64,000 bases of DNA from contig CAXXLV010000002.1 in the NCBI GenBank assembly GCA_963664305.2, positions 416,001 to 480,000 of the forward strand. The letters run 5' to 3'. The stretch comes from an uncultured Aliarcobacter sp. (GTDB lineage Bacteria; Campylobacterota; Campylobacteria; Campylobacterales; Arcobacteraceae). The translations under genes were made by a program, and so were the position numbers. Each line of letters begins with the position of its first letter. Within the stretch, counting starts at the first letter, position 1. The notes beneath the pieces were generated by a model, which searched no databases, had not been told where the DNA came from, and saw only the letters and a list, made by a program, of their open reading frames with translations. This document shows, piece after piece, positions 1-64,000 of this stretch.

Positions 1-1248
1 TTTAGCTACATTTGTTTTTGAAAACCCACTTTTTTGAGCTGCTTTTTTAGCTTCTGCTTTTTTAACGCTAAGTTGTTTAGGTCTTGCTTTAAAAAGTCTT
101 GGTTTTTTTTCTGTTGTTTCAAAACCTTCAACTTCAATTCTTGGAATATTTATGATTAACTCTTTTTCTATTTCAATCATAAATTTATAATCTTTTACAC
201 TTAAAAGAGTGATTGCTGTTCCAGCATTTCCTGCACGTCCAGTTCTTCCAATTCTGTGTGTATAATCAGCAATTGTTTCTGGTAATGCAAAGTTTACAAC
301 AACAGGTAAAAGTTCTATATCAATCCCACGTGCTGCAATATCAGTTGCAACTAAAACTCTAATATCACCTGATTTGAATTTTCTTAAAGCTTTTGCCCTT
401 GCAGATTGTCTAACATCTCCATGAATACACTCTGCTGGAAGTCCATCAAGTTCTAAATGTGCTACTAAATCATCTGCTTCTTTTTTCATATTCACAAAAA
501 CTAAAACTTGAGAATAGTTTCTTGAACCAATTAAATATGATAGTAGTTCAGCTTTTTTATCTGCATCAACTAAAACAATTTGTTGTTCAATTATTTTTAC
601 AGTTGAACGTTGACTTGCAACTTCAATTACAACTGGGTCTTGTAAAAACTCTTTTGCAAGTTTTTTTACATTTTGATTCATTGTTGCACTAAACATCATA
701 ATTTGTCTATGAGGTCCTACATTTGGTAAGATTTTTTCAATATCTTCTAAAAATCCCATGTCAAGCATAGTATCAACTTCATCGATTACAACTGTAGTAA
801 CACTTGATAAATCAACAGTTTTATTTTTTAAATGCTCCATCAATCTTCCTGATGTTGCAACTAAAATATCAATACCTTTAGCCAGTTTTCTCTCTTGTTC
901 TTTTGATGAAACTCCACCAAAAACAGCAAGTCTTTCTATTTGTAAATATTTTGCATAATCATCAACAGCTTTTGCTATTTGTGTTGCTAGTTCTCTTGTT
1001 GGAACTAATATTAAAGCTCTTAAAATAGGTAAATTATTTGTTTGCTTTTTTTCAATTAATTCTTCTAAAATTGGTAGTAAAAAAGCTGCTGTTTTTCCTG
1101 TACCACTTTGAGCAGCTGCAAGAATATCTCTCTTTTTTAAAGCCATAGGAATAGCTTTTTTTTGGATTTCAGTTGGCTCTTTGTAATCTAAATCTTCTAT
1201 TGCTTTTATAATTTTTTCATTTAAATCTAATGATGTAAAAGTTTTAAT
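1..1248 (-). CDS. DEAD-box RNA helicase (RhlE-like), 3' end runs off the window; probable ATT start
   Basis: Manual minus-strand translation gives Q motif (F..LDL...PTEIQ), AQSGTGKT, LVPTRELA, TSGRL, DEVD, SAT, ATDIAARGID and YTHRIGRTGRAG. Missing from the ORF track because the stop lies outside the window. ATT at 1248-1246 is 6 nt after AAAGGA. Confidence 0.93.
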   Translation of the reverse strand, partial: MKTFTSLDLNEKIIKAIEDLDYKEPTEIQKKAIPMALKKRDILAAAQSGTGKTAAFLLPILEELIEKKQTNNLPILRALILVPTRELATQIAKAVDDYAKYLQIERLAVFGGVSSKEQERKLAKGIDILVATSGRLMEHLKNKTVDLSSVTTVVIDEVDTMLDMGFLEDIEKILPNVGPHRQIMMFSATMNQNVKKLAKEFLQDPVVIEVASQRSTVKIIEQQIVLVDADKKAELLSYLIGSRNYSQVLVFVNMKKEADDLVAHLELDGLPAECIHGDVRQSARAKALRKFKSGDIRVLVATDIAARGIDIELLPVVVNFALPETIADYTHRIGRTGRAGNAGTAITLLSVKDYKFMIEIEKELIINIPRIEVEGFETTEKKPRLFKARPKQLSVKKAEAKKAAQKSGFSKTNVAK

Positions 1249-1377
1249 AAGAAGTCCTTTTATCTTAATTTTATTAGATTATATCTAAAAGTAGATTAGT
1301 TTTAAATTTAGGCTTCTTTAACTTCAATTTAGCTAATATAAAATACTTATTAAATAAATAATTTGGATAAATAAAAA

Positions 1378-2412
1378 ATGACTGTTAATATAACTTTACC
1401 TCATGATACTTCATACAATATTTTTATAGAAGAATTAAAAGAACTATATTTTGATACAAAAGTTGTGATTGTAACAAATCCAACTGTTAGTGGTTATCAC
1501 TTAGAGTATTTAAAATCAAAATTAAATGCTAAAGAGCTTAGCGTTTGTACAATCCCAGATGGTGAAGAGTATAAAACTATGGAAACAATAGAGTTTATTT
1601 TAGCTCATTGTTTTACTCATAGACTTGATAGAAAATCTTTACTTGTTGCTTTTGGTGGTGGTGTAATTGGAGATATGACTGGATTTGCTGCTTCAATTTA
1701 CCAAAGAGGAATAAATTTTGTACAAATCCCAACAACATTACTTTCACAAGTTGATGCGAGTGTTGGTGGGAAAACTGGAATAAACAATAAATTTGGAAAA
1801 AATTTAATTGGTGCATTTCATCAGCCAATAGCTGTTTATATTGACCCATCTATGCTTAAAACTTTACCAAAAAGAGAGTTTGGAGCAGGTGTTGCTGAAA
1901 TTGTAAAAATGGCAGTAACTTTTAATAAAGATTTTTTTGAGTGGCTTGAAACAAATGATTTAAATGATGAAAAAAATATTCAAATAGCTATTGCTAAATC
2001 AGTTGAAACAAAAGCAAATGTAGTTTCTCAAGATGAAAAAGAGTTAGGAATAAGAGCTGCACTTAATTATGGTCATACTTTTGGACATGTAATTGAAAAT
2101 GAAACAAATTATAAAACTTATTTACATGGTGAAGCTGTAGGAATTGGTATGTGTATGGCAAATGCTTTAGCTGTAAAATTAGGTTTTATGACAATAGAAG
2201 AAGAAATTAGAGTTAAAAATTTACTTGAAAAATATGAAATCCCTACAACTTATAAAATTAAAGATGTAGAAGATTTTTATGAGCATTTTTTCTTAGATAA
2301 AAAATCTTTGGATAATAAAATCAAGTTTATTTTACCTGTGGGGATTGGTGATTGTAAAATTACTAATGAAGTTACGAAAGAAGACGTTATTGAAATTTTA
2401 AAAGGTTTTTAA
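1378..2412 (+). CDS. aroB: 3-dehydroquinate synthase
   Basis: GGGVIGDMTGF, PTTLLSQVDASVGGKTG, LNYGHTFGH and HGEAV motifs. Confidence 0.97.
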   Translation: MTVNITLPHDTSYNIFIEELKELYFDTKVVIVTNPTVSGYHLEYLKSKLNAKELSVCTIPDGEEYKTMETIEFILAHCFTHRLDRKSLLVAFGGGVIGDMTGFAASIYQRGINFVQIPTTLLSQVDASVGGKTGINNKFGKNLIGAFHQPIAVYIDPSMLKTLPKREFGAGVAEIVKMAVTFNKDFFEWLETNDLNDEKNIQIAIAKSVETKANVVSQDEKELGIRAALNYGHTFGHVIENETNYKTYLHGEAVGIGMCMANALAVKLGFMTIEEEIRVKNLLEKYEIPTTYKIKDVEDFYEHFFLDKKSLDNKIKFILPVGIGDCKITNEVTKEDVIEILKGF

Positions 2413-2413
2413 A

Positions 2414-4159
2414 TTGATTAAAAAATTAGGAATATTATTACTTTTTGTATGTTTTTCAATCGCAGCAGAAGATATTACTGATGTTGTAGATAAAAAAGAT
2501 AAAGCTGAAGTTAAAAAAATTGAACAAAATATTATAAAAGAAAAAGCAATAGAAGCTCAAAAACTTGAAGAAGAAAAAAGAATTCAAGAAATCCAAGAGC
2601 AAAAACAAAAAGAATTAAATATGCAAAATATGGCACAAATAAATATTTTGCTTGATAAAATTGCAAGAATTGAGGCTGAATTAAAAGATAATATTTTATT
2701 AAAAAGATATTCTAACTATTTATCTTATAGTAAGATTTCTACAGAACTTGAAAGTTTAAAAGATAGTTTAAAAAAGAAAGCAAATACAACTGATGAACAA
2801 GTGTATCAATTACACAATAAAATTCGTGTAAAAGAGAACGAGTTAGAGTTAATTGATGAGTATAAAGGTTCACCAATTGGAGCTTTGATAAATCCACCTG
2901 AAATTGAAAAATATGAAAATATTACAAATCCATTTGGAATAATCAATGCTTTATCACAAATTAAAAAATTAGAAAACAATAAAAAACAATTTAAAAGTTT
3001 AGATTTAGAAATAGATTCATTAACTACAAAACTTGAAGAAGAACTTGTAATTTATTTGGAATTATTTAATCTTGATTCAAAACCTGAGTATAAAGATAAA
3101 ATCACTTTTTTAGATAAACAGAAAAAAGATTTTTCTATGGTGTTAGATATTGTATCAACAACAGAAGAAGTTTATACAAGAAAAATAGAACAAGTTATTT
3201 TAGAGATACAAAATCAAGTTTCTCAACAAGTACAAAAATTGTTTATTATTTTTACGATTATTGTTGTTTTATCAATAATTACATTTTTGGTAAAACTTAC
3301 ACTTAAAAAATATTTTTCACAAAATGAAAATTATTATATGATAAATAAGATAATCAATTTTACTTTAGTATTTTTGATTGTAATGGTAATTTTATTTTCA
3401 TATATAGATAATGTTTCTTATCTTGTAACAATCTTAGGATTTGCATCTGCCGGGATTGCAATTGCTTTAAAAGATTGGTTTATGTCTATTTTTGGTTGGA
3501 TGGTTATTGTAACATCTGGGTCTATTCAAGTTGGAGATAGAATCAAAGTTAGTAAAGGAAATGTTGAAACTGTTGGAGATGTTTTAGATATCTCTTTATT
3601 TAAAATTACAATTAGAGAAGATATTACTTTAACTTCATATACAACAAATAGAAGAACAGGAAGAATTTTCTTTATTCCAAACAACTATATTTTCTCTGAA
3701 TTAATAGCAAACTATACACATTCAGGTTTAAGAACAGTTTGGGATGGAATTGATATCGCTATTACTTTTGATTCAAACCATAAAAAAGCACAAAAAATTG
3801 CTAGAGATATTTTAAAACATTATTCAAAAGGTTATACAGATATAACAAGAAAACAACTTTCAAAAATGAGAAATAAATATCAATTACGTGCAACTGGAGT
3901 TGAACCAAGAGTATTTACATTTGTTGAACCTCATGGTATTGTAATTTCATCTTGGTATTTAACAAATTCTTATGCAGCACTTGTATTAAGAAGTACGATA
4001 AGTCCAGAAATACTTGATGCGTTTATGAAAGAAGATGATATTCATATTGCATATCCAACTCAACAAATTAATATTAATAGAACAGATAATGCGTATGGTC
4101 CAGCAATGAAAAGTAAAAGAGTTCCAAAAGATTTGGAAGACGAAATAATAAGAAGATAA
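2414..4159 (+). CDS. MscS-family mechanosensitive channel with large periplasmic coiled-coil N-terminus
   Basis: Signal peptide, coiled coil, TM helices, GFASAGIAIALKD, IQVGDRI, IPNN and IAYPTQ. Confidence 0.88.
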   Translation: MIKKLGILLLFVCFSIAAEDITDVVDKKDKAEVKKIEQNIIKEKAIEAQKLEEEKRIQEIQEQKQKELNMQNMAQINILLDKIARIEAELKDNILLKRYSNYLSYSKISTELESLKDSLKKKANTTDEQVYQLHNKIRVKENELELIDEYKGSPIGALINPPEIEKYENITNPFGIINALSQIKKLENNKKQFKSLDLEIDSLTTKLEEELVIYLELFNLDSKPEYKDKITFLDKQKKDFSMVLDIVSTTEEVYTRKIEQVILEIQNQVSQQVQKLFIIFTIIVVLSIITFLVKLTLKKYFSQNENYYMINKIINFTLVFLIVMVILFSYIDNVSYLVTILGFASAGIAIALKDWFMSIFGWMVIVTSGSIQVGDRIKVSKGNVETVGDVLDISLFKITIREDITLTSYTTNRRTGRIFFIPNNYIFSELIANYTHSGLRTVWDGIDIAITFDSNHKKAQKIARDILKHYSKGYTDITRKQLSKMRNKYQLRATGVEPRVFTFVEPHGIVISSWYLTNSYAALVLRSTISPEILDAFMKEDDIHIAYPTQQININRTDNAYGPAMKSKRVPKDLEDEIIRR

Positions 4160-4176
4160 TTAGGAAATAAAGATTT

Positions 4177-5445
4177 ATGAATTTTTCACAAACTAAACCA
4201 AAAGTATATTTTAAAACTTTTGGTTGTAGAACAAATGTATTTGATACACAAGTTATGATGAGTAACTTAAAAGATTTTGAAGTAACACAAGAAGAAAAAG
4301 ATGCTGATGTTGTAGTAATAAATTCTTGTACAGTTACAAATAGTGCAGATAGTACAGCACGTGGTTATATAAACTCTTTAAAAAAACTTCCAAAAACTCC
4401 AAGAGTTGTTTTTACTGGATGTGGAGTTTGGACAAAGGGAGAAACACTTTTTAAAGAAGATAAAGTTGATTCTTTATTTGGGCATTCTGAGAAAGAAAAA
4501 ATCAATGAATTATTACTTCAAGAAGAGAGATTTTTTCAAGCTGGTGATTTAACTCATATTGATGAAACAATCGTTGAAGAGTTTGTTGGTAAAAGTAGGG
4601 CATTTATCAAAATCCAAGAAGGTTGTGATTTTAGATGTTCATATTGTATTATTCCTTATGTAAGGGGAGATGCAAGAAGTTATAGTGAAGATAAAATTTT
4701 AGAACAAGTTACAACATTGGCTGCAAATGGGTTTGGTGAATTTATTTTAACTGGTACAAATGTTGGAAGTTATGGAAAAAAACAACATACAAGTCTTGCA
4801 AAACTTCTTAAAAAAATGGCTTTGATTAAAGGTGTTAGAAGAATTAGAATGGGAAGTATTGAACCTATTCAAATTGATGATGAATTTAAAGAGTTGATAA
4901 ATGAGCCATTTATGGCAAAACATCTTCATATTGCACTTCAACATACTTCTAAAGAGATGTTACAAATTATGAATAGAAGAAATAAGGTTTTATCTGATTT
5001 AGAACTTTTTGAGTTTTTAAGAGATAATGGTTATGCTTTAGGAACTGATTTTATCGTTGGACATCCAGGAGAGACTGAAAAAATATGGAAAGAAGCTATG
5101 GAAAATCTACATAGATTTCCTTTAACTCATGTTCATGCTTTTACTTATTCAAAAAGAGATGGAACACCAAGTGCAACAATGAAACCTGAAATAAAAGGTG
5201 ATATTGCTAAAATAAGATACAATGAATTAGTAAGTATTATTGAGCAAAAAAATTACGATTTTAGAAAAGCTAATACAAAAACTTTAGAAGTTTTAGTTGA
5301 GCAAGAAAAAAATGGTAAGTATATAGGTTTAGATCAATTCTTTAATCAAATTGAAATTGACTCTCCTGTTGATTTAGTTGGAGATTGGGTTTTCTTAGAT
5401 GATTATAAAGTGGAGCTTGAAAAAAATGTTGCGAGATTCAAATAA
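4177..5445 (+). CDS. mtaB: tRNA t6A37 methylthiotransferase MtaB (radical SAM)
   Basis: TFGCRTN, INSCTVT and TGC (UPF0004 domain); CDFRCSYC radical-SAM motif; DFIVGHPGET. Confidence 0.9.
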   Translation: MNFSQTKPKVYFKTFGCRTNVFDTQVMMSNLKDFEVTQEEKDADVVVINSCTVTNSADSTARGYINSLKKLPKTPRVVFTGCGVWTKGETLFKEDKVDSLFGHSEKEKINELLLQEERFFQAGDLTHIDETIVEEFVGKSRAFIKIQEGCDFRCSYCIIPYVRGDARSYSEDKILEQVTTLAANGFGEFILTGTNVGSYGKKQHTSLAKLLKKMALIKGVRRIRMGSIEPIQIDDEFKELINEPFMAKHLHIALQHTSKEMLQIMNRRNKVLSDLELFEFLRDNGYALGTDFIVGHPGETEKIWKEAMENLHRFPLTHVHAFTYSKRDGTPSATMKPEIKGDIAKIRYNELVSIIEQKNYDFRKANTKTLEVLVEQEKNGKYIGLDQFFNQIEIDSPVDLVGDWVFLDDYKVELEKNVARFK

Positions 5446-6898
5446 CGATAAAAATATAGATAAAAATCTTAAATTGATGGCTTTATCAGCGATTGTATTG
5501 CTGATATTATTTGTTTATACAATTTATAAAAGTAGTGCAACAATTCAAGGAAGTTCTTATTATATAGGGATAATATTTCTTTTTGTTCTTCTTTTTTTAG
5601 CACTTTTTTTAAAATTTAAACAAGATAAAATTAGAGCTTTTATAAATAGAAATAAAAAAGGAAATAGTGCCTTTGAAAATGAACTTTCAAAAACTAAAGC
5701 AAAGATTTCAACTGATGATTTAAACTCAAATATTCAAGCAGTTACTTCAAATGTAACTTTTAAAGATATTGCTGGAATAAAAGAGATAAAAGAAGAGCTG
5801 GAAGAGATAGTTGATTTTTTAAATAGTCCTCAAAAATATCTTAAATTTGGAATAAAACTTCCAAAAGGTGTACTTTTAGTTGGACCTCCAGGAGTTGGTA
5901 AAACTCTAATAGCAAGAGCAGTTGCAGGTGAAGCTGATGTTCCATTTTTTTATCAAAGTGGTGCAAGTTTTGTTCATATTTATGTTGGTATGGGTGCAAA
6001 AAAAGTTAGAGAACTTTTCGCAAAAGCAAAACAAAGTGCTCCTGCAATAATATTTATAGATGAAATTGATGCTGTTGGAAAAATGAGAAGTGGAAAATCA
6101 AATGATGAGAGAGAATCAACATTAAATGAACTTCTAACTCAAATGGATGGATTTGATGGAGATAGTGGAGTTATTGTAATAGCTGCAACAAATAAAATAG
6201 AAGTTTTAGATGATGCATTATTACGTGCTGGAAGATTTGATAGACGTGTTCACGTTGGGCTTCCAAATATTGAAGATAGAAAAAGAATTTTAGAATTATA
6301 TTTAAATGGTAAAAACCATGAAATTAATATAGAAAAATTAGTAAATGAAACAGCAGGATTTAGTTCGGCAACACTAGCAACATTAATAAATGAAGCACTT
6401 TTAAATATGATTAAAACAAATAGAAAAATATTAGATAATGATGATATCGAAGTTGCAAAAAATAAACTTGAATTTGGTAAAAAACAGTTAAAAATACTTG
6501 ATGATAAACAAAAAGAGATTTTAGCAATTTATCAAGCAAGCAAGGCATTTATTTCAAAAACAAAAGTTGCATTATTTGATGAAAGTGTTCAAAAATTAAA
6601 TTCGACTTTCCCTTCATATCATGAGTTATGTGAAAATATAAGAAGAGATTTATCTGGATTTATTGGTGTTGAAGTTATTAAAAAAGAAAAATATGCAATT
6701 AACCATGAAGATTTAGAAAATGCTGAAAAAACAGCAACTGAGATAGTAAAAAAATATAAAATGGCAAATTCAGTAGATGAACTTTTAACTAATATCAAAA
6801 ATGATTTAAGAACAGAACTTTCTTCTAATATTGAAGAGATAAATAGATTAAAAGAGATAATGCTTAAAAATGAGGTAATTACTTTTGATGACCTCTAA
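5426..6898 (+). CDS. FtsH-like membrane AAA+ ATPase lacking the HEXXH protease motif
   Basis: Two TMs, GPPGVGKT, IIFIDEID and LLRAGRFDR; the HEXXH position reads YQASK. Start moved to ATG 5426 (GGAG upstream); the track start is 5399. Confidence 0.85.
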   Translation: MLRDSNNDKNIDKNLKLMALSAIVLLILFVYTIYKSSATIQGSSYYIGIIFLFVLLFLALFLKFKQDKIRAFINRNKKGNSAFENELSKTKAKISTDDLNSNIQAVTSNVTFKDIAGIKEIKEELEEIVDFLNSPQKYLKFGIKLPKGVLLVGPPGVGKTLIARAVAGEADVPFFYQSGASFVHIYVGMGAKKVRELFAKAKQSAPAIIFIDEIDAVGKMRSGKSNDERESTLNELLTQMDGFDGDSGVIVIAATNKIEVLDDALLRAGRFDRRVHVGLPNIEDRKRILELYLNGKNHEINIEKLVNETAGFSSATLATLINEALLNMIKTNRKILDNDDIEVAKNKLEFGKKQLKILDDKQKEILAIYQASKAFISKTKVALFDESVQKLNSTFPSYHELCENIRRDLSGFIGVEVIKKEKYAINHEDLENAEKTATEIVKKYKMANSVDELLTNIKNDLRTELSSNIEEINRLKEIMLKNEVITFDDL

Positions 6899-7403
6899 AA
6901 ATTATTTTTCTGGTTTTTGTTTTTATGAAGAATCAGAACTTTTTGATGAATATATTATAAGAAATGATTTTACAATTTCTGGTTTTTCTTATGGAGCTAT
7001 AAAGGCTTTTGAAGAAGCTTTAAACACACAAGATAGAGTTGATAAGCTTCAACTCTTTTCTCCTGCATTTTTTCAAAATTTCGATGAAAAATTTAAAAGA
7101 ACTCAACTTATGTATTTCAAAAAAGATGCAAATTCTTATGTCGAAACTTTTTTAAATAATGTAGTTTATCCATCAAATAAAGATATTTCAAAATATTTTA
7201 AACTAGGAACAATTGAAGAACTAGAAGAACTTTTAACTTATGTTTGGGATGAAGAAAAACTTCAAAAATTAGTTGATAAAGGAACTATAATTGAAGTTTA
7301 TTTAGGAGCTGATGATAAAATAATTGATTCTTTAAAAGTAAAAGAGTTTTTTCAAAAATTTGCAACAATATATTATATAAAAGAGAAAGGACATTTATTA
7401 TGA
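6885..7403 (+). CDS. bioV: Pimeloyl-ACP methyl ester esterase BioV (alpha/beta hydrolase)
   Basis: YFSGFCF start, GFSYG nucleophile elbow, C-terminal GHLL; position between the ftsH-like gene and mog as in Campylobacterota. Confidence 0.8.
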   Translation: MMTSKNYFSGFCFYEESELFDEYIIRNDFTISGFSYGAIKAFEEALNTQDRVDKLQLFSPAFFQNFDEKFKRTQLMYFKKDANSYVETFLNNVVYPSNKDISKYFKLGTIEELEELLTYVWDEEKLQKLVDKGTIIEVYLGADDKIIDSLKVKEFFQKFATIYYIKEKGHLL

Positions 7404-7936
7404 ATAAAGAAATAGCAAAAATTGGGATAATAACTGCAAGTGATAGAGCAAGTGCAGGAATATATGAAGATTTATCTGGGAAAGCTATTATTGATACATT
7501 AAATAGTTATTTAAAATCTTCTTGGGAACCAGTTTATAGATGTATCGCTGATGATCAAAAAACAATTGAAGATACTATGAAAGATTTAGTAGATAATGAA
7601 AAATGTTGTTTAGTTGTAACAACTGGTGGAACAGGTCCTGCAGCAAGAGATGTTACTCCAGAAGCTACAGAAGCTGTATGTGATAGAATGATGCCAGGAT
7701 TTGGGGAATTAATGAGAGCTGAATCTCTTAAATTTGTTCCAACAGCTATTCTTTCACGTCAAACAGCAGGTTTAAGAGGAAGTTCTTTGATAGTAAATCT
7801 TCCTGGAAAACCAAAATCTATAAAAGAGTGTTTAGATGCAGTTTTCCCTGCAATTCCTTATTGTATTGATTTAATGGAAGGTCCATATTTAGAGTGTGAT
7901 GAAGAAGTTATTAAAGCTTTTAGACCCAAAAAATAG
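7400..7936 (+). CDS. mog: Molybdopterin adenylyltransferase
   Basis: SDRAS, TTGGTGPAARDVTPEAT and NLPGKPKSI motifs. Confidence 0.95.
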   Translation: MNKEIAKIGIITASDRASAGIYEDLSGKAIIDTLNSYLKSSWEPVYRCIADDQKTIEDTMKDLVDNEKCCLVVTTGGTGPAARDVTPEATEAVCDRMMPGFGELMRAESLKFVPTAILSRQTAGLRGSSLIVNLPGKPKSIKECLDAVFPAIPYCIDLMEGPYLECDEEVIKAFRPKK

Positions 7937-7947
7937 AAGGAGAGAGT

Positions 7948-9282
7948 TTGAAAAATATATTTATTTCTATTTTAGTTTCACTTGGATTCTTTTTTATTGC
8001 AAGTTTCTTTTTTGTGACTCAACATGCAATTTTAATAGCATTGATAGCTTTACTTGTAATATTATGGACAAATGAAGCTTTACCAATTGGTGTTGTATCT
8101 TTATTACCAATTATTTTATTTCCAGCATTTGAATTAATTGATGTAAAAACAGCAACAGCCAACTATTCAAATCCAACTATATTTTTATTTATGGGTGGAT
8201 TTATGATAGCAATTGCTACTCAAAAAATAGATTTACATAAATATATTTCAAATAAACTTTTGACAATTTTCCCTAAAACACCAAGGGGAATGATATTTTC
8301 TTTAGCTTTTACTTCTGCACTTTTGAGTTCAGTTTTATCAAATTCTACAACAGCTTTATTGCTTATTCCAATTGCAATCTTTTTAACTGAAGATTTAAAA
8401 TTTAAAGCTAGACTTGCTTTATCAATCGCATATGGATGTAGTATTGGTGGGATTATAACTCCAATTGGAACACCACCAAATCTTATATTATTAGGATTTA
8501 TGCAACAACACTCAATTGAACCAATTGCATTTATCCAATGGATTATTTTAACAGCTCCATTAGCTTTAGTTATGTTGGTAATTATTCCATTACTTTTATC
8601 TATAGGTTTAAGTGATGTAAAACTTGATAATACAGTTGAGCATACAGAAGTTTTACAAAAAGATCAAAAAAGATTATTATATATTTTGTTAGGTTTAGTA
8701 GTTGTATTATTGGTAAACTCAAAAATAGAACCTTATTATTCAGGTTTAGGATTAAATGAAACGGCAATATTATTGAGTTTTGGATTATTGATGTTTGTAC
8801 CAAAAATTGGTTTTATAGAATGGGAAGACGCAAAAAAAATCCCTTATGAAATCATTTTTTTATTTGGTGCAGGATTTACAATAGCAACAGCATTTTCAAA
8901 AACGGGATTAGCTAGTGAAGTTGCAAATTATATGTTATCTTTAACAAATCTACCAGTTATTGTACTTATTTTAATGATTGCAACACTTATTACTTTTACA
9001 ACAGAAATTACATCAAATACAGCTTTAATTTCAATTGCACTGCCAATTATTTACTCTTTAGGACAAGTTGCAAATATAGATATGACTCTAATTTTAATGG
9101 TTGCAACAATTTGTGCAAGTTATGCATTTATGCTTCCAATAGCAACTCCTCCAAATGCAATTGCAATGAGTAGTGGTGCTGTTAAAGTAAAAGAAATGGC
9201 TAAATTTGGTTTTGTTATAAATATATTAGCAATTTTATCTGTAACAATTATTTCATTGATTTACTGGCAATTTTTTATATAA
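7948..9282 (+). CDS. SLC13/DASS family anion:sodium symporter
   Basis: SNSTT, TPIGTPPN, TSNTA and LPIATPPNA motifs; many TMs; TTG start after GGAG. Confidence 0.9.
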   Translation: MKNIFISILVSLGFFFIASFFFVTQHAILIALIALLVILWTNEALPIGVVSLLPIILFPAFELIDVKTATANYSNPTIFLFMGGFMIAIATQKIDLHKYISNKLLTIFPKTPRGMIFSLAFTSALLSSVLSNSTTALLLIPIAIFLTEDLKFKARLALSIAYGCSIGGIITPIGTPPNLILLGFMQQHSIEPIAFIQWIILTAPLALVMLVIIPLLLSIGLSDVKLDNTVEHTEVLQKDQKRLLYILLGLVVVLLVNSKIEPYYSGLGLNETAILLSFGLLMFVPKIGFIEWEDAKKIPYEIIFLFGAGFTIATAFSKTGLASEVANYMLSLTNLPVIVLILMIATLITFTTEITSNTALISIALPIIYSLGQVANIDMTLILMVATICASYAFMLPIATPPNAIAMSSGAVKVKEMAKFGFVINILAILSVTIISLIYWQFFI

Positions 9283-9319
9283 AATCTCAACTTTTATAGG
9301 TTGAGATTTCCTCTTTTTT
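9282..9319 (+). terminator. Intrinsic terminator
   Basis: AAATCTCAAC-N8-GTTGAGATTT hairpin followed by a T-rich tract, right after the SLC13 stop. Confidence 0.75.
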
Positions 9320-9407
9320 CTTCAATTTTAATACTAAATTTATGTGACGTTATATGTGACACCATTTTGTTAAGATATTGTAAATATCTTAATTATGGAA
9401 ATAAATT

Positions 9408-10118
9408 ATGGGAACACATTTATTAGTAAATATTCTTTATGTTTCATTTGCCATTATTAATTCTAGAATAATTTATTTAATAGTTAAAAATCGAAAAATT
9501 GAAATATTAGTTTTATTACTTATAGTTTTTTTACCTTTTAGTGATGTGTTTTTACAAAAAGGAATAAAATCGTATTATGAAATGTATGAAATGAAACCAA
9601 AAATTTATGATTATCCTCAACAAGACCAATATGGAAAAATTGAGAGTTTAGATTTGACTCATAGTTCAGCAATTTGGTTTACAAAATATTTAACTGAAGA
9701 TAATAAATTTAGAACAAATTTATTTTTAAATAGTACTTCATTTGATAATCGAATTAGAGATTTTTTAGAGATAAAAGTTCCTGATTTAGAACAAGGAAAT
9801 AGATATTTAAGAATTAGCTTTGATGGTGATTTAATTAAAACTGAATTTATTGAAAGTGGAACAGCAAGATATAAAATAAATATACAATCAAATAATAGAT
9901 TATTTGGTCTTTATACAGAGATAAAATATCAATTAATAGATAGAAAAAGAGATAATAAACTTTTAGCAGAAGCAATAACTATTATTTTCCCAAATGAAAA
10001 AGATAATTTTAGAAATAAATATCTACTTTGGGGTACAAAAAATGAAGAAATATTTAAAAATGAGAGTATTAACAATAAAGAAATTATTGAAAAATTACTT
10101 GAAGTAGAACATATTTAA
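9408..10118 (+). CDS. Hypothetical membrane-anchored protein
   Basis: 236-aa ORF with two N-terminal hydrophobic segments and GGA upstream; no recognisable motif. Confidence 0.7.
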   Translation: MGTHLLVNILYVSFAIINSRIIYLIVKNRKIEILVLLLIVFLPFSDVFLQKGIKSYYEMYEMKPKIYDYPQQDQYGKIESLDLTHSSAIWFTKYLTEDNKFRTNLFLNSTSFDNRIRDFLEIKVPDLEQGNRYLRISFDGDLIKTEFIESGTARYKINIQSNNRLFGLYTEIKYQLIDRKRDNKLLAEAITIIFPNEKDNFRNKYLLWGTKNEEIFKNESINNKEIIEKLLEVEHI

Positions 10119-10124
10119 AAGTTT

Positions 10125-10154
10125 AAAAAAGGATGAATGTTTTCATCCTCTTTT
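10125..10154. terminator. Bidirectional intrinsic terminator
   Basis: A-tract, GGATGAA/TTCATCC stem and T-rich tail between convergent genes. Confidence 0.7.
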
Positions 10155-10156
10155 AT

Positions 10157-10639
10157 TTATTTGAAAATCTCCAGAATCATATTTGTACCTTGAGCAACTC
10201 TAAATACTTTATCTTCAACTCTGTAAATATCTGTATTTTTAACAAATGGATAATTTTTTGAATTAATCATTGTTCCACTTCTTAGGATTCTTTCATCAGC
10301 AATTTGACCTTTTGCAAGTTTTTTTTGCCATCCTGTTGGTAATGTCCCATCTCTTTCAATTTTCTTTTCTAAACCTTTTGGTAAAGTTTTTTGTTTTTCA
10401 GGACCTTCTCTATAATATTTATCACCTTCATAATCTTTATAATTTTTGTACTCTTTATCATACTCATTTTTATTTTTTTCTTTAATGTTTTTTTCGTGTT
10501 GTTTTACATTTTGTTCTTTATAGTCTTTGTATTTCCCTTTTAAAGGTTCGTCTATAACATTCTCATCTTTTTTTGCATATAACGAACATGATACTAAACT
10601 TAGTGTAACAAGTGATATAACAATTTTTTTACCTAACAT
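10157..10639 (-). CDS. Secreted hypothetical protein (LPKGLEKK...LPTGWQKK type)
   Basis: Signal peptide, charged low-complexity middle, LPxGxxKK motif twice; AAGGAG RBS. Confidence 0.75.
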   Translation of the reverse strand: MLGKKIVISLVTLSLVSCSLYAKKDENVIDEPLKGKYKDYKEQNVKQHEKNIKEKNKNEYDKEYKNYKDYEGDKYYREGPEKQKTLPKGLEKKIERDGTLPTGWQKKLAKGQIADERILRSGTMINSKNYPFVKNTDIYRVEDKVFRVAQGTNMILEIFK

Positions 10640-10750
10640 ATCTACTCCTTTTTTATTATGATGTTATTTTATCATTTAATTGTGAAATAATGTGGAAAAC
10701 TATTAAACTTATTCATAAAAATATTATGCCCTTTTAGTTATAATTCCACC

Positions 10751-12955
10751 ATGCAAAACATATTAAAAAAATTAGACTTAATGGACTATATAGAGAGCTT
10801 CTCAAAGCTTATGGCAAGAGAAAAATCTATTATTTTAGAAGGGGATATAAACCTTCATTACAAACTTATAAATGAGTTGTCAAAATTTGATTTTAAAGCA
10901 CCATTAAAAACTGAAAATCTTGATTCAGCATTAATGCATATACAAAAACAAGGTGTTCTAAAAATATATGAGATTTTTGAATTTATTAAAATAATTAACT
11001 ATTTTAGATATTTAAAAAGATTTAATTTTGATGGAAAAATGCTTGAGTGGATGGATAAAATCATTATTCCAAATGAGATTTTAAAAATTTCAGATTATTT
11101 TGATGATAAATCAAATTTAAAAGATGGAATAGATGAAGATTTTGACAACATTAAATACGCTATTTCTAAAAATAAAGAGGCAATAAAACAAAGTCTTTAT
11201 AAAATAATCAACTCTACAAAAATTAGAACCTATTTAGTTGATTCACAAGTTCATTATATAAATGGTGAAGAGGCTTTACTAGTTCGTGGTGGATTTAATC
11301 ATGTTCTTAGTGGAAGTGTAATTGATAGGTCAAATTCTGGATTTTTTTATGTAGTTCCTCATAGTATTAGTGAACTAAAACAAAAACAAAATGATTTAAA
11401 AAATAAACAAGAAGAAATTTTATATAAAATCTGTAAAGAGATTTCATCTTTATTTGAAAAAAATCTTCTATTTTTAAAATTTTTAAATAAAGAGTTCGAT
11501 AGATTTGACCATTATCAAGCAAGACTATTTTTTGCAAAAATGGGAGATAAAAATTTTATACTTCCTTCAAAAAATGATGTTAATAAACTTGTTGATTTTT
11601 GTCATCCAGCTTTACATAATCCAAAACCAATTACAATTGATTTTACAAAATCAGTTGTTATGATTACAGGGGTAAATGCGGGAGGAAAAACAATGATGTT
11701 AAAATCAATTTTATCAGCAGTTTTCCTTTCAAAATATCTACTTCCATATAAAGCTCATCATGATACAGTTGTTAGTAATTTTAAAACAATAAATGCAGTT
11801 TTAGATGACCCTCAAAGTGTAAAAAATGATATCTCAACATTTGCTGGTCGTATGGTTGAGTTTTCTAAACTTTTTGGAGCTAAAAATGCAATAGTTGGGG
11901 TTGATGAGATTGAACTTGGAACAGATTCAGATGAAGCTGCAAGTCTGTTTAAAGTAATAATTGAAGATTTAATTCAAAGAGATATAAAAGTAATTATTAC
12001 TACTCACCATAAAAGATTAGCAGCACTCATGGCTTCAAATGATAATGTTGAATTAATTGCTGCACTTTATGATGAAGAAAATCAAAGACCAACTTATGAG
12101 TTTTTACAAGGAACAATTGGAAGGTCTTATGCTTTTGAAACGGCTTCTAGATATGGGATTCCACTTAGTGTTGTAAAAAGAGCAAAAGAAGTTTATGGTG
12201 AAGATAAAGATAAATTAAATGAACTAATAGAAAGAAGTAGTTCATTAGAGAGAGAATATAAACAAAAGATTGCAAAACTTGATGAAGAAATTGCAAATAT
12301 GCAAAGAATTACTTCTAATCTAAAAGAGCAAAAAGAAAAGCTTGATGAACATATTTATAGTGAAAAATCAAAACTTCATAAAGAGTATAGTGATGCAAGA
12401 GATGAAGCAAAAAAAGCTATAAAAGCAAAACTTGTAAGTGAATCTCATCAACATCTAAATATTGCTCATCAAAAAGCAAAAGAGATTAAAGTTGAAAAGG
12501 TTCAAGAAGTTGTTGAGTTAGCTGTTGGAGACAGAGTTAAATATAGAAATACAAAAGGAACTATTGTTTCAATAAAAGGAAATAAAGCTTATATTGAAAA
12601 TGACATGGGAATGAAAGTTCAAGTAATGTTAAGTGACTTAAGTAGAAGTGGAAATCCACCACCTCCAAAAGTTCCTACTAAAAAAGCAACTGTAACTATT
12701 CAACGACCAGAAACTGGAAGTATAAAACTTGACCTTCATGGACAAAGAGCTGATGAAGCAATTGAAAATTTAGATAAGTTTTTAAGTGATGCTTTACTTG
12801 CAGGATTTGAAGAAGTTTTAGTTTATCATGGGATTGGAACTGGGAAATTAGCATTTGCTGTTAAAGAGTTTTTGAAAAAGCATCCAAAAGTTAAAGGCTT
12901 TGAAGATGCTCATCCAAGTAGTGGAGGATTTGGAGCTAAAGTTATAAAACTTTAG
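10751..12955 (+). CDS. mutS2: MutS2 (ATPase with C-terminal Smr domain)
   Basis: ITGVNAGGKT, DEIELGTD and TTHH motifs; coiled coil; LDLHG...VYHGIGTG...GGFGA Smr domain. Confidence 0.95.
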   Translation: MQNILKKLDLMDYIESFSKLMAREKSIILEGDINLHYKLINELSKFDFKAPLKTENLDSALMHIQKQGVLKIYEIFEFIKIINYFRYLKRFNFDGKMLEWMDKIIIPNEILKISDYFDDKSNLKDGIDEDFDNIKYAISKNKEAIKQSLYKIINSTKIRTYLVDSQVHYINGEEALLVRGGFNHVLSGSVIDRSNSGFFYVVPHSISELKQKQNDLKNKQEEILYKICKEISSLFEKNLLFLKFLNKEFDRFDHYQARLFFAKMGDKNFILPSKNDVNKLVDFCHPALHNPKPITIDFTKSVVMITGVNAGGKTMMLKSILSAVFLSKYLLPYKAHHDTVVSNFKTINAVLDDPQSVKNDISTFAGRMVEFSKLFGAKNAIVGVDEIELGTDSDEAASLFKVIIEDLIQRDIKVIITTHHKRLAALMASNDNVELIAALYDEENQRPTYEFLQGTIGRSYAFETASRYGIPLSVVKRAKEVYGEDKDKLNELIERSSSLEREYKQKIAKLDEEIANMQRITSNLKEQKEKLDEHIYSEKSKLHKEYSDARDEAKKAIKAKLVSESHQHLNIAHQKAKEIKVEKVQEVVELAVGDRVKYRNTKGTIVSIKGNKAYIENDMGMKVQVMLSDLSRSGNPPPPKVPTKKATVTIQRPETGSIKLDLHGQRADEAIENLDKFLSDALLAGFEEVLVYHGIGTGKLAFAVKEFLKKHPKVKGFEDAHPSSGGFGAKVIKL

Positions 12956-12967
12956 TTTCCAAATTTT

Positions 12968-13366
12968 TTAATAAATATAAGTTTTTAGAGATTTAACAAA
13001 CTCTTCCATTGTTTTATTTGCATTTTCATTTGGTGCTTCTAAAAAGTTTAATATAAATGAATCTTCTGTTTCACAAACACCAATACTTCTAGGACGTACT
13101 GCTAACACTTCAGGTGTTGGTAACTCTTTTCCAAAACAAAAAACAATATTTTTAGCAGCTTTAATATCTGGATTTATTTCACTATTTTCAATTGAACTTG
13201 TATGTTTATATTGGTCAAAAATTGCAATAAATGCAATAATTGGATGTGCATCAATTTTTACTTGTAAAGCAGAAATAATCTCATCTACACTTTTATATTT
13301 TAATTCACTTTTTTTATATTCTATTTCAAAAATATGATATTTGTCTTTAAAAATTTTTTGTTTCAT
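12968..13366 (-). CDS. Conserved hypothetical protein (DUF302-like/DUF6858-type)
   Basis: IAIFD..H, VFCFG and LAVRPRSIGV motifs; AAGGA RBS. Confidence 0.7.
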   Translation of the reverse strand: MKQKIFKDKYHIFEIEYKKSELKYKSVDEIISALQVKIDAHPIIAFIAIFDQYKHTSSIENSEINPDIKAAKNIVFCFGKELPTPEVLAVRPRSIGVCETEDSFILNFLEAPNENANKTMEEFVKSLKTYIY

Positions 13367-13386
13367 TTTTTTCCTTTATTAAAATT

Positions 13387-13932
13387 TTAATTTATTGATA
13401 AAAATGAATTTATTACGCAATCCATTCTATCTTCTAAATCTTTTGCATCTAAATCCATATAATCTATTTGGATTCTATAGACTAATTTTTTGTCATATTT
13501 AAAATCAAACATTAAATAACCAGCATATTTTTTTGCTTCACTATTTTTCTTTCCAGTGTCTGCTTTGTCATTTTCATAGATGTAGTAGTTAATAGAAAGT
13601 TTTTTATCTTCAAGTTTTTGTTCTGTTGTTAAATATTTATTTATAATATTTTGTAAAATTTTGTCACTTTGTTCTTTTGTTAAAATATCTATTAAATGAC
13701 TTTTCATATATTTTGAGTATTCAATTGAAGAGTTTATTTCATAATTTCCATTTTTTAAAGCTAATATAGCTTCTTTTATGGGTTCTTCTATAAATATTTT
13801 TTCAAAAGTTGTAGTTTTTGTTTGGCACTCAACTCTTTTTGTTTTTGCACTTTGAGAAATTTTTGTAAAAACTGTATAAGAGATAAAACATAGTAAAGAG
13901 ATAAGGAATATTGGGAATATTTTGTTAAGCAT
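13387..13932 (-). CDS. Hypothetical protein with N-terminal membrane anchor
   Basis: Open frame with a hydrophobic N-terminus. Start placed at ATG 13932 (GGA upstream) because the track start 13968 lies in a terminator hairpin. Confidence 0.7.
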   Translation of the reverse strand: MLNKIFPIFLISLLCFISYTVFTKISQSAKTKRVECQTKTTTFEKIFIEEPIKEAILALKNGNYEINSSIEYSKYMKSHLIDILTKEQSDKILQNIINKYLTTEQKLEDKKLSINYYIYENDKADTGKKNSEAKKYAGYLMFDFKYDKKLVYRIQIDYMDLDAKDLEDRMDCVINSFLSIN

Positions 13933-13966
13933 TAGATTATCCATTTTTAAATTTCTGGATAATAAC

Positions 13967-14002
13967 AAATAAAGAATAATAAGTCAATATTATTCTTTAT
14001 TT
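13967..14002 (-). terminator. Intrinsic terminator after the DUF748 gene
   Basis: AAATAAAGAATAATA-N6-TATTATTCTTTATTT perfect inverted repeat. Confidence 0.6.
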
Positions 14003-14022
14003 ATAAGTAAATTTAATAATTC

Positions 14023-17022
14023 TTATTTAAGTTGTTTGATTTTTAAATCTATTGATGAATTTGAAGTTAATATTTCATCACTTAAAATTATTTGTTTTTG
14101 ATTGATAGCTTTTTCTTTTGTTAAATACTCTTTTATATTTAAAATTCTATCTTTAGCAATTTTTTCAAGTTCAATTTTTTTTACTTTTTCTTTTGCTATT
14201 AAAGCATCAATTTGTTCTTTTTTTAGATTTCTATCATCATCTTTTCTTGCAAGATATTTTTTTTCTTTTAAAGCTAAAGTTTCTTTATCTTTATCATATG
14301 AAGGAAGAAGTTTTATAGCAATATCATGTTTTGCTGTTAGAATTTGAGCTATTTTATCAAGAGTCTCTTTTTGAATAGGTGTAATTTCACTCTCTAATGA
14401 ATCAAAATTTACACTTTTGATTTCATCTTCACTAAAATTAAATACACTTGCTAAAAGTGAGAAAGGAGCAGTTACTGCTTTTGTTATTAAGTTTACAAAT
14501 GCTTTCCAAACAATAGCTCCAATAGAAAATTCAGGATCATCTACGTTTCCAGAAATAGGAAGATTTATATCAATAATACCATTTGAATCTTCAAGTAAAG
14601 ATATCGCAATTCCTAATGGTAAAGATACAGCATCAGGACTTTGAACTTCATTTCCTAACTCTAATTTTGTAATTACGATATTGTTTTTTGCATCAAGATT
14701 TGATTCTTGAATATTATAATTTAAATCTAAATCAAGTTTTCCACTTTTTAGTTCTCGACCTAAAAATTTTCCTGTATATGGTGTGAAATTTTCCATAGCA
14801 ATATTTTTAAATTTCATATTTATATCTGTTAAAAATTTGATGTTATTAGGATTTACAATTCCTGTGATTTTTGCAACACCATATTTATCAACTACACCAC
14901 TAACTTCAAGATTTGTTTTACTTGATTTATTGTTTTTAATCTCTGAAATTTTTCCATTTAGTTTTGATACTGTTGTTTTAAATGAAATAGGTAGATTTTT
15001 ATCTTCAAAATCAAATCTTCCATTATTAATATTAACTGGACCTATATTTAGTTTTGTTTTATTTGAAGTTTTACTATCTTTTGTTGTTGTTTTGGCAGTT
15101 TTTACAACTTCTTCATTTTTTGTTGCTGATGTTGAGTTTTTAGGTAAAACAACAGATATAAAAGGATTATTTAAATCAGTTCTTAGGATTTTAAATAGAT
15201 TTTTTTGATTTGATAATTTTTTTATTCTCAAATCCAAATTTTTTGCATGAATTTTTGTATTGTTTTCTAAATTTATAAAGTCAAGATTTGGATTTAAAAC
15301 TCTTATTGAATCAATAGTAACATCACTTCCTTTGTTAGAAAGTTTGTTTACAGTTATTTCAATGTTTTTTGTTTTTAGATCTAATTTATTTGCTAAATCT
15401 TTTAGATTAATTGATGGTTTTGATAATTTGATTTCATTTATAGTGATTTTGTCATTCTCTAATAAAAAATCATTAAGATTTAAACCTACATTTGTACTTT
15501 TGATATCAAGCTTTGAATTTTTATCTTTAAAATCAAGATTTGGAGTTTTTAAAGATGAATTTTTGATAGAAATTTTATTTCCATCGATTTTTAAAGCATC
15601 TAAAATTAAATTTATATTTTTAGAATTTATATTTAATTTTGATTTTTTTTCATCAAAAGTAAGATTTTCTTTTGATAGATTAATTTTGTCAATATCTAAA
15701 ATAGAGTTGTTTAAAGATAGTGCATTTAGATTGATTTTTGTATTTTTAGATTTAATATCTAAATTATTTTTATTATCAACAAAACTTAAATTAGAGTTTT
15801 TTATGTCAAGAGAATTTAAATCAATTTTAGAGTTTACAATTTGAAGATTTTTCAGATTTAAAGTAGTATTTTTTACATTGATTAGGCTGTTATTAATTTT
15901 ATCATTAAAATCAAAATTTGTTGTAGCTTCAACATTTGATAGATTAATTATCCAAGGTTTTGACTCTTCAGTTTTTGATGGTTCTTCTTTTTTTACAGAA
16001 TCATTAGCATTTGATTTTTCTTCTGATTTTATTAGATTAGCAAAATTAATTCCATTTTTATCAGAAATCATATTTGCATTTAAAGCATCAATTTTAATGC
16101 CATCAAGTTTGATGTTTTGAGTTATTAAATCAAAATCAAATTTTTTAACATCAAGTTTTTTTAGACTTGCTATTGATTTATCATTTTGTTTTAGATTAAG
16201 ATTATTTACTTCTAATAAATCAGTATTTAGTTTTAAATATAAATCATTTGTTGTATCAAGATTATAGTTTAAAACAAGATTTATATTTGCATCTTTATTT
16301 ATATCAAAATTAAAAAAGTTTGTTTTAAAATCTAAAAACTCTTTAATTTTTAAATTTGTAATATCAACTTTTCCATACATTTGAAATGGTTCAAGTTTAA
16401 TCGCTCCACCAATTGATACATTTGTATCTTCGTTTATTCTAAAAGTTAGATTGTTAGAAGATAAAGAATTTTTATATGTTCCCAAATCGTAAATTGTATA
16501 ATCAATATCTTTTAAACTAAGAGAAAAAGGTTTTTCTTCTTTTTCACTTGTAAAATTAATATCTGCATTTTCTAAATCAATTTTTGAAATTAAAAATTTA
16601 ATATCAGATGAAGTTGTATTTTCTTCTTTTTTTTCTTCTTGTGATGGTTTTACTAATTTAGTTAGATTTAATGAACCATTTTTATCTTCAAAAATATTTA
16701 AATAAAGTTCATCTAAATAGATATTTTGGAAGCTTATATGTCTTTTTTCAATAGACCGCATTACTGCAAAATCAATAGTTAGTTCTTTAAAAGAGATATC
16801 TGAGTTGTTATTTTCATCTAAAAGTTTAAAATTATAAACTTTGATATCAAATGTAAAAGGATTAAATTCTATTTTTTCTAAACTTGTTTTTACAGTTAAA
16901 TTTTCATCTAAATTTTTGATTAGTTGGTCTTTTGCAATAATTGGAACTAGTTTAAAACCAATTGTTGCATATGCTAAAACCATAAAACATAGCCAATAAA
17001 ATGATTTTTCTAATTTTCCCAT
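14023..17022 (-). CDS. DUF748 domain protein (AsmA-like beta-rich envelope protein)
   Basis: N-terminal TM then FNPFT; C-terminal FTPYTGKF..GKLDLDLNY, LPLGIAISLLEDSNGIIDINLPISGNVDDPEFS and an OmpA-like tail. Confidence 0.85.
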   Translation of the reverse strand: MGKLEKSFYWLCFMVLAYATIGFKLVPIIAKDQLIKNLDENLTVKTSLEKIEFNPFTFDIKVYNFKLLDENNNSDISFKELTIDFAVMRSIEKRHISFQNIYLDELYLNIFEDKNGSLNLTKLVKPSQEEKKEENTTSSDIKFLISKIDLENADINFTSEKEEKPFSLSLKDIDYTIYDLGTYKNSLSSNNLTFRINEDTNVSIGGAIKLEPFQMYGKVDITNLKIKEFLDFKTNFFNFDINKDANINLVLNYNLDTTNDLYLKLNTDLLEVNNLNLKQNDKSIASLKKLDVKKFDFDLITQNIKLDGIKIDALNANMISDKNGINFANLIKSEEKSNANDSVKKEEPSKTEESKPWIINLSNVEATTNFDFNDKINNSLINVKNTTLNLKNLQIVNSKIDLNSLDIKNSNLSFVDNKNNLDIKSKNTKINLNALSLNNSILDIDKINLSKENLTFDEKKSKLNINSKNINLILDALKIDGNKISIKNSSLKTPNLDFKDKNSKLDIKSTNVGLNLNDFLLENDKITINEIKLSKPSINLKDLANKLDLKTKNIEITVNKLSNKGSDVTIDSIRVLNPNLDFINLENNTKIHAKNLDLRIKKLSNQKNLFKILRTDLNNPFISVVLPKNSTSATKNEEVVKTAKTTTKDSKTSNKTKLNIGPVNINNGRFDFEDKNLPISFKTTVSKLNGKISEIKNNKSSKTNLEVSGVVDKYGVAKITGIVNPNNIKFLTDINMKFKNIAMENFTPYTGKFLGRELKSGKLDLDLNYNIQESNLDAKNNIVITKLELGNEVQSPDAVSLPLGIAISLLEDSNGIIDINLPISGNVDDPEFSIGAIVWKAFVNLITKAVTAPFSLLASVFNFSEDEIKSVNFDSLESEITPIQKETLDKIAQILTAKHDIAIKLLPSYDKDKETLALKEKKYLARKDDDRNLKKEQIDALIAKEKVKKIELEKIAKDRILNIKEYLTKEKAINQKQIILSDEILTSNSSIDLKIKQLK
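15145..15858 (-). repeat. About six degenerate 42-aa (126-nt) tandem beta-strand repeats within the DUF748 protein
   Basis: Units start NLKNLQIV, NLNALSLN, ILDALKID, NLNDFLLE, TVNKLSNK and RIKKLSNQ at 42-residue spacing; complete units end in a pattern like L.I.sKN..L. Confidence 0.75.
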
Positions 17023-17134
17023 GGGATAGCCTTTTTTTAATAAAATAATAAAAATTAAAATTTCTTCATAGTTTTTTATTATAACAAAATAAAGTTAAGT
17101 TAGCTAAAATTCCCCCTAATTAAAAGGATATTAA

Positions 17135-18235
17135 ATGACTATTATAGAATTATTTCAAAAATTATTAAGATTTAAATCAATAACTCCAAATGATGATGGG
17201 GCATTTGATTTTATAGAAGAGTATTTAGGAGCTGATTGGACTTGTATTAAAGTTGATATGGAAGGTGTAAAAAATAGATTTTATTATAAAAAATTCAATG
17301 AAAACCCACAACACCTTTGTTTTGCAGGTCATATAGATGTTGTTCCAACAGGTGAAGGTTGGAGTGTTGACCCTTTTGCTGCTGATGTTGTAGATGGAGT
17401 TATCTGTGCACGAGGTGCACAAGATATGAAAAGTGGAGATGCTGCTTTTTTATATGCTTGTAAAAATGCAAAAAATTTTGATGGAACTTTATCTATTTTA
17501 CTTACTTCTGATGAAGAGGGTGAGGGAACTTATGGAACTATAAAAATGCTTGAACATTTAAAAGAGATTAATATGATTCCAAACTACGCAGTTGTTGCAG
17601 AGCCAACTTGTGAAGTTGTATTTGGTGATGCCATAAAAGTAGGTCGAAGAGGAAGTATAAATGGATACTTAACAATCCAAGGAAAACAAGGACATGCTGC
17701 TTATCCAGAAAAAGGTATAAATCCAGTTCATCAAATAGCTCCTCTTTTAGAAAAAATAGCCGGTTATGATTTGGATAATGGAGATGAATATTTTGCTCCA
17801 AGTAAACTAGTAATCACAGATATAAGAGCAGGTATGCAAGTAACAAATGTAACGCCAAATAAACTTGATTTGATGTTTAATGTTAGAAATTCTACAAATA
17901 CAAAAAAAGAAGATGTTGAAGCTTATATTGAAAAGGTTTTTGGACATTTAAATTATAGTTTACGAACAACACAAGGTTCATATCCATTTGTTACAAATAA
18001 AGAATCAAAAGTTGTTAAGGCTATGGAAAACTCTATTGAAGAAATTTTAGGAATTAAAACAAAACATAGTACTGCAGGAGGTACTAGTGACGCTAGATAT
18101 TTTGGAGCATTTGGAATCGAAGCTATTGAATTTGGTGTTATAAATGATACTATTCATAGTGTAGGGGAGCGAACTACTGTAAAAGAGGTTGAAGGTCTTA
18201 CAAAAGTTTTTGAAAATTTAATAGAAAAATTTTAA
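17135..18235 (+). CDS. dapE: Succinyl-diaminopimelate desuccinylase
   Basis: FAGHIDVVP, RGAQDMK, TSDEEG, GRRGS, QGHAAYP and GGTSDAR motifs. Confidence 0.96.
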   Translation: MTIIELFQKLLRFKSITPNDDGAFDFIEEYLGADWTCIKVDMEGVKNRFYYKKFNENPQHLCFAGHIDVVPTGEGWSVDPFAADVVDGVICARGAQDMKSGDAAFLYACKNAKNFDGTLSILLTSDEEGEGTYGTIKMLEHLKEINMIPNYAVVAEPTCEVVFGDAIKVGRRGSINGYLTIQGKQGHAAYPEKGINPVHQIAPLLEKIAGYDLDNGDEYFAPSKLVITDIRAGMQVTNVTPNKLDLMFNVRNSTNTKKEDVEAYIEKVFGHLNYSLRTTQGSYPFVTNKESKVVKAMENSIEEILGIKTKHSTAGGTSDARYFGAFGIEAIEFGVINDTIHSVGERTTVKEVEGLTKVFENLIEKF

Positions 18236-18263
18236 ATAATATAGATAAATATCTATATTATTT
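18234..18263 (+). terminator. Probable terminator (AT-rich hairpin)
   Basis: AAATAATATAGATA-AA-TATCTATATTATTT inverted repeat at the dapE stop. Confidence 0.55.
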
Positions 18264-18361
18264 TGTATATTAAAAAAATTATTTCTTGTAGTAAATTATA
18301 ATTTTTTATTGTAGAATAGTCTCTAGTTAAGTTTTTTTAAACTAAATTAGAAAGGTTTCAA

Positions 18362-19408
18362 ATGAAATATATAATTTGCCTTCTACTCGTAATGACTTCC
18401 TTTTTATTTTCTGACCAAAGAACGCTGAAAATTTCCAATTTTGTTGATTATATTGATATTGAATTATTAAAAGATTTTGCTTATAAAAATGATATAAAAC
18501 TAGTTTATGATATTCATGATGTAAATGAAGATATATATGAAAAATTGATAAACAACAATCAAGATTATGATTTGATTATTATTTCTTCAAACTATATTTC
18601 AAAATTAAAAAATTTAGATAAATTAGAAAAAATTGATTCTACAAAATTGATAAATTATTCAAATATAAATAAAGATTTTTTACATACAAATTTTATAGAT
18701 ACTTATGAATATACAATTCCTTATTTATGGGGAACTGTTGGATTAATTTATAATAAAAAGATTTCTAAAGAGCCTATTTCAAAATGGGATGATTTGTGGA
18801 AAGAAGAGTTTAAAAATTCTATTCTTTTATCAAATGAACCTTCTGATGTGATAGGAATGGTTTTAAAATCATTGGGATATAGTGCAAATAGTACAAATAT
18901 TAATGAATTAAATGAAGCCTATGAAAAATTAAAAAAATTAATACCAAATATAAAAGATATTAGTTCTTCAAACGCCTCTTCATATTTTTTGAAAAATGAT
19001 TTTCTAGCTGGTATGGTTTATAGTGGTGATGCAAAACTTATAATTGATAAATCAACTGATTTTGAATTTGTTTATCCAAAAGAAGGAGCTTTAAAATGGG
19101 CAGATGGATTGGTTGTTTTAAAAGATTCTAAAAACAAAGATTTAGCTTATAAATTTATTGATTTTATTATTGAAGAAATAAATTTAGCAAAAATAGGAAA
19201 TGCAACAGGATATGCAGTTTCTAGTAAGATATCTATGGAATATATCAATAAAATAGATTTAAATAATGTCATAACTTATCCAACAGAAACTAATCTTATA
19301 AATTCTGAAATATTGATAGAAAATGAAAATATATATAAAAAAATAGTTGAAGATTTTGAAAAATTTAAAGAAGAATATATCAAAAAAGAGGCTTTAAATG
19401 AAAAATAG
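18362..19408 (+). CDS. PotD/PotF-like polyamine-binding periplasmic protein with no adjacent permeases
   Basis: Signal peptide; YDLII.S, IPYLWGTVGLIYN, SKWDDLW, YSGDA and YPKEGA..W.D motifs. Confidence 0.85.
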   Translation: MKYIICLLLVMTSFLFSDQRTLKISNFVDYIDIELLKDFAYKNDIKLVYDIHDVNEDIYEKLINNNQDYDLIIISSNYISKLKNLDKLEKIDSTKLINYSNINKDFLHTNFIDTYEYTIPYLWGTVGLIYNKKISKEPISKWDDLWKEEFKNSILLSNEPSDVIGMVLKSLGYSANSTNINELNEAYEKLKKLIPNIKDISSSNASSYFLKNDFLAGMVYSGDAKLIIDKSTDFEFVYPKEGALKWADGLVVLKDSKNKDLAYKFIDFIIEEINLAKIGNATGYAVSSKISMEYINKIDLNNVITYPTETNLINSEILIENENIYKKIVEDFEKFKEEYIKKEALNEK

Positions 19409-21779
19409 AAGATATAAATTTATGGTTAGTATTTTTTTCCTATTTGGTTCATTGACTCTATTTTTATCTACTTTCTTAATAAGTAATTTTTATTTAAGAG
19501 GATTAGAACAATCATATAAAATGTTAGAAGAAAAAAATCTTGAAATTACTTCAAATCTTTCAACTACAATTATGGAATCATTGAGAAGTATAGTAGGGCA
19601 GTTAAATGTTTTGTCAAAAATTACTAATAATAAAAATATTATTGAAAATGAAGATGTAATAGAAAAAGTAATGTGGGAGCAACTAAAATCAAATACAAAT
19701 ATTGCAAGTATTTTTTTAGCTGATGAATATGGAAACTTTTTTCAATCAAGAAGAGAACCCAAATTAGCCTATAGAACTATAAATAGAGTAGATTATAGGC
19801 AATTAGATACTTATTATTATAAAAATGAAGATTATAAAACAACATCAATTAGTATTAATAAATCAACTTATGACCCAAGAACAAGAGATTGGTATAAATT
19901 GGCAGAAAGTTCTAAAATTTATTGGTCTGAACCATATATATTTGATTCTACAAAAGAACCAGGAATTACTGTATCTATAGGTGATTTTGATGAATATAAC
20001 AATAAAATAAAAGTTGCAGCAGCAGATTTTACTTTAGCAAAAATATCTAAGTTATTAGAAGACAAGGCAGTTACATTAAAAGGAAATTTGATTTTATTTA
20101 ATGAATCAAAAGAAGTAATTGCAACTTCATTTAATACAAATTTAAAATCAAAAGATAATAAACTTCTAAAACTAGATGATTTAGATTTTTCTTTATATTC
20201 TGAAACTTTTAATAAGATACAAGAAGATATATTTACAGGAGAGTTAAAAGATAAAAAAGATAATGTGTATGTTTTTTTTGTTTCTAAATTAGAAAAAAGT
20301 AGTGGAAAAACTTGGTATGTTGCATCTTTTGTTAAAAAAGATTTGATTATTGAGGATATTAGAAATACACTTATTAATACAGTTTTTATCTCTCTTTTAA
20401 TTATTATAATTATTTATTTCCCAATACAATATATTTTAAGAAGATACGTAACTAAGCCAATTGATGAGCTAGAAAAATTGACAAATGAAATTGCAATGAA
20501 TCAATTTAAAAATGTTAAGCCTATAAAAACAATAATCTATGAATTTCATAAATTATCATCATCAATTGTAACCATGTCAGTTGCAATTCAAAAGTATGAA
20601 AAAGAACAAGCAAATTTAATGGATGCAATTATAAAAATATTAGCAGAAGCAATAGATGCTAAGTCTCCATATACAGGTGGACATTGTGAACGTGTTCCTG
20701 AAATTGCTATTTTACTTGCAAAAGTTGCAGATGATTCTAATCATGGAGAATTAGTAAATTTTAAATTTAAATCAGAAGAAGAGTGGAGAGAGTTTAAAGT
20801 TGCTGCTTGGTTGCATGATTGTGGTAAAGTTGTTATGCCTGAATATGTTGTTGATAAAGCTACAAAATTAGAAACAATTTATAATAGAATTCATGAAATT
20901 AGAACAAGATTTGAAGTTTTATATAGAGATGCTATTATTGAATATTATGAACAGTTATCTTTGAATCCAAATAACAAAGAAGAGTTAGAAAGTAGATTAA
21001 AACAAACCCATGAAAAACTTACATCAGATTTTGAATTTTTAGCAAACTGTAATGTTGGTGGAGAGTTTATGGAACAATCTAGTTTAGATAGATTAAAAGA
21101 AATTGCTCAAATAAAATGGAAAAGAAATTTTGATAATAGATTAGGTTTATCACATGAAGAGTTAAAAAGATTTAATAATGATAAACCTTTTGTTCCTACA
21201 TATGAACCTTTACTTCAAGATAACGTAGAACATTTGATAGAAAGAAGTAGAGATATTGATTTAAAAGAGTATGAAAAATTAGGTTTCAAAACGGAAGTTC
21301 CTAAATATGAAAGAAACCTAGGGGAATTATATAATCTTAGTGTGACAAAAGGTACATTAACAACAGAAGAAAGATACAAAATTAATGAGCATATTATTAT
21401 GACAATAAAAATGCTTGAAAATATACCATTTACAAAAAATCTAAGAAAAGTACCTGAATATGCAGGTGGTCATCATGAAACTATGATAGGTACAGGATAT
21501 CCTAGAAAATTATCAAAAGAACAATTATCTATACCTGCAAGAATTATGGCAATCGCTGATATCTTTGAAGCATTAACAGCTGCTGATAGACCATATAAAA
21601 AAGCAAAAACATTGAGTGAATCAATAAAAATTATGTTTTATATGAAAAAAGATAAACATATTGATGCAGACCTTTTTGATATCTTCTTAACAAGTGGAGT
21701 TTATAAAGAGTATGCTAAAAAATTCTTGCTTGAAGAACAAATTGATGAAGTGGATATTAGTCAATATCTAGATAAATAA
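19398..21779 (+). CDS. Membrane HD-GYP c-di-GMP phosphodiesterase with Cache sensor and HAMP domains
   Basis: TM, YDPRTRDWY...WSEPY (dCache), TM, HAMP, then YTGGHCERV, LHDCGK, HHETMIGTGYP and ADIFEALT..RPYK. Confidence 0.92.
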   Translation: MKNRRYKFMVSIFFLFGSLTLFLSTFLISNFYLRGLEQSYKMLEEKNLEITSNLSTTIMESLRSIVGQLNVLSKITNNKNIIENEDVIEKVMWEQLKSNTNIASIFLADEYGNFFQSRREPKLAYRTINRVDYRQLDTYYYKNEDYKTTSISINKSTYDPRTRDWYKLAESSKIYWSEPYIFDSTKEPGITVSIGDFDEYNNKIKVAAADFTLAKISKLLEDKAVTLKGNLILFNESKEVIATSFNTNLKSKDNKLLKLDDLDFSLYSETFNKIQEDIFTGELKDKKDNVYVFFVSKLEKSSGKTWYVASFVKKDLIIEDIRNTLINTVFISLLIIIIIYFPIQYILRRYVTKPIDELEKLTNEIAMNQFKNVKPIKTIIYEFHKLSSSIVTMSVAIQKYEKEQANLMDAIIKILAEAIDAKSPYTGGHCERVPEIAILLAKVADDSNHGELVNFKFKSEEEWREFKVAAWLHDCGKVVMPEYVVDKATKLETIYNRIHEIRTRFEVLYRDAIIEYYEQLSLNPNNKEELESRLKQTHEKLTSDFEFLANCNVGGEFMEQSSLDRLKEIAQIKWKRNFDNRLGLSHEELKRFNNDKPFVPTYEPLLQDNVEHLIERSRDIDLKEYEKLGFKTEVPKYERNLGELYNLSVTKGTLTTEERYKINEHIIMTIKMLENIPFTKNLRKVPEYAGGHHETMIGTGYPRKLSKEQLSIPARIMAIADIFEALTAADRPYKKAKTLSESIKIMFYMKKDKHIDADLFDIFLTSGVYKEYAKKFLLEEQIDEVDISQYLDK

Positions 21780-21800
21780 GTGGATTTTTCCACTTATTTA
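21773..21800. terminator. Bidirectional terminator overlapping both stop codons
   Basis: TAAATAAGTGGA-TTTT-TCCACTTATTTA. Confidence 0.75.
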
Positions 21801-22586
21801 TAAAATTTCTTCTACAAAATATCTATTGTTTTTTTCACCTATTGTTAGTTTTGTCTCAAAAATTTCAGATAGATTTTGGCTCGTTAAAATCTCTTCTTTT
21901 TTACCATATTTATAAATTGTATTATCATAAATTAAAGCTATATTCTCTATCTCTTCAAAAATCTCTTCTAAGTGATGAGTTACTAAAATAATTGATGAAT
22001 TAAGGGAAAGTTTTTTTAACATTTTTATAAAATTTATTTGTGCTTTTATATCAAGTCCTACTGTTGGTTCATCTAAAATAAATGCTTTTGGTTCATGAAT
22101 AAGTGCACGTCCAACTATACATTTTCTTAGTTGTCCTGTACTCATTTCAGCAACTTTTTTATCTTTTAAATCAACAATATCTAAAAATTCTAAAACTTCT
22201 TTTGCTTTTATAATTTGCTCTTTTGTAAAATCTTGGTGGGTAAAAATTCCAACTGAACTATAATGTCCACTTAAAACAACTTCAAAGCCGTTTAGATATC
22301 CTGCTTCTCTTGCGAAGTAGTTGTGTAAATCATTTGTGATTATTCCTAACTCTTTTTTTAATTCAAAAATAGAGTAAGTTGATTTTCCTAAAATCTCTTT
22401 TTTATAGTTGTTTGTTCTTCTTGGATGAATTTCTGATTGGATAACTTTCATCAAAGTTGATTTTCCACTACCATTTGCTCCAAGTATTGCCCAATGCTCA
22501 CCTTGTTTTATTTTTAATGTTACATCTCTTAGAACAATTTTTTCATCATAGCTTACATTTAAATTTTCAAAATCAATAATATTCAT
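21798..22586 (-). CDS. ABC transporter ATP-binding protein (ModF/YlmA-like, stand-alone)
   Basis: GANGSGKST, MSTGQ, ILDEP and VTHH motifs. Confidence 0.9.
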   Translation of the reverse strand: MNIIDFENLNVSYDEKIVLRDVTLKIKQGEHWAILGANGSGKSTLMKVIQSEIHPRRTNNYKKEILGKSTYSIFELKKELGIITNDLHNYFAREAGYLNGFEVVLSGHYSSVGIFTHQDFTKEQIIKAKEVLEFLDIVDLKDKKVAEMSTGQLRKCIVGRALIHEPKAFILDEPTVGLDIKAQINFIKMLKKLSLNSSIILVTHHLEEIFEEIENIALIYDNTIYKYGKKEEILTSQNLSEIFETKLTIGEKNNRYFVEEIL

Positions 22587-22670
22587 AATATTTCCTAAAA
22601 TAGTTCTTTTTAAGATACTACTAATTAATATTTAATATAATCCTTAAAATATATAAATAAAAGAGAAAAA

Positions 22671-23114
22671 ATGAGAGTTACAAGAATCAAAAAATTAATG
22701 ATTTCAGGAATTAGTACAATTACAAATAATGAATTAGAAATGAGTGAAGAGACTGGAAAAATAGCTGGACTTTGGGAAGAGTATTTTCAAAAAGATATTT
22801 ATAAAAAGACTTTTGATAAGGCAAAAAGTGATTATATGTATGGAGTTTATAGTAATTATCAATTTGATGAAACAGGAAATTATAAAGTAACTGTTGGGGT
22901 TGAAGTTACAAAACCAAAAAATGCCATAATTATTGAAGATAAAAAATATTTAGTATTTTCAAAACAAGGTGAACTTCCTATGATTGTAACTGATTTATGG
23001 GAAGAAATTTGGGGATATTTTGAAAAAAATAGTGAATATGAAAGAGCTTTTGAAATAGATTTTGAAAAATTTACAAATGAAGATGAAATAGAGATTTATG
23101 TTTCTATAAAATAG
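22671..23114 (+). CDS. GyrI-like/Cass2 effector-binding protein
   Basis: GI...TNNE, I..LW, YGVY, YLVF..G..P, W..IW and R.F..DFEK pattern. Confidence 0.85.
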   Translation: MRVTRIKKLMISGISTITNNELEMSEETGKIAGLWEEYFQKDIYKKTFDKAKSDYMYGVYSNYQFDETGNYKVTVGVEVTKPKNAIIIEDKKYLVFSKQGELPMIVTDLWEEIWGYFEKNSEYERAFEIDFEKFTNEDEIEIYVSIK

Positions 23115-23133
23115 AGTTATAAACGAATTTAAA

Positions 23134-23303
23134 ATGAAAGATTTTTTAGAAGAAACGCAAATAATATCGATAAAATCAAAGCTGATGTAAGTATCTCTGC
23201 AAAGCCATTTTTTGAAAAATCAGGGTTTATAGAAGTTAGAAAAAATGTTGTAAAAAGAAATAATGTTGAGTTGATAAATTTTAGTATGGAAAAAAACAAC
23301 TAA
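23134..23303 (+). pseudogene. Deletion-fusion remnant: short 5' start of one gene joined out of frame to the 3' end of a YafP-like GNAT acetyltransferase
   Basis: ATG 23134 reads MKDFLEETQII and stops after 18 codons. A different frame reads IDKIKADVSISAKPFFEKSGFIEVRKNVVKRNNVELINFSMEKNN*, a GNAT C-terminus, with no start of its own. Confidence 0.75.
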
Positions 23304-23320
23304 GAGGAAAAGGATAAGAT

Positions 23321-23557
23321 ATGCCATTTTCAAAAAAAGAAAAAGAAGAACTTTTAAAAGTAAAATATGTTGGTGAAACTGTTATAAAAAGATTTGAACA
23401 AATAGGAATTGACTCTTTAGAAAAGCTTTCAAATAGCAATGTAGAAGAGATAACAGATATAGTTTCAGATATCTTAGGAAGTTCTTGTTGGAAAAATTCT
23501 CCACAAGCAAAAAAGGCTGTTTCTAATGCTATTGAGTTTGCAAAAGAGAATAAATAA
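23321..23557 (+). CDS. Small helix-hairpin-helix domain protein
   Basis: LLKVKYVGETVIKRFEQIGI HhH pattern and CWKNSPQA; AAGGA RBS. Confidence 0.8.
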   Translation: MPFSKKEKEELLKVKYVGETVIKRFEQIGIDSLEKLSNSNVEEITDIVSDILGSSCWKNSPQAKKAVSNAIEFAKENK

Positions 23558-23588
23558 AGAAGAATAAATTAAAATCTATTCTTCTTTA
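23555..23588. terminator. Bidirectional terminator
   Basis: TAAAGAAGAATA-N10-TATTCTTCTTTA between convergent genes. Confidence 0.6.
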
Positions 23589-23592
23589 AGAT

Positions 23593-25581
23593 TTAATTAC
23601 TAAGCCAACTACTTAAAGCTCTTGGTTTTCCAAGATAATATCCTTGACCGTAAGTTATTCCTATTTTTGTTAATTCTTCCACATCTTCTTTTGTTTCAAC
23701 ATATTCTGCAACAGTTTCTTGATTTTTTAGGGTTGCTATTTCTTGAATATATTTTATAACTGCTTTATCAATTGGGTCTTTGTGCATATCTTTTATAAAA
23801 CTTCCATCTATTTTTACTACATCAAAAGGCATACTTTTTAAGTATTCAAAAGAGGCCATTCCTGTTCCAAAATCATCAAGAGCTAGTCCTATTTTTTTGC
23901 TTTTTAGCCAAGTAATAAATTCATTTGCCATATTAAAACTTCCAATTGCTGAACTCTCTGTTATTTCTAATTCAAGTTTTTCCCAAGGGAAATCAAAATA
24001 TTCAATTGCTTCTTTTACTTTTGCTTGGAAATCTGGATTATTCAAACTTGAACCTGCAAGATTTATATGTGCAGAGTGTAGTTTTTCAATATGTGCTTTA
24101 TCTTTTGTAACAGTTTCTAAATATGTCCAAAGTACATAACTATCTATTTCACTCATAAGTTGGTATCTCTCAGCCGCAGGTAAAAAACTATCAGGTGCGA
24201 TAAAATTATTATCTTTATCCCACATACGAATAAGTATCTCATAACCGATTTTATCACTTTGTTTTTGTAGTGGAACAATATCTTGAGCAAATAGTTCAAA
24301 CCTTGCTGGTCCATCTCTTAGAGCTTCTTTTATAAGTTGGGCGCTATGTTGTTCCCTTGAAAATCTTTTTATTGTTTCATCACTTTTATTATAAATATGA
24401 GATTTATTTCTACCTTTTTCTTTTGCTGTATAAAGTGCAGTTGAGCTAGCTTTTAAAAGCTCTTTTAATGTATATTCATAGGCTTTAAAATAAACAAGAG
24501 AAATTGATGCAGAAACACTAAAAGTTTCATTATGGTGTGAGAATCTAAAATCTTTTAGTTTTTCTAAACTCTCTTGTAAAAATGATTCTCCTTCTTCTTG
24601 GGTAGAATCACTAAGAAGTACCATAAATCCATTTCCATCAACCCTTGAAAAAGAGGCATTTTTAGGTAGTGATGTTTGAAAATAACCAACTATCATTTTT
24701 AAAAGTTCATCACCTGCTTGATAACCTGCTGAATCATTTATCAATTTAAATTGGTCAATGTCTAAATATAATAGATTGTAACCATTTTTATTCTCTTGTT
24801 TTAAAGAGTTTTTCAAACTATTTTCCATATAAAATCTATTAAAAATATTTGTTAACTGATCATGGGTAGCTTGAAAATGAAGCTCTTTTGAAGAAGTTGA
24901 TATTTGATTCATTTGATTGTTAAAGCCGTCAAATAACTCTTTTATTTCATTGTTTGCATTTGTTTCTACTTTTATGATTTTGTCATTTGTTGGGTCACTT
25001 TTTTTCATGGCATCTATTAAACTAATAAAAGGTTTTGTGTAACTTCTACTTAAAAATAGACTAAGAATTAAACCAAAAACTAAAGCAAAAGGAAAAATTG
25101 ACAAAATAGTATAAGTAGTTTCCATCTGTTTTTTTTGATAGCTACTCAGGTCAATATTAAAAAGTGCATAACCAAAGTCATATCCCTCAGCTACAATTTT
25201 TTCTTTTATCAATAAATCATCTTTTAAAAATACGATATTTTCAGAAAATATAACATCTTGAACACTTTGAATTTTGTTTATATTTGCGTATTTAAAGATG
25301 CCATTTTTATTTACATCGGTTAAAAGTAGACCTTTTACTTTACTAAATGCTGTAAGTCTGTATGTAATATCTGAAACCACATCTGCATTTGGGTTTAAGA
25401 TAATTTTGATTAAATCATTGTTCAAAGATTTTGTAATAGTATTAACTTCCACAAGTGCATTTTCTTTGTTCTCTTTTTTTTGATATTGATTTACAAAATA
25501 AAGAGTAGATAATTCAACCACACAAATTATAACAACCATAAAGATTGTTAATTGTATTTTTATATTAAATTTATTCCACAT
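23593..25581 (-). CDS. Membrane HAMP-GGDEF(degenerate)-EAL protein, probable c-di-GMP phosphodiesterase
   Basis: Two TMs and HAMP; the GGDEF site reads DGNGF; EAL domain with EIL, INL, EITES, LDDFGTG, KIDGSF, AEYVE and QGY. Confidence 0.9.
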   Translation of the reverse strand: MWNKFNIKIQLTIFMVVIICVVELSTLYFVNQYQKKENKENALVEVNTITKSLNNDLIKIILNPNADVVSDITYRLTAFSKVKGLLLTDVNKNGIFKYANINKIQSVQDVIFSENIVFLKDDLLIKEKIVAEGYDFGYALFNIDLSSYQKKQMETTYTILSIFPFALVFGLILSLFLSRSYTKPFISLIDAMKKSDPTNDKIIKVETNANNEIKELFDGFNNQMNQISTSSKELHFQATHDQLTNIFNRFYMENSLKNSLKQENKNGYNLLYLDIDQFKLINDSAGYQAGDELLKMIVGYFQTSLPKNASFSRVDGNGFMVLLSDSTQEEGESFLQESLEKLKDFRFSHHNETFSVSASISLVYFKAYEYTLKELLKASSTALYTAKEKGRNKSHIYNKSDETIKRFSREQHSAQLIKEALRDGPARFELFAQDIVPLQKQSDKIGYEILIRMWDKDNNFIAPDSFLPAAERYQLMSEIDSYVLWTYLETVTKDKAHIEKLHSAHINLAGSSLNNPDFQAKVKEAIEYFDFPWEKLELEITESSAIGSFNMANEFITWLKSKKIGLALDDFGTGMASFEYLKSMPFDVVKIDGSFIKDMHKDPIDKAVIKYIQEIATLKNQETVAEYVETKEDVEELTKIGITYGQGYYLGKPRALSSWLSN

Positions 25582-25584
25582 AGG

Positions 25585-26442
25585 CTATTTTTTCGAAATT
25601 GTAACAATTGGTAATTCAGTATCATTTCCCCATTCTTTCCAAGAAGCATCATAATTTGCAACATCATATCCTAGTTGACGAAGTGCAAAATAGTTTGATG
25701 ATGAAACTCTACCTATATCACAATAAGAGATGATTTTTTTGCTTTTATCCACATCTTTATATAGTTCTTCAAGCTCTTTTATATCTTTTAATTTAGAAAA
25801 ATTATTATTTGAAGAGATATTATGAATTGCAGGTCTACTTATAGCTTCTGGAATATGACCAAATCTTTTTGCATTAGACTCTTCTCCAATATATGCTTTG
25901 TAACTTCTAGCATCCATAATAAGCATAAAAGGGCTTTTTGTAGCAATTTGTGTTGAGAACTTTGTTGCTAATTTTTTGTTATCAACTGAAGCAATATAAG
26001 CACTCTCTTTAGTTTCTGTATTCTCTTTTGAAATAGGCAAATCAAGGTCACTCCACTCTTCAAAACCACCATTTAATAGTTTTACATGTTTAAATCCATA
26101 AACTTCTAAACTCCAAAATAATCTTGCAGCATCAAAATAAGTACCATCATCATAAATAACAACTTGGTCATTTACATCAAGACCTAATTTTCTTAAAATT
26201 TCTTGCATTTTATTTGGTTCAGTAAGTCTTCCATTTACAGATTTGTCATTGTAAGTTAGTGCAATTGGAAAAGATAAAGCATTTTTGATATGACTTTTCT
26301 CATATTCAACTGTTGGTCTCACATCTATTATTTTGTATGTTGAAATATCTTTAGATAATTGCTCTATTTGTAAGCGTAAATCCTCAGCATTTAAAGATAA
26401 AAAACTAAAGAATAAAAAGATTAATTGCAGTTTTAGTTTCAT
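25585..26442 (-). CDS. Secreted tandem-domain rhodanese (sulfurtransferase)
   Basis: Signal peptide MKLKLQLIFLFFSFLSLNA; DVR...HIKNA, AARLFW, LNGG, DAR...GHIPEA, active-site CDIGRVS and YDASW.EW. Start set to ATG 26442 (GGAG RBS). Confidence 0.88.
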   Translation of the reverse strand: MKLKLQLIFLFFSFLSLNAEDLRLQIEQLSKDISTYKIIDVRPTVEYEKSHIKNALSFPIALTYNDKSVNGRLTEPNKMQEILRKLGLDVNDQVVIYDDGTYFDAARLFWSLEVYGFKHVKLLNGGFEEWSDLDLPISKENTETKESAYIASVDNKKLATKFSTQIATKSPFMLIMDARSYKAYIGEESNAKRFGHIPEAISRPAIHNISSNNNFSKLKDIKELEELYKDVDKSKKIISYCDIGRVSSSNYFALRQLGYDVANYDASWKEWGNDTELPIVTISKK

Positions 26443-26592
26443 TGATTTACTCCAATAAAATAAAATAGTAATCATTCTAACATAATTCACTTGATTACTT
26501 TACAAATGAAGTTGTAAAAAATAATCTATATAAAGAGTATGATAAAAAATTATAGTAAGATATATGCCAAAATTAACTAATAAAGCAAAGAA

Positions 26593-27039
26593 ATGAAAGT
26601 AAAATATTTAGAAAAATTTTATGTTGCGGGAATCACAACAAGAACTAATAACAAAATAGAATTAGATGAAACAACAGCACAAATACCACAACTATGGCAA
26701 AGATATGTAGATGAAAATATTGAGAGTAAAATATTTAATAAGTCGAAAAATTTGCTTATATATGGAGTTTATAAAAAATCTGAAAAAGATGTAAATTCTG
26801 ATTATGATTATACAATTGGAGTTGAAGTTACAAAACCAAAAAATGCCATAACAATAGAAAAAGATAAATATTTAGTATTTTCAAAAAAAGGTGAATTTCC
26901 AGAATTAGTAATTGATACTTGGCATGATGTTTGGAATTATTTTAGTTCTTTAGAGTGTGAGTATGAAAGAACATATAATTATGATTTTGAAAAATATGTA
27001 AAAGAAAATGAAATAGAAATATATATTTCTATTAAATAA
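26593..27039 (+). CDS. GyrI-like/Cass2 effector-binding protein, paralog of 22671..23114
   Basis: Same motif set; shares GVEVTKPKNAI and KYLVFSK.GE.P. Confidence 0.85.
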   Translation: MKVKYLEKFYVAGITTRTNNKIELDETTAQIPQLWQRYVDENIESKIFNKSKNLLIYGVYKKSEKDVNSDYDYTIGVEVTKPKNAITIEKDKYLVFSKKGEFPELVIDTWHDVWNYFSSLECEYERTYNYDFEKYVKENEIEIYISIK

Positions 27040-27093
27040 AGTATCAATAAATCAAGAAATTTCATATAACTTGTACAAATAAATAATTTTAAA

Positions 27094-27108
27094 CTAAAGT
27101 TACTTTAG
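27094..27108. promoter_or_regulatory. Palindromic operator-like site upstream of adh
   Basis: CTAAAGT-T-ACTTTAG perfect inverted repeat ending 43 nt before the ATG. Confidence 0.4.
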
Positions 27109-27150
27109 ATAGATTGGAGTTAATAATTTTTATTTAAAAGGAGAATTATC

Positions 27151-28206
27151 ATGAAAGGTTTTGCAATGTTAAAAATAGGGCAAATTGGTTGGATAGAAAA
27201 AGATAAACCAATTTGTGGAAGTTTGGATGCAATAGTAAAACCTATTGCTGTTTCACCTTGTTCATCAGATGTACATACAGTTTGGGCAGGTGCATTAGGT
27301 GATAGACATGATATGATTTTAGGACATGAAGCTGTTGGTGAAATAGTAGAAGTTGGTTCTCTTGTAAAAGATTTTAAAGTTGGTGATAAAGTTGTTGTTC
27401 CCGCAATTACTCCTGATTGGAATAGTTTAGAAGCCCAAAGAGGTTATTCTATGCACTCAGGTGGTATGCTTGCTGGTTGGAAATTTTCAAACTTTAAAGA
27501 TGGAGTATTTGCAGAATATTTTCATGTAAATGATGCAGATGGAAATTTAGCACTAATTCCAGAGGGTGTAGACCCAATAGAAGCTGTAATGTTATGTGAC
27601 ATGGTACCTACAGGTTTTCATGGTGTTGAACTTGCTGATGTTCAGTTTGGGGACACTGTTTGTGTTATAGGAATTGGACCTGTTGGATTAATGGCAGTTG
27701 CTGGTGCAGCTTTGAGAGGTGCTTCAAAACTATTTGCTGTTGGTTCAAGACCAAAATGTATTGAAGTAGCTAAAGAGTTTGGCGCAACTGATATTATCAA
27801 CTATCGTGAAGGTGATATCGTAGAGCAAATAATGGAAAAAACACAAGGAAAAGGTGTTGATAAAGTTGTCATTGCTGGTGGAAATTCTGATACATTTGTT
27901 CAAGCTGTTAAAATAGTAAAACCTGGTTGAAGAATAGGAAATGTAAATTATTTAGGAAGTGGTGAGTTTATTCAAATTCCAAGAGTTGAATGGGGAAATG
28001 GAATGGCTCATAAAACAATAGTTGGTGGTTTGATGCCAGGAGGAAGGCTGAGAATGGAAAAATTAGCTTCTTTAATACAAACAAACAGAATAAGTCCTAA
28101 AAAACTTATAACGCACAAATTTAATGGAATGGAACATATAGAAGAAGCCTTACTTTTAATGAAAGATAAGCCAAAAGATTTGATTAAACCAGTTGTGATT
28201 TTTTGA
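27151..28206 (+). pseudogene. adh: Zn-dependent NADP(H) secondary-alcohol (isopropanol) dehydrogenase interrupted by one in-frame TGA at 27928-27930
   Basis: MKGFAML..., CSSDVH, GHEAVG and GIGPVG, then KPG*RIGNVNYLGSG...PRVEWG.GMAHK...KPKDLIKPVV. The two track ORFs share one frame and together give 351 codons. Confidence 0.88.
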
Positions 28207-28278
28207 TTAAAAGGTTATTAAAATTATAAGAAAGCATTATTATTGTATAATGGGGCATTTAATGTTTAAAGGAAAATA

Positions 28279-28629
28279 ATGAGTCAATTACCAAACTGTC
28301 CAAAATGTGGAAGTGAATATACTTACGAAGATGGAGATTTATATATCTGTCCTGAGTGTGCTAATGAATGGCCTCAAGATTCATCTTTAGAAAGTAGTGA
28401 TGGTGATACATTAGTTGTAAAAGATGCAAATGGTACTATTTTACAAGATGGAGATGATGTAACTGTTATAAAAGATTTAAAAGTTAAAGGAAGTTCTTCA
28501 GGTATAAAAGTTGGTACTAAAATCAAAGGTATTAGACTTGTTGATGGAAATGATGGTCATAATATTGACTGTAAAGTTCCAGGTGTTGGAGCTATTAAAT
28601 TAAAACAAGAGTTTGTAAAAAAATCTTAA
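28279..28629 (+). CDS. yjdM: Zinc-ribbon protein YjdM (PhnA family)
   Basis: CPKC..EYTYED...CPEC..EW and [19 protein letters not shown] motifs. Confidence 0.92.
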
Positions 28630-28637
28630 AATGCTTT

Positions 28638-28673
28638 TTTATAAGAAGTTTTAAAATTAAAACTTCTTATAAA
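28638..28673. terminator. Bidirectional terminator
   Basis: TTTATAAGAAGTTTTAA-AA-TTAAAACTTCTTATAAA. Confidence 0.7.
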
Positions 28674-28675
28674 TC

Positions 28676-29212
28676 TTAAGCTTTATAATCTTCAATTTTA
28701 AAGGCGTTAAATAATATATCCGTTGCTAACATTCTTGCCCCATGGTTTAAAGCATCTAAAATATCTTTATCTTCCCAATTTAAATTTTTAAGTTCATTTA
28801 TGTCATCTTTATTTACTTTGTGGGGATTTTTCATAGAGTTAATTACAAATTTTAAAAGAGCATTTTCACTTTCATTTAGTCTTGAAGAATTTAAATTATT
28901 TTTCATTGATTCTACTTCTTCTAAACTCCATTTTGAATAATTAACCAATAAAGCAGTATTGAAATCTATACAAAAATTACACTCTTCTTTAGTTGATACA
29001 CAAATTCTAATACTTGCTAGTAGTGGCATAGATAAAGTTTTATGAGTCGAATAATATTTTATAAAATCTAATTGTTGTTTTAAAAGTTCTGGACTTGAAC
29101 TAAAAAGTTTTGCATTGTTTCCTACACTTCCTCTTAATTTTATAATTTCATTATAAATTTCAAGTAATTCACCTGTTGCTTCGTCTGTTTCATAAGTTTT
29201 AATTAATGGCAT
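28676..29212 (-). CDS. AhpD/carboxymuconolactone-decarboxylase-like peroxidase-related protein
   Basis: CNFC motif, all-helical pattern, W.D.DI.D C-terminus; AAGGA RBS. Confidence 0.75.
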   Translation of the reverse strand: MPLIKTYETDEATGELLEIYNEIIKLRGSVGNNAKLFSSSPELLKQQLDFIKYYSTHKTLSMPLLASIRICVSTKEECNFCIDFNTALLVNYSKWSLEEVESMKNNLNSSRLNESENALLKFVINSMKNPHKVNKDDINELKNLNWEDKDILDALNHGARMLATDILFNAFKIEDYKA

Positions 29213-29230
29213 TTTAAATCCTTTTTATAA

Positions 29231-29282
29231 TTGACTATTTGGTCAAGTGTCATTTTAATAAAACTTGACTGATTTGTCAAGT
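29231..29282. promoter_or_regulatory. Two TTGAC-N6-GTCAA operators, probably bound by the adjacent TetR
   Basis: TTGACtatttgGTCAA (29231-29246) and acTTGACtgatttGTCAAgt (29263-29282) in the divergent intergenic region. Confidence 0.7.
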
Positions 29283-29302
29283 CAAAAATGATATAATTCA
29301 AA

Positions 29303-29878
29303 ATGGAAAATAATACAAGAAAAAACTTAATAGATTCAGCCTTTGATGAAATCTACTCAAAGGGTTATCAAGGTGCATCACTTACAGCTATTTTAAAAAA
29401 TGCGAAAGTACATAAAGGTTCAATGTACCATTTTTTTGAGAATAAAAAAGATATGGCATTAGTTTGTATAAAAGAGAAAATTTATGAAAGATTTGTTCAA
29501 CGATATTCTTCAATATTAGCTTTACAAACAGGTTATTTAGAAGCTTTTATAAATGGCATAAAAGATACAACTCAAAGGGATTTTAAAAAGGGTTGTCCAA
29601 TAGCAAATGTGGTTCAAGAGATGTCAAATATCGATGAAGATTTTAAAGTTCTGATGGAAGAGATATATCAAACTTTTAGAAAAAACATAAAAGATATTTT
29701 AGATATTTCTATAGAAAAAAATGAGATGAAAGAGTGTGATACTACAAAATTAGCTCTTTATATAGCTTCGACTTTAGAAGGAGCTATTTTATCTGCAAAA
29801 GCAAGTGGAAATGTCCAAGATTATGTTGATGTAGTTGATATTTTATCTTCATATATAATCTCTTTTAAAAAGGTTTAA
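29303..29878 (+). CDS. TetR/AcrR family regulator (NemR/LmrA-like)
   Basis: GYQGASL..I...A.V.KGSMYHFF.NK HTH and GCPIAN. Confidence 0.92.
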   Translation: MENNTRKNLIDSAFDEIYSKGYQGASLTAILKNAKVHKGSMYHFFENKKDMALVCIKEKIYERFVQRYSSILALQTGYLEAFINGIKDTTQRDFKKGCPIANVVQEMSNIDEDFKVLMEEIYQTFRKNIKDILDISIEKNEMKECDTTKLALYIASTLEGAILSAKASGNVQDYVDVVDILSSYIISFKKV

Positions 29879-29879
29879 A

Positions 29880-30500
29880 ATGAATATGAAAAAACTAAAG
29901 GATATGGAAGAAGAGTTTTTGACTTTTTATCCAACAGGTTTTGAAGATGCAAAATTTTTCCCAACTATGAAAAAATTTGACCCTTTAAAACTTGAAGAGT
30001 TTACAAAAGAAAATTTAAAAAAAGAGAACTTTTCAAACCCAAATTTGGTAGTTCAATCTTTTTTTCAAATTATTCAAAAGTCTGTTTTGGTTTCACTCTT
30101 TGATAAACTAAAGTTTAGAGATATGTTAGCAAATCTGACTTCTTATGAAAAAGATATGTTAAGTATAGAGCTTTTTGAACTAATACACGGAAATCAAAAA
30201 AATGGATTTGAGGGAATAGTTGATTTTTTAAGCCAATACAATCTTGCAAAATGGACGATAATCTCTGTTGTTTTATATTATAACGATAGACAAAAAGAGT
30301 ATTTTATCAAACCAACAACTACAAAAAATGTACTTAAATATTTTGAAATAAAAGATTTAGTTTATAAACCAACTCCTAGTTTTGAGTTTTATGATGCTTA
30401 TAAAAAAGTTTTAAATGAGATGAAAAAAAACGTAGATAAATCTGTGAGTTTTGATAATGCAGCATTTACTGGATTTTTACGAATAGGAATGGAAGATTGA
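29880..30500 (+). CDS. Hypothetical protein
   Basis: 206-aa ORF tightly packed between the tetR and crp-like genes; no motif recognised. Confidence 0.75.
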   Translation: MNMKKLKDMEEEFLTFYPTGFEDAKFFPTMKKFDPLKLEEFTKENLKKENFSNPNLVVQSFFQIIQKSVLVSLFDKLKFRDMLANLTSYEKDMLSIELFELIHGNQKNGFEGIVDFLSQYNLAKWTIISVVLYYNDRQKEYFIKPTTTKNVLKYFEIKDLVYKPTPSFEFYDAYKKVLNEMKKNVDKSVSFDNAAFTGFLRIGMED

Positions 30501-30504
30501 TTTT

Positions 30505-31095
30505 ATGAATGAATTGTATTACGAACAATTTAGAAATGTGTGTAAACAATATTATGATTTTGATGATGAGAATTTTGAAAGATTAAAAAATATCACTTTT
30601 TTAAAAGAGGTAAAAAAAGCAGAAATTTTACTTGACAATTATTCAAAAGCAAAATACATCTATTTTATTTGTAAAGGTATTTTACGAACTTATTATTTAG
30701 GTGAAAATGGAGAGATTTATACTAAAAATCTTTTTAGTGAAAACTATTTTTCTGCTTCAAAGGTTTCACTTATTACAAAAGAAGATTCTTACTTAAATAT
30801 CGAAGCTTTAGAGGATAGTGTACTTATTTTCATTGATTTTGAAAAGTACAAAGAGTTGATAGATAAATATAATGAATTTAAGATTTTTTATATAAATTAT
30901 TTAGAAAAAAATTGGGTAATAGTAAAAGAAAAAAATGAGATATCGTTGATTCTTGATGATGCAACAACAAGATATGAAAACTTTATAAAAAACAATCCAA
31001 ATATAGAAAATAGAATTGCTCAACATCATATTGCAAATCATTTGGGTATAACTCCAACTCAGTTGAGTCGGATTAGAAAAAAGTTAAATAAATAA
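30505..31095 (+). CDS. Crp/Fnr family transcriptional regulator
   Basis: cNMP-binding beta-roll (IYFICKGILR...IEALED) and C-terminal IANHLGITPTQLSRIR HTH. Confidence 0.9.
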   Translation: MNELYYEQFRNVCKQYYDFDDENFERLKNITFLKEVKKAEILLDNYSKAKYIYFICKGILRTYYLGENGEIYTKNLFSENYFSASKVSLITKEDSYLNIEALEDSVLIFIDFEKYKELIDKYNEFKIFYINYLEKNWVIVKEKNEISLILDDATTRYENFIKNNPNIENRIAQHHIANHLGITPTQLSRIRKKLNK

Positions 31096-31097
31096 AA

Positions 31098-32453
31098 CTA
31101 AATTATATTTTTTACAAATTGCATCCAATAATATTGTAATGGAAATAGAAAAATTATAGTAATAACTGCAAGTAGTAATAAAAACTTTATAGCTTGTGTT
31201 TGTTTGATATTTGCCAAAGCCAAACCAATAATTATTGGTGGAGATTGGTAAGGTAAAAATAGAGTAGAAAAAGCTGATACTTCCATCATAATCACCTCAT
31301 TTAAACTAAAACTACTTATTGAACTTATATGCTCAGCCATTGGAGTGAAAATAGCAGGAATAGATGGTTGAGTTATAAAAATACCTGTAAATGACATAAA
31401 TGAACTAATAATTATTTGATTTAAAACTTCATAATTTGTAGGTTTATATAGATTTATTATTGATGTTAAAATCTCTTTAATATAATCATTTGTTGCAACA
31501 ATATTTCCAAAACTAATAATAGCTGCAACTAAAAGTAAAGAAGCAAAATTTATACTATTTACATCTTTTGTTTTTATGATATTTATTGTTGGATTTGCTA
31601 AAAATAAAACACCTACCATTGCAATCACACTTGCTGAAATGCCATGTATAAAATCTGTTGCCCAAAAAAGAATCATTGTAAAAGTAGTGTAGATTACTAT
31701 TTTTTCATCTTTTGATAAAAGATTTTTTTCACTTTTGTAAAAAAAGTTTTTAGGAGTATCATTGTACATGAAATATAGTAGTGCAACAAGAATTAAGTTT
31801 TTTATGAAACCTAAAACAAAAAAATTAGCAACTAAATAGTGTGAATATAAAAGTTCAAAACCATAAATTTCATATGTTAATCCACTTAATATCATATTTG
31901 GAACATTTGCTGGCAAGATTGTAAATGCTGGTATTACTGTTGAAAAGATAAAAGCTAACATTATTCCAGTATAACCTTTGTCTTTTTCTTTAAAACCAAA
32001 ATTTTTAGCAACAATCATAGCAATTGGAATTAAAAGTACAGTTCTTCCTAAACTTGAGGGCATAACAAAACTAAATAATAAAGAAAAAATATTAATAAAA
32101 ATCAAAATATTTAGATAAGAGGGATTTTTTATCAAAGAAAAAAGTGTAGAAAATCTTTCACTTAAATTTACATTTTTTATTGCACTTGCTATTAACATAC
32201 CTGCGAATACAAGCCAAAAAGCAGAAGATGAAAATCCTGAAAAAATAATATCTTTGCTGCTTAAAGAGAATATCAAACAAGTAAATAAAAAGATAAGAGA
32301 TGTTTGGTAATTTGGTATTATAGAAGTTGCCCAAAAAATAATTGTAGTTGTAAGTAATGAGATTAAAATCAGATTTTTAGTATCAACTATAAAATTTGAA
32401 GCAATAAAATAAATAAAAATAGGAATAATAAAAAATAAAATATTTTTAATCAA
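31098..32453 (-). CDS. SLC13/ArsB-NhaD superfamily permease
   Basis: FSGF...AFWLVF.G, MPSS.GR, LPANVPN and PYQSPP motifs; many TMs. Confidence 0.85.
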   Translation of the reverse strand: MIKNILFFIIPIFIYFIASNFIVDTKNLILISLLTTTIIFWATSIIPNYQTSLIFLFTCLIFSLSSKDIIFSGFSSSAFWLVFAGMLIASAIKNVNLSERFSTLFSLIKNPSYLNILIFINIFSLLFSFVMPSSLGRTVLLIPIAMIVAKNFGFKEKDKGYTGIMLAFIFSTVIPAFTILPANVPNMILSGLTYEIYGFELLYSHYLVANFFVLGFIKNLILVALLYFMYNDTPKNFFYKSEKNLLSKDEKIVIYTTFTMILFWATDFIHGISASVIAMVGVLFLANPTINIIKTKDVNSINFASLLLVAAIISFGNIVATNDYIKEILTSIINLYKPTNYEVLNQIIISSFMSFTGIFITQPSIPAIFTPMAEHISSISSFSLNEVIMMEVSAFSTLFLPYQSPPIIIGLALANIKQTQAIKFLLLLAVITIIFLFPLQYYWMQFVKNII

Positions 32454-32572
32454 AATTAACCTTTATGAAGCTGTGATTTTTAATTTAATATCAACATATG
32501 TAAATGATTAAAAAAGTTTATTCTACTATGATTAGATTAATTATTTATTTAATTTACATATAAAGGATTATT

Positions 32573-33454
32573 TTGACTGAAACTTTAAAAGCCCATTTTT
32601 CAGTATTATTAGCTACCTTTTTAGTTGCAGGTTCGTTTATAGCAAGTGCAAAACTTTCAGGTGTTATTGATTCTATTTCTTTGACTTTATATAGATTTGT
32701 TTTAGCAGCTATTATTTTAGCTCCACTTATTTTGATAAAAAAAGAGTATAGAAAAAAAATTATTCCAACTTTTCCAAGAGCTATGATTATAGGATTATTT
32801 TATGCTTTATATTTTATTGGAATGTTCAAAGCTTTAGAAACAACAACAGCTTTAAATACAGGAACTTTATATACTTTAGTTCCTTTGATGACAGCGATTT
32901 TATGTATATTCTTTTTTAAAGAAAAAATGAATTTAAAACAACTTTTTATATATTTTATAGGAATCCTTGGTACTTGTATAGTTGTATTCAAAGCAGATTT
33001 TGAATTGTTTTTAGGTTTTTCTTTAAATGAAGGGGATATCATATTTTTACTTGCTTCAACTTCAATGGCTTTGTATTCGATATTTTTAAAACTTCTACAT
33101 AAAAAAGGAGATATTCTTTTCGTGTTAGTTTTTACAACACTAATTGGTGGATGTTTTTGGATGTTTCTTTCTATGCAGGTTTTAAATATACCATTTGGAT
33201 GGGAAAAAATAAAAGGTGATTTGTTTTATTGGATGGCTTATTTAGTTATTGGAACAACAATTGTAACTCTATATTTATATCAAAAAAGTTCTATTATTTT
33301 AGGTCCAAAAAAATTGATGGCTTATGTATATCTAAGTCCTGCAATGGTTGCATTTTTATCTTTTATAATAGAAAAACAGACTATAAATTTTAATGTTTTT
33401 ATAGGGATTATCATATCAACATTTGCTACAATGATTCTATTAAAACAGAAGTGA
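32573..33454 (+). CDS. EamA/DMT family transporter
   Basis: About 10 TMs in two EamA-like halves; TTG start after AAGGA. Confidence 0.88.
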   Translation: MTETLKAHFSVLLATFLVAGSFIASAKLSGVIDSISLTLYRFVLAAIILAPLILIKKEYRKKIIPTFPRAMIIGLFYALYFIGMFKALETTTALNTGTLYTLVPLMTAILCIFFFKEKMNLKQLFIYFIGILGTCIVVFKADFELFLGFSLNEGDIIFLLASTSMALYSIFLKLLHKKGDILFVLVFTTLIGGCFWMFLSMQVLNIPFGWEKIKGDLFYWMAYLVIGTTIVTLYLYQKSSIILGPKKLMAYVYLSPAMVAFLSFIIEKQTINFNVFIGIIISTFATMILLKQK

Positions 33455-33463
33455 GAATATATT

Positions 33464-34288
33464 ATGAAAATACCAAATATGATTTATGGAACAGCTTGGA
33501 AAAAAGAAAATACAACTGCTTTAGTTTTTGAAGCTTTAAAACAAGGATTTAGAGCTGTTGATACAGCATGTCAACCAAGACATTATCGAGAAGATTTAGT
33601 TGGCTTTGGTTTACAAAAAGCTTATGATAATGGAGTTGTAAAAAGAGAAGATTTATTTATTCAAACAAAATTTACTCCAATTGATGGGCAAGATAAAAAT
33701 AATATGCCATATTTAGAAAGTGATGAAATAGAAATTCAAGTGGAAAAATCTTTTGAAACTTCTAAAAAAAATCTAAAGACAAATTTTATAGATGCTTATA
33801 TTTTACATTCACCAGTTTATCCTGGAAGTAAACTTCAAAAAGTCTGGCAAAAAATGGAAGAGTTTTTTGATGCTGGTGAAGTAGGGCAATTAGGAATTAG
33901 TAATTGTTATGATTTAGATGTTTTAGTTTACATTTATAACAATGCAAGAATAAAACCATCAATCGTACAAAATCGATTTTATGCTCAAAGTGGATATGAT
34001 AAAGAAATAAGAGCTTTTTGTAATCAAAATGGTATAAAATACGAGAGTTTTTGGTCTTTAACTGCAAATCCAGATATTTTGACAAGTGCGATTTTACAAA
34101 CTTTATCACAAAAATATCAACGAGGTGTTGCTGAGATTTTTTATAGATTTTTAAATCATATAAATATAACGCCTTTAAATGGTACAACGTCTACAGAACA
34201 TATGATAAATGATTTAAAAATTAGTGAGTTTGAATTAGAAAGAAATGAGATAGAAGAGATAAATAATTTATTAAACAGTAGGTTATAA
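33464..34288 (+). CDS. Aldo/keto reductase
   Basis: YGT, GFRAVDTA, Y.E, REDLFIQTK, LHSP, GISN and QN motifs. Confidence 0.9.
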   Translation: MKIPNMIYGTAWKKENTTALVFEALKQGFRAVDTACQPRHYREDLVGFGLQKAYDNGVVKREDLFIQTKFTPIDGQDKNNMPYLESDEIEIQVEKSFETSKKNLKTNFIDAYILHSPVYPGSKLQKVWQKMEEFFDAGEVGQLGISNCYDLDVLVYIYNNARIKPSIVQNRFYAQSGYDKEIRAFCNQNGIKYESFWSLTANPDILTSAILQTLSQKYQRGVAEIFYRFLNHINITPLNGTTSTEHMINDLKISEFELERNEIEEINNLLNSRL

Positions 34289-34373
34289 AGTAAACAATTT
34301 TTGATTTTTTTCTTTATAGGTTCAGATATAATAATTTTATGTAAATCTTTATAAGTTTGTAATAAGGCTAAAT

Positions 34374-37040
34374 ATGGAGAAAATTTTAGGTTTAATAAAA
34401 AATAAATTTATATTAATAATTTTATTATTTACTTTTGTTTATTCTCAAGAAAAAGTAACTCTTCAACTTAAATGGCTTCACCAATTTCAATTTGCAGGAT
34501 ATTATGTTGCAAAAGAGAAAGGTTTTTATAGTGAAGTTGGTTTAGAAGTTGAAATAAAAGAGAGAAATTTACAAGTTAATAATGTAGAACAAGTAATAAA
34601 TAATGAAGCTGAATATGGTATAGCTGATACTGCTTTATTGCTTTATAAAATGAAAGAAAAACCTGTTGTAATAGTAGCTCCAATTTTTCAACACTCTCCA
34701 AATGTTTTAATCTCTTTAAAAAGTAGTGATATTCTATCTCCCTATGATTTAGATGATAAAAATATTTCTGTTTTTGCAAACGATACTGATAGTTTGACTA
34801 TTTTAGCAATGTTAAAAAAGTTAGAAATTCAACCAAATTTTTTAGCACAAAGAGAAAATAACGATTATCAAAAATTAATAGATAAAGAGATAGATGTTAT
34901 TTCTTCATATTTAAGTAATGAACCTTTTTATTTTAAAGAAATAAATATGGATATAAATATAATTAATCCTAGAAATTATGGATTTGATTTATATGGTGAT
35001 ATTTTATTTACCAATAAAAATGAGGCTTTAAATCATCCTGAACGAGTTGAAAAATTTAAAAAAGCAACTTTAAAAGGTTGGGAATATGCATTAAATCATA
35101 AAGAAGAAGTAATAGAGCTAATTCATAAAAAATATAATAATAAAAAATCAATCGAACACCTAAAATATGAAGCAAATATAATTGCTGAGATGATTGATAA
35201 AGAAAATATTCCTCTTGGAACAATAAATGAGGGTAGATTAAAGTATATTACTGATTTATATCAAGATTTTGGGTTATTAAAAAATAGTTTAAATATAAAA
35301 GAAATTATTTTTCAAAGATTTAGAAATGATTTAGATTTAACAGCAGAAGAATTAAATTATTTAGAAAATAAAAAAGAGTTAACATATTGTATTGATCCAA
35401 ATTGGTTACCTTATGAAAAGAATTTGGAACAAAAACATGTGGGAATAACAGCTGATTATTTTAAAATTTTTCAAAAAGAGTTAGGGGTTTCTTTTCACTT
35501 TATACCTACATCTAGTTGGAGTGAAACATTATCTTTTGTAAGAGATAAAAAATGTGATATTTTATCTCTTGCCGCAGTTAATGAAGAAAGAAAAAAATTT
35601 GTAAACTTTACAAAATCTTATATACAATCTCCTTTAGTAGTTGCTACAAAAACTGATGAGATTTTTATCTCTGATATTTCAGATATAAAAGATAAAAAAG
35701 TAGGAATTGTAAAAGGATATTCTTTTATAAAATCATTAAAAGAAAAATATCCAGATATTAATATTGTAGAAGTAAAAGATATTGATGATGGACTAGAAAA
35801 AGTTAAAAACAAAGAGTTATATGGATTTATTGATACTTTAACAACTATTGCATATTCAATACAACATGAATATGCAACCCAATTAAAAATTAGTGGAAAG
35901 TTTGATGAAACATTAGATTTATCACTTGGAACAAGAATTGATGAACCAATATTAAATAGTATTTTTAATAAAGTCATAGATGGAATAACATTTGATGATA
36001 AACAAATGATTTTTAATAAATGGACATCAGTTAAAGTTGAAGAAAAAACTGATTATAAAGAAGTATTATTGTGGGTTTTGGGAACAATTTTTGTATTTGG
36101 AATAGTTTTATTTATTGTAATTGATGCAAATATGAAATTAAGTGAAGAGATAAAAAAAAGAGAAGAGGTTGAAAAAAGATTAAAAAGTTTTAATAAATTG
36201 ATTGATGAACATATCATATCTTCTTCAACTGATTTAAAAGGAAACATTACAGAAGTTTCAAGTGCTTTTTGTGAAATAAGTAAATATTCTAGAGAAGAAT
36301 TAATTGGTCAAAATCAAAATATAGTAAGACATCCTGATATGCCAAAAGAGGTTTATGAAGATTTATGGAGAACAGTTAGAGAAAATAGAGTTTGGACTGG
36401 TGAGATTAAAAATATTGCAAAAGATAAAACAGTTTATTGGGTAAATACAACAATTAGTCCTAAATTCAATGAATTTAATGAAAAAATAGGTTATGTTTCT
36501 ATTCGACATGATATTACTGATAAAAAGATCATAGAAGAGATTTCAATAATGGATGGTTTGACAAATATTTATAATAGAAGATTTTTTAATGATTTCTCAC
36601 CAAAATTTGTAAATGGTTCAAAAAGAGAAAATGATTACATATCTTTTTTAGTTATAGATGTGGATTATTTTAAACAATACAATGATACTTATGGTCATAT
36701 AATGGGTGATGAAGTTTTAAAAAAAGTAGCAGGTGTATTAAAAAATCATACTTCAAGATTGGATGATTATTGTTTTAGATTAGGTGGAGAAGAGTTTGGA
36801 ATATTATTTAAATCTAAAGATAAAAATAAAGCTTTTGAATTTTCAAAATTTATTTTAAAAGATATAGAAGAGTTAAAAATAGAACATAAAAATAGTAAAG
36901 TTAGTAGTTATATTACTGTATCTATGGGACTTTTTAGTGATTTTGCAAACAATATAAATAATATTGATGAAATGTATAAAAAAGCTGATGAGATGCTTTA
37001 TTTAGCAAAAGAATCTGGTAGAAATAGAGTGATTTGTTAA
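34374..37040 (+). CDS. Diguanylate cyclase: NMT1/THI5-like PBP, PBPb, TM, PAS and GGDEF domains
   Basis: LQLKWLHQFQFAGYY, CIDPNWLP, RHPDMP (PAS), DGLT..YNRR, DVDYFK.YND.YGH and RLGGEEF. Confidence 0.92.
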   Translation: MEKILGLIKNKFILIILLFTFVYSQEKVTLQLKWLHQFQFAGYYVAKEKGFYSEVGLEVEIKERNLQVNNVEQVINNEAEYGIADTALLLYKMKEKPVVIVAPIFQHSPNVLISLKSSDILSPYDLDDKNISVFANDTDSLTILAMLKKLEIQPNFLAQRENNDYQKLIDKEIDVISSYLSNEPFYFKEINMDINIINPRNYGFDLYGDILFTNKNEALNHPERVEKFKKATLKGWEYALNHKEEVIELIHKKYNNKKSIEHLKYEANIIAEMIDKENIPLGTINEGRLKYITDLYQDFGLLKNSLNIKEIIFQRFRNDLDLTAEELNYLENKKELTYCIDPNWLPYEKNLEQKHVGITADYFKIFQKELGVSFHFIPTSSWSETLSFVRDKKCDILSLAAVNEERKKFVNFTKSYIQSPLVVATKTDEIFISDISDIKDKKVGIVKGYSFIKSLKEKYPDINIVEVKDIDDGLEKVKNKELYGFIDTLTTIAYSIQHEYATQLKISGKFDETLDLSLGTRIDEPILNSIFNKVIDGITFDDKQMIFNKWTSVKVEEKTDYKEVLLWVLGTIFVFGIVLFIVIDANMKLSEEIKKREEVEKRLKSFNKLIDEHIISSSTDLKGNITEVSSAFCEISKYSREELIGQNQNIVRHPDMPKEVYEDLWRTVRENRVWTGEIKNIAKDKTVYWVNTTISPKFNEFNEKIGYVSIRHDITDKKIIEEISIMDGLTNIYNRRFFNDFSPKFVNGSKRENDYISFLVIDVDYFKQYNDTYGHIMGDEVLKKVAGVLKNHTSRLDDYCFRLGGEEFGILFKSKDKNKAFEFSKFILKDIEELKIEHKNSKVSSYITVSMGLFSDFANNINNIDEMYKKADEMLYLAKESGRNRVIC

Positions 37041-37104
37041 AATAAAATAACAAAAATTAAAGTTTTTTAGATAGTATAAATTTTTTTAAATTAAAGGAGA
37101 AATC

Positions 37105-37629
37105 TTGAAAAAAATAGCATTATCTATATTTTTTAGTGCAACTATGATTTTTGCACAAAACTTTACATTAAGTAGTTCAGATTTACAAGGACAATTAACA
37201 TCAAAACAAGTATTTAATGGTTTTGGATGTACTGGAGAAAATATATCTCCTGAACTTTCATGGAAAGATGCTCCAAAAGGAACTAAATCTTTTGCAGTTA
37301 CAGTTTATGATCCAGATGCACCAACTGGTTCTGGATGGTGGCATTGGGTTACTTTTGATATTTCAAAAGATAAATTTACACTTCCAACTGGTTTTGGAAA
37401 TAGTGAATCAAAAGATGTTATTCAAAGTGTAACAGATTATGGTAAAACTGGTTTTGGTGGTGCTTGTCCTCCTGTTGGAGATAAAGCTCATAGATATGTA
37501 TTTACTGTTTATGCTTTAGATATAGAAACTTTAGGATTAGATAAAAATGCAAATCCTGCACTTGTAGGATTTTATTTAAATGCTCACTCTTTGGCAAAAG
37601 CTTCTTTAATTTCATATTACGGAAGATAA
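37105..37629 (+). CDS. YbhB/YbcL (PEBP/RKIP-like) secreted protein
   Basis: Signal peptide; CTGENISP.LSW, YDPDAPTGSGWWHW, GACPP and HRY motifs. Confidence 0.92.
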   Translation: MKKIALSIFFSATMIFAQNFTLSSSDLQGQLTSKQVFNGFGCTGENISPELSWKDAPKGTKSFAVTVYDPDAPTGSGWWHWVTFDISKDKFTLPTGFGNSESKDVIQSVTDYGKTGFGGACPPVGDKAHRYVFTVYALDIETLGLDKNANPALVGFYLNAHSLAKASLISYYGR

Positions 37630-37631
37630 AA

Positions 37632-38501
37632 CTATTTAAATCTATTTTTTAGAAACTCTATCAGGGTTTCAAAAAGTAGATTTTTTGTTTTTTCTTTATG
37701 ATAAACCAAATAAAATTCTCTTTTTAATTTCAAATTTTTTAGTTTTATTTGAAATAGTTTTTTCTTTTTTAACTCTTCTTCTACAATAATTTTTGATATA
37801 GCTGTAACCGTGTCTGGATTATTTAAAACAATTTTTTTAATCTCTTCAAAATCTTGTAATTGCATAAAAATATCTAACTCTTTTGATATTTCTCCTATTT
37901 GATTTATAAATATTTCCCTTGTTCCTGAACCAATTTCTCTTAAAATCCATCTTTTTTTTATGGTATCAATAAAAGCCTCTTTTAAATAGTTCTTATCACT
38001 TGTAACTACAATCAATTCATCATCACTAAGTTTTTCTTTTATTAAACTTGAGTTTTGTGTATCAACTTCAATTAAACCAATATCAAGTTCAGATTTTAAT
38101 ATTTTTTCTATAATTTTACTTGAATTAATGGTGGAAATATCAAGTTTTACATCTTTGTATTTTGTCAAAAAATCATAATAAATATTTGGCATTATGTAGT
38201 TTGAAATAGTTCTACTTGAAGCTATTTTTATATTTCCTGCCAGTTTATTTTCTTGGAAAATAGTTTGTGCATCCATAAGTGCTAAATAGTGAGAAAGAGT
38301 CTTTTCTTTAAAATATTTTCCCTTTTCATTTAAAATTAGTTTTTTACCAATTCTGTTAAATAGTTGTTCATTTAGTGAATTTTCTAGAGATTTTATTGCT
38401 AGAGAAATAGCTGATTGACTAATATTTAATTCACTTGCTACTTGAGTAACTTGAGGATTTTCACTTAGTTTATAAAAAAAGTGTAGTTCTTTAAGGGTCA
38501 T
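37632..38501 (-). CDS. LysR-family regulator (YeiE/CysL-like)
   Basis: MTLKEL...ISQSAIS.AIKSLE HTH; S.TI.NY, D.GLIE and WILRE.GSGTR; divergent from a yeiH-like gene. Confidence 0.9.
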   Translation of the reverse strand: MTLKELHFFYKLSENPQVTQVASELNISQSAISLAIKSLENSLNEQLFNRIGKKLILNEKGKYFKEKTLSHYLALMDAQTIFQENKLAGNIKIASSRTISNYIMPNIYYDFLTKYKDVKLDISTINSSKIIEKILKSELDIGLIEVDTQNSSLIKEKLSDDELIVVTSDKNYLKEAFIDTIKKRWILREIGSGTREIFINQIGEISKELDIFMQLQDFEEIKKIVLNNPDTVTAISKIIVEEELKKKKLFQIKLKNLKLKREFYLVYHKEKTKNLLFETLIEFLKNRFK

Positions 38502-38600
38502 AATTTTCCTTATTAAAAATATTAATCATTATATTAAAATTAATATATTTTACAAATTAATAAATAGGAGTTATACTTACAAAATCAAAGGAGTTGTATT

Positions 38601-39623
38601 ATGAAAATTAATAATTTAGATATGAAAAATACTTTTTATGGAGTTTTATTTGTTGGATTTTTTTCTTTAATAGCAACGATTTTAGCAGGAGTAGATTTTT
38701 TTAGAAATTTAGGAATTAGCTCACTTATAATAGGAATAGTTTTAGGAATTTTTTATGCAAACACATTTAAAAAAAGATTTTTAAATTTTGGAAAAAATGG
38801 AATAATATTTTCAACAAAATATATTTTAAGATTTGGAATTATTTTATATGGATTTAGATTGACTTTTCAAAATTTGCAAGAAGTAGGATTTAACGGAATT
38901 TTTATTGCTTTTTTTATAGTTTTTTTTACTTTTATTTTTGGATACTTTATTGGGGTAAAAGTTTTAAAAATTGACCGTGAGATTGCTATTTTATGTAGTG
39001 CTGGAAGTTCTATTTGTGGAGCAGCAGCTGTTATGGCAACACAAAGTGTTCTAAAAAATGAAGCTTATAAAAGTGCCATTGCAGTATCTTTTGTAGTGAT
39101 TTTTGGAACAATAGCTATGTTTTTGTATCCATTTTTGTATAAATTAGGAATATTTGATTTAAGTGCTTCTCAAATGGGAGTTTATATAGGTGCAACTTTA
39201 CATGAAGTAGCTCATGTTGTGGGTTCTTCAAATAGTTTGGGAGAAGTAGTATCTAAAGATGCAATTATTGTAAAAATGATAAGAGTAATATTTATAGTTC
39301 CTTTTTTAATTTTATTATCAATTTGGTTGATTAAAACAGGTTTTCATAATAAAAAAGAGAAATCAAAAGTTATTATTCCTTGGTTCGCTTTGATATTTAT
39401 AGTTGTTGTGGGATTCAATTCTTTTGGCTTTTTGAGTATAAAAACAATAGAAAATATAAATTATTTAGATAATTTTGCTTTAACAATGGCAATGACAGCC
39501 TTAGGAATGGAAACAAGTTTTGATAAGTTTAAAAATATTGGTATGAAACCTTTTTATTTATCTTTGATTTTATTTGTTTGGTTGATTATTATTGGATATT
39601 TGTTAGTAAAATTCTTTTTTTAA
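38601..39623 (+). CDS. YeiH/PSE family membrane protein (putative sulfate exporter)
   Basis: LRFGIILYGFRL, GSSICGAAAV.A, HEVAHV and IVKM.RV motifs. Confidence 0.92.
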   Translation: MKINNLDMKNTFYGVLFVGFFSLIATILAGVDFFRNLGISSLIIGIVLGIFYANTFKKRFLNFGKNGIIFSTKYILRFGIILYGFRLTFQNLQEVGFNGIFIAFFIVFFTFIFGYFIGVKVLKIDREIAILCSAGSSICGAAAVMATQSVLKNEAYKSAIAVSFVVIFGTIAMFLYPFLYKLGIFDLSASQMGVYIGATLHEVAHVVGSSNSLGEVVSKDAIIVKMIRVIFIVPFLILLSIWLIKTGFHNKKEKSKVIIPWFALIFIVVVGFNSFGFLSIKTIENINYLDNFALTMAMTALGMETSFDKFKNIGMKPFYLSLILFVWLIIIGYLLVKFFF

Positions 39624-39651
39624 ATAAGTATCTTTAAAAAGATACTTATTT
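39622..39651. terminator. Bidirectional terminator
   Basis: AAATAAGTATCTTT-AA-AAAGATACTTATTT. Confidence 0.7.
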
Positions 39652-39652
39652 T

Positions 39653-40483
39653 TTACCAATTATTTTTCATTAAATCTTGTTCAAACATAGCTTGTGTTAA
39701 AACATCATAACCTTTTAATTCTTCAGCAGTTGTAACAACCCATTTATTTAAACCTTCCATTTGCATCATTTTTTTGATGATTGGTTCATTTGGGTCTTGT
39801 GAAAGCATCATATCAACAAAAGTTTTTTTCACTTTTTCATCTAAACTATTGAGAGCTGTAAAGTTACAATGACAATATCCCTCACTTACATAAAAAGATT
39901 CGATTTCACCTGCAGGAAATAATCCCTCCTCAATAATTCTAATCCAAGTGCTAATACCAATTGCTCCTGCATCAATTTTATCTTCTTTTATAGCTTCAAT
40001 AATATCAAATTCACTTCTTCCTGTATCTCCATGTTTTCCTAAATTAGAATTAAATCTAATAATTTCAACATCATTGATTTTTTCTTTTAGTTCATTTTGT
40101 AGATATTTTAAAGGTAAAATTGCAGCTTGAGCTGAATCAGCACTTCCAAGACCAAATTTTTTGCCTTTTAAATCATGAATAGATTTAATACCACTTTTTG
40201 CTTTTGTGATAAACACAGATTTAAAATCAATATCCGTATCTCTCATAAGTAAAGCTTGAGCTTTGTGATTACTTAATTCATAAGTTCTTACCCAAGCAAC
40301 ATTTGTATTCCAAGCAATATCTATTTTCCCAGATAATAAATATTCAATTTGTGCTTCATAATTTGAAAATAGAATATAATCAAGTCTTACACCATTATCA
40401 TTGAAATAATCTCTAATAATATCCCAAATCGGTACAACTTTTGGGTCATAAGCAACTGAACCCACAACTATTGGTTTTTGCAT
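39653..40483 (-). CDS. PhnD-like PBP-fold protein without signal peptide (cytoplasmic)
   Basis: SNYE..I..L..G.IDIAW and DLKGK.FG.G...S.Q PBP-II pattern. Begins MQKPIVVGSVAYDPK with no signal peptide or lipobox; carries KHGDTG and YCHCNF. Confidence 0.8.
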   Translation of the reverse strand: MQKPIVVGSVAYDPKVVPIWDIIRDYFNDNGVRLDYILFSNYEAQIEYLLSGKIDIAWNTNVAWVRTYELSNHKAQALLMRDTDIDFKSVFITKAKSGIKSIHDLKGKKFGLGSADSAQAAILPLKYLQNELKEKINDVEIIRFNSNLGKHGDTGRSEFDIIEAIKEDKIDAGAIGISTWIRIIEEGLFPAGEIESFYVSEGYCHCNFTALNSLDEKVKKTFVDMMLSQDPNEPIIKKMMQMEGLNKWVVTTAEELKGYDVLTQAMFEQDLMKNNW

Positions 40484-40492
40484 TTTTTATCC

Positions 40493-41620
40493 TTATAAAA
40501 TTGATTGATTTGTTAAAGCTTTTCCAAGCCAAGTTGTAAGAACATCAGTACTTGGAGCCATAACTTGTGCTGCAAGTGAATCTCTTAATAGTCTTTCTAT
40601 ATTTATTCTTTTAGCGTATGCTGTACCTCCACCAATCTTCATAGCTAAAGTACAAACTTTTACAGCCATTTCAGAAGCATGAATTCTTGCAGCTAATACA
40701 TTTGCTTGAGCCATTGGGTCAGCTTCAATTACACTTTTTGCAGCACTTAATGTAAAATATTTCGCACTTGCTGCATTTGTATAGATTTCAGAGATATGAT
40801 TTTGAACAGTTGGGATATTACATAAAGCTGTTTCATCACTATATTTTCTATTTATTGAATACTCATTGATTGAATTACAAGCATTTAAAGCAACTCCACT
40901 ATAAACAGCTGCTAATCCCATGATAAAAAATGGACCAACACAATTAAATATTTGATCTAGTCCCGTTCCACTCTCCCCAATTTTTGATTTTTCATCAATT
41001 TTTACATCTTTTAAAATCATTGGACAAGAAGCATTTCCTCTCATACCAAGACCATTCCAAGCACTCTCTTCAAAAGTAATTCCAGCTAAATCTTTTGAAA
41101 TAATCCAGTTATCTAAACCTTCAGTTTCAACAGAGTTTGCATCAATTAAATAATAATCAGCATAAGTAGCAGATGTAACAAAACTTTTTCTACCATTCAT
41201 AAATAAAGTTTCATTTTCTTTTGTAACTTTAATTTCTGGATTATAAAAGTGTGTTCCTGTTCCACTTTCACTATATGCAAGTGCTAACATAATTTCACCA
41301 TTTGCAATTCTTGGTAAAAACTCTTTTTTTAGTTCATCACTTCCATAAGTTGCAATACAATTTGTTGCAACATTGTGCATCATATAACATAAAGCTGTTG
41401 TGGCGCAATAATTTGCAAAAGCTAAAATAGTTTGTGTATGGTCTTGAAAATTTAATCCCATTCCTCCAAACTCTTTTGGAACTAAAAGACCTGTTAATTT
41501 TTTTTCTTTAATTGCTTTAAAACTTTCAACTGGAAATTTTCCCTCAATATCCACATTGTCTGTATATGGTGCAATATTTTCTTTTGCAAACTCTAACATT
41601 TCATTATATAAATTTGACAT
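40493..41620 (-). CDS. Acyl-CoA dehydrogenase-fold flavoprotein (non-canonical)
   Basis: VPKEFGGMG, ALAYSE..TG, NGRKSFVTSA, GLGMRG, GGGTAY and IERLLRD motifs; the usual YEG position reads MAP. Confidence 0.88.
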   Translation of the reverse strand: MSNLYNEMLEFAKENIAPYTDNVDIEGKFPVESFKAIKEKKLTGLLVPKEFGGMGLNFQDHTQTILAFANYCATTALCYMMHNVATNCIATYGSDELKKEFLPRIANGEIMLALAYSESGTGTHFYNPEIKVTKENETLFMNGRKSFVTSATYADYYLIDANSVETEGLDNWIISKDLAGITFEESAWNGLGMRGNASCPMILKDVKIDEKSKIGESGTGLDQIFNCVGPFFIMGLAAVYSGVALNACNSINEYSINRKYSDETALCNIPTVQNHISEIYTNAASAKYFTLSAAKSVIEADPMAQANVLAARIHASEMAVKVCTLAMKIGGGTAYAKRINIERLLRDSLAAQVMAPSTDVLTTWLGKALTNQSIL

Positions 41621-41631
41621 TTTTTTTCCTA

Positions 41632-42882
41632 CTACATAAAATTTGGTGTATGAACTTTAGAAATATCATTTGCTAAATCTTCATCCATACCTATATCTAC
41701 TAATCTTTTTATTCTATTTGTATTCATTTTTTGTTTTAGTTCTTCAACTAAATCAAATCCTCTTTTATAATCCTCTGGCTCATCACTTCCACCTGCAAGA
41801 ATTGCTAATGATTCAAGTAAAATAGAAGATTCACTATTTATTTCATCCATAAACTCTTTTCTTTTATAAGCAGTATTTTTTAAAGCATTTATTCTATTTG
41901 GATTTTGTTCTATTGCTGATTTTACATGTTCAACACCATAAGCAACATGTCGCATTTCATCTCTTTTTGCAAGGCGAATGATTTTTTTTGTTGCATCATC
42001 AGGCATATGTTTTTCCAAAAATGAGAGTAAATCTACAAAAGTACCTTCACCCATAACATGAAGTAAAAATGAGCTTTTTATATAATCATCTTCTTTAAAT
42101 AAAGAAAAAAGTGAACGTTGAGTAACTTCACTTGAGTATTGAAATCCTCCTCCATTCGCATTTGCTCTTTTTGTAAAAACTTCAATATGTCTTGCTTCAT
42201 CATTCATTAGTGATGATAAAAAAAGAGGAACTTCCATATAGTATGGATTTATTTTACTTATAAATTTTCCAGGAATATATAAAGCTGAAAATTCATTTTC
42301 AACTAAATAAGTCATGATTTGGCATACAGCTTTTTCTATAACAGGATTTAGATTTGGTATTTCATTCCAAGGAATATCAGTTGTTGCATTCCATTGAAGA
42401 TTTTTTCCTTCTTCATATAAAACTGAAACAGGATTTGACCAAACTTGTTCTTTAAAAGATAATTCAAAATCATAAATTGGACTATTTTCTTGAGTTATGA
42501 TTCCTCTTGTTAAAAGCCCATTATCAATTGGAGCTTTTGCTAAAATTTCTTCACTTAACTCTAAATCTTTTAGTTTTGGATTTGAAGTATCAATACCTTT
42601 CATTTTTTTGCCCCAAGAAGCTTTTGAAGTAAAAGAATTTTTACTTATTTTTTGGATTTTATAAGAGTATTGATTTTTTAATGCAACTCTACCTAAGTAG
42701 AAATGACCTTTAAGTTTTGCCCATCCTTGAAGTTCAATTTCAATATTTGCTTTAAGTGAAACAATTTCAATTATTTCATAAATATTTGCTAATAAAAAAG
42801 CATTCTCAAGTTTTAGAAATAAGGCTTTAGAAGGAGGTAAATCACCAGTAAATATAGATATACAATGATTTTGATTATTCAA
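41632..42882 (-). CDS. Ferritin-like diiron protein with N-terminal TusA/SirA-like domain
   Basis: E (LVENE), DEARH, E (MGEG) and DEMRH diiron ligands; the first ~80 aa fit the TusA pattern ending W...GH; TTG start 6 nt after GGAGA. Confidence 0.8.
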   Translation of the reverse strand: MNNQNHCISIFTGDLPPSKALFLKLENAFLLANIYEIIEIVSLKANIEIELQGWAKLKGHFYLGRVALKNQYSYKIQKISKNSFTSKASWGKKMKGIDTSNPKLKDLELSEEILAKAPIDNGLLTRGIITQENSPIYDFELSFKEQVWSNPVSVLYEEGKNLQWNATTDIPWNEIPNLNPVIEKAVCQIMTYLVENEFSALYIPGKFISKINPYYMEVPLFLSSLMNDEARHIEVFTKRANANGGGFQYSSEVTQRSLFSLFKEDDYIKSSFLLHVMGEGTFVDLLSFLEKHMPDDATKKIIRLAKRDEMRHVAYGVEHVKSAIEQNPNRINALKNTAYKRKEFMDEINSESSILLESLAILAGGSDEPEDYKRGFDLVEELKQKMNTNRIKRLVDIGMDEDLANDISKVHTPNFM

Positions 42883-42978
42883 AATGAATCTCCAAAATTA
42901 GATTTTAATTTTGGCCATGCAGTAAATTGTTTAAATTAACGATGGAATCTCTACCTGAGATCTCGAATCGTTATTCTA
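42883..42978 (-). promoter_or_regulatory. Structured 5' leader and TGn-TAGAAT promoter of the three-gene operon; candidate cis-regulatory RNA
   Basis: Three consecutive hairpins, the last (CCAAAATTA/TAATTTTGG) covering the start of the RBS; GAGATTC present twice. Confidence 0.5.
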
Positions 42979-43040
42979 ACAAAAAGATTTAAAAAGTAAA
43001 TAAAATTTTACCAAAATAGTAAAATCAAAAAATGATTTTA

Positions 43041-43775
43041 CTATTTAACTTCAATTCCAAATTTTTCAAGTAGATTTACCCAAACAATGTTATTTCCATT
43101 TTTATCAAATATTGTTGGTGTTCCTTGAACGTTTAAAGACATTCCAATTTGAACTTGTTCTTCTAATTGTTTTTCAAGTTTCGCTAGTTGAGCTTGTGTA
43201 TATTTTGCATTTTTTACTTTATCTAAATTTTCACTTGCATCAAACATTGCATCTATTTTTGCATTTAATGTTTTTTGACTCATAATATATAATGATAAAT
43301 CTTTTGCATTTTCATGTGATTCTAAAGGAAAATAAAAAACTCTTATTTTTACTTTATCTTTTATTTGTGGAAGATATGATTCTAGTTTTTTACAATAAGG
43401 ACATTCAGGGTCTGTAAATAAATAATATTCTTCCTTTCCTGTTCCATAAACAAATGCTTCTTTACCTTTTGCATTTGTTAAATCAACAGGAGCTGATATT
43501 TTCATTCCATTATTTACATCAATAACATCACCAGAAAGAATAAGTTTTTTATCTTTTGTTAAATAAATTTCATCACTATTTCCTTGAACATTGATAGTTA
43601 AAATATATAAACTTCCAACATCAAAAGCTTTTACTATTTTTATTTGTGCTCTTTTAAATAATTCTAATTGTTCCATTTGAACAATTTCGTTTTTTGATAC
43701 TTCTTTTGTAGCAGCATTTAAACTACAAGTTAGGATAAGAAAAACAATTAATATTTTTTTAATTAACTCAAACAT
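43041..43775 (-). CDS. DsbC/DsbG-family thiol:disulfide interchange protein
   Basis: Signal peptide, N-terminal dimerisation segment, FTDPECPYCKK and QGTPT cis-Pro loop. Confidence 0.9.
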   Translation of the reverse strand: MFELIKKILIVFLILTCSLNAATKEVSKNEIVQMEQLELFKRAQIKIVKAFDVGSLYILTINVQGNSDEIYLTKDKKLILSGDVIDVNNGMKISAPVDLTNAKGKEAFVYGTGKEEYYLFTDPECPYCKKLESYLPQIKDKVKIRVFYFPLESHENAKDLSLYIMSQKTLNAKIDAMFDASENLDKVKNAKYTQAQLAKLEKQLEEQVQIGMSLNVQGTPTIFDKNGNNIVWVNLLEKFGIEVK

Positions 43776-43985
43776 AAAGTTTCCTAATATAAATTTTTTG
43801 CGTATTGTATCTATTTTCCCTTGATTATAAGTCTAAAAAGGGATTTGTACTTTAAAATAAGATTTAATAATTTTAAGAAATGCTATTTTAATGCTACTAT
43901 AATGAAAAAATAATATTTTTTTTTAAGCTTTGTTTTTAACTTTTTTGATGTAGAATATGAAGAAATTTTAATATAAGGCAAAATT

Positions 43986-45275
43986 ATGGAAAATGCAAAA
44001 AAATTTTTAGTTGCAGGATATATTGTAACAATAGTTTCATTAGGTTTTTTGTCTTATTTATCCAGTGTAAAAAGTGATTATATTTTAGTATCAAGTTTAC
44101 TTTTCTTTTGTGTTATTTCATTCTTATTTTTTTATGGAATAAATTTGTTAAAAAATCAAAAAGAATTGGTTTTAATTGATGAAAAAAAAGAGGAAGATTT
44201 TTTAGAAAAAGAGTTTATAAATGATTTAACTAATTGTAGTTTATCATTTTCAAAAAATATCTTCAACACAAAAATTAATGCAAAAACAAAAAATGATGAA
44301 TTTCAATCAATTGCAAATAATATGAATCAAACAGTAAGTAATTTAACAAATTGTTTTGATGAAATGTTAGATTTTTTTGAGAAGTTCCAAAAAAATGATT
44401 TTACAGTTGAAATTAAGAATAAACAATCAGAGCAATTACAAAAAATTGTTGAAGCTGTTAATAAATTAAATGTAAAAATCTCAAGAATGCTTTTAAGTAG
44501 TTTAAAAAGTGGAAATATGTTCAAAAAAAATGCAGATGCATTAAAAAAGAATATGGAATTAGTAAGTGCAAATATAGTTACTCAATCTGCAATTCTAGAA
44601 GAGACATCAGCATCAATGGAAGAGATAACAAGTAGTGTTAGAAATAATAATTTAGATGTTGATAAAATGTTAACTTATTCTAATGAACTTTTAATATCTG
44701 TTCAAAGTGGTTATAAAAGTGCAAAAAACAGTGCAGAGTTGATGGATAAAATAAATGATAAAACAAAGTCAATTGAAGAAGCAATAAGTATTATTGACCA
44801 AATTGCATTTCAAACAAATATTTTATCTCTTAATGCTGCTGTTGAAGCAGCAACTGCTGGTGAAGCTGGAAGAGGATTTGCTGTTGTTGCAGCAGAGGTT
44901 AGAAATCTAGCTTCAAGAAGTGCTGAAGCAGCTAGAGAAATAAAATCACTTGTTGAAACAGCTACAAAAGAGGCAAACAATGGGAAAAATGCTTCTACAG
45001 ATATGATAAAAGAGTATGATGTTTTAAACGAAAATATTCAAAAAACAAAACATATTATAGAAAATATTTCTAATTCTTTAAAAGAACAAGAAAGAGGAAT
45101 AGAGCAAGTAAATGCAGCTGTTGCTGATTTAGATAAAGCAACACAAGAAAATGCATTAAGAGCTCAAGAAACAAGAGAAATTGCAAATCAAAATGATGAA
45201 ATGGCTACAACAATGGTTGTAGAAACTAATAAAACAAATTTCTTTGGAAGAGATGATTTCAATAGAAAAAGCTAA
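43986..45275 (+). CDS. Methyl-accepting chemotaxis protein with minimal periplasmic loop
   Basis: Two adjacent TMs; [37 protein letters not shown] signalling hairpin. Confidence 0.95.
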
Positions 45276-45281
45276 AAAATA

Positions 45282-45309
45282 GAGATTTAAAGTTTAAGCT
45301 TTAAATCTC
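45282..45309. terminator. Bidirectional terminator
   Basis: GAGATTTAAAG-N6-CTTTAAATCTC flanked by A and T tracts. Confidence 0.7.
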
Positions 45310-45314
45310 ATTTT

Positions 45315-46211
45315 TTAAAGAAGATTAAATAAAATTCCTGTCGTTAAAAACGAAATAATTATCCCATATCCTACAATCGCTGAACTAAGTCTTGGGGCAA
45401 GTCCTGCCATCGAAGCTATTGCACCTGCTGTTATCATAGGAGCCATTCCTGCTTCCATAATTGATACAATTGAAGCTTGATTATCCCAAGCAAATATTTT
45501 ACAAATAACAAATGCAATAGTTGGAGCAAGAATAAGTTTTACAATTAAAGCTACACTAAAAGGTTTTATCTCTTCACGTGGTAATTTTAATTGAAGTTGA
45601 AGACCAACAGCAACTAAAGCAATTGGTACAATGGTACTTGCAAATGAACTTAAAACTTTTGAAATTATTGGATTAAATTCTACACCTATTAAAAATAGAG
45701 CAACAACTAAAGATAAAAAAGGTGGAAATGTTAAAACTTTTAGTGTAATGATTTTAAAAGTGATTTTTGAATTATTTGAATAATAAGAAGCTATAAATGT
45801 TCCATAAGTAGCAAGAGCAATAAAAGTTCCTAATTGGTCATAAACTAAAACATATGGCATTGCACTTTCGCCCATATAAGCATTTATTATTGGAATTCCT
45901 AAAAAAGAACTATTTGTTAGGATTGAAACTAGCATTAATGAACCCGTTATCTCTTTTGAAAAAGAGAAAAATTTTGATAAAAGAAGAATTAATATTGCAC
46001 TTATAGCCATAACAAGCCAAGCTACAATAATAGGTATAATCATATCAATTGAAAAACTAAGTTTTGGAATTTGAAGTAAAATCATTGCAGGAAGTGAGAT
46101 ATAAATTGCAAATTGATTTAAAATAGTTGGTGCATCTTTTGAAAAAATATTTAATCTATTTATTACATAGCCAATAACAATGGCCAATAAGATTAATACA
46201 AAATTTTCCAT
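45315..46211 (-). CDS. AEC (auxin efflux carrier) family transporter
   Basis: YISLPA, NSSFLGIP, FPPF, P.ALVAVG, KLILAP and EAGMAP motifs. Confidence 0.9.
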   Translation of the reverse strand: MENFVLILLAIVIGYVINRLNIFSKDAPTILNQFAIYISLPAMILLQIPKLSFSIDMIIPIIVAWLVMAISAILILLLSKFFSFSKEITGSLMLVSILTNSSFLGIPIINAYMGESAMPYVLVYDQLGTFIALATYGTFIASYYSNNSKITFKIITLKVLTFPPFLSLVVALFLIGVEFNPIISKVLSSFASTIVPIALVAVGLQLQLKLPREEIKPFSVALIVKLILAPTIAFVICKIFAWDNQASIVSIMEAGMAPMITAGAIASMAGLAPRLSSAIVGYGIIISFLTTGILFNLL

Positions 46212-46215
46212 TTAT

Positions 46216-46587
46216 TTAGTCACAAAAATTATTTTGACAAGGGTTATCAGATGTGATTTTTCCAAACTCTTTTACATAATCTATTCCCCATTTATGCATC
46301 TCTTCAAGTACGGCTCTTAGATTTTCTCCTGCTTTTGTTAAACTATATACAACCTTTGGTGGAACACTAGCAAAACATTCTCTATTAATGATATTTTTTT
46401 CTTCTAATTCTTTTAATTTTATAGTTAAAGTTTTTTGTGTTATTTCACTTATTATTTCATGTAATTCTTTAAATCTTTTTTCACCATCAAGTAAGTGCCA
46501 AATAATTGCTAATTTCCATCTATCATTAAAAATATCAAGTGTTACGGCAACACTACATCTATATTCTTTATCATTTATATAATACAT
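46216..46587 (-). CDS. HxlR/DUF24 (MarR-type) redox-sensing regulator
   Basis: N-terminal Cys (CSV..TL), RWK..I, RFKEL, ITQKTL...LKELE and VPPKVVYSLT. Confidence 0.92.
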   Translation of the reverse strand: MYYINDKEYRCSVAVTLDIFNDRWKLAIIWHLLDGEKRFKELHEIISEITQKTLTIKLKELEEKNIINRECFASVPPKVVYSLTKAGENLRAVLEEMHKWGIDYVKEFGKITSDNPCQNNFCD

Positions 46588-46642
46588 ATTAAATTCCTTA
46601 TTTTTACAATTTCAATTATAACATAATAAAAATTAATTCCTA

Positions 46643-46664
46643 TTACTTACCTAAAGTAAAGTAA
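46643..46664. promoter_or_regulatory. Possible HxlR-family operator
   Basis: TTACTT-N10-AAGTAA inverted repeat between the regulator and the divergent mdaB operon. Confidence 0.4.
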
Positions 46665-46717
46665 GAGTAAATTAAGTTTATTGTTAATATAATTTTCAAA
46701 ATTAAAAAGGAGCAAAA

Positions 46718-47299
46718 ATGAAGAAAGTTTTAATTTTAAATGGACATCAATATTATGATGTTGTGGCTAAAGGTGAATTGACTCAACATTTTATTGATAA
46801 AGCAAATGATTTTTTTATAAAAAATGGATTTGAAGTAAAACAAACTCACATTGAAAAAGGTTACAATGTAGAAGAAGAGTGTGAAAAATTTGAATGGGCT
46901 GATTATGTTTTATTTCAATATCCAGTTTATTGGATGGGTGTTCCTTGGATTGCAAAAAAATATTTTGATGAAACATTTACTCAAGGAAGACATTATGCAA
47001 GTGATGGAAGAAGTAGAAGTGATGCAAGTAAAACTTATGGAACAGGAGGATTATTAAAAGGTAAAAAGTATATGTTAAGTTTAACGTATAATTGTCCAAC
47101 AAGTGAATTTAGTAATGAAAATGGTTTCTTTGATGGTTTATCTTTAGATGAAGCTCATGTGGCAGTTCATAAAACTTTCCAATTTTGTGGATTAGAGCCA
47201 TTAAAAACTTATTCTGTTCATGATATTTTCAAAGGAGATTTAGATTTAGCTAATGAGTTAGAAAAATTTGAATCAGTTTTAAAAGAGAATTTTTTATAG
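46718..47299 (+). CDS. mdaB: NADPH:quinone reductase MdaB (flavodoxin-like fold)
   Basis: LILNGH, QYPVYWMGVPW..KKY.D, DGRSR...YGTGG and YMLSLT.N.P motifs. Confidence 0.88.
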   Translation: MKKVLILNGHQYYDVVAKGELTQHFIDKANDFFIKNGFEVKQTHIEKGYNVEEECEKFEWADYVLFQYPVYWMGVPWIAKKYFDETFTQGRHYASDGRSRSDASKTYGTGGLLKGKKYMLSLTYNCPTSEFSNENGFFDGLSLDEAHVAVHKTFQFCGLEPLKTYSVHDIFKGDLDLANELEKFESVLKENFL

Positions 47300-47308
47300 G
47301 AAAAAAAT

Positions 47309-47605
47309 ATGAAAAATATTGTAATAGTTGCAACTATAAAAGTGAAAAAAGGTTTTAAAGATGAAGTTTATAATGAACTTATAAAATTGCATAAAGCAAC
47401 TCATGAATTTGATGAAGGTTGTATTCAATATGATTTACATAAAGATTTAAGTGATGAGGATAGTTTTACTTTTGTTGAAACTTGGGAAAATCAAGAACTT
47501 TTATCTTTACATGAAACAAAAGAGCATTTTAAAAACTTTGTATCTAAAATCGAAAATAAAATAGATGGTTTAACAATCAATAAATTAGAAAAATTAGAAA
47601 TCTAA
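47309..47605 (+). CDS. Putative quinol monooxygenase (ABM/YgiN family)
   Basis: EGCIQYDLH, F.FVETW...L..H...HF motifs; follows mdaB. Confidence 0.88.
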   Translation: MKNIVIVATIKVKKGFKDEVYNELIKLHKATHEFDEGCIQYDLHKDLSDEDSFTFVETWENQELLSLHETKEHFKNFVSKIENKIDGLTINKLEKLEI

Positions 47606-47617
47606 AAAGGATTTTTT

Positions 47618-48649
47618 ATGAGCTTATTACTAAAAAGTGGAAATATTGGAGCATTAGAGTTAAAAAATAGAGTTGTAATGCCACCTATGTGTATGTATAA
47701 AAGTGATAATAGTGGAGAAATAAAAGATTTTCATAAATATCACTATGTATCAAGAGCCTTAGGTGGAGTAGGGTTTATTATAGTTGAAGCAACTGCAATA
47801 GAGCCAAAAGGAAGAATTTCATCAAACGATTTAGGCCTTTGGGATGATTCTTTGATAGAAAAGCATAAACAATTAAATAAAGATATACACTCTTTTGGTG
47901 CTAAAACAGCAATTCAAATTGCCCATGCTGGAAGAAAGTCAACTGTTATTGATTCAACTCCTATTGCTCCAAGTTCAATTGCTTTTTCAAAAGAAGCTCC
48001 ATTTAAAATTCCTAAAGAAGTTTCAATAGCAGAGATTGAAAATATTAAAAAATTATTTATAAATGCAGCTTTTAGAGCAAAAGAGGCAGACTATGATGCT
48101 ATTGAACTTCATGCAGCTCATGGCTATTTATTATGTGAGTTTTTATCACCAATTTCAAATAATAGAACAGATATTTATGGTGGAACTTTAGAGAATAGAT
48201 GTAGATTAGTTTTAGAAATAGCCCATGAGATAAAACAAAAATTAGATTTGCCTTTGATTGTTAGAATTAGTGCTGATGAGTGGATGAATGAAGGTTGGAA
48301 TATAGAAGATTCTATTTATTTATCAAAAGAGTTGGAAAAAATCGGAGTTGATGTTATACATGTATCAAGTGGTGGAAATTTAGAAAAACCTGATAATGCT
48401 CCAGCAATTCAAGCTTTATATCAAGCTAATTGGGCAAAAAAAATAAAAGAAAATGTAAATATTCCTGTTATTGCAGTTGGATTAATTACAACAGCAACAG
48501 AAGGAGAGTATCTACTTGAAAACAATTTTTGTGATTTTGTGGCTTATGGTCGAGAGTTACTTAGAAATCCAAATTTAGTTTTTTATGTAGCAAATGAATT
48601 TAGAGAAAAAGAGAGCATAAATAGTTCTTATCAAAGAGCATTTATATAA
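47618..48649 (+). CDS. NADH:flavin oxidoreductase (Old Yellow Enzyme, YqjM/NamA-like)
   Basis: KNRVVMPPMCMY, QIAHAGRK, ELHAAHGYLL, N.RTD.YGG..ENR and GRELLRNP motifs. Confidence 0.92.
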   Translation: MSLLLKSGNIGALELKNRVVMPPMCMYKSDNSGEIKDFHKYHYVSRALGGVGFIIVEATAIEPKGRISSNDLGLWDDSLIEKHKQLNKDIHSFGAKTAIQIAHAGRKSTVIDSTPIAPSSIAFSKEAPFKIPKEVSIAEIENIKKLFINAAFRAKEADYDAIELHAAHGYLLCEFLSPISNNRTDIYGGTLENRCRLVLEIAHEIKQKLDLPLIVRISADEWMNEGWNIEDSIYLSKELEKIGVDVIHVSSGGNLEKPDNAPAIQALYQANWAKKIKENVNIPVIAVGLITTATEGEYLLENNFCDFVAYGRELLRNPNLVFYVANEFREKESINSSYQRAFI

Positions 48650-48664
48650 TAGAAAGTAGATAAA

Positions 48665-49576
48665 ATGATTCAAAAAAGTAATACCAAATATTTTATTGGT
48701 ATGTTTATAGCTATGATAATTTGGGGAATAGCATGGACTTCAGGAAAAGCAGCAACAGAACATTCGAATCCAGAAGTTGCTGCATTTTGGAGATATGCAA
48801 TCTCTTTTTTAACGATAATTCCTGTTATTTTATATATGAAAACGGTTTTAAAAACAGATAAAATAGGATTATTTTATATGATAGGTGCTGGAATTTTAAG
48901 TGCTATATTTAATTATCTGTTTTTTAAGGGATTATCTCATGGAGCAGCTGGTTATGGAGGAACAATGGTAACCTCAATTGCTCCAATAATTACATATATA
49001 TTATCAATTATAATTTTTAAAACCCAAGTGTCAGCAAAACAAATTTTTGCACTTGGAATTGGAATTTTTGGTGCATTAGTTTTACTTCGAGTTCCTTCAG
49101 AAGGATTTGCTTTTTTAAATGTAAATAGTTCATATTTTTTAGCTTGTGCTGTAGTATGGGCTATGGTTACAATATTTTCACAAAAAGCATCAAAAAGAGC
49201 AGACCCGATGTTTTATACTTTAGTTGTTTTTGGAATTACTGGATTTATAAATATGATTTTTGCCTTACCTTATCATCCTTTTGCTTTTGCATCGTATGAT
49301 TATGTATTTTGGTTAAATATTATTTATATTGGAGTTTTTTCAGGGACTTTTGCAATGACACTTTTTTTTGTATCAGCTGCAAAAATTGGAGCCCATAACA
49401 CAGGAGTATTTATGTTTATAGTTCCTATAGGAGCGATAGTTTCAAGCTATTTTGCATATAATGAGAATATTGCTTTATCGACAATTATGGGATGTATTTT
49501 ATCATTTGTTGCTGTTGTATTATTTAATACAAAAAGTAAATTAGAGCGATTAAAAGCCAAAGAAAATTTAATTTAA
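48665..49576 (+). CDS. EamA/DMT family transporter
   Basis: IWG, WRY and about 10 TMs in two EamA-like halves. Confidence 0.88.
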   Translation: MIQKSNTKYFIGMFIAMIIWGIAWTSGKAATEHSNPEVAAFWRYAISFLTIIPVILYMKTVLKTDKIGLFYMIGAGILSAIFNYLFFKGLSHGAAGYGGTMVTSIAPIITYILSIIIFKTQVSAKQIFALGIGIFGALVLLRVPSEGFAFLNVNSSYFLACAVVWAMVTIFSQKASKRADPMFYTLVVFGITGFINMIFALPYHPFAFASYDYVFWLNIIYIGVFSGTFAMTLFFVSAAKIGAHNTGVFMFIVPIGAIVSSYFAYNENIALSTIMGCILSFVAVVLFNTKSKLERLKAKENLI

Positions 49577-49586
49577 AAGGATAATT

Positions 49587-50222
49587 ATGGAAAAAACATT
49601 TATGGAAGCAATGGAATTTAGACATGCTTGTAAGATTTTTGATGAAACTAAAAAAATTAGTGATGAAGATATGAAATTTATTTTAGAAGTTGGAAGAAAA
49701 AGTCCTAGTTCTTTTGGTCAAGAAGGTTGGAAATTTTTAGTTATTACAAATGAAGAATTAAAAGCAAAATTAAGACCTTTTTGCTGGGATCAACCACAAG
49801 TTACAACTTGTTCTCATTTAGTAATTATATTAGCTGCAATTGATGCTGTTAAACCAGAATCAGGAATTCCAGCAACAAGATTTGCAAGACGTGAAATGCC
49901 TCAAGAGAAAAAAGATTTTTATAACAAATTATATAAAGACCATTTAACAGTTACAAAAGTTTTAGATAGCGATGATAATGTTTATTCTTGGACAGCTAGA
50001 CAATCTTATATAGCAGCAGGAAATATGATGACAGCAGCAGCAACAAAAGGAATTGATTCTTGTCCAATCGAAGGATTTGATAAAGCAAAAGTTGAAGAAG
50101 TTTTAGGACTGGATACTAAAAAATTCCAATTAGCAATGGTTTTACCTTTTGGTTACAGAATAAATCCTCAATCAACTCAAATGAGATTACCTTTTGAAGA
50201 AGTAGTTGAATATATAAAATAA
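49587..50222 (+). CDS. Nitroreductase (NfsB/FrxA-like)
   Basis: RHACKIFD, SPSSFG.E.W, DQPQ, GIDSCPIEGF and FGYR motifs. Confidence 0.92.
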   Translation: MEKTFMEAMEFRHACKIFDETKKISDEDMKFILEVGRKSPSSFGQEGWKFLVITNEELKAKLRPFCWDQPQVTTCSHLVIILAAIDAVKPESGIPATRFARREMPQEKKDFYNKLYKDHLTVTKVLDSDDNVYSWTARQSYIAAGNMMTAAATKGIDSCPIEGFDKAKVEEVLGLDTKKFQLAMVLPFGYRINPQSTQMRLPFEEVVEYIK

Positions 50223-50227
50223 TCTAT

Positions 50228-50254
50228 TTAATAGCCTTTTATAAAGGCTATTAA
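50228..50254 (+). terminator. Intrinsic terminator
   Basis: TTAATAGCCTTT-TAT-AAAGGCTATTAA. Confidence 0.7.
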
Positions 50255-50344
50255 TCTAAAAATATCAAAAAATAATAAAATGATACTTTTGTAATACCTT
50301 TCTTATATAAAATTCCTTTAGCAAAATAATTAAAAAGGATTTTT

Positions 50345-51034
50345 ATGAATACAGTTTTTATTGATACTCAAGATAAAAAGAAAAAGTCTGTATTAGTTAT
50401 AAGTGAAGATTTAATTTATTTAGATAAATTAAAAAAAGAAGTTAGTTTAACTTTCAATTTTACATTTTTTGAGAATAATAAATTCTATTTATTAAGTAGT
50501 ACGATTAATAATTTTGATGTAATCATATTTGATAATAGCAATAATAATCTAAAAAAATTTCTTGATGTTTTTAAACTTACGAAATCTTATAATTTTAATA
50601 TACCTATAATTTTATTGGAAGAGAATATGGAACAAGATTTGTCTTTATATAAAATTATTAATGTTTATTCAGTTTTTCAAAAGCCAATTGCTGTAGATTT
50701 TTTACTAAATACAGTTGAATTATGTGCAAATTTTTTAGATACAAATAAAAAAGTTCAGTTTGAAAATGGTTATTACTTTGATATAACAAGAGAAGAGTTA
50801 TTTCATGGTAAAAAAATTATTAAATTAACAAGAACAGAAAAAAAATTAATAAATTTGTTAGCTAAAAACCCAAATAGTTTAGTAACATATGAAGATATTT
50901 CAGATGTAGTTTGGAAAGGTAAAGTCTTTTCTAAATATTCATTAAGAAATGTTATTAATCATATTAGAGAAAAAACTGATGATACTTTCATAAGAAATTA
51001 CTCAAATAGAGGGTATATTTTAAACAGCATTTAG
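50345..51034 (+). CDS. OmpR-type winged-helix regulator with atypical receiver domain
   Basis: C-terminal LT.TE..L..LL.N....V.YE.I...VW...LR..I..IR.K...GY; degenerate receiver (SED, IFD, QKP). Confidence 0.82.
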   Translation: MNTVFIDTQDKKKKSVLVISEDLIYLDKLKKEVSLTFNFTFFENNKFYLLSSTINNFDVIIFDNSNNNLKKFLDVFKLTKSYNFNIPIILLEENMEQDLSLYKIINVYSVFQKPIAVDFLLNTVELCANFLDTNKKVQFENGYYFDITREELFHGKKIIKLTRTEKKLINLLAKNPNSLVTYEDISDVVWKGKVFSKYSLRNVINHIREKTDDTFIRNYSNRGYILNSI

Positions 51035-51072
51035 TTTTTTACTTTTTTTAAAAATTACAATATAATAATTTT

Positions 51073-51972
51073 ATGATAAAAAAATTAACATTAATATTTT
51101 TTATATTGTTTTTTTTTAACTCTTGTGAGAATACTTCAACAAAGTATTCTCCAAAATATCAAAAAGATAAAGTTATTGTAAGTAAACAAGTTTATATTTT
51201 TGGTATTCATCCTTTATACAATCCCAAACAACTTTTTGCAGTGTATCAGCCTTTGATTGATTATTTAAATAAAAATTTAACAGATGTGCAATTTGAATTA
51301 GAAGCTTCAATTAATTATGATTCTTTTAATGAAAAGTTATCTTCAAGACATTTTGATTTTGCATTACCAAATCCCTATCAAACTTTAGAATCATTAAAAT
51401 CTGGCTACCAAGTTTTTGCAAAAATGGCAGAAGATGAAAAATTTAAAGGAATTATTTTAGTTAGAAAAGATAGTGATATTAAAGAATTTGAAGATGTTAA
51501 AGGTAAAAAAATAAGTTATCCAGCTTCAACTGCTCTTGCAGCGACACTTTTACCTCAATATTTTTTATATGAAAATGGTATTGATGTAAATAAAGATATT
51601 GAAAATATTTATGTTGGTTCTCAAGAATCATCTATTATGAATATCTATTTAAAAACAGCTGATTTATCTGCTACTTGGACTCAACCTTGGGAAAAATTTA
51701 AAAAAGAGAGACCAGAAATTGCAAAAGAGATAAAAGTATTATGGGAAACAAAAAATTTACCTAATAATACTTTAGTTGTAAGAGATGATGTGCCAAAGGA
51801 TTTAGTAGAAAAAGTTGCTAAATTATTACTTGAGTTAAATTCAAATGCAGAAGGTGAGTTGATACTTTATAAAATTGATTTAAGTCATTTTGAAAGAGCA
51901 GATGAAAATACATATATTGTTGTAAAAGATTTTATAGATAGTTTTGAAAAGAATATAAGGAAAATAAAATGA
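51073..51972 (+). CDS. PhnD-type substrate-binding lipoprotein
   Basis: Lipobox-like FNSC; FGIHP, YQPLIDYL, DFALPNPY and GSQESS motifs; overlaps the downstream kinase start. Confidence 0.85.
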   Translation: MIKKLTLIFFILFFFNSCENTSTKYSPKYQKDKVIVSKQVYIFGIHPLYNPKQLFAVYQPLIDYLNKNLTDVQFELEASINYDSFNEKLSSRHFDFALPNPYQTLESLKSGYQVFAKMAEDEKFKGIILVRKDSDIKEFEDVKGKKISYPASTALAATLLPQYFLYENGIDVNKDIENIYVGSQESSIMNIYLKTADLSATWTQPWEKFKKERPEIAKEIKVLWETKNLPNNTLVVRDDVPKDLVEKVAKLLLELNSNAEGELILYKIDLSHFERADENTYIVVKDFIDSFEKNIRKIK

Positions 51973-53615
51973 TAGAAAAAATCAAAGCATTTTATTTAAA
52001 CTCTATAAAGCGAAGATTGATTATAACTATAACTGTTAGTTATATTATTTTAATGAGTATTTTTGTTTATGATTTATTAAGTGAACAAAGAAAATTTTTA
52101 GAAACACAAAATATCAAACAAGTTAAAAGTTTAACAAAAAGTGTTGCTCAAAACTCTGTTTTATGGATGTTATCAAATGATTATATAGGATTAGAAGAGT
52201 TAATCTCTTCAATATCTAAATATCCAAATTTAGAGTATGCAATGATTTTAAATAAAGAAGGAAAAATTATTGCTCATAGTGATAAAGAATATGTAAATTT
52301 ATATATATCAGATGATTTAAGTTTAGCTTTTTTATTATCAAAAAAAATTGAACCATATATGCTAGTACAAAACAATGAAATTATTGATTATATAATGCCT
52401 ATTTTAAGAGATAATCAACATATTGGTTGGGTAAGAATTGCATTAAATCAAAATGAAATTTCAAAAAATCTACAACAAATTTTTTATGAAGCAATTTTAT
52501 TTATATTAATTGCAATAGTTATTGGATATCTATTTTCTTATTTTTTAGCAACAAATATTACAAAAGATTTATATACTTTAATAAAAGTAGCAACTCAAAC
52601 CGCAACAGGAAATAGAAATCAAAGAGCAAATATTCAAAGAAAAGATGAGTTAGGAATTTTATCTAATGAGATAAATAAGATGCTTGATAAAATTGAAGAA
52701 AATGAAAAACAGTTAGAAATATCAAACAGAGAGTTGGAAAAAGATATTGTAAAACTTGAATTGATGGATAGTAAATTAACTCAATTAAATAGAGATTTAG
52801 AGAAAAAAGTTGAAGAAAAAACTTACGAATTAAAAAAATTAAATGATAATCTTAAAAAAGAGATAAAAGAAGAAGTTGAACAAAATAGAAGAAAAGACAA
52901 TATGCTTTTCCAACAGTCAAAAATGGCTTCTATGGGAGAAATGATTGAAAATATTGCTCATCAATGGAGACAACCTTTAAGTCTTATTTCTACAAGTGCA
53001 AGTGGGATTAGATTGAACAAAGAGTATAACACATTAACTGATGAACTTTTAAATGAAGCGGTTGAAAATATAATGAACAGTACAAATTTTTTATCAAATA
53101 CAATTGATGATTTTAGAGATTTTTATAAAGTTGATAAGATTAAAGAAAAATTCAATATAAAAGATGTTTTAGATAAAACATTAAAATTAACAAGTTCAAG
53201 ATTTACAAATAGAGCAATAAAAGTGATTAAAGAGTGTGAAGATGTTGAAATTTTAGGTTTTGAAAATGAATTAGTACAAGTGTTTATAAATCTTTTAAAT
53301 AATGCAAGAGACGTTTTAGAAGAGTTACCATATGAAGAGAGATATATTTTTGTAACAATTAAAAAAATTGAAAATGAGGCTTATATCTCATTAAAAGATA
53401 ATGCAAATGGTATTGAAGAATCAATTCTTGAAAAAATATTTGACCCATATTTTACAACTAAAGGTTCAGATAAAGGAACTGGTATTGGATTGTTCATGTC
53501 AAAAGAGATTATCGAAAAACATTTTCATGGAAAAATAATCGCTCAAAATGAAACATTTACTTACAATAAAAAAGAGTATAAAGGAGCAAATTTTATAATT
53601 ACGATACCTTTTTAG
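51969..53615 (+). CDS. Membrane sensor histidine kinase (HAMP)
   Basis: Two TMs, DELG HAMP, IAHQWRQPL, NLLNNA, DNANG and FDPYFTTK..GTGIGL. Confidence 0.95.
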   Translation: MIEKIKAFYLNSIKRRLIITITVSYIILMSIFVYDLLSEQRKFLETQNIKQVKSLTKSVAQNSVLWMLSNDYIGLEELISSISKYPNLEYAMILNKEGKIIAHSDKEYVNLYISDDLSLAFLLSKKIEPYMLVQNNEIIDYIMPILRDNQHIGWVRIALNQNEISKNLQQIFYEAILFILIAIVIGYLFSYFLATNITKDLYTLIKVATQTATGNRNQRANIQRKDELGILSNEINKMLDKIEENEKQLEISNRELEKDIVKLELMDSKLTQLNRDLEKKVEEKTYELKKLNDNLKKEIKEEVEQNRRKDNMLFQQSKMASMGEMIENIAHQWRQPLSLISTSASGIRLNKEYNTLTDELLNEAVENIMNSTNFLSNTIDDFRDFYKVDKIKEKFNIKDVLDKTLKLTSSRFTNRAIKVIKECEDVEILGFENELVQVFINLLNNARDVLEELPYEERYIFVTIKKIENEAYISLKDNANGIEESILEKIFDPYFTTKGSDKGTGIGLFMSKEIIEKHFHGKIIAQNETFTYNKKEYKGANFIITIPF

Positions 53616-53617
53616 AA

Positions 53618-54670
53618 TTAATTTTTATTAATTGTAATTGTAAATATTGTTCCATGTTCATTGCTTGATACTTCAATATCTCCTAAACTATCTTTTTCTA
53701 AAATATTTTTACAAATATATAAACCTAATCCCGAACCATTCTTTTTAGTTTTAGTAGAAAAATAAGGATTAAAGATTTTAGAAATGATATTTTCACTAAT
53801 TCCACCTGCATTATCTCTAATCAAAATTTTTTGTAAGTTTTTTTCTTCATCAAAAGAGATTTTAATAAGAGCATTTTCAATGTTTTTTTCTATAAATGCA
53901 TCTTTTGCATTATTCAAAATATTTAAAACTACTTGGATTAGTTCATTTTTGGGAAGATTTATTTTTGTTAAATTTCTATTTTCAATTTCAATTTTTATAT
54001 TTTGAGATAAAAATGTTTTTTCTAACATTTTAAAAGCACTTAAAACTACTTCATTTAAATCAATAAGCTCTCTTGTAGAATTTATAGTAAAGAAGTTTCT
54101 AAAGTCATCTATTGTTGTAGACATATATTGGATATATTTATTCATATCACTTAACATTTCATCTAAAAAATCTTTATCAAGTTTATTCATATCACTTTTT
54201 AGTTTTACTCTTGTAATTATGCTAGAAATCGTTGATAATGGCTGTCTCCATTGATGTGCAATCATTGAAATCATCTCCCCCATTGCTGAAAGTTTTGATT
54301 GATGGATAACCATTTTTTCTTTTTCTTTTAATTCGCTCAAATCTAAAATAAAAACCATTTTATAATCTCTATCTTGATAAGCTAAATTTTTAATTTTTAT
54401 AATTACTGGAATAATTTTTCCATCTTTTGTGATTAAAGATATTTCTTGAAATAGTTTTTCATTATATTTTATAAATTTTTCTTTTGAAGTAGGAATTAGA
54501 ATACCTGTAGCTAATTTATCTATTAACTCATCTTCTTTTTCATATCCTAAAATCTCTAATAATGAATGATTTATATTTTTTATAAACCCTTCTTCGATTA
54601 TTAAAACACCTTCTATTGTATTATTAATTATTTCATTTAAATCTATAAAAATGTTGTTCTTATCTTCCAT
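53618..54670 (-). CDS. Cytoplasmic PAS sensor histidine kinase
   Basis: N-terminal PAS, IAHQWRQPL, NILNNA, DNAGG and FNPYFSTK...GSGLGL. Confidence 0.93.
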   Translation of the reverse strand: MEDKNNIFIDLNEIINNTIEGVLIIEEGFIKNINHSLLEILGYEKEDELIDKLATGILIPTSKEKFIKYNEKLFQEISLITKDGKIIPVIIKIKNLAYQDRDYKMVFILDLSELKEKEKMVIHQSKLSAMGEMISMIAHQWRQPLSTISSIITRVKLKSDMNKLDKDFLDEMLSDMNKYIQYMSTTIDDFRNFFTINSTRELIDLNEVVLSAFKMLEKTFLSQNIKIEIENRNLTKINLPKNELIQVVLNILNNAKDAFIEKNIENALIKISFDEEKNLQKILIRDNAGGISENIISKIFNPYFSTKTKKNGSGLGLYICKNILEKDSLGDIEVSSNEHGTIFTITINKN

Positions 54671-54810
54671 TATTATCCATAATTTTGTAGTTTTTAAATT
54701 TTATCAAAATAAAAAAAATTTGACCATTAAAGTTGCAATTTTAAATAAATTTCTATATTATAATTCTTATTATAACTATTTTAGAATAAGAGAGCAAAAC
54801 ATGAGTTCAA

Positions 54811-54927
54811 ATGATAAATGGGTATAACGATTTAAATGTAAATATTAACGAAATTGCGTCAGAAACATCAGTTTTAGCTAATAATATTGTAAGTGCTGTT
54901 AAAACAAAAAAATTTAAAGAAAAATAG
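54811..54927 (+). pseudogene. Remnant of a chemoreceptor (MCP) C-terminus with an internal deletion
   Basis: Reads MINGYNDLNVNI-NEIASETSVLANNIVSAVKTKKFKEK*. The halves match [12 protein letters not shown] and [23 protein letters not shown] of the MCP at 43986, which are about 44 aa apart there. Confidence 0.6.
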
Positions 54928-55017
54928 AAAAATATAATTTTTTTATTTTTCTCATGAAAAGATTATTTTTTATTTAAAATAAATAGTATAATAGTAAATA
55001 AGGTAAAAGGAATTAAA

Positions 55018-55185
55018 ATGAAAAACTTATTTATTATAATTGCTATTGGAGTTTTTTTTCTTGGATGTAGTAATAATCAAGAGGTTACTCAAGAAGATTG
55101 CAAAAAAGAAGGTAAAATCTTTAAAGTAGAAAAAGTACTAAATTATCGAACAGGAACATATGAAGATAGAGCTTCTTGTATTTAA
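55018..55185 (+). CDS. Small (55-aa) lipoprotein, not in the ORF track
   Basis: MKNLFIIIAIGVFFLGC lipobox, AAAGGA RBS, TATAAT upstream, two further Cys. Confidence 0.8.
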   Translation: MKNLFIIIAIGVFFLGCSNNQEVTQEDCKKEGKIFKVEKVLNYRTGTYEDRASCI

Positions 55186-55209
55186 TAAATTTATAATAAA
55201 GAGAAAAGA

Positions 55210-56247
55210 ATGAAAAATGCAAATGTAAGTGTAGAATTAGAAAAATTAGAAAAACTTTTAAATAAAGTTGGTGATTTAGTAATTACAAACTCTATGATGG
55301 CTCAGACAATTGATAATCTACCATCAGGGGAAGCAAAAAAAAATCTTCTTGAAAAAATCAATCTTTTACAAAGACATATTGTTGAACTTCAAGATTATGC
55401 AACAGATATAAGAATGGTTAAATTTGAAAGTATGTTTGAAATATATGATGATTTTCTAAAAGAGATAACTCCTGAAAATAAAAAAATAAAATTTGTTTTA
55501 GTTGGTGGAGAGACTAAAGTTGATAAATCTCTTATTGAATTATTGGATACATTGATAAAAAAAGTAATTTCAAATGCTGTTACTTATGGAATAGAAACAG
55601 TAGAAGAGAGAGTTTCAAAAGATAAAAATGAAGTAGCAACTTTAAAGTTAAGTGTTTATCAATTAAATGGACAAATGACATTTTGTATTGAAGATGATGG
55701 TGTTGGTATTAGTAAAGAAGATGTTGAAGAAATGGCAGGAATAAATGAATATACTAATAAATTTAATGCAGATTTAGAAGTAGAAAATGAAGCTGATAAA
55801 GGAACAAAAGTATCAATAATTGTACCATTAACTCACTCTATTTTAGATGGATTAAATATCAAAATTGGAAATAATATATTTATTCTTCCAACTTCATCTA
55901 TTGTTGAATCAATTCAACCAACAAAAGAGATGATAAAACTGGTTGGAGATGGAAGTAGTCAATTATTGATGCTAAGAAATGAGTTTATTCCAATAATTAG
56001 ATTATATGAATACTTTAATATTGTTCCAAAATCAACAAAATTAGAAGATGGAATTTTAATTATTGTTAAATCACAAGAGCAAAAAGCAGCTTTTTTAATA
56101 GATGAATTCTTACAGCAACAACAAGTAGTTTTAAAAGCAATAGAAACAAATTTCAGAAAAGTTGAAAGTGTTGCAGGTGCTACAGTAAGAGGTGATGGAA
56201 GTATTGGTATAATAATAGATGTAAAAACTATTTTAGAAGCTAATTAA
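55210..56247 (+). CDS. Truncated CheA-like protein (P3, degenerate P4, P5/CheW; no Hpt)
   Basis: V.LEKL..L.N.VGDLVI (P3), NA..YGIE..EER and IEDDGVG, then GT....VPLT..ILDG and a well-conserved P5 (IDE...QQQVVLK, GAT..GDG....IID). Confidence 0.85.
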   Translation: MKNANVSVELEKLEKLLNKVGDLVITNSMMAQTIDNLPSGEAKKNLLEKINLLQRHIVELQDYATDIRMVKFESMFEIYDDFLKEITPENKKIKFVLVGGETKVDKSLIELLDTLIKKVISNAVTYGIETVEERVSKDKNEVATLKLSVYQLNGQMTFCIEDDGVGISKEDVEEMAGINEYTNKFNADLEVENEADKGTKVSIIVPLTHSILDGLNIKIGNNIFILPTSSIVESIQPTKEMIKLVGDGSSQLLMLRNEFIPIIRLYEYFNIVPKSTKLEDGILIIVKSQEQKAAFLIDEFLQQQQVVLKAIETNFRKVESVAGATVRGDGSIGIIIDVKTILEAN

Positions 56248-56257
56248 AGGATTTGAA

Positions 56258-57010
56258 TTGATTGATTATATCTCTTTAGAAGAATATGGTAAAAAAATAT
56301 CTGTTTTATTTGTAGAAGATGATGAAAATATAGTAAAAGAGATGGGCTTTTTGCTCGGAGATATTTTTGATAAAGTTGATATAGCAATTGATGGAAAAGA
56401 TGGATTAGCAAAATATAATGAATATTATAAAACGAATGAAGAGTTTTATGATTTAATAATAACAGATATTCAAATGCCAAATATGAATGGTATAGATTTG
56501 ATTAAAAATATTTATAAAATAAATCCATTACAAAAAGTTATTGTTTTATCAGCTTATAATGAAACAGACTATTTAATGGAACTTGTAAATATAGGCATTT
56601 CACAATTCATTTTAAAACCAATTGATTATAATACTTTCTTAGATGTAATTTTTAAAATCTCAAAAAATATATATGAATCAAAATATAAAAAAGATTCAAA
56701 AGTTTCTAAATTTATAAAAATTGATGAAGATTTAGTTTGGAATAAAGAGCTAAAACAGCTGATATATAAAGAAGAGATTTTTAAATTGACAAAAAAAGAG
56801 CTTTATTTAGTTGAACTTCTTTTAAAATATCCAGAAAAAACTTATTCAAATGAAGAGATAATCTCTTATTTATGGAGAGATGATTTGGAAAGTCAAGGGG
56901 ATATTTCAAATCTGAAAAATATAATTTCAAGACTTAGAAAAAAAATCCCTCTTTTAAATGTTGAAAATATTTATAGTTTTGGTTATAGATTAACTATAAA
57001 AAACTGTTAA
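56258..57010 (+). CDS. OmpR-family response regulator
   Basis: VEDD, ITDIQMP.MNG, LSA, LKP and a winged-helix C-terminus; TTG start after AAGGA. Confidence 0.92.
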   Translation: MIDYISLEEYGKKISVLFVEDDENIVKEMGFLLGDIFDKVDIAIDGKDGLAKYNEYYKTNEEFYDLIITDIQMPNMNGIDLIKNIYKINPLQKVIVLSAYNETDYLMELVNIGISQFILKPIDYNTFLDVIFKISKNIYESKYKKDSKVSKFIKIDEDLVWNKELKQLIYKEEIFKLTKKELYLVELLLKYPEKTYSNEEIISYLWRDDLESQGDISNLKNIISRLRKKIPLLNVENIYSFGYRLTIKNC

Positions 57011-57013
57011 TTC

Positions 57014-57922
57014 TTATAAGTTTAGATTTCCTAAAAATTCTGAACTTAAAAGAGAGGCTTCTAGATTATTATGACTAAAATAATCACCACAAACACCCAA
57101 TTTTAATTCTTTATCAAAAAAATATGGCATATCTAAAGAGTTTTTAGCAAATGCATATTTCCAAAGATGTGGAATTTGTTTGAAATTTTCTAATCCTTTT
57201 AAAGTTTCTTTTTCAAAAGTTTTTAAAAATATTTGATGAATTTCTTCTTTAGTTAGTTCATTTAGGTTATTCGCAAACTCTTTTGTTGAATGTATAACAT
57301 AAGAACTAAAATCTTTATAGGCATATTTTTTTGAATTATTTATAATATCTTTTACATTTTTATTTTCATAAATTTTGTTTTCATCTAATTTTATATTTTC
57401 ATCTGAATATAAAATCAAAGAAAAAGTTGAATCATATTTTATATCTAATAACTTATTTTTAAAATCATCTGGAAGTTGAATATCCATTTGTAAAATTTGT
57501 GGAGCGGGAATTGTAACAAATAGTAAATCAAAATCATCAAAAATCTTATGATTTGAGTCTTCTAAAAGCCATTTTTCATTTTTTTTAATAATTTTTTCTA
57601 TTCGAGTATTTGTTATTAAACTATTTTCATCTATTAAGAATTTACAAATATTATTTATTCCATTTTTAGGTATGAATTCATCATATTTACTTTTTACAAC
57701 TCCATTTTTTGCTAAATCTAAACAAAAAAACTTTAAGTCATTAGTTATTGGAATTATTGATGAAGTTCCATAATCAATAAATTTATCATCAATATATTTT
57801 GTGCTTATTCTTCCTCCAACACCTCTTGATTTTTCAAAAATAGTTATATCTTGATATTTTTCTTTTAAATTATTATATAAATTACAGCCAGAAAATCCTG
57901 CACCAATGATTGCTATTTTCAT
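57014..57922 (-). CDS. Renalase-like FAD/NAD(P)-dependent oxidoreductase
   Basis: IIGAGFSG, FEKSRGVGGRIST, IPAPQ, HLWKYA and CGDYF motifs; ATG at 57922 after AAAGGA. Confidence 0.88.
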   Translation of the reverse strand: MKIAIIGAGFSGCNLYNNLKEKYQDITIFEKSRGVGGRISTKYIDDKFIDYGTSSIIPITNDLKFFCLDLAKNGVVKSKYDEFIPKNGINNICKFLIDENSLITNTRIEKIIKKNEKWLLEDSNHKIFDDFDLLFVTIPAPQILQMDIQLPDDFKNKLLDIKYDSTFSLILYSDENIKLDENKIYENKNVKDIINNSKKYAYKDFSSYVIHSTKEFANNLNELTKEEIHQIFLKTFEKETLKGLENFKQIPHLWKYAFAKNSLDMPYFFDKELKLGVCGDYFSHNNLEASLLSSEFLGNLNL

Positions 57923-58037
57923 CAAAAAATCCTTTTTATATTTTTATGGGCAATGATAAAATAATTAGTTTTATAAAATACTTTAATATCACGATATACA
58001 TTATTAATAGACAAGAGGGTATAATGAATAAAAATTA

Positions 58038-61000
58038 TTGAATAATAAAAGGTATATTTTGAGATTAAAAAGTGTATTGTTTTTTTTATTAACATTTATT
58101 TTTTCATTAAATTCATACGCGATAAATCAAGAACAAAAAATCAAACTTCAACTTCAATGGAAACATCAATTTGAATTTGCTGGATTTTATATGGCAAAGG
58201 AAAAAGGATTTTATAAAGATTTAGGTATTGATGTTGAATTTATTGAATTTGATGGAAAATCAAATATTATGGATGAAGTTTTAAATGAAAACGTACAAAT
58301 AGGGGTTTGGGGTTCTGATATTATAAATGAGTGGTTAAATGGTAAAGATATTGTATTTTTAGCCAACTATTTTAAACGTTCACCTTTAGCACTAATTACA
58401 AGACCAGAGATTAGAACACCTGAAGATTTAATTGGAAAAAGAGTAATGATTCCTTTTTCTGATGCTTCAAGTGCAAGTTTTCAGCAAATGTTTAAGGTAT
58501 TTAATATTTCTAAAGATGATTTGATTTTAGTTGAACCAAATTTTGATATACCAAATTTTGATAAAGATAAAATCGATGCTTCATCAACGTTTCTACCAAA
58601 TGAGCCTTATCATTTTATAAAAAATGGTTTACCTTATAATATTTTAGACCCCAATAATTATGGAGTAGAATTTTATGAAGTAAATCTTTTTACATCTAAA
58701 AAGTTTGCAATAGAAAATCCAATTTTAGTTAAAAAATTTGTTGAGGCAACAAATAAAGGTTGGGATTATGCTTTAAATAATATAAATGAAAGTGTTAATC
58801 TAATTTTAGAAAAATATAATACTCAAAATAAAACAAAAGATGCATTATTATTTGAAGCAAATGAGAGTAAAAAGTTTATTTTACAAAAAAATTACTCTTT
58901 AGGAAGTATAGATATTGAAAAAGTTAGAAAAATTGCTGAGTTATATATTGAATTAGGTTTTGCACCTAAAAAAGATAATTTAGAAGATTTATTATTTATA
59001 AGAAATCCTACAACAATTTCTTTAACAAAAGAAGAAGAAAACTTTTTAAAAGAACATCCTACAATTAAAGTTGCAAGTGATAAGTTTTATCCACCTTTAG
59101 ATTATATAAAAAACAACAAACCATCAGGTTATAGTATAGAGTTAATTGATATTTTATTAAAGTCTTTGGGATTTAATGTTGAATTTGAAATAGATGGTAA
59201 TTGGAATAATCAAATTGAAAGTTTTAAAAAAGGTGAAATAGATATATTAACATCTATTTTCGAATCAGATTTTTATAAAGATAATTCAATATTAACTAAC
59301 TCATATTTAAAAGCACAAGATGTTATTGTTGTTAGAAATGGAGATGATTCTATACAAAATGCTTTTGATTTAAAAGACAAAGTTGTTGCTCTTCCAAAAG
59401 GTTATACATACTTAGAATTATTAAAAAATAAAGGCATTAATTTTACTCATTTAGAAGTTGAAAATATGCAAGAAGCTTTAGAAGCTGTTTCTGATTGTAA
59501 AGCAGATGCAACAATAGAATCAGATGCAGTTATGGAATATCTTATGGATAAAGATTCATATGTAAATTTAAAAAAGGTTTATAAGATATTTGATAATAGA
59601 GTAGGGGTATATCATGATTTCTTTTTTGCAGTTAATAAAGAGTACCCAGTTTTAGCACAAATGATTAATAAAGCTTTAGAAAACTTATCTGTTATTCAAA
59701 AAAGAGATTTAAAAGCAAAATGGTTTGATAAAAAAGAGTCACAAAATATAAAGACGATTTTATTAAATGAAGAAGAAAAAAGATTTATAAAAGAAAATCC
59801 AATAATAAAAGTTAGCAGTGAGACAAATTTTCCTCCTTTTGATTTTACAATTGGAAATCAACCTTATGGATTTAGTATTGATATTTTAAATATTTTATCA
59901 AAAAAAATAGGTGTTAAATTTGAATATCAAACAAGTGATAGTTGGTCACAACTTTATAATGATTTCAAAGATAAAAAAATAGATTTATTACATACTTTGA
60001 CAAAAACTCCACAAAGAGAAAATGATGGTATTTTCTCTGACCCATATATCTGGTATGAAACTCATTTTATAACAAGAAAAGATAACCCTGAAATAAATAA
60101 TATTGAAGAGTTAAATGGAAAAATATTAGTTGTTGGAAAATCTTGGTCAAGTGAAGAGTTTATTTCAAAAAATTATCCAAAAATAAAACTTTTAGTTGTA
60201 GATAATTTTGAAGAGATGCTAGAAGCAGTTTCAAAAGGTGAAGCTTATGCAATGATTGGCGAAAATCTAATGACTAGATATTTTATAAAGAAAAAAGGTT
60301 TTACAAATATAAAAATTTCTTCTGCTTTTACTGATTTTAATTCTACAGAAAGAACTTCATATAGATTTTTAACTTCAAAAGATAAACCTATTTTAAATCA
60401 ACTTTTAAATAAAGGATTAAATAGTTTAACTTTAAAAGAGTTAGATGAATTAGAAGAAAAATGGTTTGGAAAATTTGATATTGCCGATAAAATTGATGAG
60501 TTAAATATCAAACTTGATGATGATGAGTTATCATATTTATCAAAAAAGAAATTGATTAGAATGTGTGTTGACCCAAATTGGATGCCTCTTGAACGAGTAA
60601 ATGAAAATGGTTTCCATGAGGGAATGTCAGCTGATTTGATTAAAAAAATGGCACAAAAATTAAATATAAATATTGAATTGGTAAAAACATCTTCATGGGA
60701 ACAAAGTTTAGAGTTTGCTAAAAATAGAGAGTGTGATATTTTATCTTTAGCTATGAAAACAGAAGAAAGAGCTAAATATCTTGATTTTACAACACCTTAT
60801 TTATCTTTTCCATTTGTAATTGCAACATTAGACAATGCGTTATTTATTGAAAATATTGACCAAATTTTAGATAAACAAATTGCTTTAGTAAAAGGTTATG
60901 CTTTTAGTGAAATATTAAAGAAAAGATATCCAAACAAAGAGTTTATTGAAGTATCAAATGTTAAAGAAGGTTTGGATTTATTATCTCATAAAAAGATTTT

Positions 61001-61877
61001 TGCATTTGTTGATACCTTAGTTTCAATTGGGTATGAAATACAAGAGAATAATTTTTATAATATAAAAATTGCAGGAAAACTTGATGAAAAATGGGATTTA
61101 TCAATTGCAACTAGAAATGATGAAGCAATCTTAAATAGAATTTTCCAAAAAGGTGTAAATTCAATTTTAGAAAATGATAAACAAAATGCCTATAATAAAT
61201 GGTTCTCAATTAAGTTTGAACAATCAGTTGATTATATGATTTTATGGAAAATAGCAATTCCTATTTTAATTTTAATTTTTATAACAGTTTATTGGAATAG
61301 AAAACTTTATAATGAAAAAGAAAAAACAAAAAAAGCTTTAAACTCTTTAAAAAATCTCCAAGATATTTTAGAAATAAAAAATCTTCAATTGGAAAAAATG
61401 TCTAATACGGATAAATTAACGAATCTTTATAATAGACATAAATTAGACGATTCTTTAAAATATGAGTTATCAAGATTTCATCGAACAAATATTGGTTTTG
61501 GATTGATTATTTTAGATATAGATTTTTTTAAAAATGTAAATGATACTTTTGGACATAATATTGGAGATAAAGTTTTAATAGAGATTTGTTCAGTTCTTAA
61601 TAAAAATGTTAGAAGTAGTGATATTTTAGGAAGATGGGGTGGTGAAGAGTTTTTAATCATTGTTCCAAATATTTCAAAAGAAGAACTTCAATCATTTGCA
61701 GAAAAATTAAGAAAAGAGGTTGAAGAACATAAATTTTCTACAATAGGAAAGAAAACTTGTAGTTTTGGTTTAACTATAAGTAAAGAGTTAGATAATGAAA
61801 ATTCTATTGTAAGTAGAGCTGATAAAGCTTTATATATAGCAAAAAATCAAGGAAGAAATAGAGTAGAATTTTTATAA
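58038..61877 (+). CDS. Diguanylate cyclase: NMT1/THI5-like PBP, three PBPb, TM and GGDEF domains
   Basis: LQLQWKHQFEFAGFY; three PBPb repeats (FYPPLD, NFPPFD, NWMPLE); DKLTNLYNR, DIDFFK.VND.FGH and RWGGEEF. Start codon uncertain. Confidence 0.92.
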   Translation: MNNKRYILRLKSVLFFLLTFIFSLNSYAINQEQKIKLQLQWKHQFEFAGFYMAKEKGFYKDLGIDVEFIEFDGKSNIMDEVLNENVQIGVWGSDIINEWLNGKDIVFLANYFKRSPLALITRPEIRTPEDLIGKRVMIPFSDASSASFQQMFKVFNISKDDLILVEPNFDIPNFDKDKIDASSTFLPNEPYHFIKNGLPYNILDPNNYGVEFYEVNLFTSKKFAIENPILVKKFVEATNKGWDYALNNINESVNLILEKYNTQNKTKDALLFEANESKKFILQKNYSLGSIDIEKVRKIAELYIELGFAPKKDNLEDLLFIRNPTTISLTKEEENFLKEHPTIKVASDKFYPPLDYIKNNKPSGYSIELIDILLKSLGFNVEFEIDGNWNNQIESFKKGEIDILTSIFESDFYKDNSILTNSYLKAQDVIVVRNGDDSIQNAFDLKDKVVALPKGYTYLELLKNKGINFTHLEVENMQEALEAVSDCKADATIESDAVMEYLMDKDSYVNLKKVYKIFDNRVGVYHDFFFAVNKEYPVLAQMINKALENLSVIQKRDLKAKWFDKKESQNIKTILLNEEEKRFIKENPIIKVSSETNFPPFDFTIGNQPYGFSIDILNILSKKIGVKFEYQTSDSWSQLYNDFKDKKIDLLHTLTKTPQRENDGIFSDPYIWYETHFITRKDNPEINNIEELNGKILVVGKSWSSEEFISKNYPKIKLLVVDNFEEMLEAVSKGEAYAMIGENLMTRYFIKKKGFTNIKISSAFTDFNSTERTSYRFLTSKDKPILNQLLNKGLNSLTLKELDELEEKWFGKFDIADKIDELNIKLDDDELSYLSKKKLIRMCVDPNWMPLERVNENGFHEGMSADLIKKMAQKLNINIELVKTSSWEQSLEFAKNRECDILSLAMKTEERAKYLDFTTPYLSFPFVIATLDNALFIENIDQILDKQIALVKGYAFSEILKKRYPNKEFIEVSNVKEGLDLLSHKKIFAFVDTLVSIGYEIQENNFYNIKIAGKLDEKWDLSIATRNDEAILNRIFQKGVNSILENDKQNAYNKWFSIKFEQSVDYMILWKIAIPILILIFITVYWNRKLYNEKEKTKKALNSLKNLQDILEIKNLQLEKMSNTDKLTNLYNRHKLDDSLKYELSRFHRTNIGFGLIILDIDFFKNVNDTFGHNIGDKVLIEICSVLNKNVRSSDILGRWGGEEFLIIVPNISKEELQSFAEKLRKEVEEHKFSTIGKKTCSFGLTISKELDNENSIVSRADKALYIAKNQGRNRVEFL

Positions 61878-61888
61878 ATTCTACTCTA
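61859..61888. terminator. Bidirectional terminator overlapping the cyclase stop
   Basis: TAGAGTAGAATTT-TTAT-AAATTCTACTCTA. Confidence 0.7.
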
Positions 61889-61899
61889 AAAATATTAAA

Positions 61900-62898
61900 T
61901 CATTTTTTTGTAAAGTTATTTTCTCTTTGAGAATATCTAGGTCCAATATTCGGATATTTTTTTAATAATCTATCAATTATTTCAAAATCTTCTTTTTCAA
62001 GAATTACATCTATAGCACCAATATTTTCTTCAAGATATTTTCTTCTTTTTGTTCCTGGAATTGGAATTATATTATCACTTTGACATATAACCCAAGCGAT
62101 GGCTAATTGAGCTGGTGTACAGTTCTTTTCTTTTGCAAAAGTTGCAAATTCATTAGATAGATTTTTATTATTTTCAAAATATTCACCATTATATCTTGGA
62201 AGATTTTTTCTAAAATCATTTGAATTTAATTTATCCAAATCCAAAGTATTTGACATCAATCCTCTACTTAATGGGGCAAAAGGAACTAAAGTTATATTTA
62301 ACTCTTTAGTTAAAGGTAATAAATCATTTTTTAAATCTTGTGTTAAAAGAGAAAATTCACTTTGTAGTGCAGAAATAGGGTGAATTGAATGAGCTTTTTT
62401 TAATTCATCTGCAGTACATTCACTAAGTCCAAGATATTTTATTTTACCTTCTTTTACTAAATCACTCATTGCTCCAATAGTCTCTTCAAGAGCTACACTT
62501 TTATCAATTCTATGAGCATAATATAAATCAATTACATCAGTATTTAATCTTTTTAAACTTTTTTCTACAGCTTCTTTTATATATTTACTAGAACCGTCAA
62601 TATAAACTTCACCACTAAAAGAATCTTTTGTTTCATCTTTCATCCTAAAACCAAATTTAGTGGCAATAAAAACTTTTTCTCTATTGTTTTTTAGAACTTT
62701 TGATATTAATTCTTCATTTTTTCCATTTGCATAAATATCAGCTGTATCCCAAAAATTTATTCCAAGTTCCAATGAACGTTCAAGTGTTGCAAGGCTTTCT
62801 TTATCATCTCTTTCACCATAAGCTGCACTCATTCCCATACATCCTAAACCAATAGTAGAAAGTTCAATATTTGTATTTGCAAATTTTCTGTATTTCAT
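61900..62898 (-). CDS. Aldo/keto reductase (AKR13-like)
   Basis: IGLGCMGMS, DTADIY, ATKFG, DLYYAHR, GLSE, Q.EFSL and PIPGTK motifs. Confidence 0.93.
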   Translation of the reverse strand: MKYRKFANTNIELSTIGLGCMGMSAAYGERDDKESLATLERSLELGINFWDTADIYANGKNEELISKVLKNNREKVFIATKFGFRMKDETKDSFSGEVYIDGSSKYIKEAVEKSLKRLNTDVIDLYYAHRIDKSVALEETIGAMSDLVKEGKIKYLGLSECTADELKKAHSIHPISALQSEFSLLTQDLKNDLLPLTKELNITLVPFAPLSRGLMSNTLDLDKLNSNDFRKNLPRYNGEYFENNKNLSNEFATFAKEKNCTPAQLAIAWVICQSDNIIPIPGTKRRKYLEENIGAIDVILEKEDFEIIDRLLKKYPNIGPRYSQRENNFTKK

Positions 62899-62910
62899 TT
62901 TTTACCTTTT

Positions 62911-63489
62911 TTATTTCAAGAAAGAGTTAACTTCTTCAATTGTATCTATGTCTATTGCTAAATCTTTATCAAGTTTTATATTAATACATTTTTCTTTTTT
63001 TAAGATTTCTCTAGCACCCAAATCAGCATTTAAACTTATCAATTTATCATAATGTTTTTTAGGAAAAATTGCTGGAACTTTTGAATTATTTGTTTCACCA
63101 TATATTGAAGCAATAATAGTTTCTTCTTGAATATTTTTTATTAAAGTTTTATAATGAGAAATAGGTATAAAAGGTTGATCACATAACATAACTAGCGTAT
63201 TATCAAATATTTTTGTCTGATTTATACCGCAAGAAAGAGATGTTCCCATTCCTTCTTTATAATTTTTGTTATATATGATTGTTATATCAAAATCTTTTAT
63301 TTCATTTTCACATTTTTCTTTTTCATGTCCTAAAACTACAAAAATATTTGAAGAGATTTCTAAAGCTTTTTTTACTGTAATTTTTAAAAGAGATTCATTT
63401 TTATATTTTAATAACTGTTTTGGCTCACCCAATCTACTTGATGTCCCAGCAGCTAATATAAGAATTGCAAGATTATTTAGCTTGTTCAT
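62911..63489 (-). CDS. MocA-like nucleotidyltransferase (molybdenum cofactor cytidylyltransferase family)
   Basis: LILAAG.SSRLG.PKQLL, GMGTSL..G, LCDQP, PAIF, D.GAR and DIDT motifs. Start set to ATG 63489, immediately after the xdhC stop. Confidence 0.85.
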   Translation of the reverse strand: MNKLNNLAILILAAGTSSRLGEPKQLLKYKNESLLKITVKKALEISSNIFVVLGHEKEKCENEIKDFDITIIYNKNYKEGMGTSLSCGINQTKIFDNTLVMLCDQPFIPISHYKTLIKNIQEETIIASIYGETNNSKVPAIFPKKHYDKLISLNADLGAREILKKEKCINIKLDKDLAIDIDTIEEVNSFLK

Positions 63490-63490
63490 C

Positions 63491-64000
63491 TTAGATTTTT
63501 CCATTTTTTCTAGCTTCAATTTGTGCACAAATTGATAATGCAATAGCTTGATGAGTATTTCCACCAATATCTAAACCAATTGGAGCAAAAAATCTATTAT
63601 CATTTTCTAAATGAAACTCTTTTTTAATTCTTTGCATATTTTTTTTATTTCCCATCATTCCAATATAATTCATATTTGAATTGACTAAAGCTTTCAAATA
63701 AATATCATCAGTTTTTGGACTATGACTTAAAATTACACTTGCATTAAAAGAGTTTAAATCCATAGATAAAATATCTTCAAGATTTTTTAACACTATTAAA
63801 TTATCAGCATCTTTTACAAACTCTTCTTTAATTTTTATATCAATTACTGTTGTTTCCCAACCCATCAAAGTAGCCATTTGAATTAAAGAAGTTACATGAG
63901 CTCCTGAGCCAAAAATTAAAAGTGAAAAAGGTTTTTTTATTAATTTTTCTAAATCTTTATAATTTCCTTCATAAAAAAAAGGTTCTATTTTATATTTTGA
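63491..64000 (-). CDS. xdhC: XdhC/CoxI family molybdoenzyme maturation factor, 5' end outside the window
   Basis: Frame open to the window edge: LLIFGSGAHV, GW...VID, LSH...D, YIGMMG and APIGLDIGG.T...IALSI.AQI. Confidence 0.88.
   Translation of the reverse strand, partial: SKYKIEPFFYEGNYKDLEKLIKKPFSLLIFGSGAHVTSLIQMATLMGWETTVIDIKIKEEFVKDADNLIVLKNLEDILSMDLNSFNASVILSHSPKTDDIYLKALVNSNMNYIGMMGNKKNMQRIKKEFHLENDNRFFAPIGLDIGGNTHQAIALSICAQIEARKNGKI

Follow-up and report, generated by a model that had tools for sequence, protein, structure and literature searches.

Three adjacent genes from an uncultured Aliarcobacter sp. very probably form a dedicated enzyme cassette, not a set of transport or beta-oxidation genes, and the cassette is self-contained and probably transferred as a unit. 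The genes, designated g1, g2 and g3, lie in a 64,000-nucleotide stretch of DNA, the whole of which is called the window here. Positions of the three genes and their flanking elements in the window are as follows.

42973 to 42981, minus strand: likely extended -10 promoter element, TGTTAGAAT
42883 to 42972, minus strand: conserved 5' leader, predicted to form three hairpins
42882 to 41632, minus strand: g1, 416 aa, starting with TTG, with GGAG 7 nt before it; cysteine-less TusA-fold domain at the N-terminus (aa 1-79), a linker, a diiron domain of ferritin-like type (aa ~150-410) and C-terminal HT(P/A)NFM
41620 to 40493, minus strand: g2, 375 aa, AGGA upstream; flavoprotein with the ACAD fold, from the wider Rv1679/FadE16 group
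40483 to 39653, minus strand: g3, 276 aa, AGGA upstream; cytoplasmic protein with the PhnD fold, from the wider Rv1680 SBP-like group
39622 to 39651, no strand assigned: A+T-rich 13-bp hairpin where g3 and yeiH converge, a shared terminator candidate

The open reading frames, their GGAG or AGGA sites and the gaps of 11 nt (g1-g2) and 9 nt (g2-g3) confirm the first-pass annotation of this DNA, which had described three co-oriented genes with 9-11 nt gaps and a ribosome-binding site each. That annotation had also bounded the set by a leader and a terminator. The leader stands, being kept in 10 Arcobacteraceae sequences at 78% mean column identity, with 18 pairs predicted by RNAalifold and compensatory changes in three of them. 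Its predicted hairpins lie at about 42962-42946, at 42945-42942/42918-42915 and at 42913-42907/42899-42893, the third adjoining the GGAG ribosome-binding site of g1; the single-sequence fold of the leader is no better than shuffles (z -1.24), and no Rfam family matched it. A promoter scan finds TTTACT-16-TAGAAT with TG ahead of the leader, TAGAAT or TAAAAT is kept in 10 of 10 aligned Arcobacteraceae leaders, and 42973 to 42981 probably acts as an extended -10 element of the promoter. The terminator is a candidate only. Its hairpin folds at -12.3 kcal/mol (z -4.67) and goes undetected in a scan for consensus terminators because the stem is A+T-rich; since the U-run is on the yeiH side, it would be at best a shared, bidirectional terminator. 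The same hairpin is one edge of the cassette insertion.

Within the genus, the trio behaves as an insert, present or absent between yeiH and dsbC, two genes that are contiguous in nine of 11 relatives' loci, and an empty-site joint (39639->43042) occurs in contigs of two runs. In Campylobacterota, 20 of 20 loci have the genes in the order g1-g2-g3 amid at least eight different flanks, and the flanks are mostly unrelated housekeeping genes. Trio loci also span Brachyspira, Paenibacillus, Acidobacteriota, Dehalococcoidia, Actinomycetota and Gemmataceae; the gene set, with its strictly invariant residues, occurs in seven or more bacterial phyla, and eukaryotic algae have domain fusions. At the core of the set is the g2-g3 pair, g2 lying directly upstream of g3 in 73 of 80 g3-anchored loci; all three genes are adjacent in 18. 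No ABC permease or ATPase is found among the conserved neighbour clusters; with the fixed order and unrelated flanks, this upholds the earlier reading of a conserved unit that is not transport plus beta-oxidation. Neither an assigned pathway for the trio nor a function for the gene set was found in the literature searched. Public records name the members generically or misleadingly, as transport, beta-oxidation or ferritin proteins, the first two of these mislabellings having been foreseen for this cluster, and a passage of PMC8562490 bears out this description.

The first 79 residues of g1 superimpose on TusA 3lvj_C at a VIA Z of 11.9 (rmsd 2.2, 76 of 77 residues aligned), on YeeD 8j4c at 11.2 and on SirA-like 3hz7 at 10.1. 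In contrast to the TusA/SirA/YedF/YeeD carriers that have this fold, g1 proteins lack the carrier cysteine in 40 of 40 cases: the position is Pro in the window, and Cys occurs there in 0 of 40 family members, as expected from the first description of a TusA/SirA-like domain without the CPxP Cys. Without it, the domain cannot carry persulfide or perselenide, a point against the overall explanation given below. PF01206 does not match the window's g1 at E<=0.01. Some relatives of g1 bear PF01206 and are labelled 'TusA-related sulfurtransferase'.

The rest of g1 is a four-helix bundle with E, ExxH, E, ExxH ligands (E197, E229-x2-H232, E279, E309-x2-H312), which places it in the ferritin-like diiron superfamily; the ligands, already noticed as a complete E/DExRH-type diiron set, persist in 39-40 of the 40 family members. 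VIA Z scores for this domain reach 20.4 over 252 residues with the VlmB homologue 6d9f_A, 20.1 with an ADO-like protein, 17.8 with the R2-like ligand-binding oxidase R2lox and 11.8-12.0 with AurF/CmlI. The four-helix core and ligand set are shared with VlmB azoxy synthase (6d9f/8wvr), R2lox (4hr0), ADO and AurF/CmlI, whereas sequence matches to this group are weak (12-20% identity) and g1 is unlike all of it in its unique N-terminal TusA-fold domain, its C-terminal HT(P/A)NFM (38 of 40 family members) and an extra, nearly invariant H275 (37 of 40). Family models score below their cut-offs: DUF455 (PF04305) 25 against 34.3 bits, AurF (PF11583) 16.9 against 29.6 and R2lox NF006200 32.6 against 194.

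For g2, all three ACAD Pfam domains score above gathering (PF02771 80.3, PF02770 60.9 and PF00441 50.5 bits). Where 5ol2_C and 2jif_A have the catalytic Y-E-G-T-S, g2 aligns V-M-A-P-S, with Ala355 opposite the catalytic Glu, and M354-A355-P356 is at least 90% conserved in 69 family sequences. Nor is there an alternative helix-G Glu in those 69 sequences at positions 230-233, which we take to be the site of the IVD/LCAD catalytic Glu and which read P-F/W-F-I/N. Both substitutions, VMAPS for YEG and no Glu at the LCAD/IVD position, had been read from the window and hold across the family. Judged by these alignments, g2 lacks the canonical acyl-CoA dehydrogenase catalytic Glu at both the MCAD and the IVD/LCAD position; the family as a whole has lost the proton-abstracting glutamate and would therefore be incapable of ordinary alpha,beta-dehydrogenation. 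Models of ACAD-fold monooxygenases fall far short with g2 (DszC 53.9 bits against a cut-off of 850, SfnB 92.7 against 430.9, HsaA 36.2 against 450), all of them weaker than its matches to true ACADs, to which g2 is nearer. The analogies once drawn to DszB and DszC accordingly find no backing in sequence. 3-Sulfinopropanoyl-CoA desulfinase (NF042439) is an ACAD-fold enzyme, presumably without the catalytic Glu, does sulfur chemistry, and is the second- or third-best NCBIfam match of g2 and its relatives (99-178 bits). It differs from g2, which is far under the cut-off of 600, has no CoA-thioester context and has a g3-type partner protein of a kind not known for the desulfinase.

The model of g3 (pLDDT 96.7) has PhnD and PtxB as its best Foldseek matches (E 4e-22 and TM 0.73 for PhnD 7s6g), and PF12974 matches at 92.7 bits. 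There is no hydrophobic segment at the N-terminus, and the first beta-strand of the model begins at residue 5, so that a signal peptide is absent; signal-peptide-like N-termini occur in only four of 31 family representatives, and those four lack KHGD. The protein thus fits the earlier picture of a PhnD-like protein without a signal peptide. It shares the two-lobe fold of the periplasmic PhnD, PtxB, HtxB, AioX and ArrX proteins and is unlike them in being cytoplasmic, in having no conserved transporter partners, in its altered anion loop, in its invariant KHGD and HC, and in being paired or fused with flavoenzymes. The anion loop reads D-S-A-Q-A where 7s6g has S-S-T-S-G, and the acidic residue, an invariant Asp, argues against a simple oxyanion ligand. 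The first-pass annotation had singled out the CHC and HGD residues for a check of conservation; KHGD and HC prove invariant throughout (81 of 81 sequences), as do 21 of 29 checked positions despite an overall identity of 41-87%, the invariant residues including R81, D84, D116-S117, G-K-H-G-D 149-153 and H205-C206. Against TIGR03431 (PhnD) g3 scores 69.8 bits, under the cut-off of 261.1. Of the other named families, TIGR04553, 'putative selenate SBP', scores next best with g3 relatives (86-118 bits). THI5, DszB and MqnA/D, to which g3 has been likened, are PBP-fold enzymes.

Partners of the core pair vary. Across the 80 g3-anchored loci, g1 is present in 19, a radical SAM enzyme of the Rv1681 family in 48 (503-540 bits; cut-off 380) and a DoxD-like/Rv1678 membrane protein in 32-39, and in none of the 80 does g1 occur together with either. 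The radical SAM type is a single clade on the g3 tree, so this exclusivity amounts to about one replacement, not repeated convergence. It is close to an even call that diiron g1 and the radical SAM enzyme are alternative solutions of one step. Locus L099 has a TusA(Cys)::MetE-like fusion adjoining g2-g3, its N-domain being a homologue of the one in g1 (E down to 1e-16), with the TusA cysteine present both in the fusion and in a free 78-aa paralogue; locus L042 has a CysE-like partner. In eukaryotic relatives the g3 domain is found joined to FMO-like monooxygenases in a single protein (P0162, P0164, P0218, P0222), and the two compared, P0218 and P0164, keep MRDxD, GKHGD and HC at 33-34% identity.

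The actinobacterial set Rv1678-Rv1679(FadE16)-Rv1680-Rv1681(MoeX), modelled by NF049986, NF049984, NF049985 and NF049973, contains a homologous g2-g3 pair in the same order. The window's g2 and actinobacterial Rv1679 have V-M-A-P in common, without the catalytic Glu, and g3 and Rv1680 share the invariant motifs and the absence of a signal peptide. Window proteins score under the curated cut-offs (g2 271.1 bits against 600 for NF049984, the Rv1679 family; g3 321.1 against 400 for NF049985, the Rv1680 family, in a full-length alignment, 3-272/1-265), whereas actinobacterial relatives pass (602-619 and 490-497) and other g1-type relatives of g3 score 336-355 with NF049985. Where the Rv set has radical SAM and DoxD-like proteins, the window has the TusA-fold/diiron g1. 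The core pair is homologous to Rv1679-Rv1680 of the tuberculosis bacillus, likewise without assigned function.

A connection with selenium emerges from gene neighbours and from genome content. The gene selD lies directly upstream of g1 in three cases (L060, L063, G202), and L031 has yedE/fdhT (591 bits against a cut-off of 350) directly downstream of g3. Together these adjacencies represent about two evolutionary events in 40 loci, and the genome to which the window belongs has both selD and yedE far from the trio. A passage of PMC2432076 names SirA/TusA-like proteins as a neighbour of SelD. All 40 g1-bearing genomes examined have selD, against a background of 69-75%, although related genomes are not independent. 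Among Campylobacterota, 30 of 30 g1-positive genomes carry it (197 of 271 g1-negative); so do 8 of 8 g1-type genomes from other phyla, 4 of 4 g1-positive Paenibacillaceae (94 of 136 overall) and 2 of 2 Gemmataceae genomes that have only the g2-g3 pair. With the background that high (75% and 69%), the co-occurrence has little power. Two of five radical-SAM-type actinobacterial genomes lack selD, and selenium is therefore not the universal substrate.

We hold tentatively, at slightly under even confidence, that the trio is one self-contained cytoplasmic enzyme system, the best explanation overall, and we infer a physical complex. In such a system g3 would capture a small polar substrate in its invariant polar/Cys-His pocket and present it to g2, or help to transform it; g2, an FAD protein, would oxidise the bound compound by a non-dehydrogenation route or shuttle electrons; and g1 would supply an O2-activating diiron centre related to those of R2lox, VlmB and aldehyde-deformylating oxygenase, its cysteine-less TusA-fold domain most likely being a docking module. 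That the place of g1 is taken by radical SAM plus DoxD-like proteins or by TusA(Cys)::MetE-like ones suggests one difficult step, done with or without O2. Whatever the substrate, g3 would add a new case of a binding-protein fold that has become the partner of an enzyme, g2 would be an ACAD fold without its catalytic base, and g1 and the radical SAM enzyme would be a likely pair of solutions to one reaction, the first O2-dependent.

As to that substrate, the first-pass suggestion was 'S (or Se/P)'. Its sulfur and selenium part gains some support from the selD/yedE adjacency in four genomes and the 40 genomes with selD, and the TusA(Cys)::MetE-like and DoxD-like partners of the variants count toward it; phosphorus gains none beyond the fold. 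A selenium or sulfur compound is the likeliest class of substrate, at a little short of an even chance. In g1-type organisms the system would be functionally tied to SelD-dependent selenium use. The most specific form of the selenium reading, an O2-using, SelD-linked selenium trait in which g3 binds a selenium compound that g2 and the TusA-docked diiron protein convert, is on the whole unlikely. Equally doubtful is its product, either selenide for SelD or a new selenium metabolite derived from what SelD produces, and the same low confidence attaches to equivalent chemistry, without O2 or on sulfur, in the sister forms (radical SAM plus DoxD-like in actinobacteria, the tuberculosis bacillus among them, TusA::MetE-like in Planctomycetes, FMO fusions in algae). 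If true, the selenium link would mean a new step in how bacteria acquire or use selenium, a process for which few components are known, and would explain how formate dehydrogenase is supplied with selenium in gut microaerophiles (enterohepatic Helicobacter, Campylobacter, Brachyspira, Aliarcobacter).

The same architecture might instead serve another metabolite or cofactor, for example in amine N-oxygenation or quinone- or cofactor-type oxidation, the selenium signals being coincidental. The azoxy synthase VlmB homologue as nearest structural relative of the diiron domain, the selD background, the two selD-less radical-SAM-type genomes, FMO fusions that suit N- as well as S/Se-oxygenation, and the housekeeping flanks all fit this reading, but it would have to put down to chance two independent adjacencies to single-copy selenium genes, for which a rough expectation is ~0.15 (~60 neighbour slots; ~5 Se genes per ~2000), and the recurrence of S/Se-type partners (TusA fold, TusA(Cys)::MetE-like, CysE-like, DoxD-like). 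We regard it as somewhat unlikely. Alternatively, g3 may be substrate, not carrier, with H205-C206 or K150-H151 becoming a protein-derived cofactor or single-turnover donor, g1 and the Rv1681 radical SAM enzyme acting as alternative maturases and g2 as oxidant. The PBP-fold HMP synthase THI5 donates its own residue in a single turnover, and O2-dependent versus radical SAM alternatives are typical of protein and cofactor maturation; the invariance of g3, its stoichiometric pairing with g2 and a match to the NMT1/THI5 Pfam model (38.6 bits) agree with such a role. Thi5 4h6d, however, ranks only 46th in the fold list (TM 0.53), the eukaryotic g3-FMO fusions better suit a substrate-binding module, and the proposal is improbable.

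A cytoplasmic phosphorus pathway, with g3 binding phosphonate, phosphite or a similar P-X compound for oxidation by g1 and g2, would account for PhnD, PtxB and HtxB being the best solved relatives of g3 and for its PF12974 score, but is very improbable given that D-S-A-Q-A, with its invariant Asp, stands where 7s6g has the anion-binding S-T-S-G stretch, the shortfall against TIGR03431 and the absence of phn, ptx and htx genes from the conserved neighbours. Scarcely credible is the view to which public naming would lead, that an ABC binding protein, a fatty-acid ACAD and a ferritin or RNR subunit, ordinary and unrelated, are neighbours by chance: g3 has neither a signal peptide nor a conserved permease/ATPase cluster beside it, the whole g2 family has lost the catalytic Glu, gene order holds strictly from phylum to phylum, and the trio sits in the genome as an insert.

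The cassette in the window consists of three genes, encoding a protein that joins a cysteine-less TusA-fold domain to a diiron domain (g1), an ACAD-fold flavoprotein (g2), and a PhnD-fold protein (g3). These genes and the elements at either end are as follows.

42883-42972, minus strand: 5' leader of g1, about 90 nt, three predicted hairpins
42882..41632, minus strand: g1, 416 aa, TTG start
41620..40493, minus strand: g2, 375 aa
40483..39653, minus strand: g3, 276 aa
39622-39651: A+T-rich hairpin of 13 bp between g3 and the convergent yeiH (folding, -12.3 kcal/mol, z -4.67)

The co-oriented, tightly spaced arrangement read by the first-pass annotation holds, with gaps of 11 nt (g1/g2) and 9 nt (g2/g3) and with GGAG or AGGA ahead of all three starts. 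Of the two boundaries it proposed, the leader is conserved, and the terminator is reduced to a candidate: a scan for consensus terminators found none, the hairpin at 39622-39651 came from folding, and its U-run lies on the yeiH side, so that it is at best a terminator shared by g3 and yeiH. Logan contigs from metagenomic and metatranscriptomic wastewater and compost runs cover all three genes, and contigs from one study (X14 record 13, X15 record 23) bridge the g3/g2 junction; such contigs are silent on transcription, starts and levels. G+C content in the window is about 25%, and the closest named relatives of its proteins belong to Aliarcobacter and other Arcobacteraceae.

The three genes form a mobile unit. 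Among 301 sampled genomes of the phylum Campylobacterota, 30 encode g1, and in 17-kb stretches from 20 of these 30 the order g1-g2-g3 was found at all 20 loci, in at least eight unrelated flanking contexts, bearing out the proposal that the trio is conserved as a unit. Of 25 genomes of the genus, 7 have strong g3 matches. In a comparison of the insertion site across the genus (loci L134-L138 and L140-L143), the window and two relatives have the trio exactly between yeiH and dsbC, while lysR, yeiH and dsbC are contiguous, with the trio absent, in 9 of 11 relatives' loci. The empty site is also seen in contigs of two public wastewater RNA-library runs, which join position 39639 to 43042 with six other letters between. 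In this genus the cassette and its leader together are an insertion between yeiH and dsbC, present in some genomes and absent from others; the neighbors are therefore bystanders. LysR, YeiH and the DsbC-like protein were ruled out as parts of the system by that same contiguity. The adjoining LysR protein, which is YeiE-like, scores 168.5 bits to a "selenium-metabolism LysR" model, below its cut-off.

A wider search, anchored on g3 with a nine-sequence alignment, returned 581 relatives, the best 80 of which were kept. At 73 of these 80 best loci g2 lies directly upstream of g3, and two of the seven exceptions have no room for it on the contig; g2-g3 is the conserved pair. No conserved cluster of ABC permease or ATPase genes was found next to g3 in this set, which agrees with the remark that the trio lacks transporter partners. 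The third component is interchangeable. At 19 of the 80 g1 adjoins the pair, in the order g1-g2-g3 or g2-g3-g1, in Campylobacterota, Brachyspira, Paenibacillus, Acidobacteriota, Dehalococcoidia, two Actinomycetota MAGs and one Gemmataceae genome. At 48 of the 80 a radical SAM gene of the Rv1681 family follows g3 (503-540 bits, cut-off 380), and a DoxD-like membrane protein related to Rv1678 precedes g2 at 32 (by blast) to 39 (by clusters), an arrangement matching the actinobacterial set Rv1678-Rv1681, in which Rv1679 (FadE16) and Rv1680 are the homologs of g2 and g3. At none of the 80 does g1 occur together with a radical SAM or DoxD-like gene. Because the radical-SAM type forms a single clade in a FastTree tree of g3, with g1-type loci basal and spread over phyla, this mutual exclusion represents about one replacement. 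NCBIfam cut-offs are passed by the actinobacterial proteins and missed by the g1-type ones.

Thirteen of the best 80 loci, mostly from Gemmataceae, have neither partner. In one of them (L099), g2-g3 is directly preceded by a gene for a 78-aa TusA-like protein and by a TusA-like::MetE-like fusion, each with the carrier cysteine; the N-terminal domain of the fusion shows homology to the g1 N-terminal domain (blastp E down to 1e-16), and the fusion is present elsewhere in another Gemmataceae genome. These Gemmataceae TusA-like and TusA-like::MetE-like (methionine-synthase-type) genes are at L099:5422-5658, L099:6058-7575 and L109:916-3009. In another locus (L042), a CysE-like gene follows g3.

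The g1 protein has an intact diiron site and a TusA fold without its cysteine. Pfam and NCBIfam gave only sub-threshold matches (DUF455, 25 bits; AurF, 16.9 bits; R2lox, 32.6 bits). In an AlphaFold model (pLDDT 82.3, pTM 0.88), residues 6-77 form an alpha/beta domain and residues 149-410 a helical bundle, with a linker of low prediction quality between them. By VIA-align the model best matches the VlmB homolog 6d9f (Z 20.4, rmsd 3.7, 252 residues), followed by an ADO-like protein (Z 20.1), R2lox (17.8), and CmlI and AurF (12 or less); Foldseek concurs, returning R2lox, VlmB, ADO and PaaA. Residues 1-79 align with E. coli TusA (Z 11.9, rmsd 2.2, 76 residues) and YeeD (Z 11.2). The complete ligand set and missing TusA cysteine noted in the window extend to the family: E195, E197, H232, E279, E309 and H312 are present in 40 of 40 members, E229 in 39 and H275 in 37, and none of the 40 has Cys at the TusA cysteine position. 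The C-terminal end, HT(P/A)NFM (residues 411-416, window 41635-41652), is kept in 38 of 40 members across phyla. RNR R2 subunits have a partner-binding C-terminal tail, and by analogy this end could be one as well. A search for longer, fused forms of g1 gave none at E<=1e-10, though as evidence this is weak; the 69 shorter matches are apparently fragments of short contigs, and therefore provide no clear split gene.

All three ACAD domains are present in g2. Its best NCBIfam match is the Rv1679/FadE16 family (271 bits, cut-off 600), followed by acryloyl-CoA reductase (171) and 3-sulfinopropanoyl-CoA desulfinase (128), an enzyme that does without the catalytic Glu; scores for the ACAD-fold monooxygenases SfnB, DszC and HsaA were lower. 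The first reading, VMAPS in place of the catalytic YEG and no alternative Glu, is upheld by phmmer alignments, in which Y-E-G-T-S of 5ol2_C and 2jif_A aligns with V-M-A-P-S of g2, and by 69 family sequences, in which M354-A355-P356 is at least 90% conserved and P-F/W-F-I/N stands at the helix-G position. Two invariant residues, H82 and H124, are specific to the family, and the general ACAD signatures S117-E118, K145-S146 and R346-D347 are retained. The protein is a flavoprotein unable to use the ACAD base mechanism.

For g3, scores were 92.7 bits to PF12974, 321 bits to the Rv1680 SBP-like family (cut-off 400), 85.7 bits to the "putative selenate SBP" model TIGR04553, and 69.8 bits to PhnD. 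Its model (pLDDT 96.7) has as top fold matches PhnD, PtxB, HtxB, ArrX and AioX; Thi5 comes 46th. The S-S-T-S-G stretch of PhnD in 7s6g is replaced by A-D-S-A-Q-A in g3. Invariant in 81 sequences are G8, Y12, W20, Y42, W58, N59, R81, D84, G113, D116 and S117, together with F208, E243, W248 and, at the HGD and CHC motifs singled out beforehand, G149-K-H-G-D153, H205 and C206. The absence of a signal peptide extends to most of the representatives aligned: the first strand of g3 begins at residue 5, and signal-peptide-like N-termini occur in just 4 of 31 aligned representatives, all four without GKHGD. For g3 the Protein Atlas gave only a cluster of its own kind, labeled as phosphonate SBPs. Among 1221 related representatives, 72 of them at E<=1e-30, four (P0162, P0164, P0218 and P0222) fuse a g3-type domain to an FMO-like flavin monooxygenase, and thus a flavin oxidation partner is recurrent in this binding-protein family. 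P0162 and P0164 originate from transcriptome collections of eukaryotes (protists/algae). Two of the fusions, P0218 and P0164, were compared and keep MRDxD, DSPQ, GKHGD and HC at 33-34% identity. Tandem duplications of the g3-type domain occur in P0127, P0130, P0167, P0189 and P0194.

Genes for selenium use adjoin some cassettes. A selD gene (351-357 bits) is the immediate upstream neighbor of g1, and co-oriented with it, in two Sulfuricurvum loci (L060, L063) and in genome G202, and yedE/fdhT (591 bits, cut-off 350) is the immediate downstream neighbor of g3 in a Campylobacter MAG (L031); both are absent from all other loci among the best 80 of 581. FdhT and FdhU have roles in Campylobacter, and DoxX in mycobacteria. 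In the phylum sample, selD occurs in 30 of 30 g1-positive versus 197 of 271 g1-negative genomes. Outside this phylum it occurs in 8 of 8 genomes of the g1 type (one, G338, flagged unpublished), in 2 of 2 Gemmataceae genomes examined that have only the g2-g3 pair, in no more than 3 of 5 actinobacterial genomes of the radical-SAM type, and in 4 of 4 g1-positive Paenibacillaceae versus 94 of 136 overall, a background that leaves the 2x2 test without power. Because of the high selD background and shared ancestry, the selenium link is a lead, not a result. The genome of the window has selD and yedE far from the cassette; its selD (G000:C2:225560-226480, outside the window) has one in-frame TGA and probably encodes a SelD with selenocysteine, a situation shared with many genomes of the phylum sample. 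In a Paenibacillaceae genome (G449), g1 is in two pieces and selD gives only a partial match (model positions 32-260), which may reflect joint decay (positions listed for the two genes, G449:C1:3923133-3924391 and G449:C1:5238435-5239121).

Searches of the literature on Rv1679-Rv1681, fadE16, DUF455 and selenium comparative genomics found no pathway assigned, as the first-pass annotation had supposed for the cluster. PMC2432076 reports SirA/TusA-like proteins as SelD neighbors, and in the selenium comparative-genomics literature searched, passages of that paper included, SirA-like proteins are mentioned with no ACAD, PhnD-like or ferritin-like partner. Three papers contain Rv1680; PMC8562490 describes it as a putative phosphonate transporter component, by fold and structure similarity, and PMC12195134 has it in an efflux-gene list. 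No literature naming two of Rv1679, Rv1680 and Rv1681 together was found; papers on fadE16, by their titles, are omics-type listings, and those listed for DUF455 gave nothing functional for bacteria. For the actinobacterial set of four genes NCBIfam offers family names only; the diiron form lies outside curated families and was not found in the literature searched.

The recurrent partners of sulfur or selenium type (TusA, MetE-like, CysE-like, DoxD-like, selD and yedE) point to a chalcogen compound as a candidate substrate. We suggest that g3 would bind a small polar compound and pass it to the flavin of g2, and that the diiron site of g1 would use O2 for a second oxidative step or for re-oxidation. 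The TusA-fold domain, which beside g2-g3 also occurs joined to a different catalytic domain (MetE-like), may for that reason dock g1 onto the pair. The radical SAM enzyme and the quinone-linked DoxD-like protein could form an O2-independent counterpart of g1.

A 158-nt spacer separates the DsbC-like gene from the cassette on its upstream side, and the leader there is a candidate new cis-regulatory RNA. In an alignment of ten Arcobacteraceae (the window plus sequence upstream of g1 in L006-L011, L025, L026 and L034), column identity is 78% and a -10 element resembling TGnTAGAAT is common to all; the predicted hairpins comprise 18 pairs, three with compensatory changes. GAGATTC occurs twice, once at the ribosome-binding site and once within the 3' arm of hairpin 1, a repeat that permits alternative pairing and might mask or unmask that site. 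A search of 36000-46000 against Rfam gave no family for the leader and a single chance snoRNA match (E 0.63). The leader may have a cis-regulatory role, and a ligand, should it have one, would show the pathway.

Genes further out in the window (aldo-keto reductase, SBP-PAS-GGDEF, PEBP, MCP, and HxlR-flavodoxin-ABM-OYE) showed no link to the trio. At 34374-37040 on the plus strand, an 888-aa protein with NMT1/THI5-like and SBP_bac_3 binding domains, PAS and GGDEF resembles a binding-protein-type sensor diguanylate cyclase. At 46216-48649, an HxlR-type regulator is divergent from genes for a flavodoxin-like protein, an ABM monooxygenase and an OYE-type NADH:flavin oxidoreductase, which together look like an electrophile/quinone detoxification cluster.
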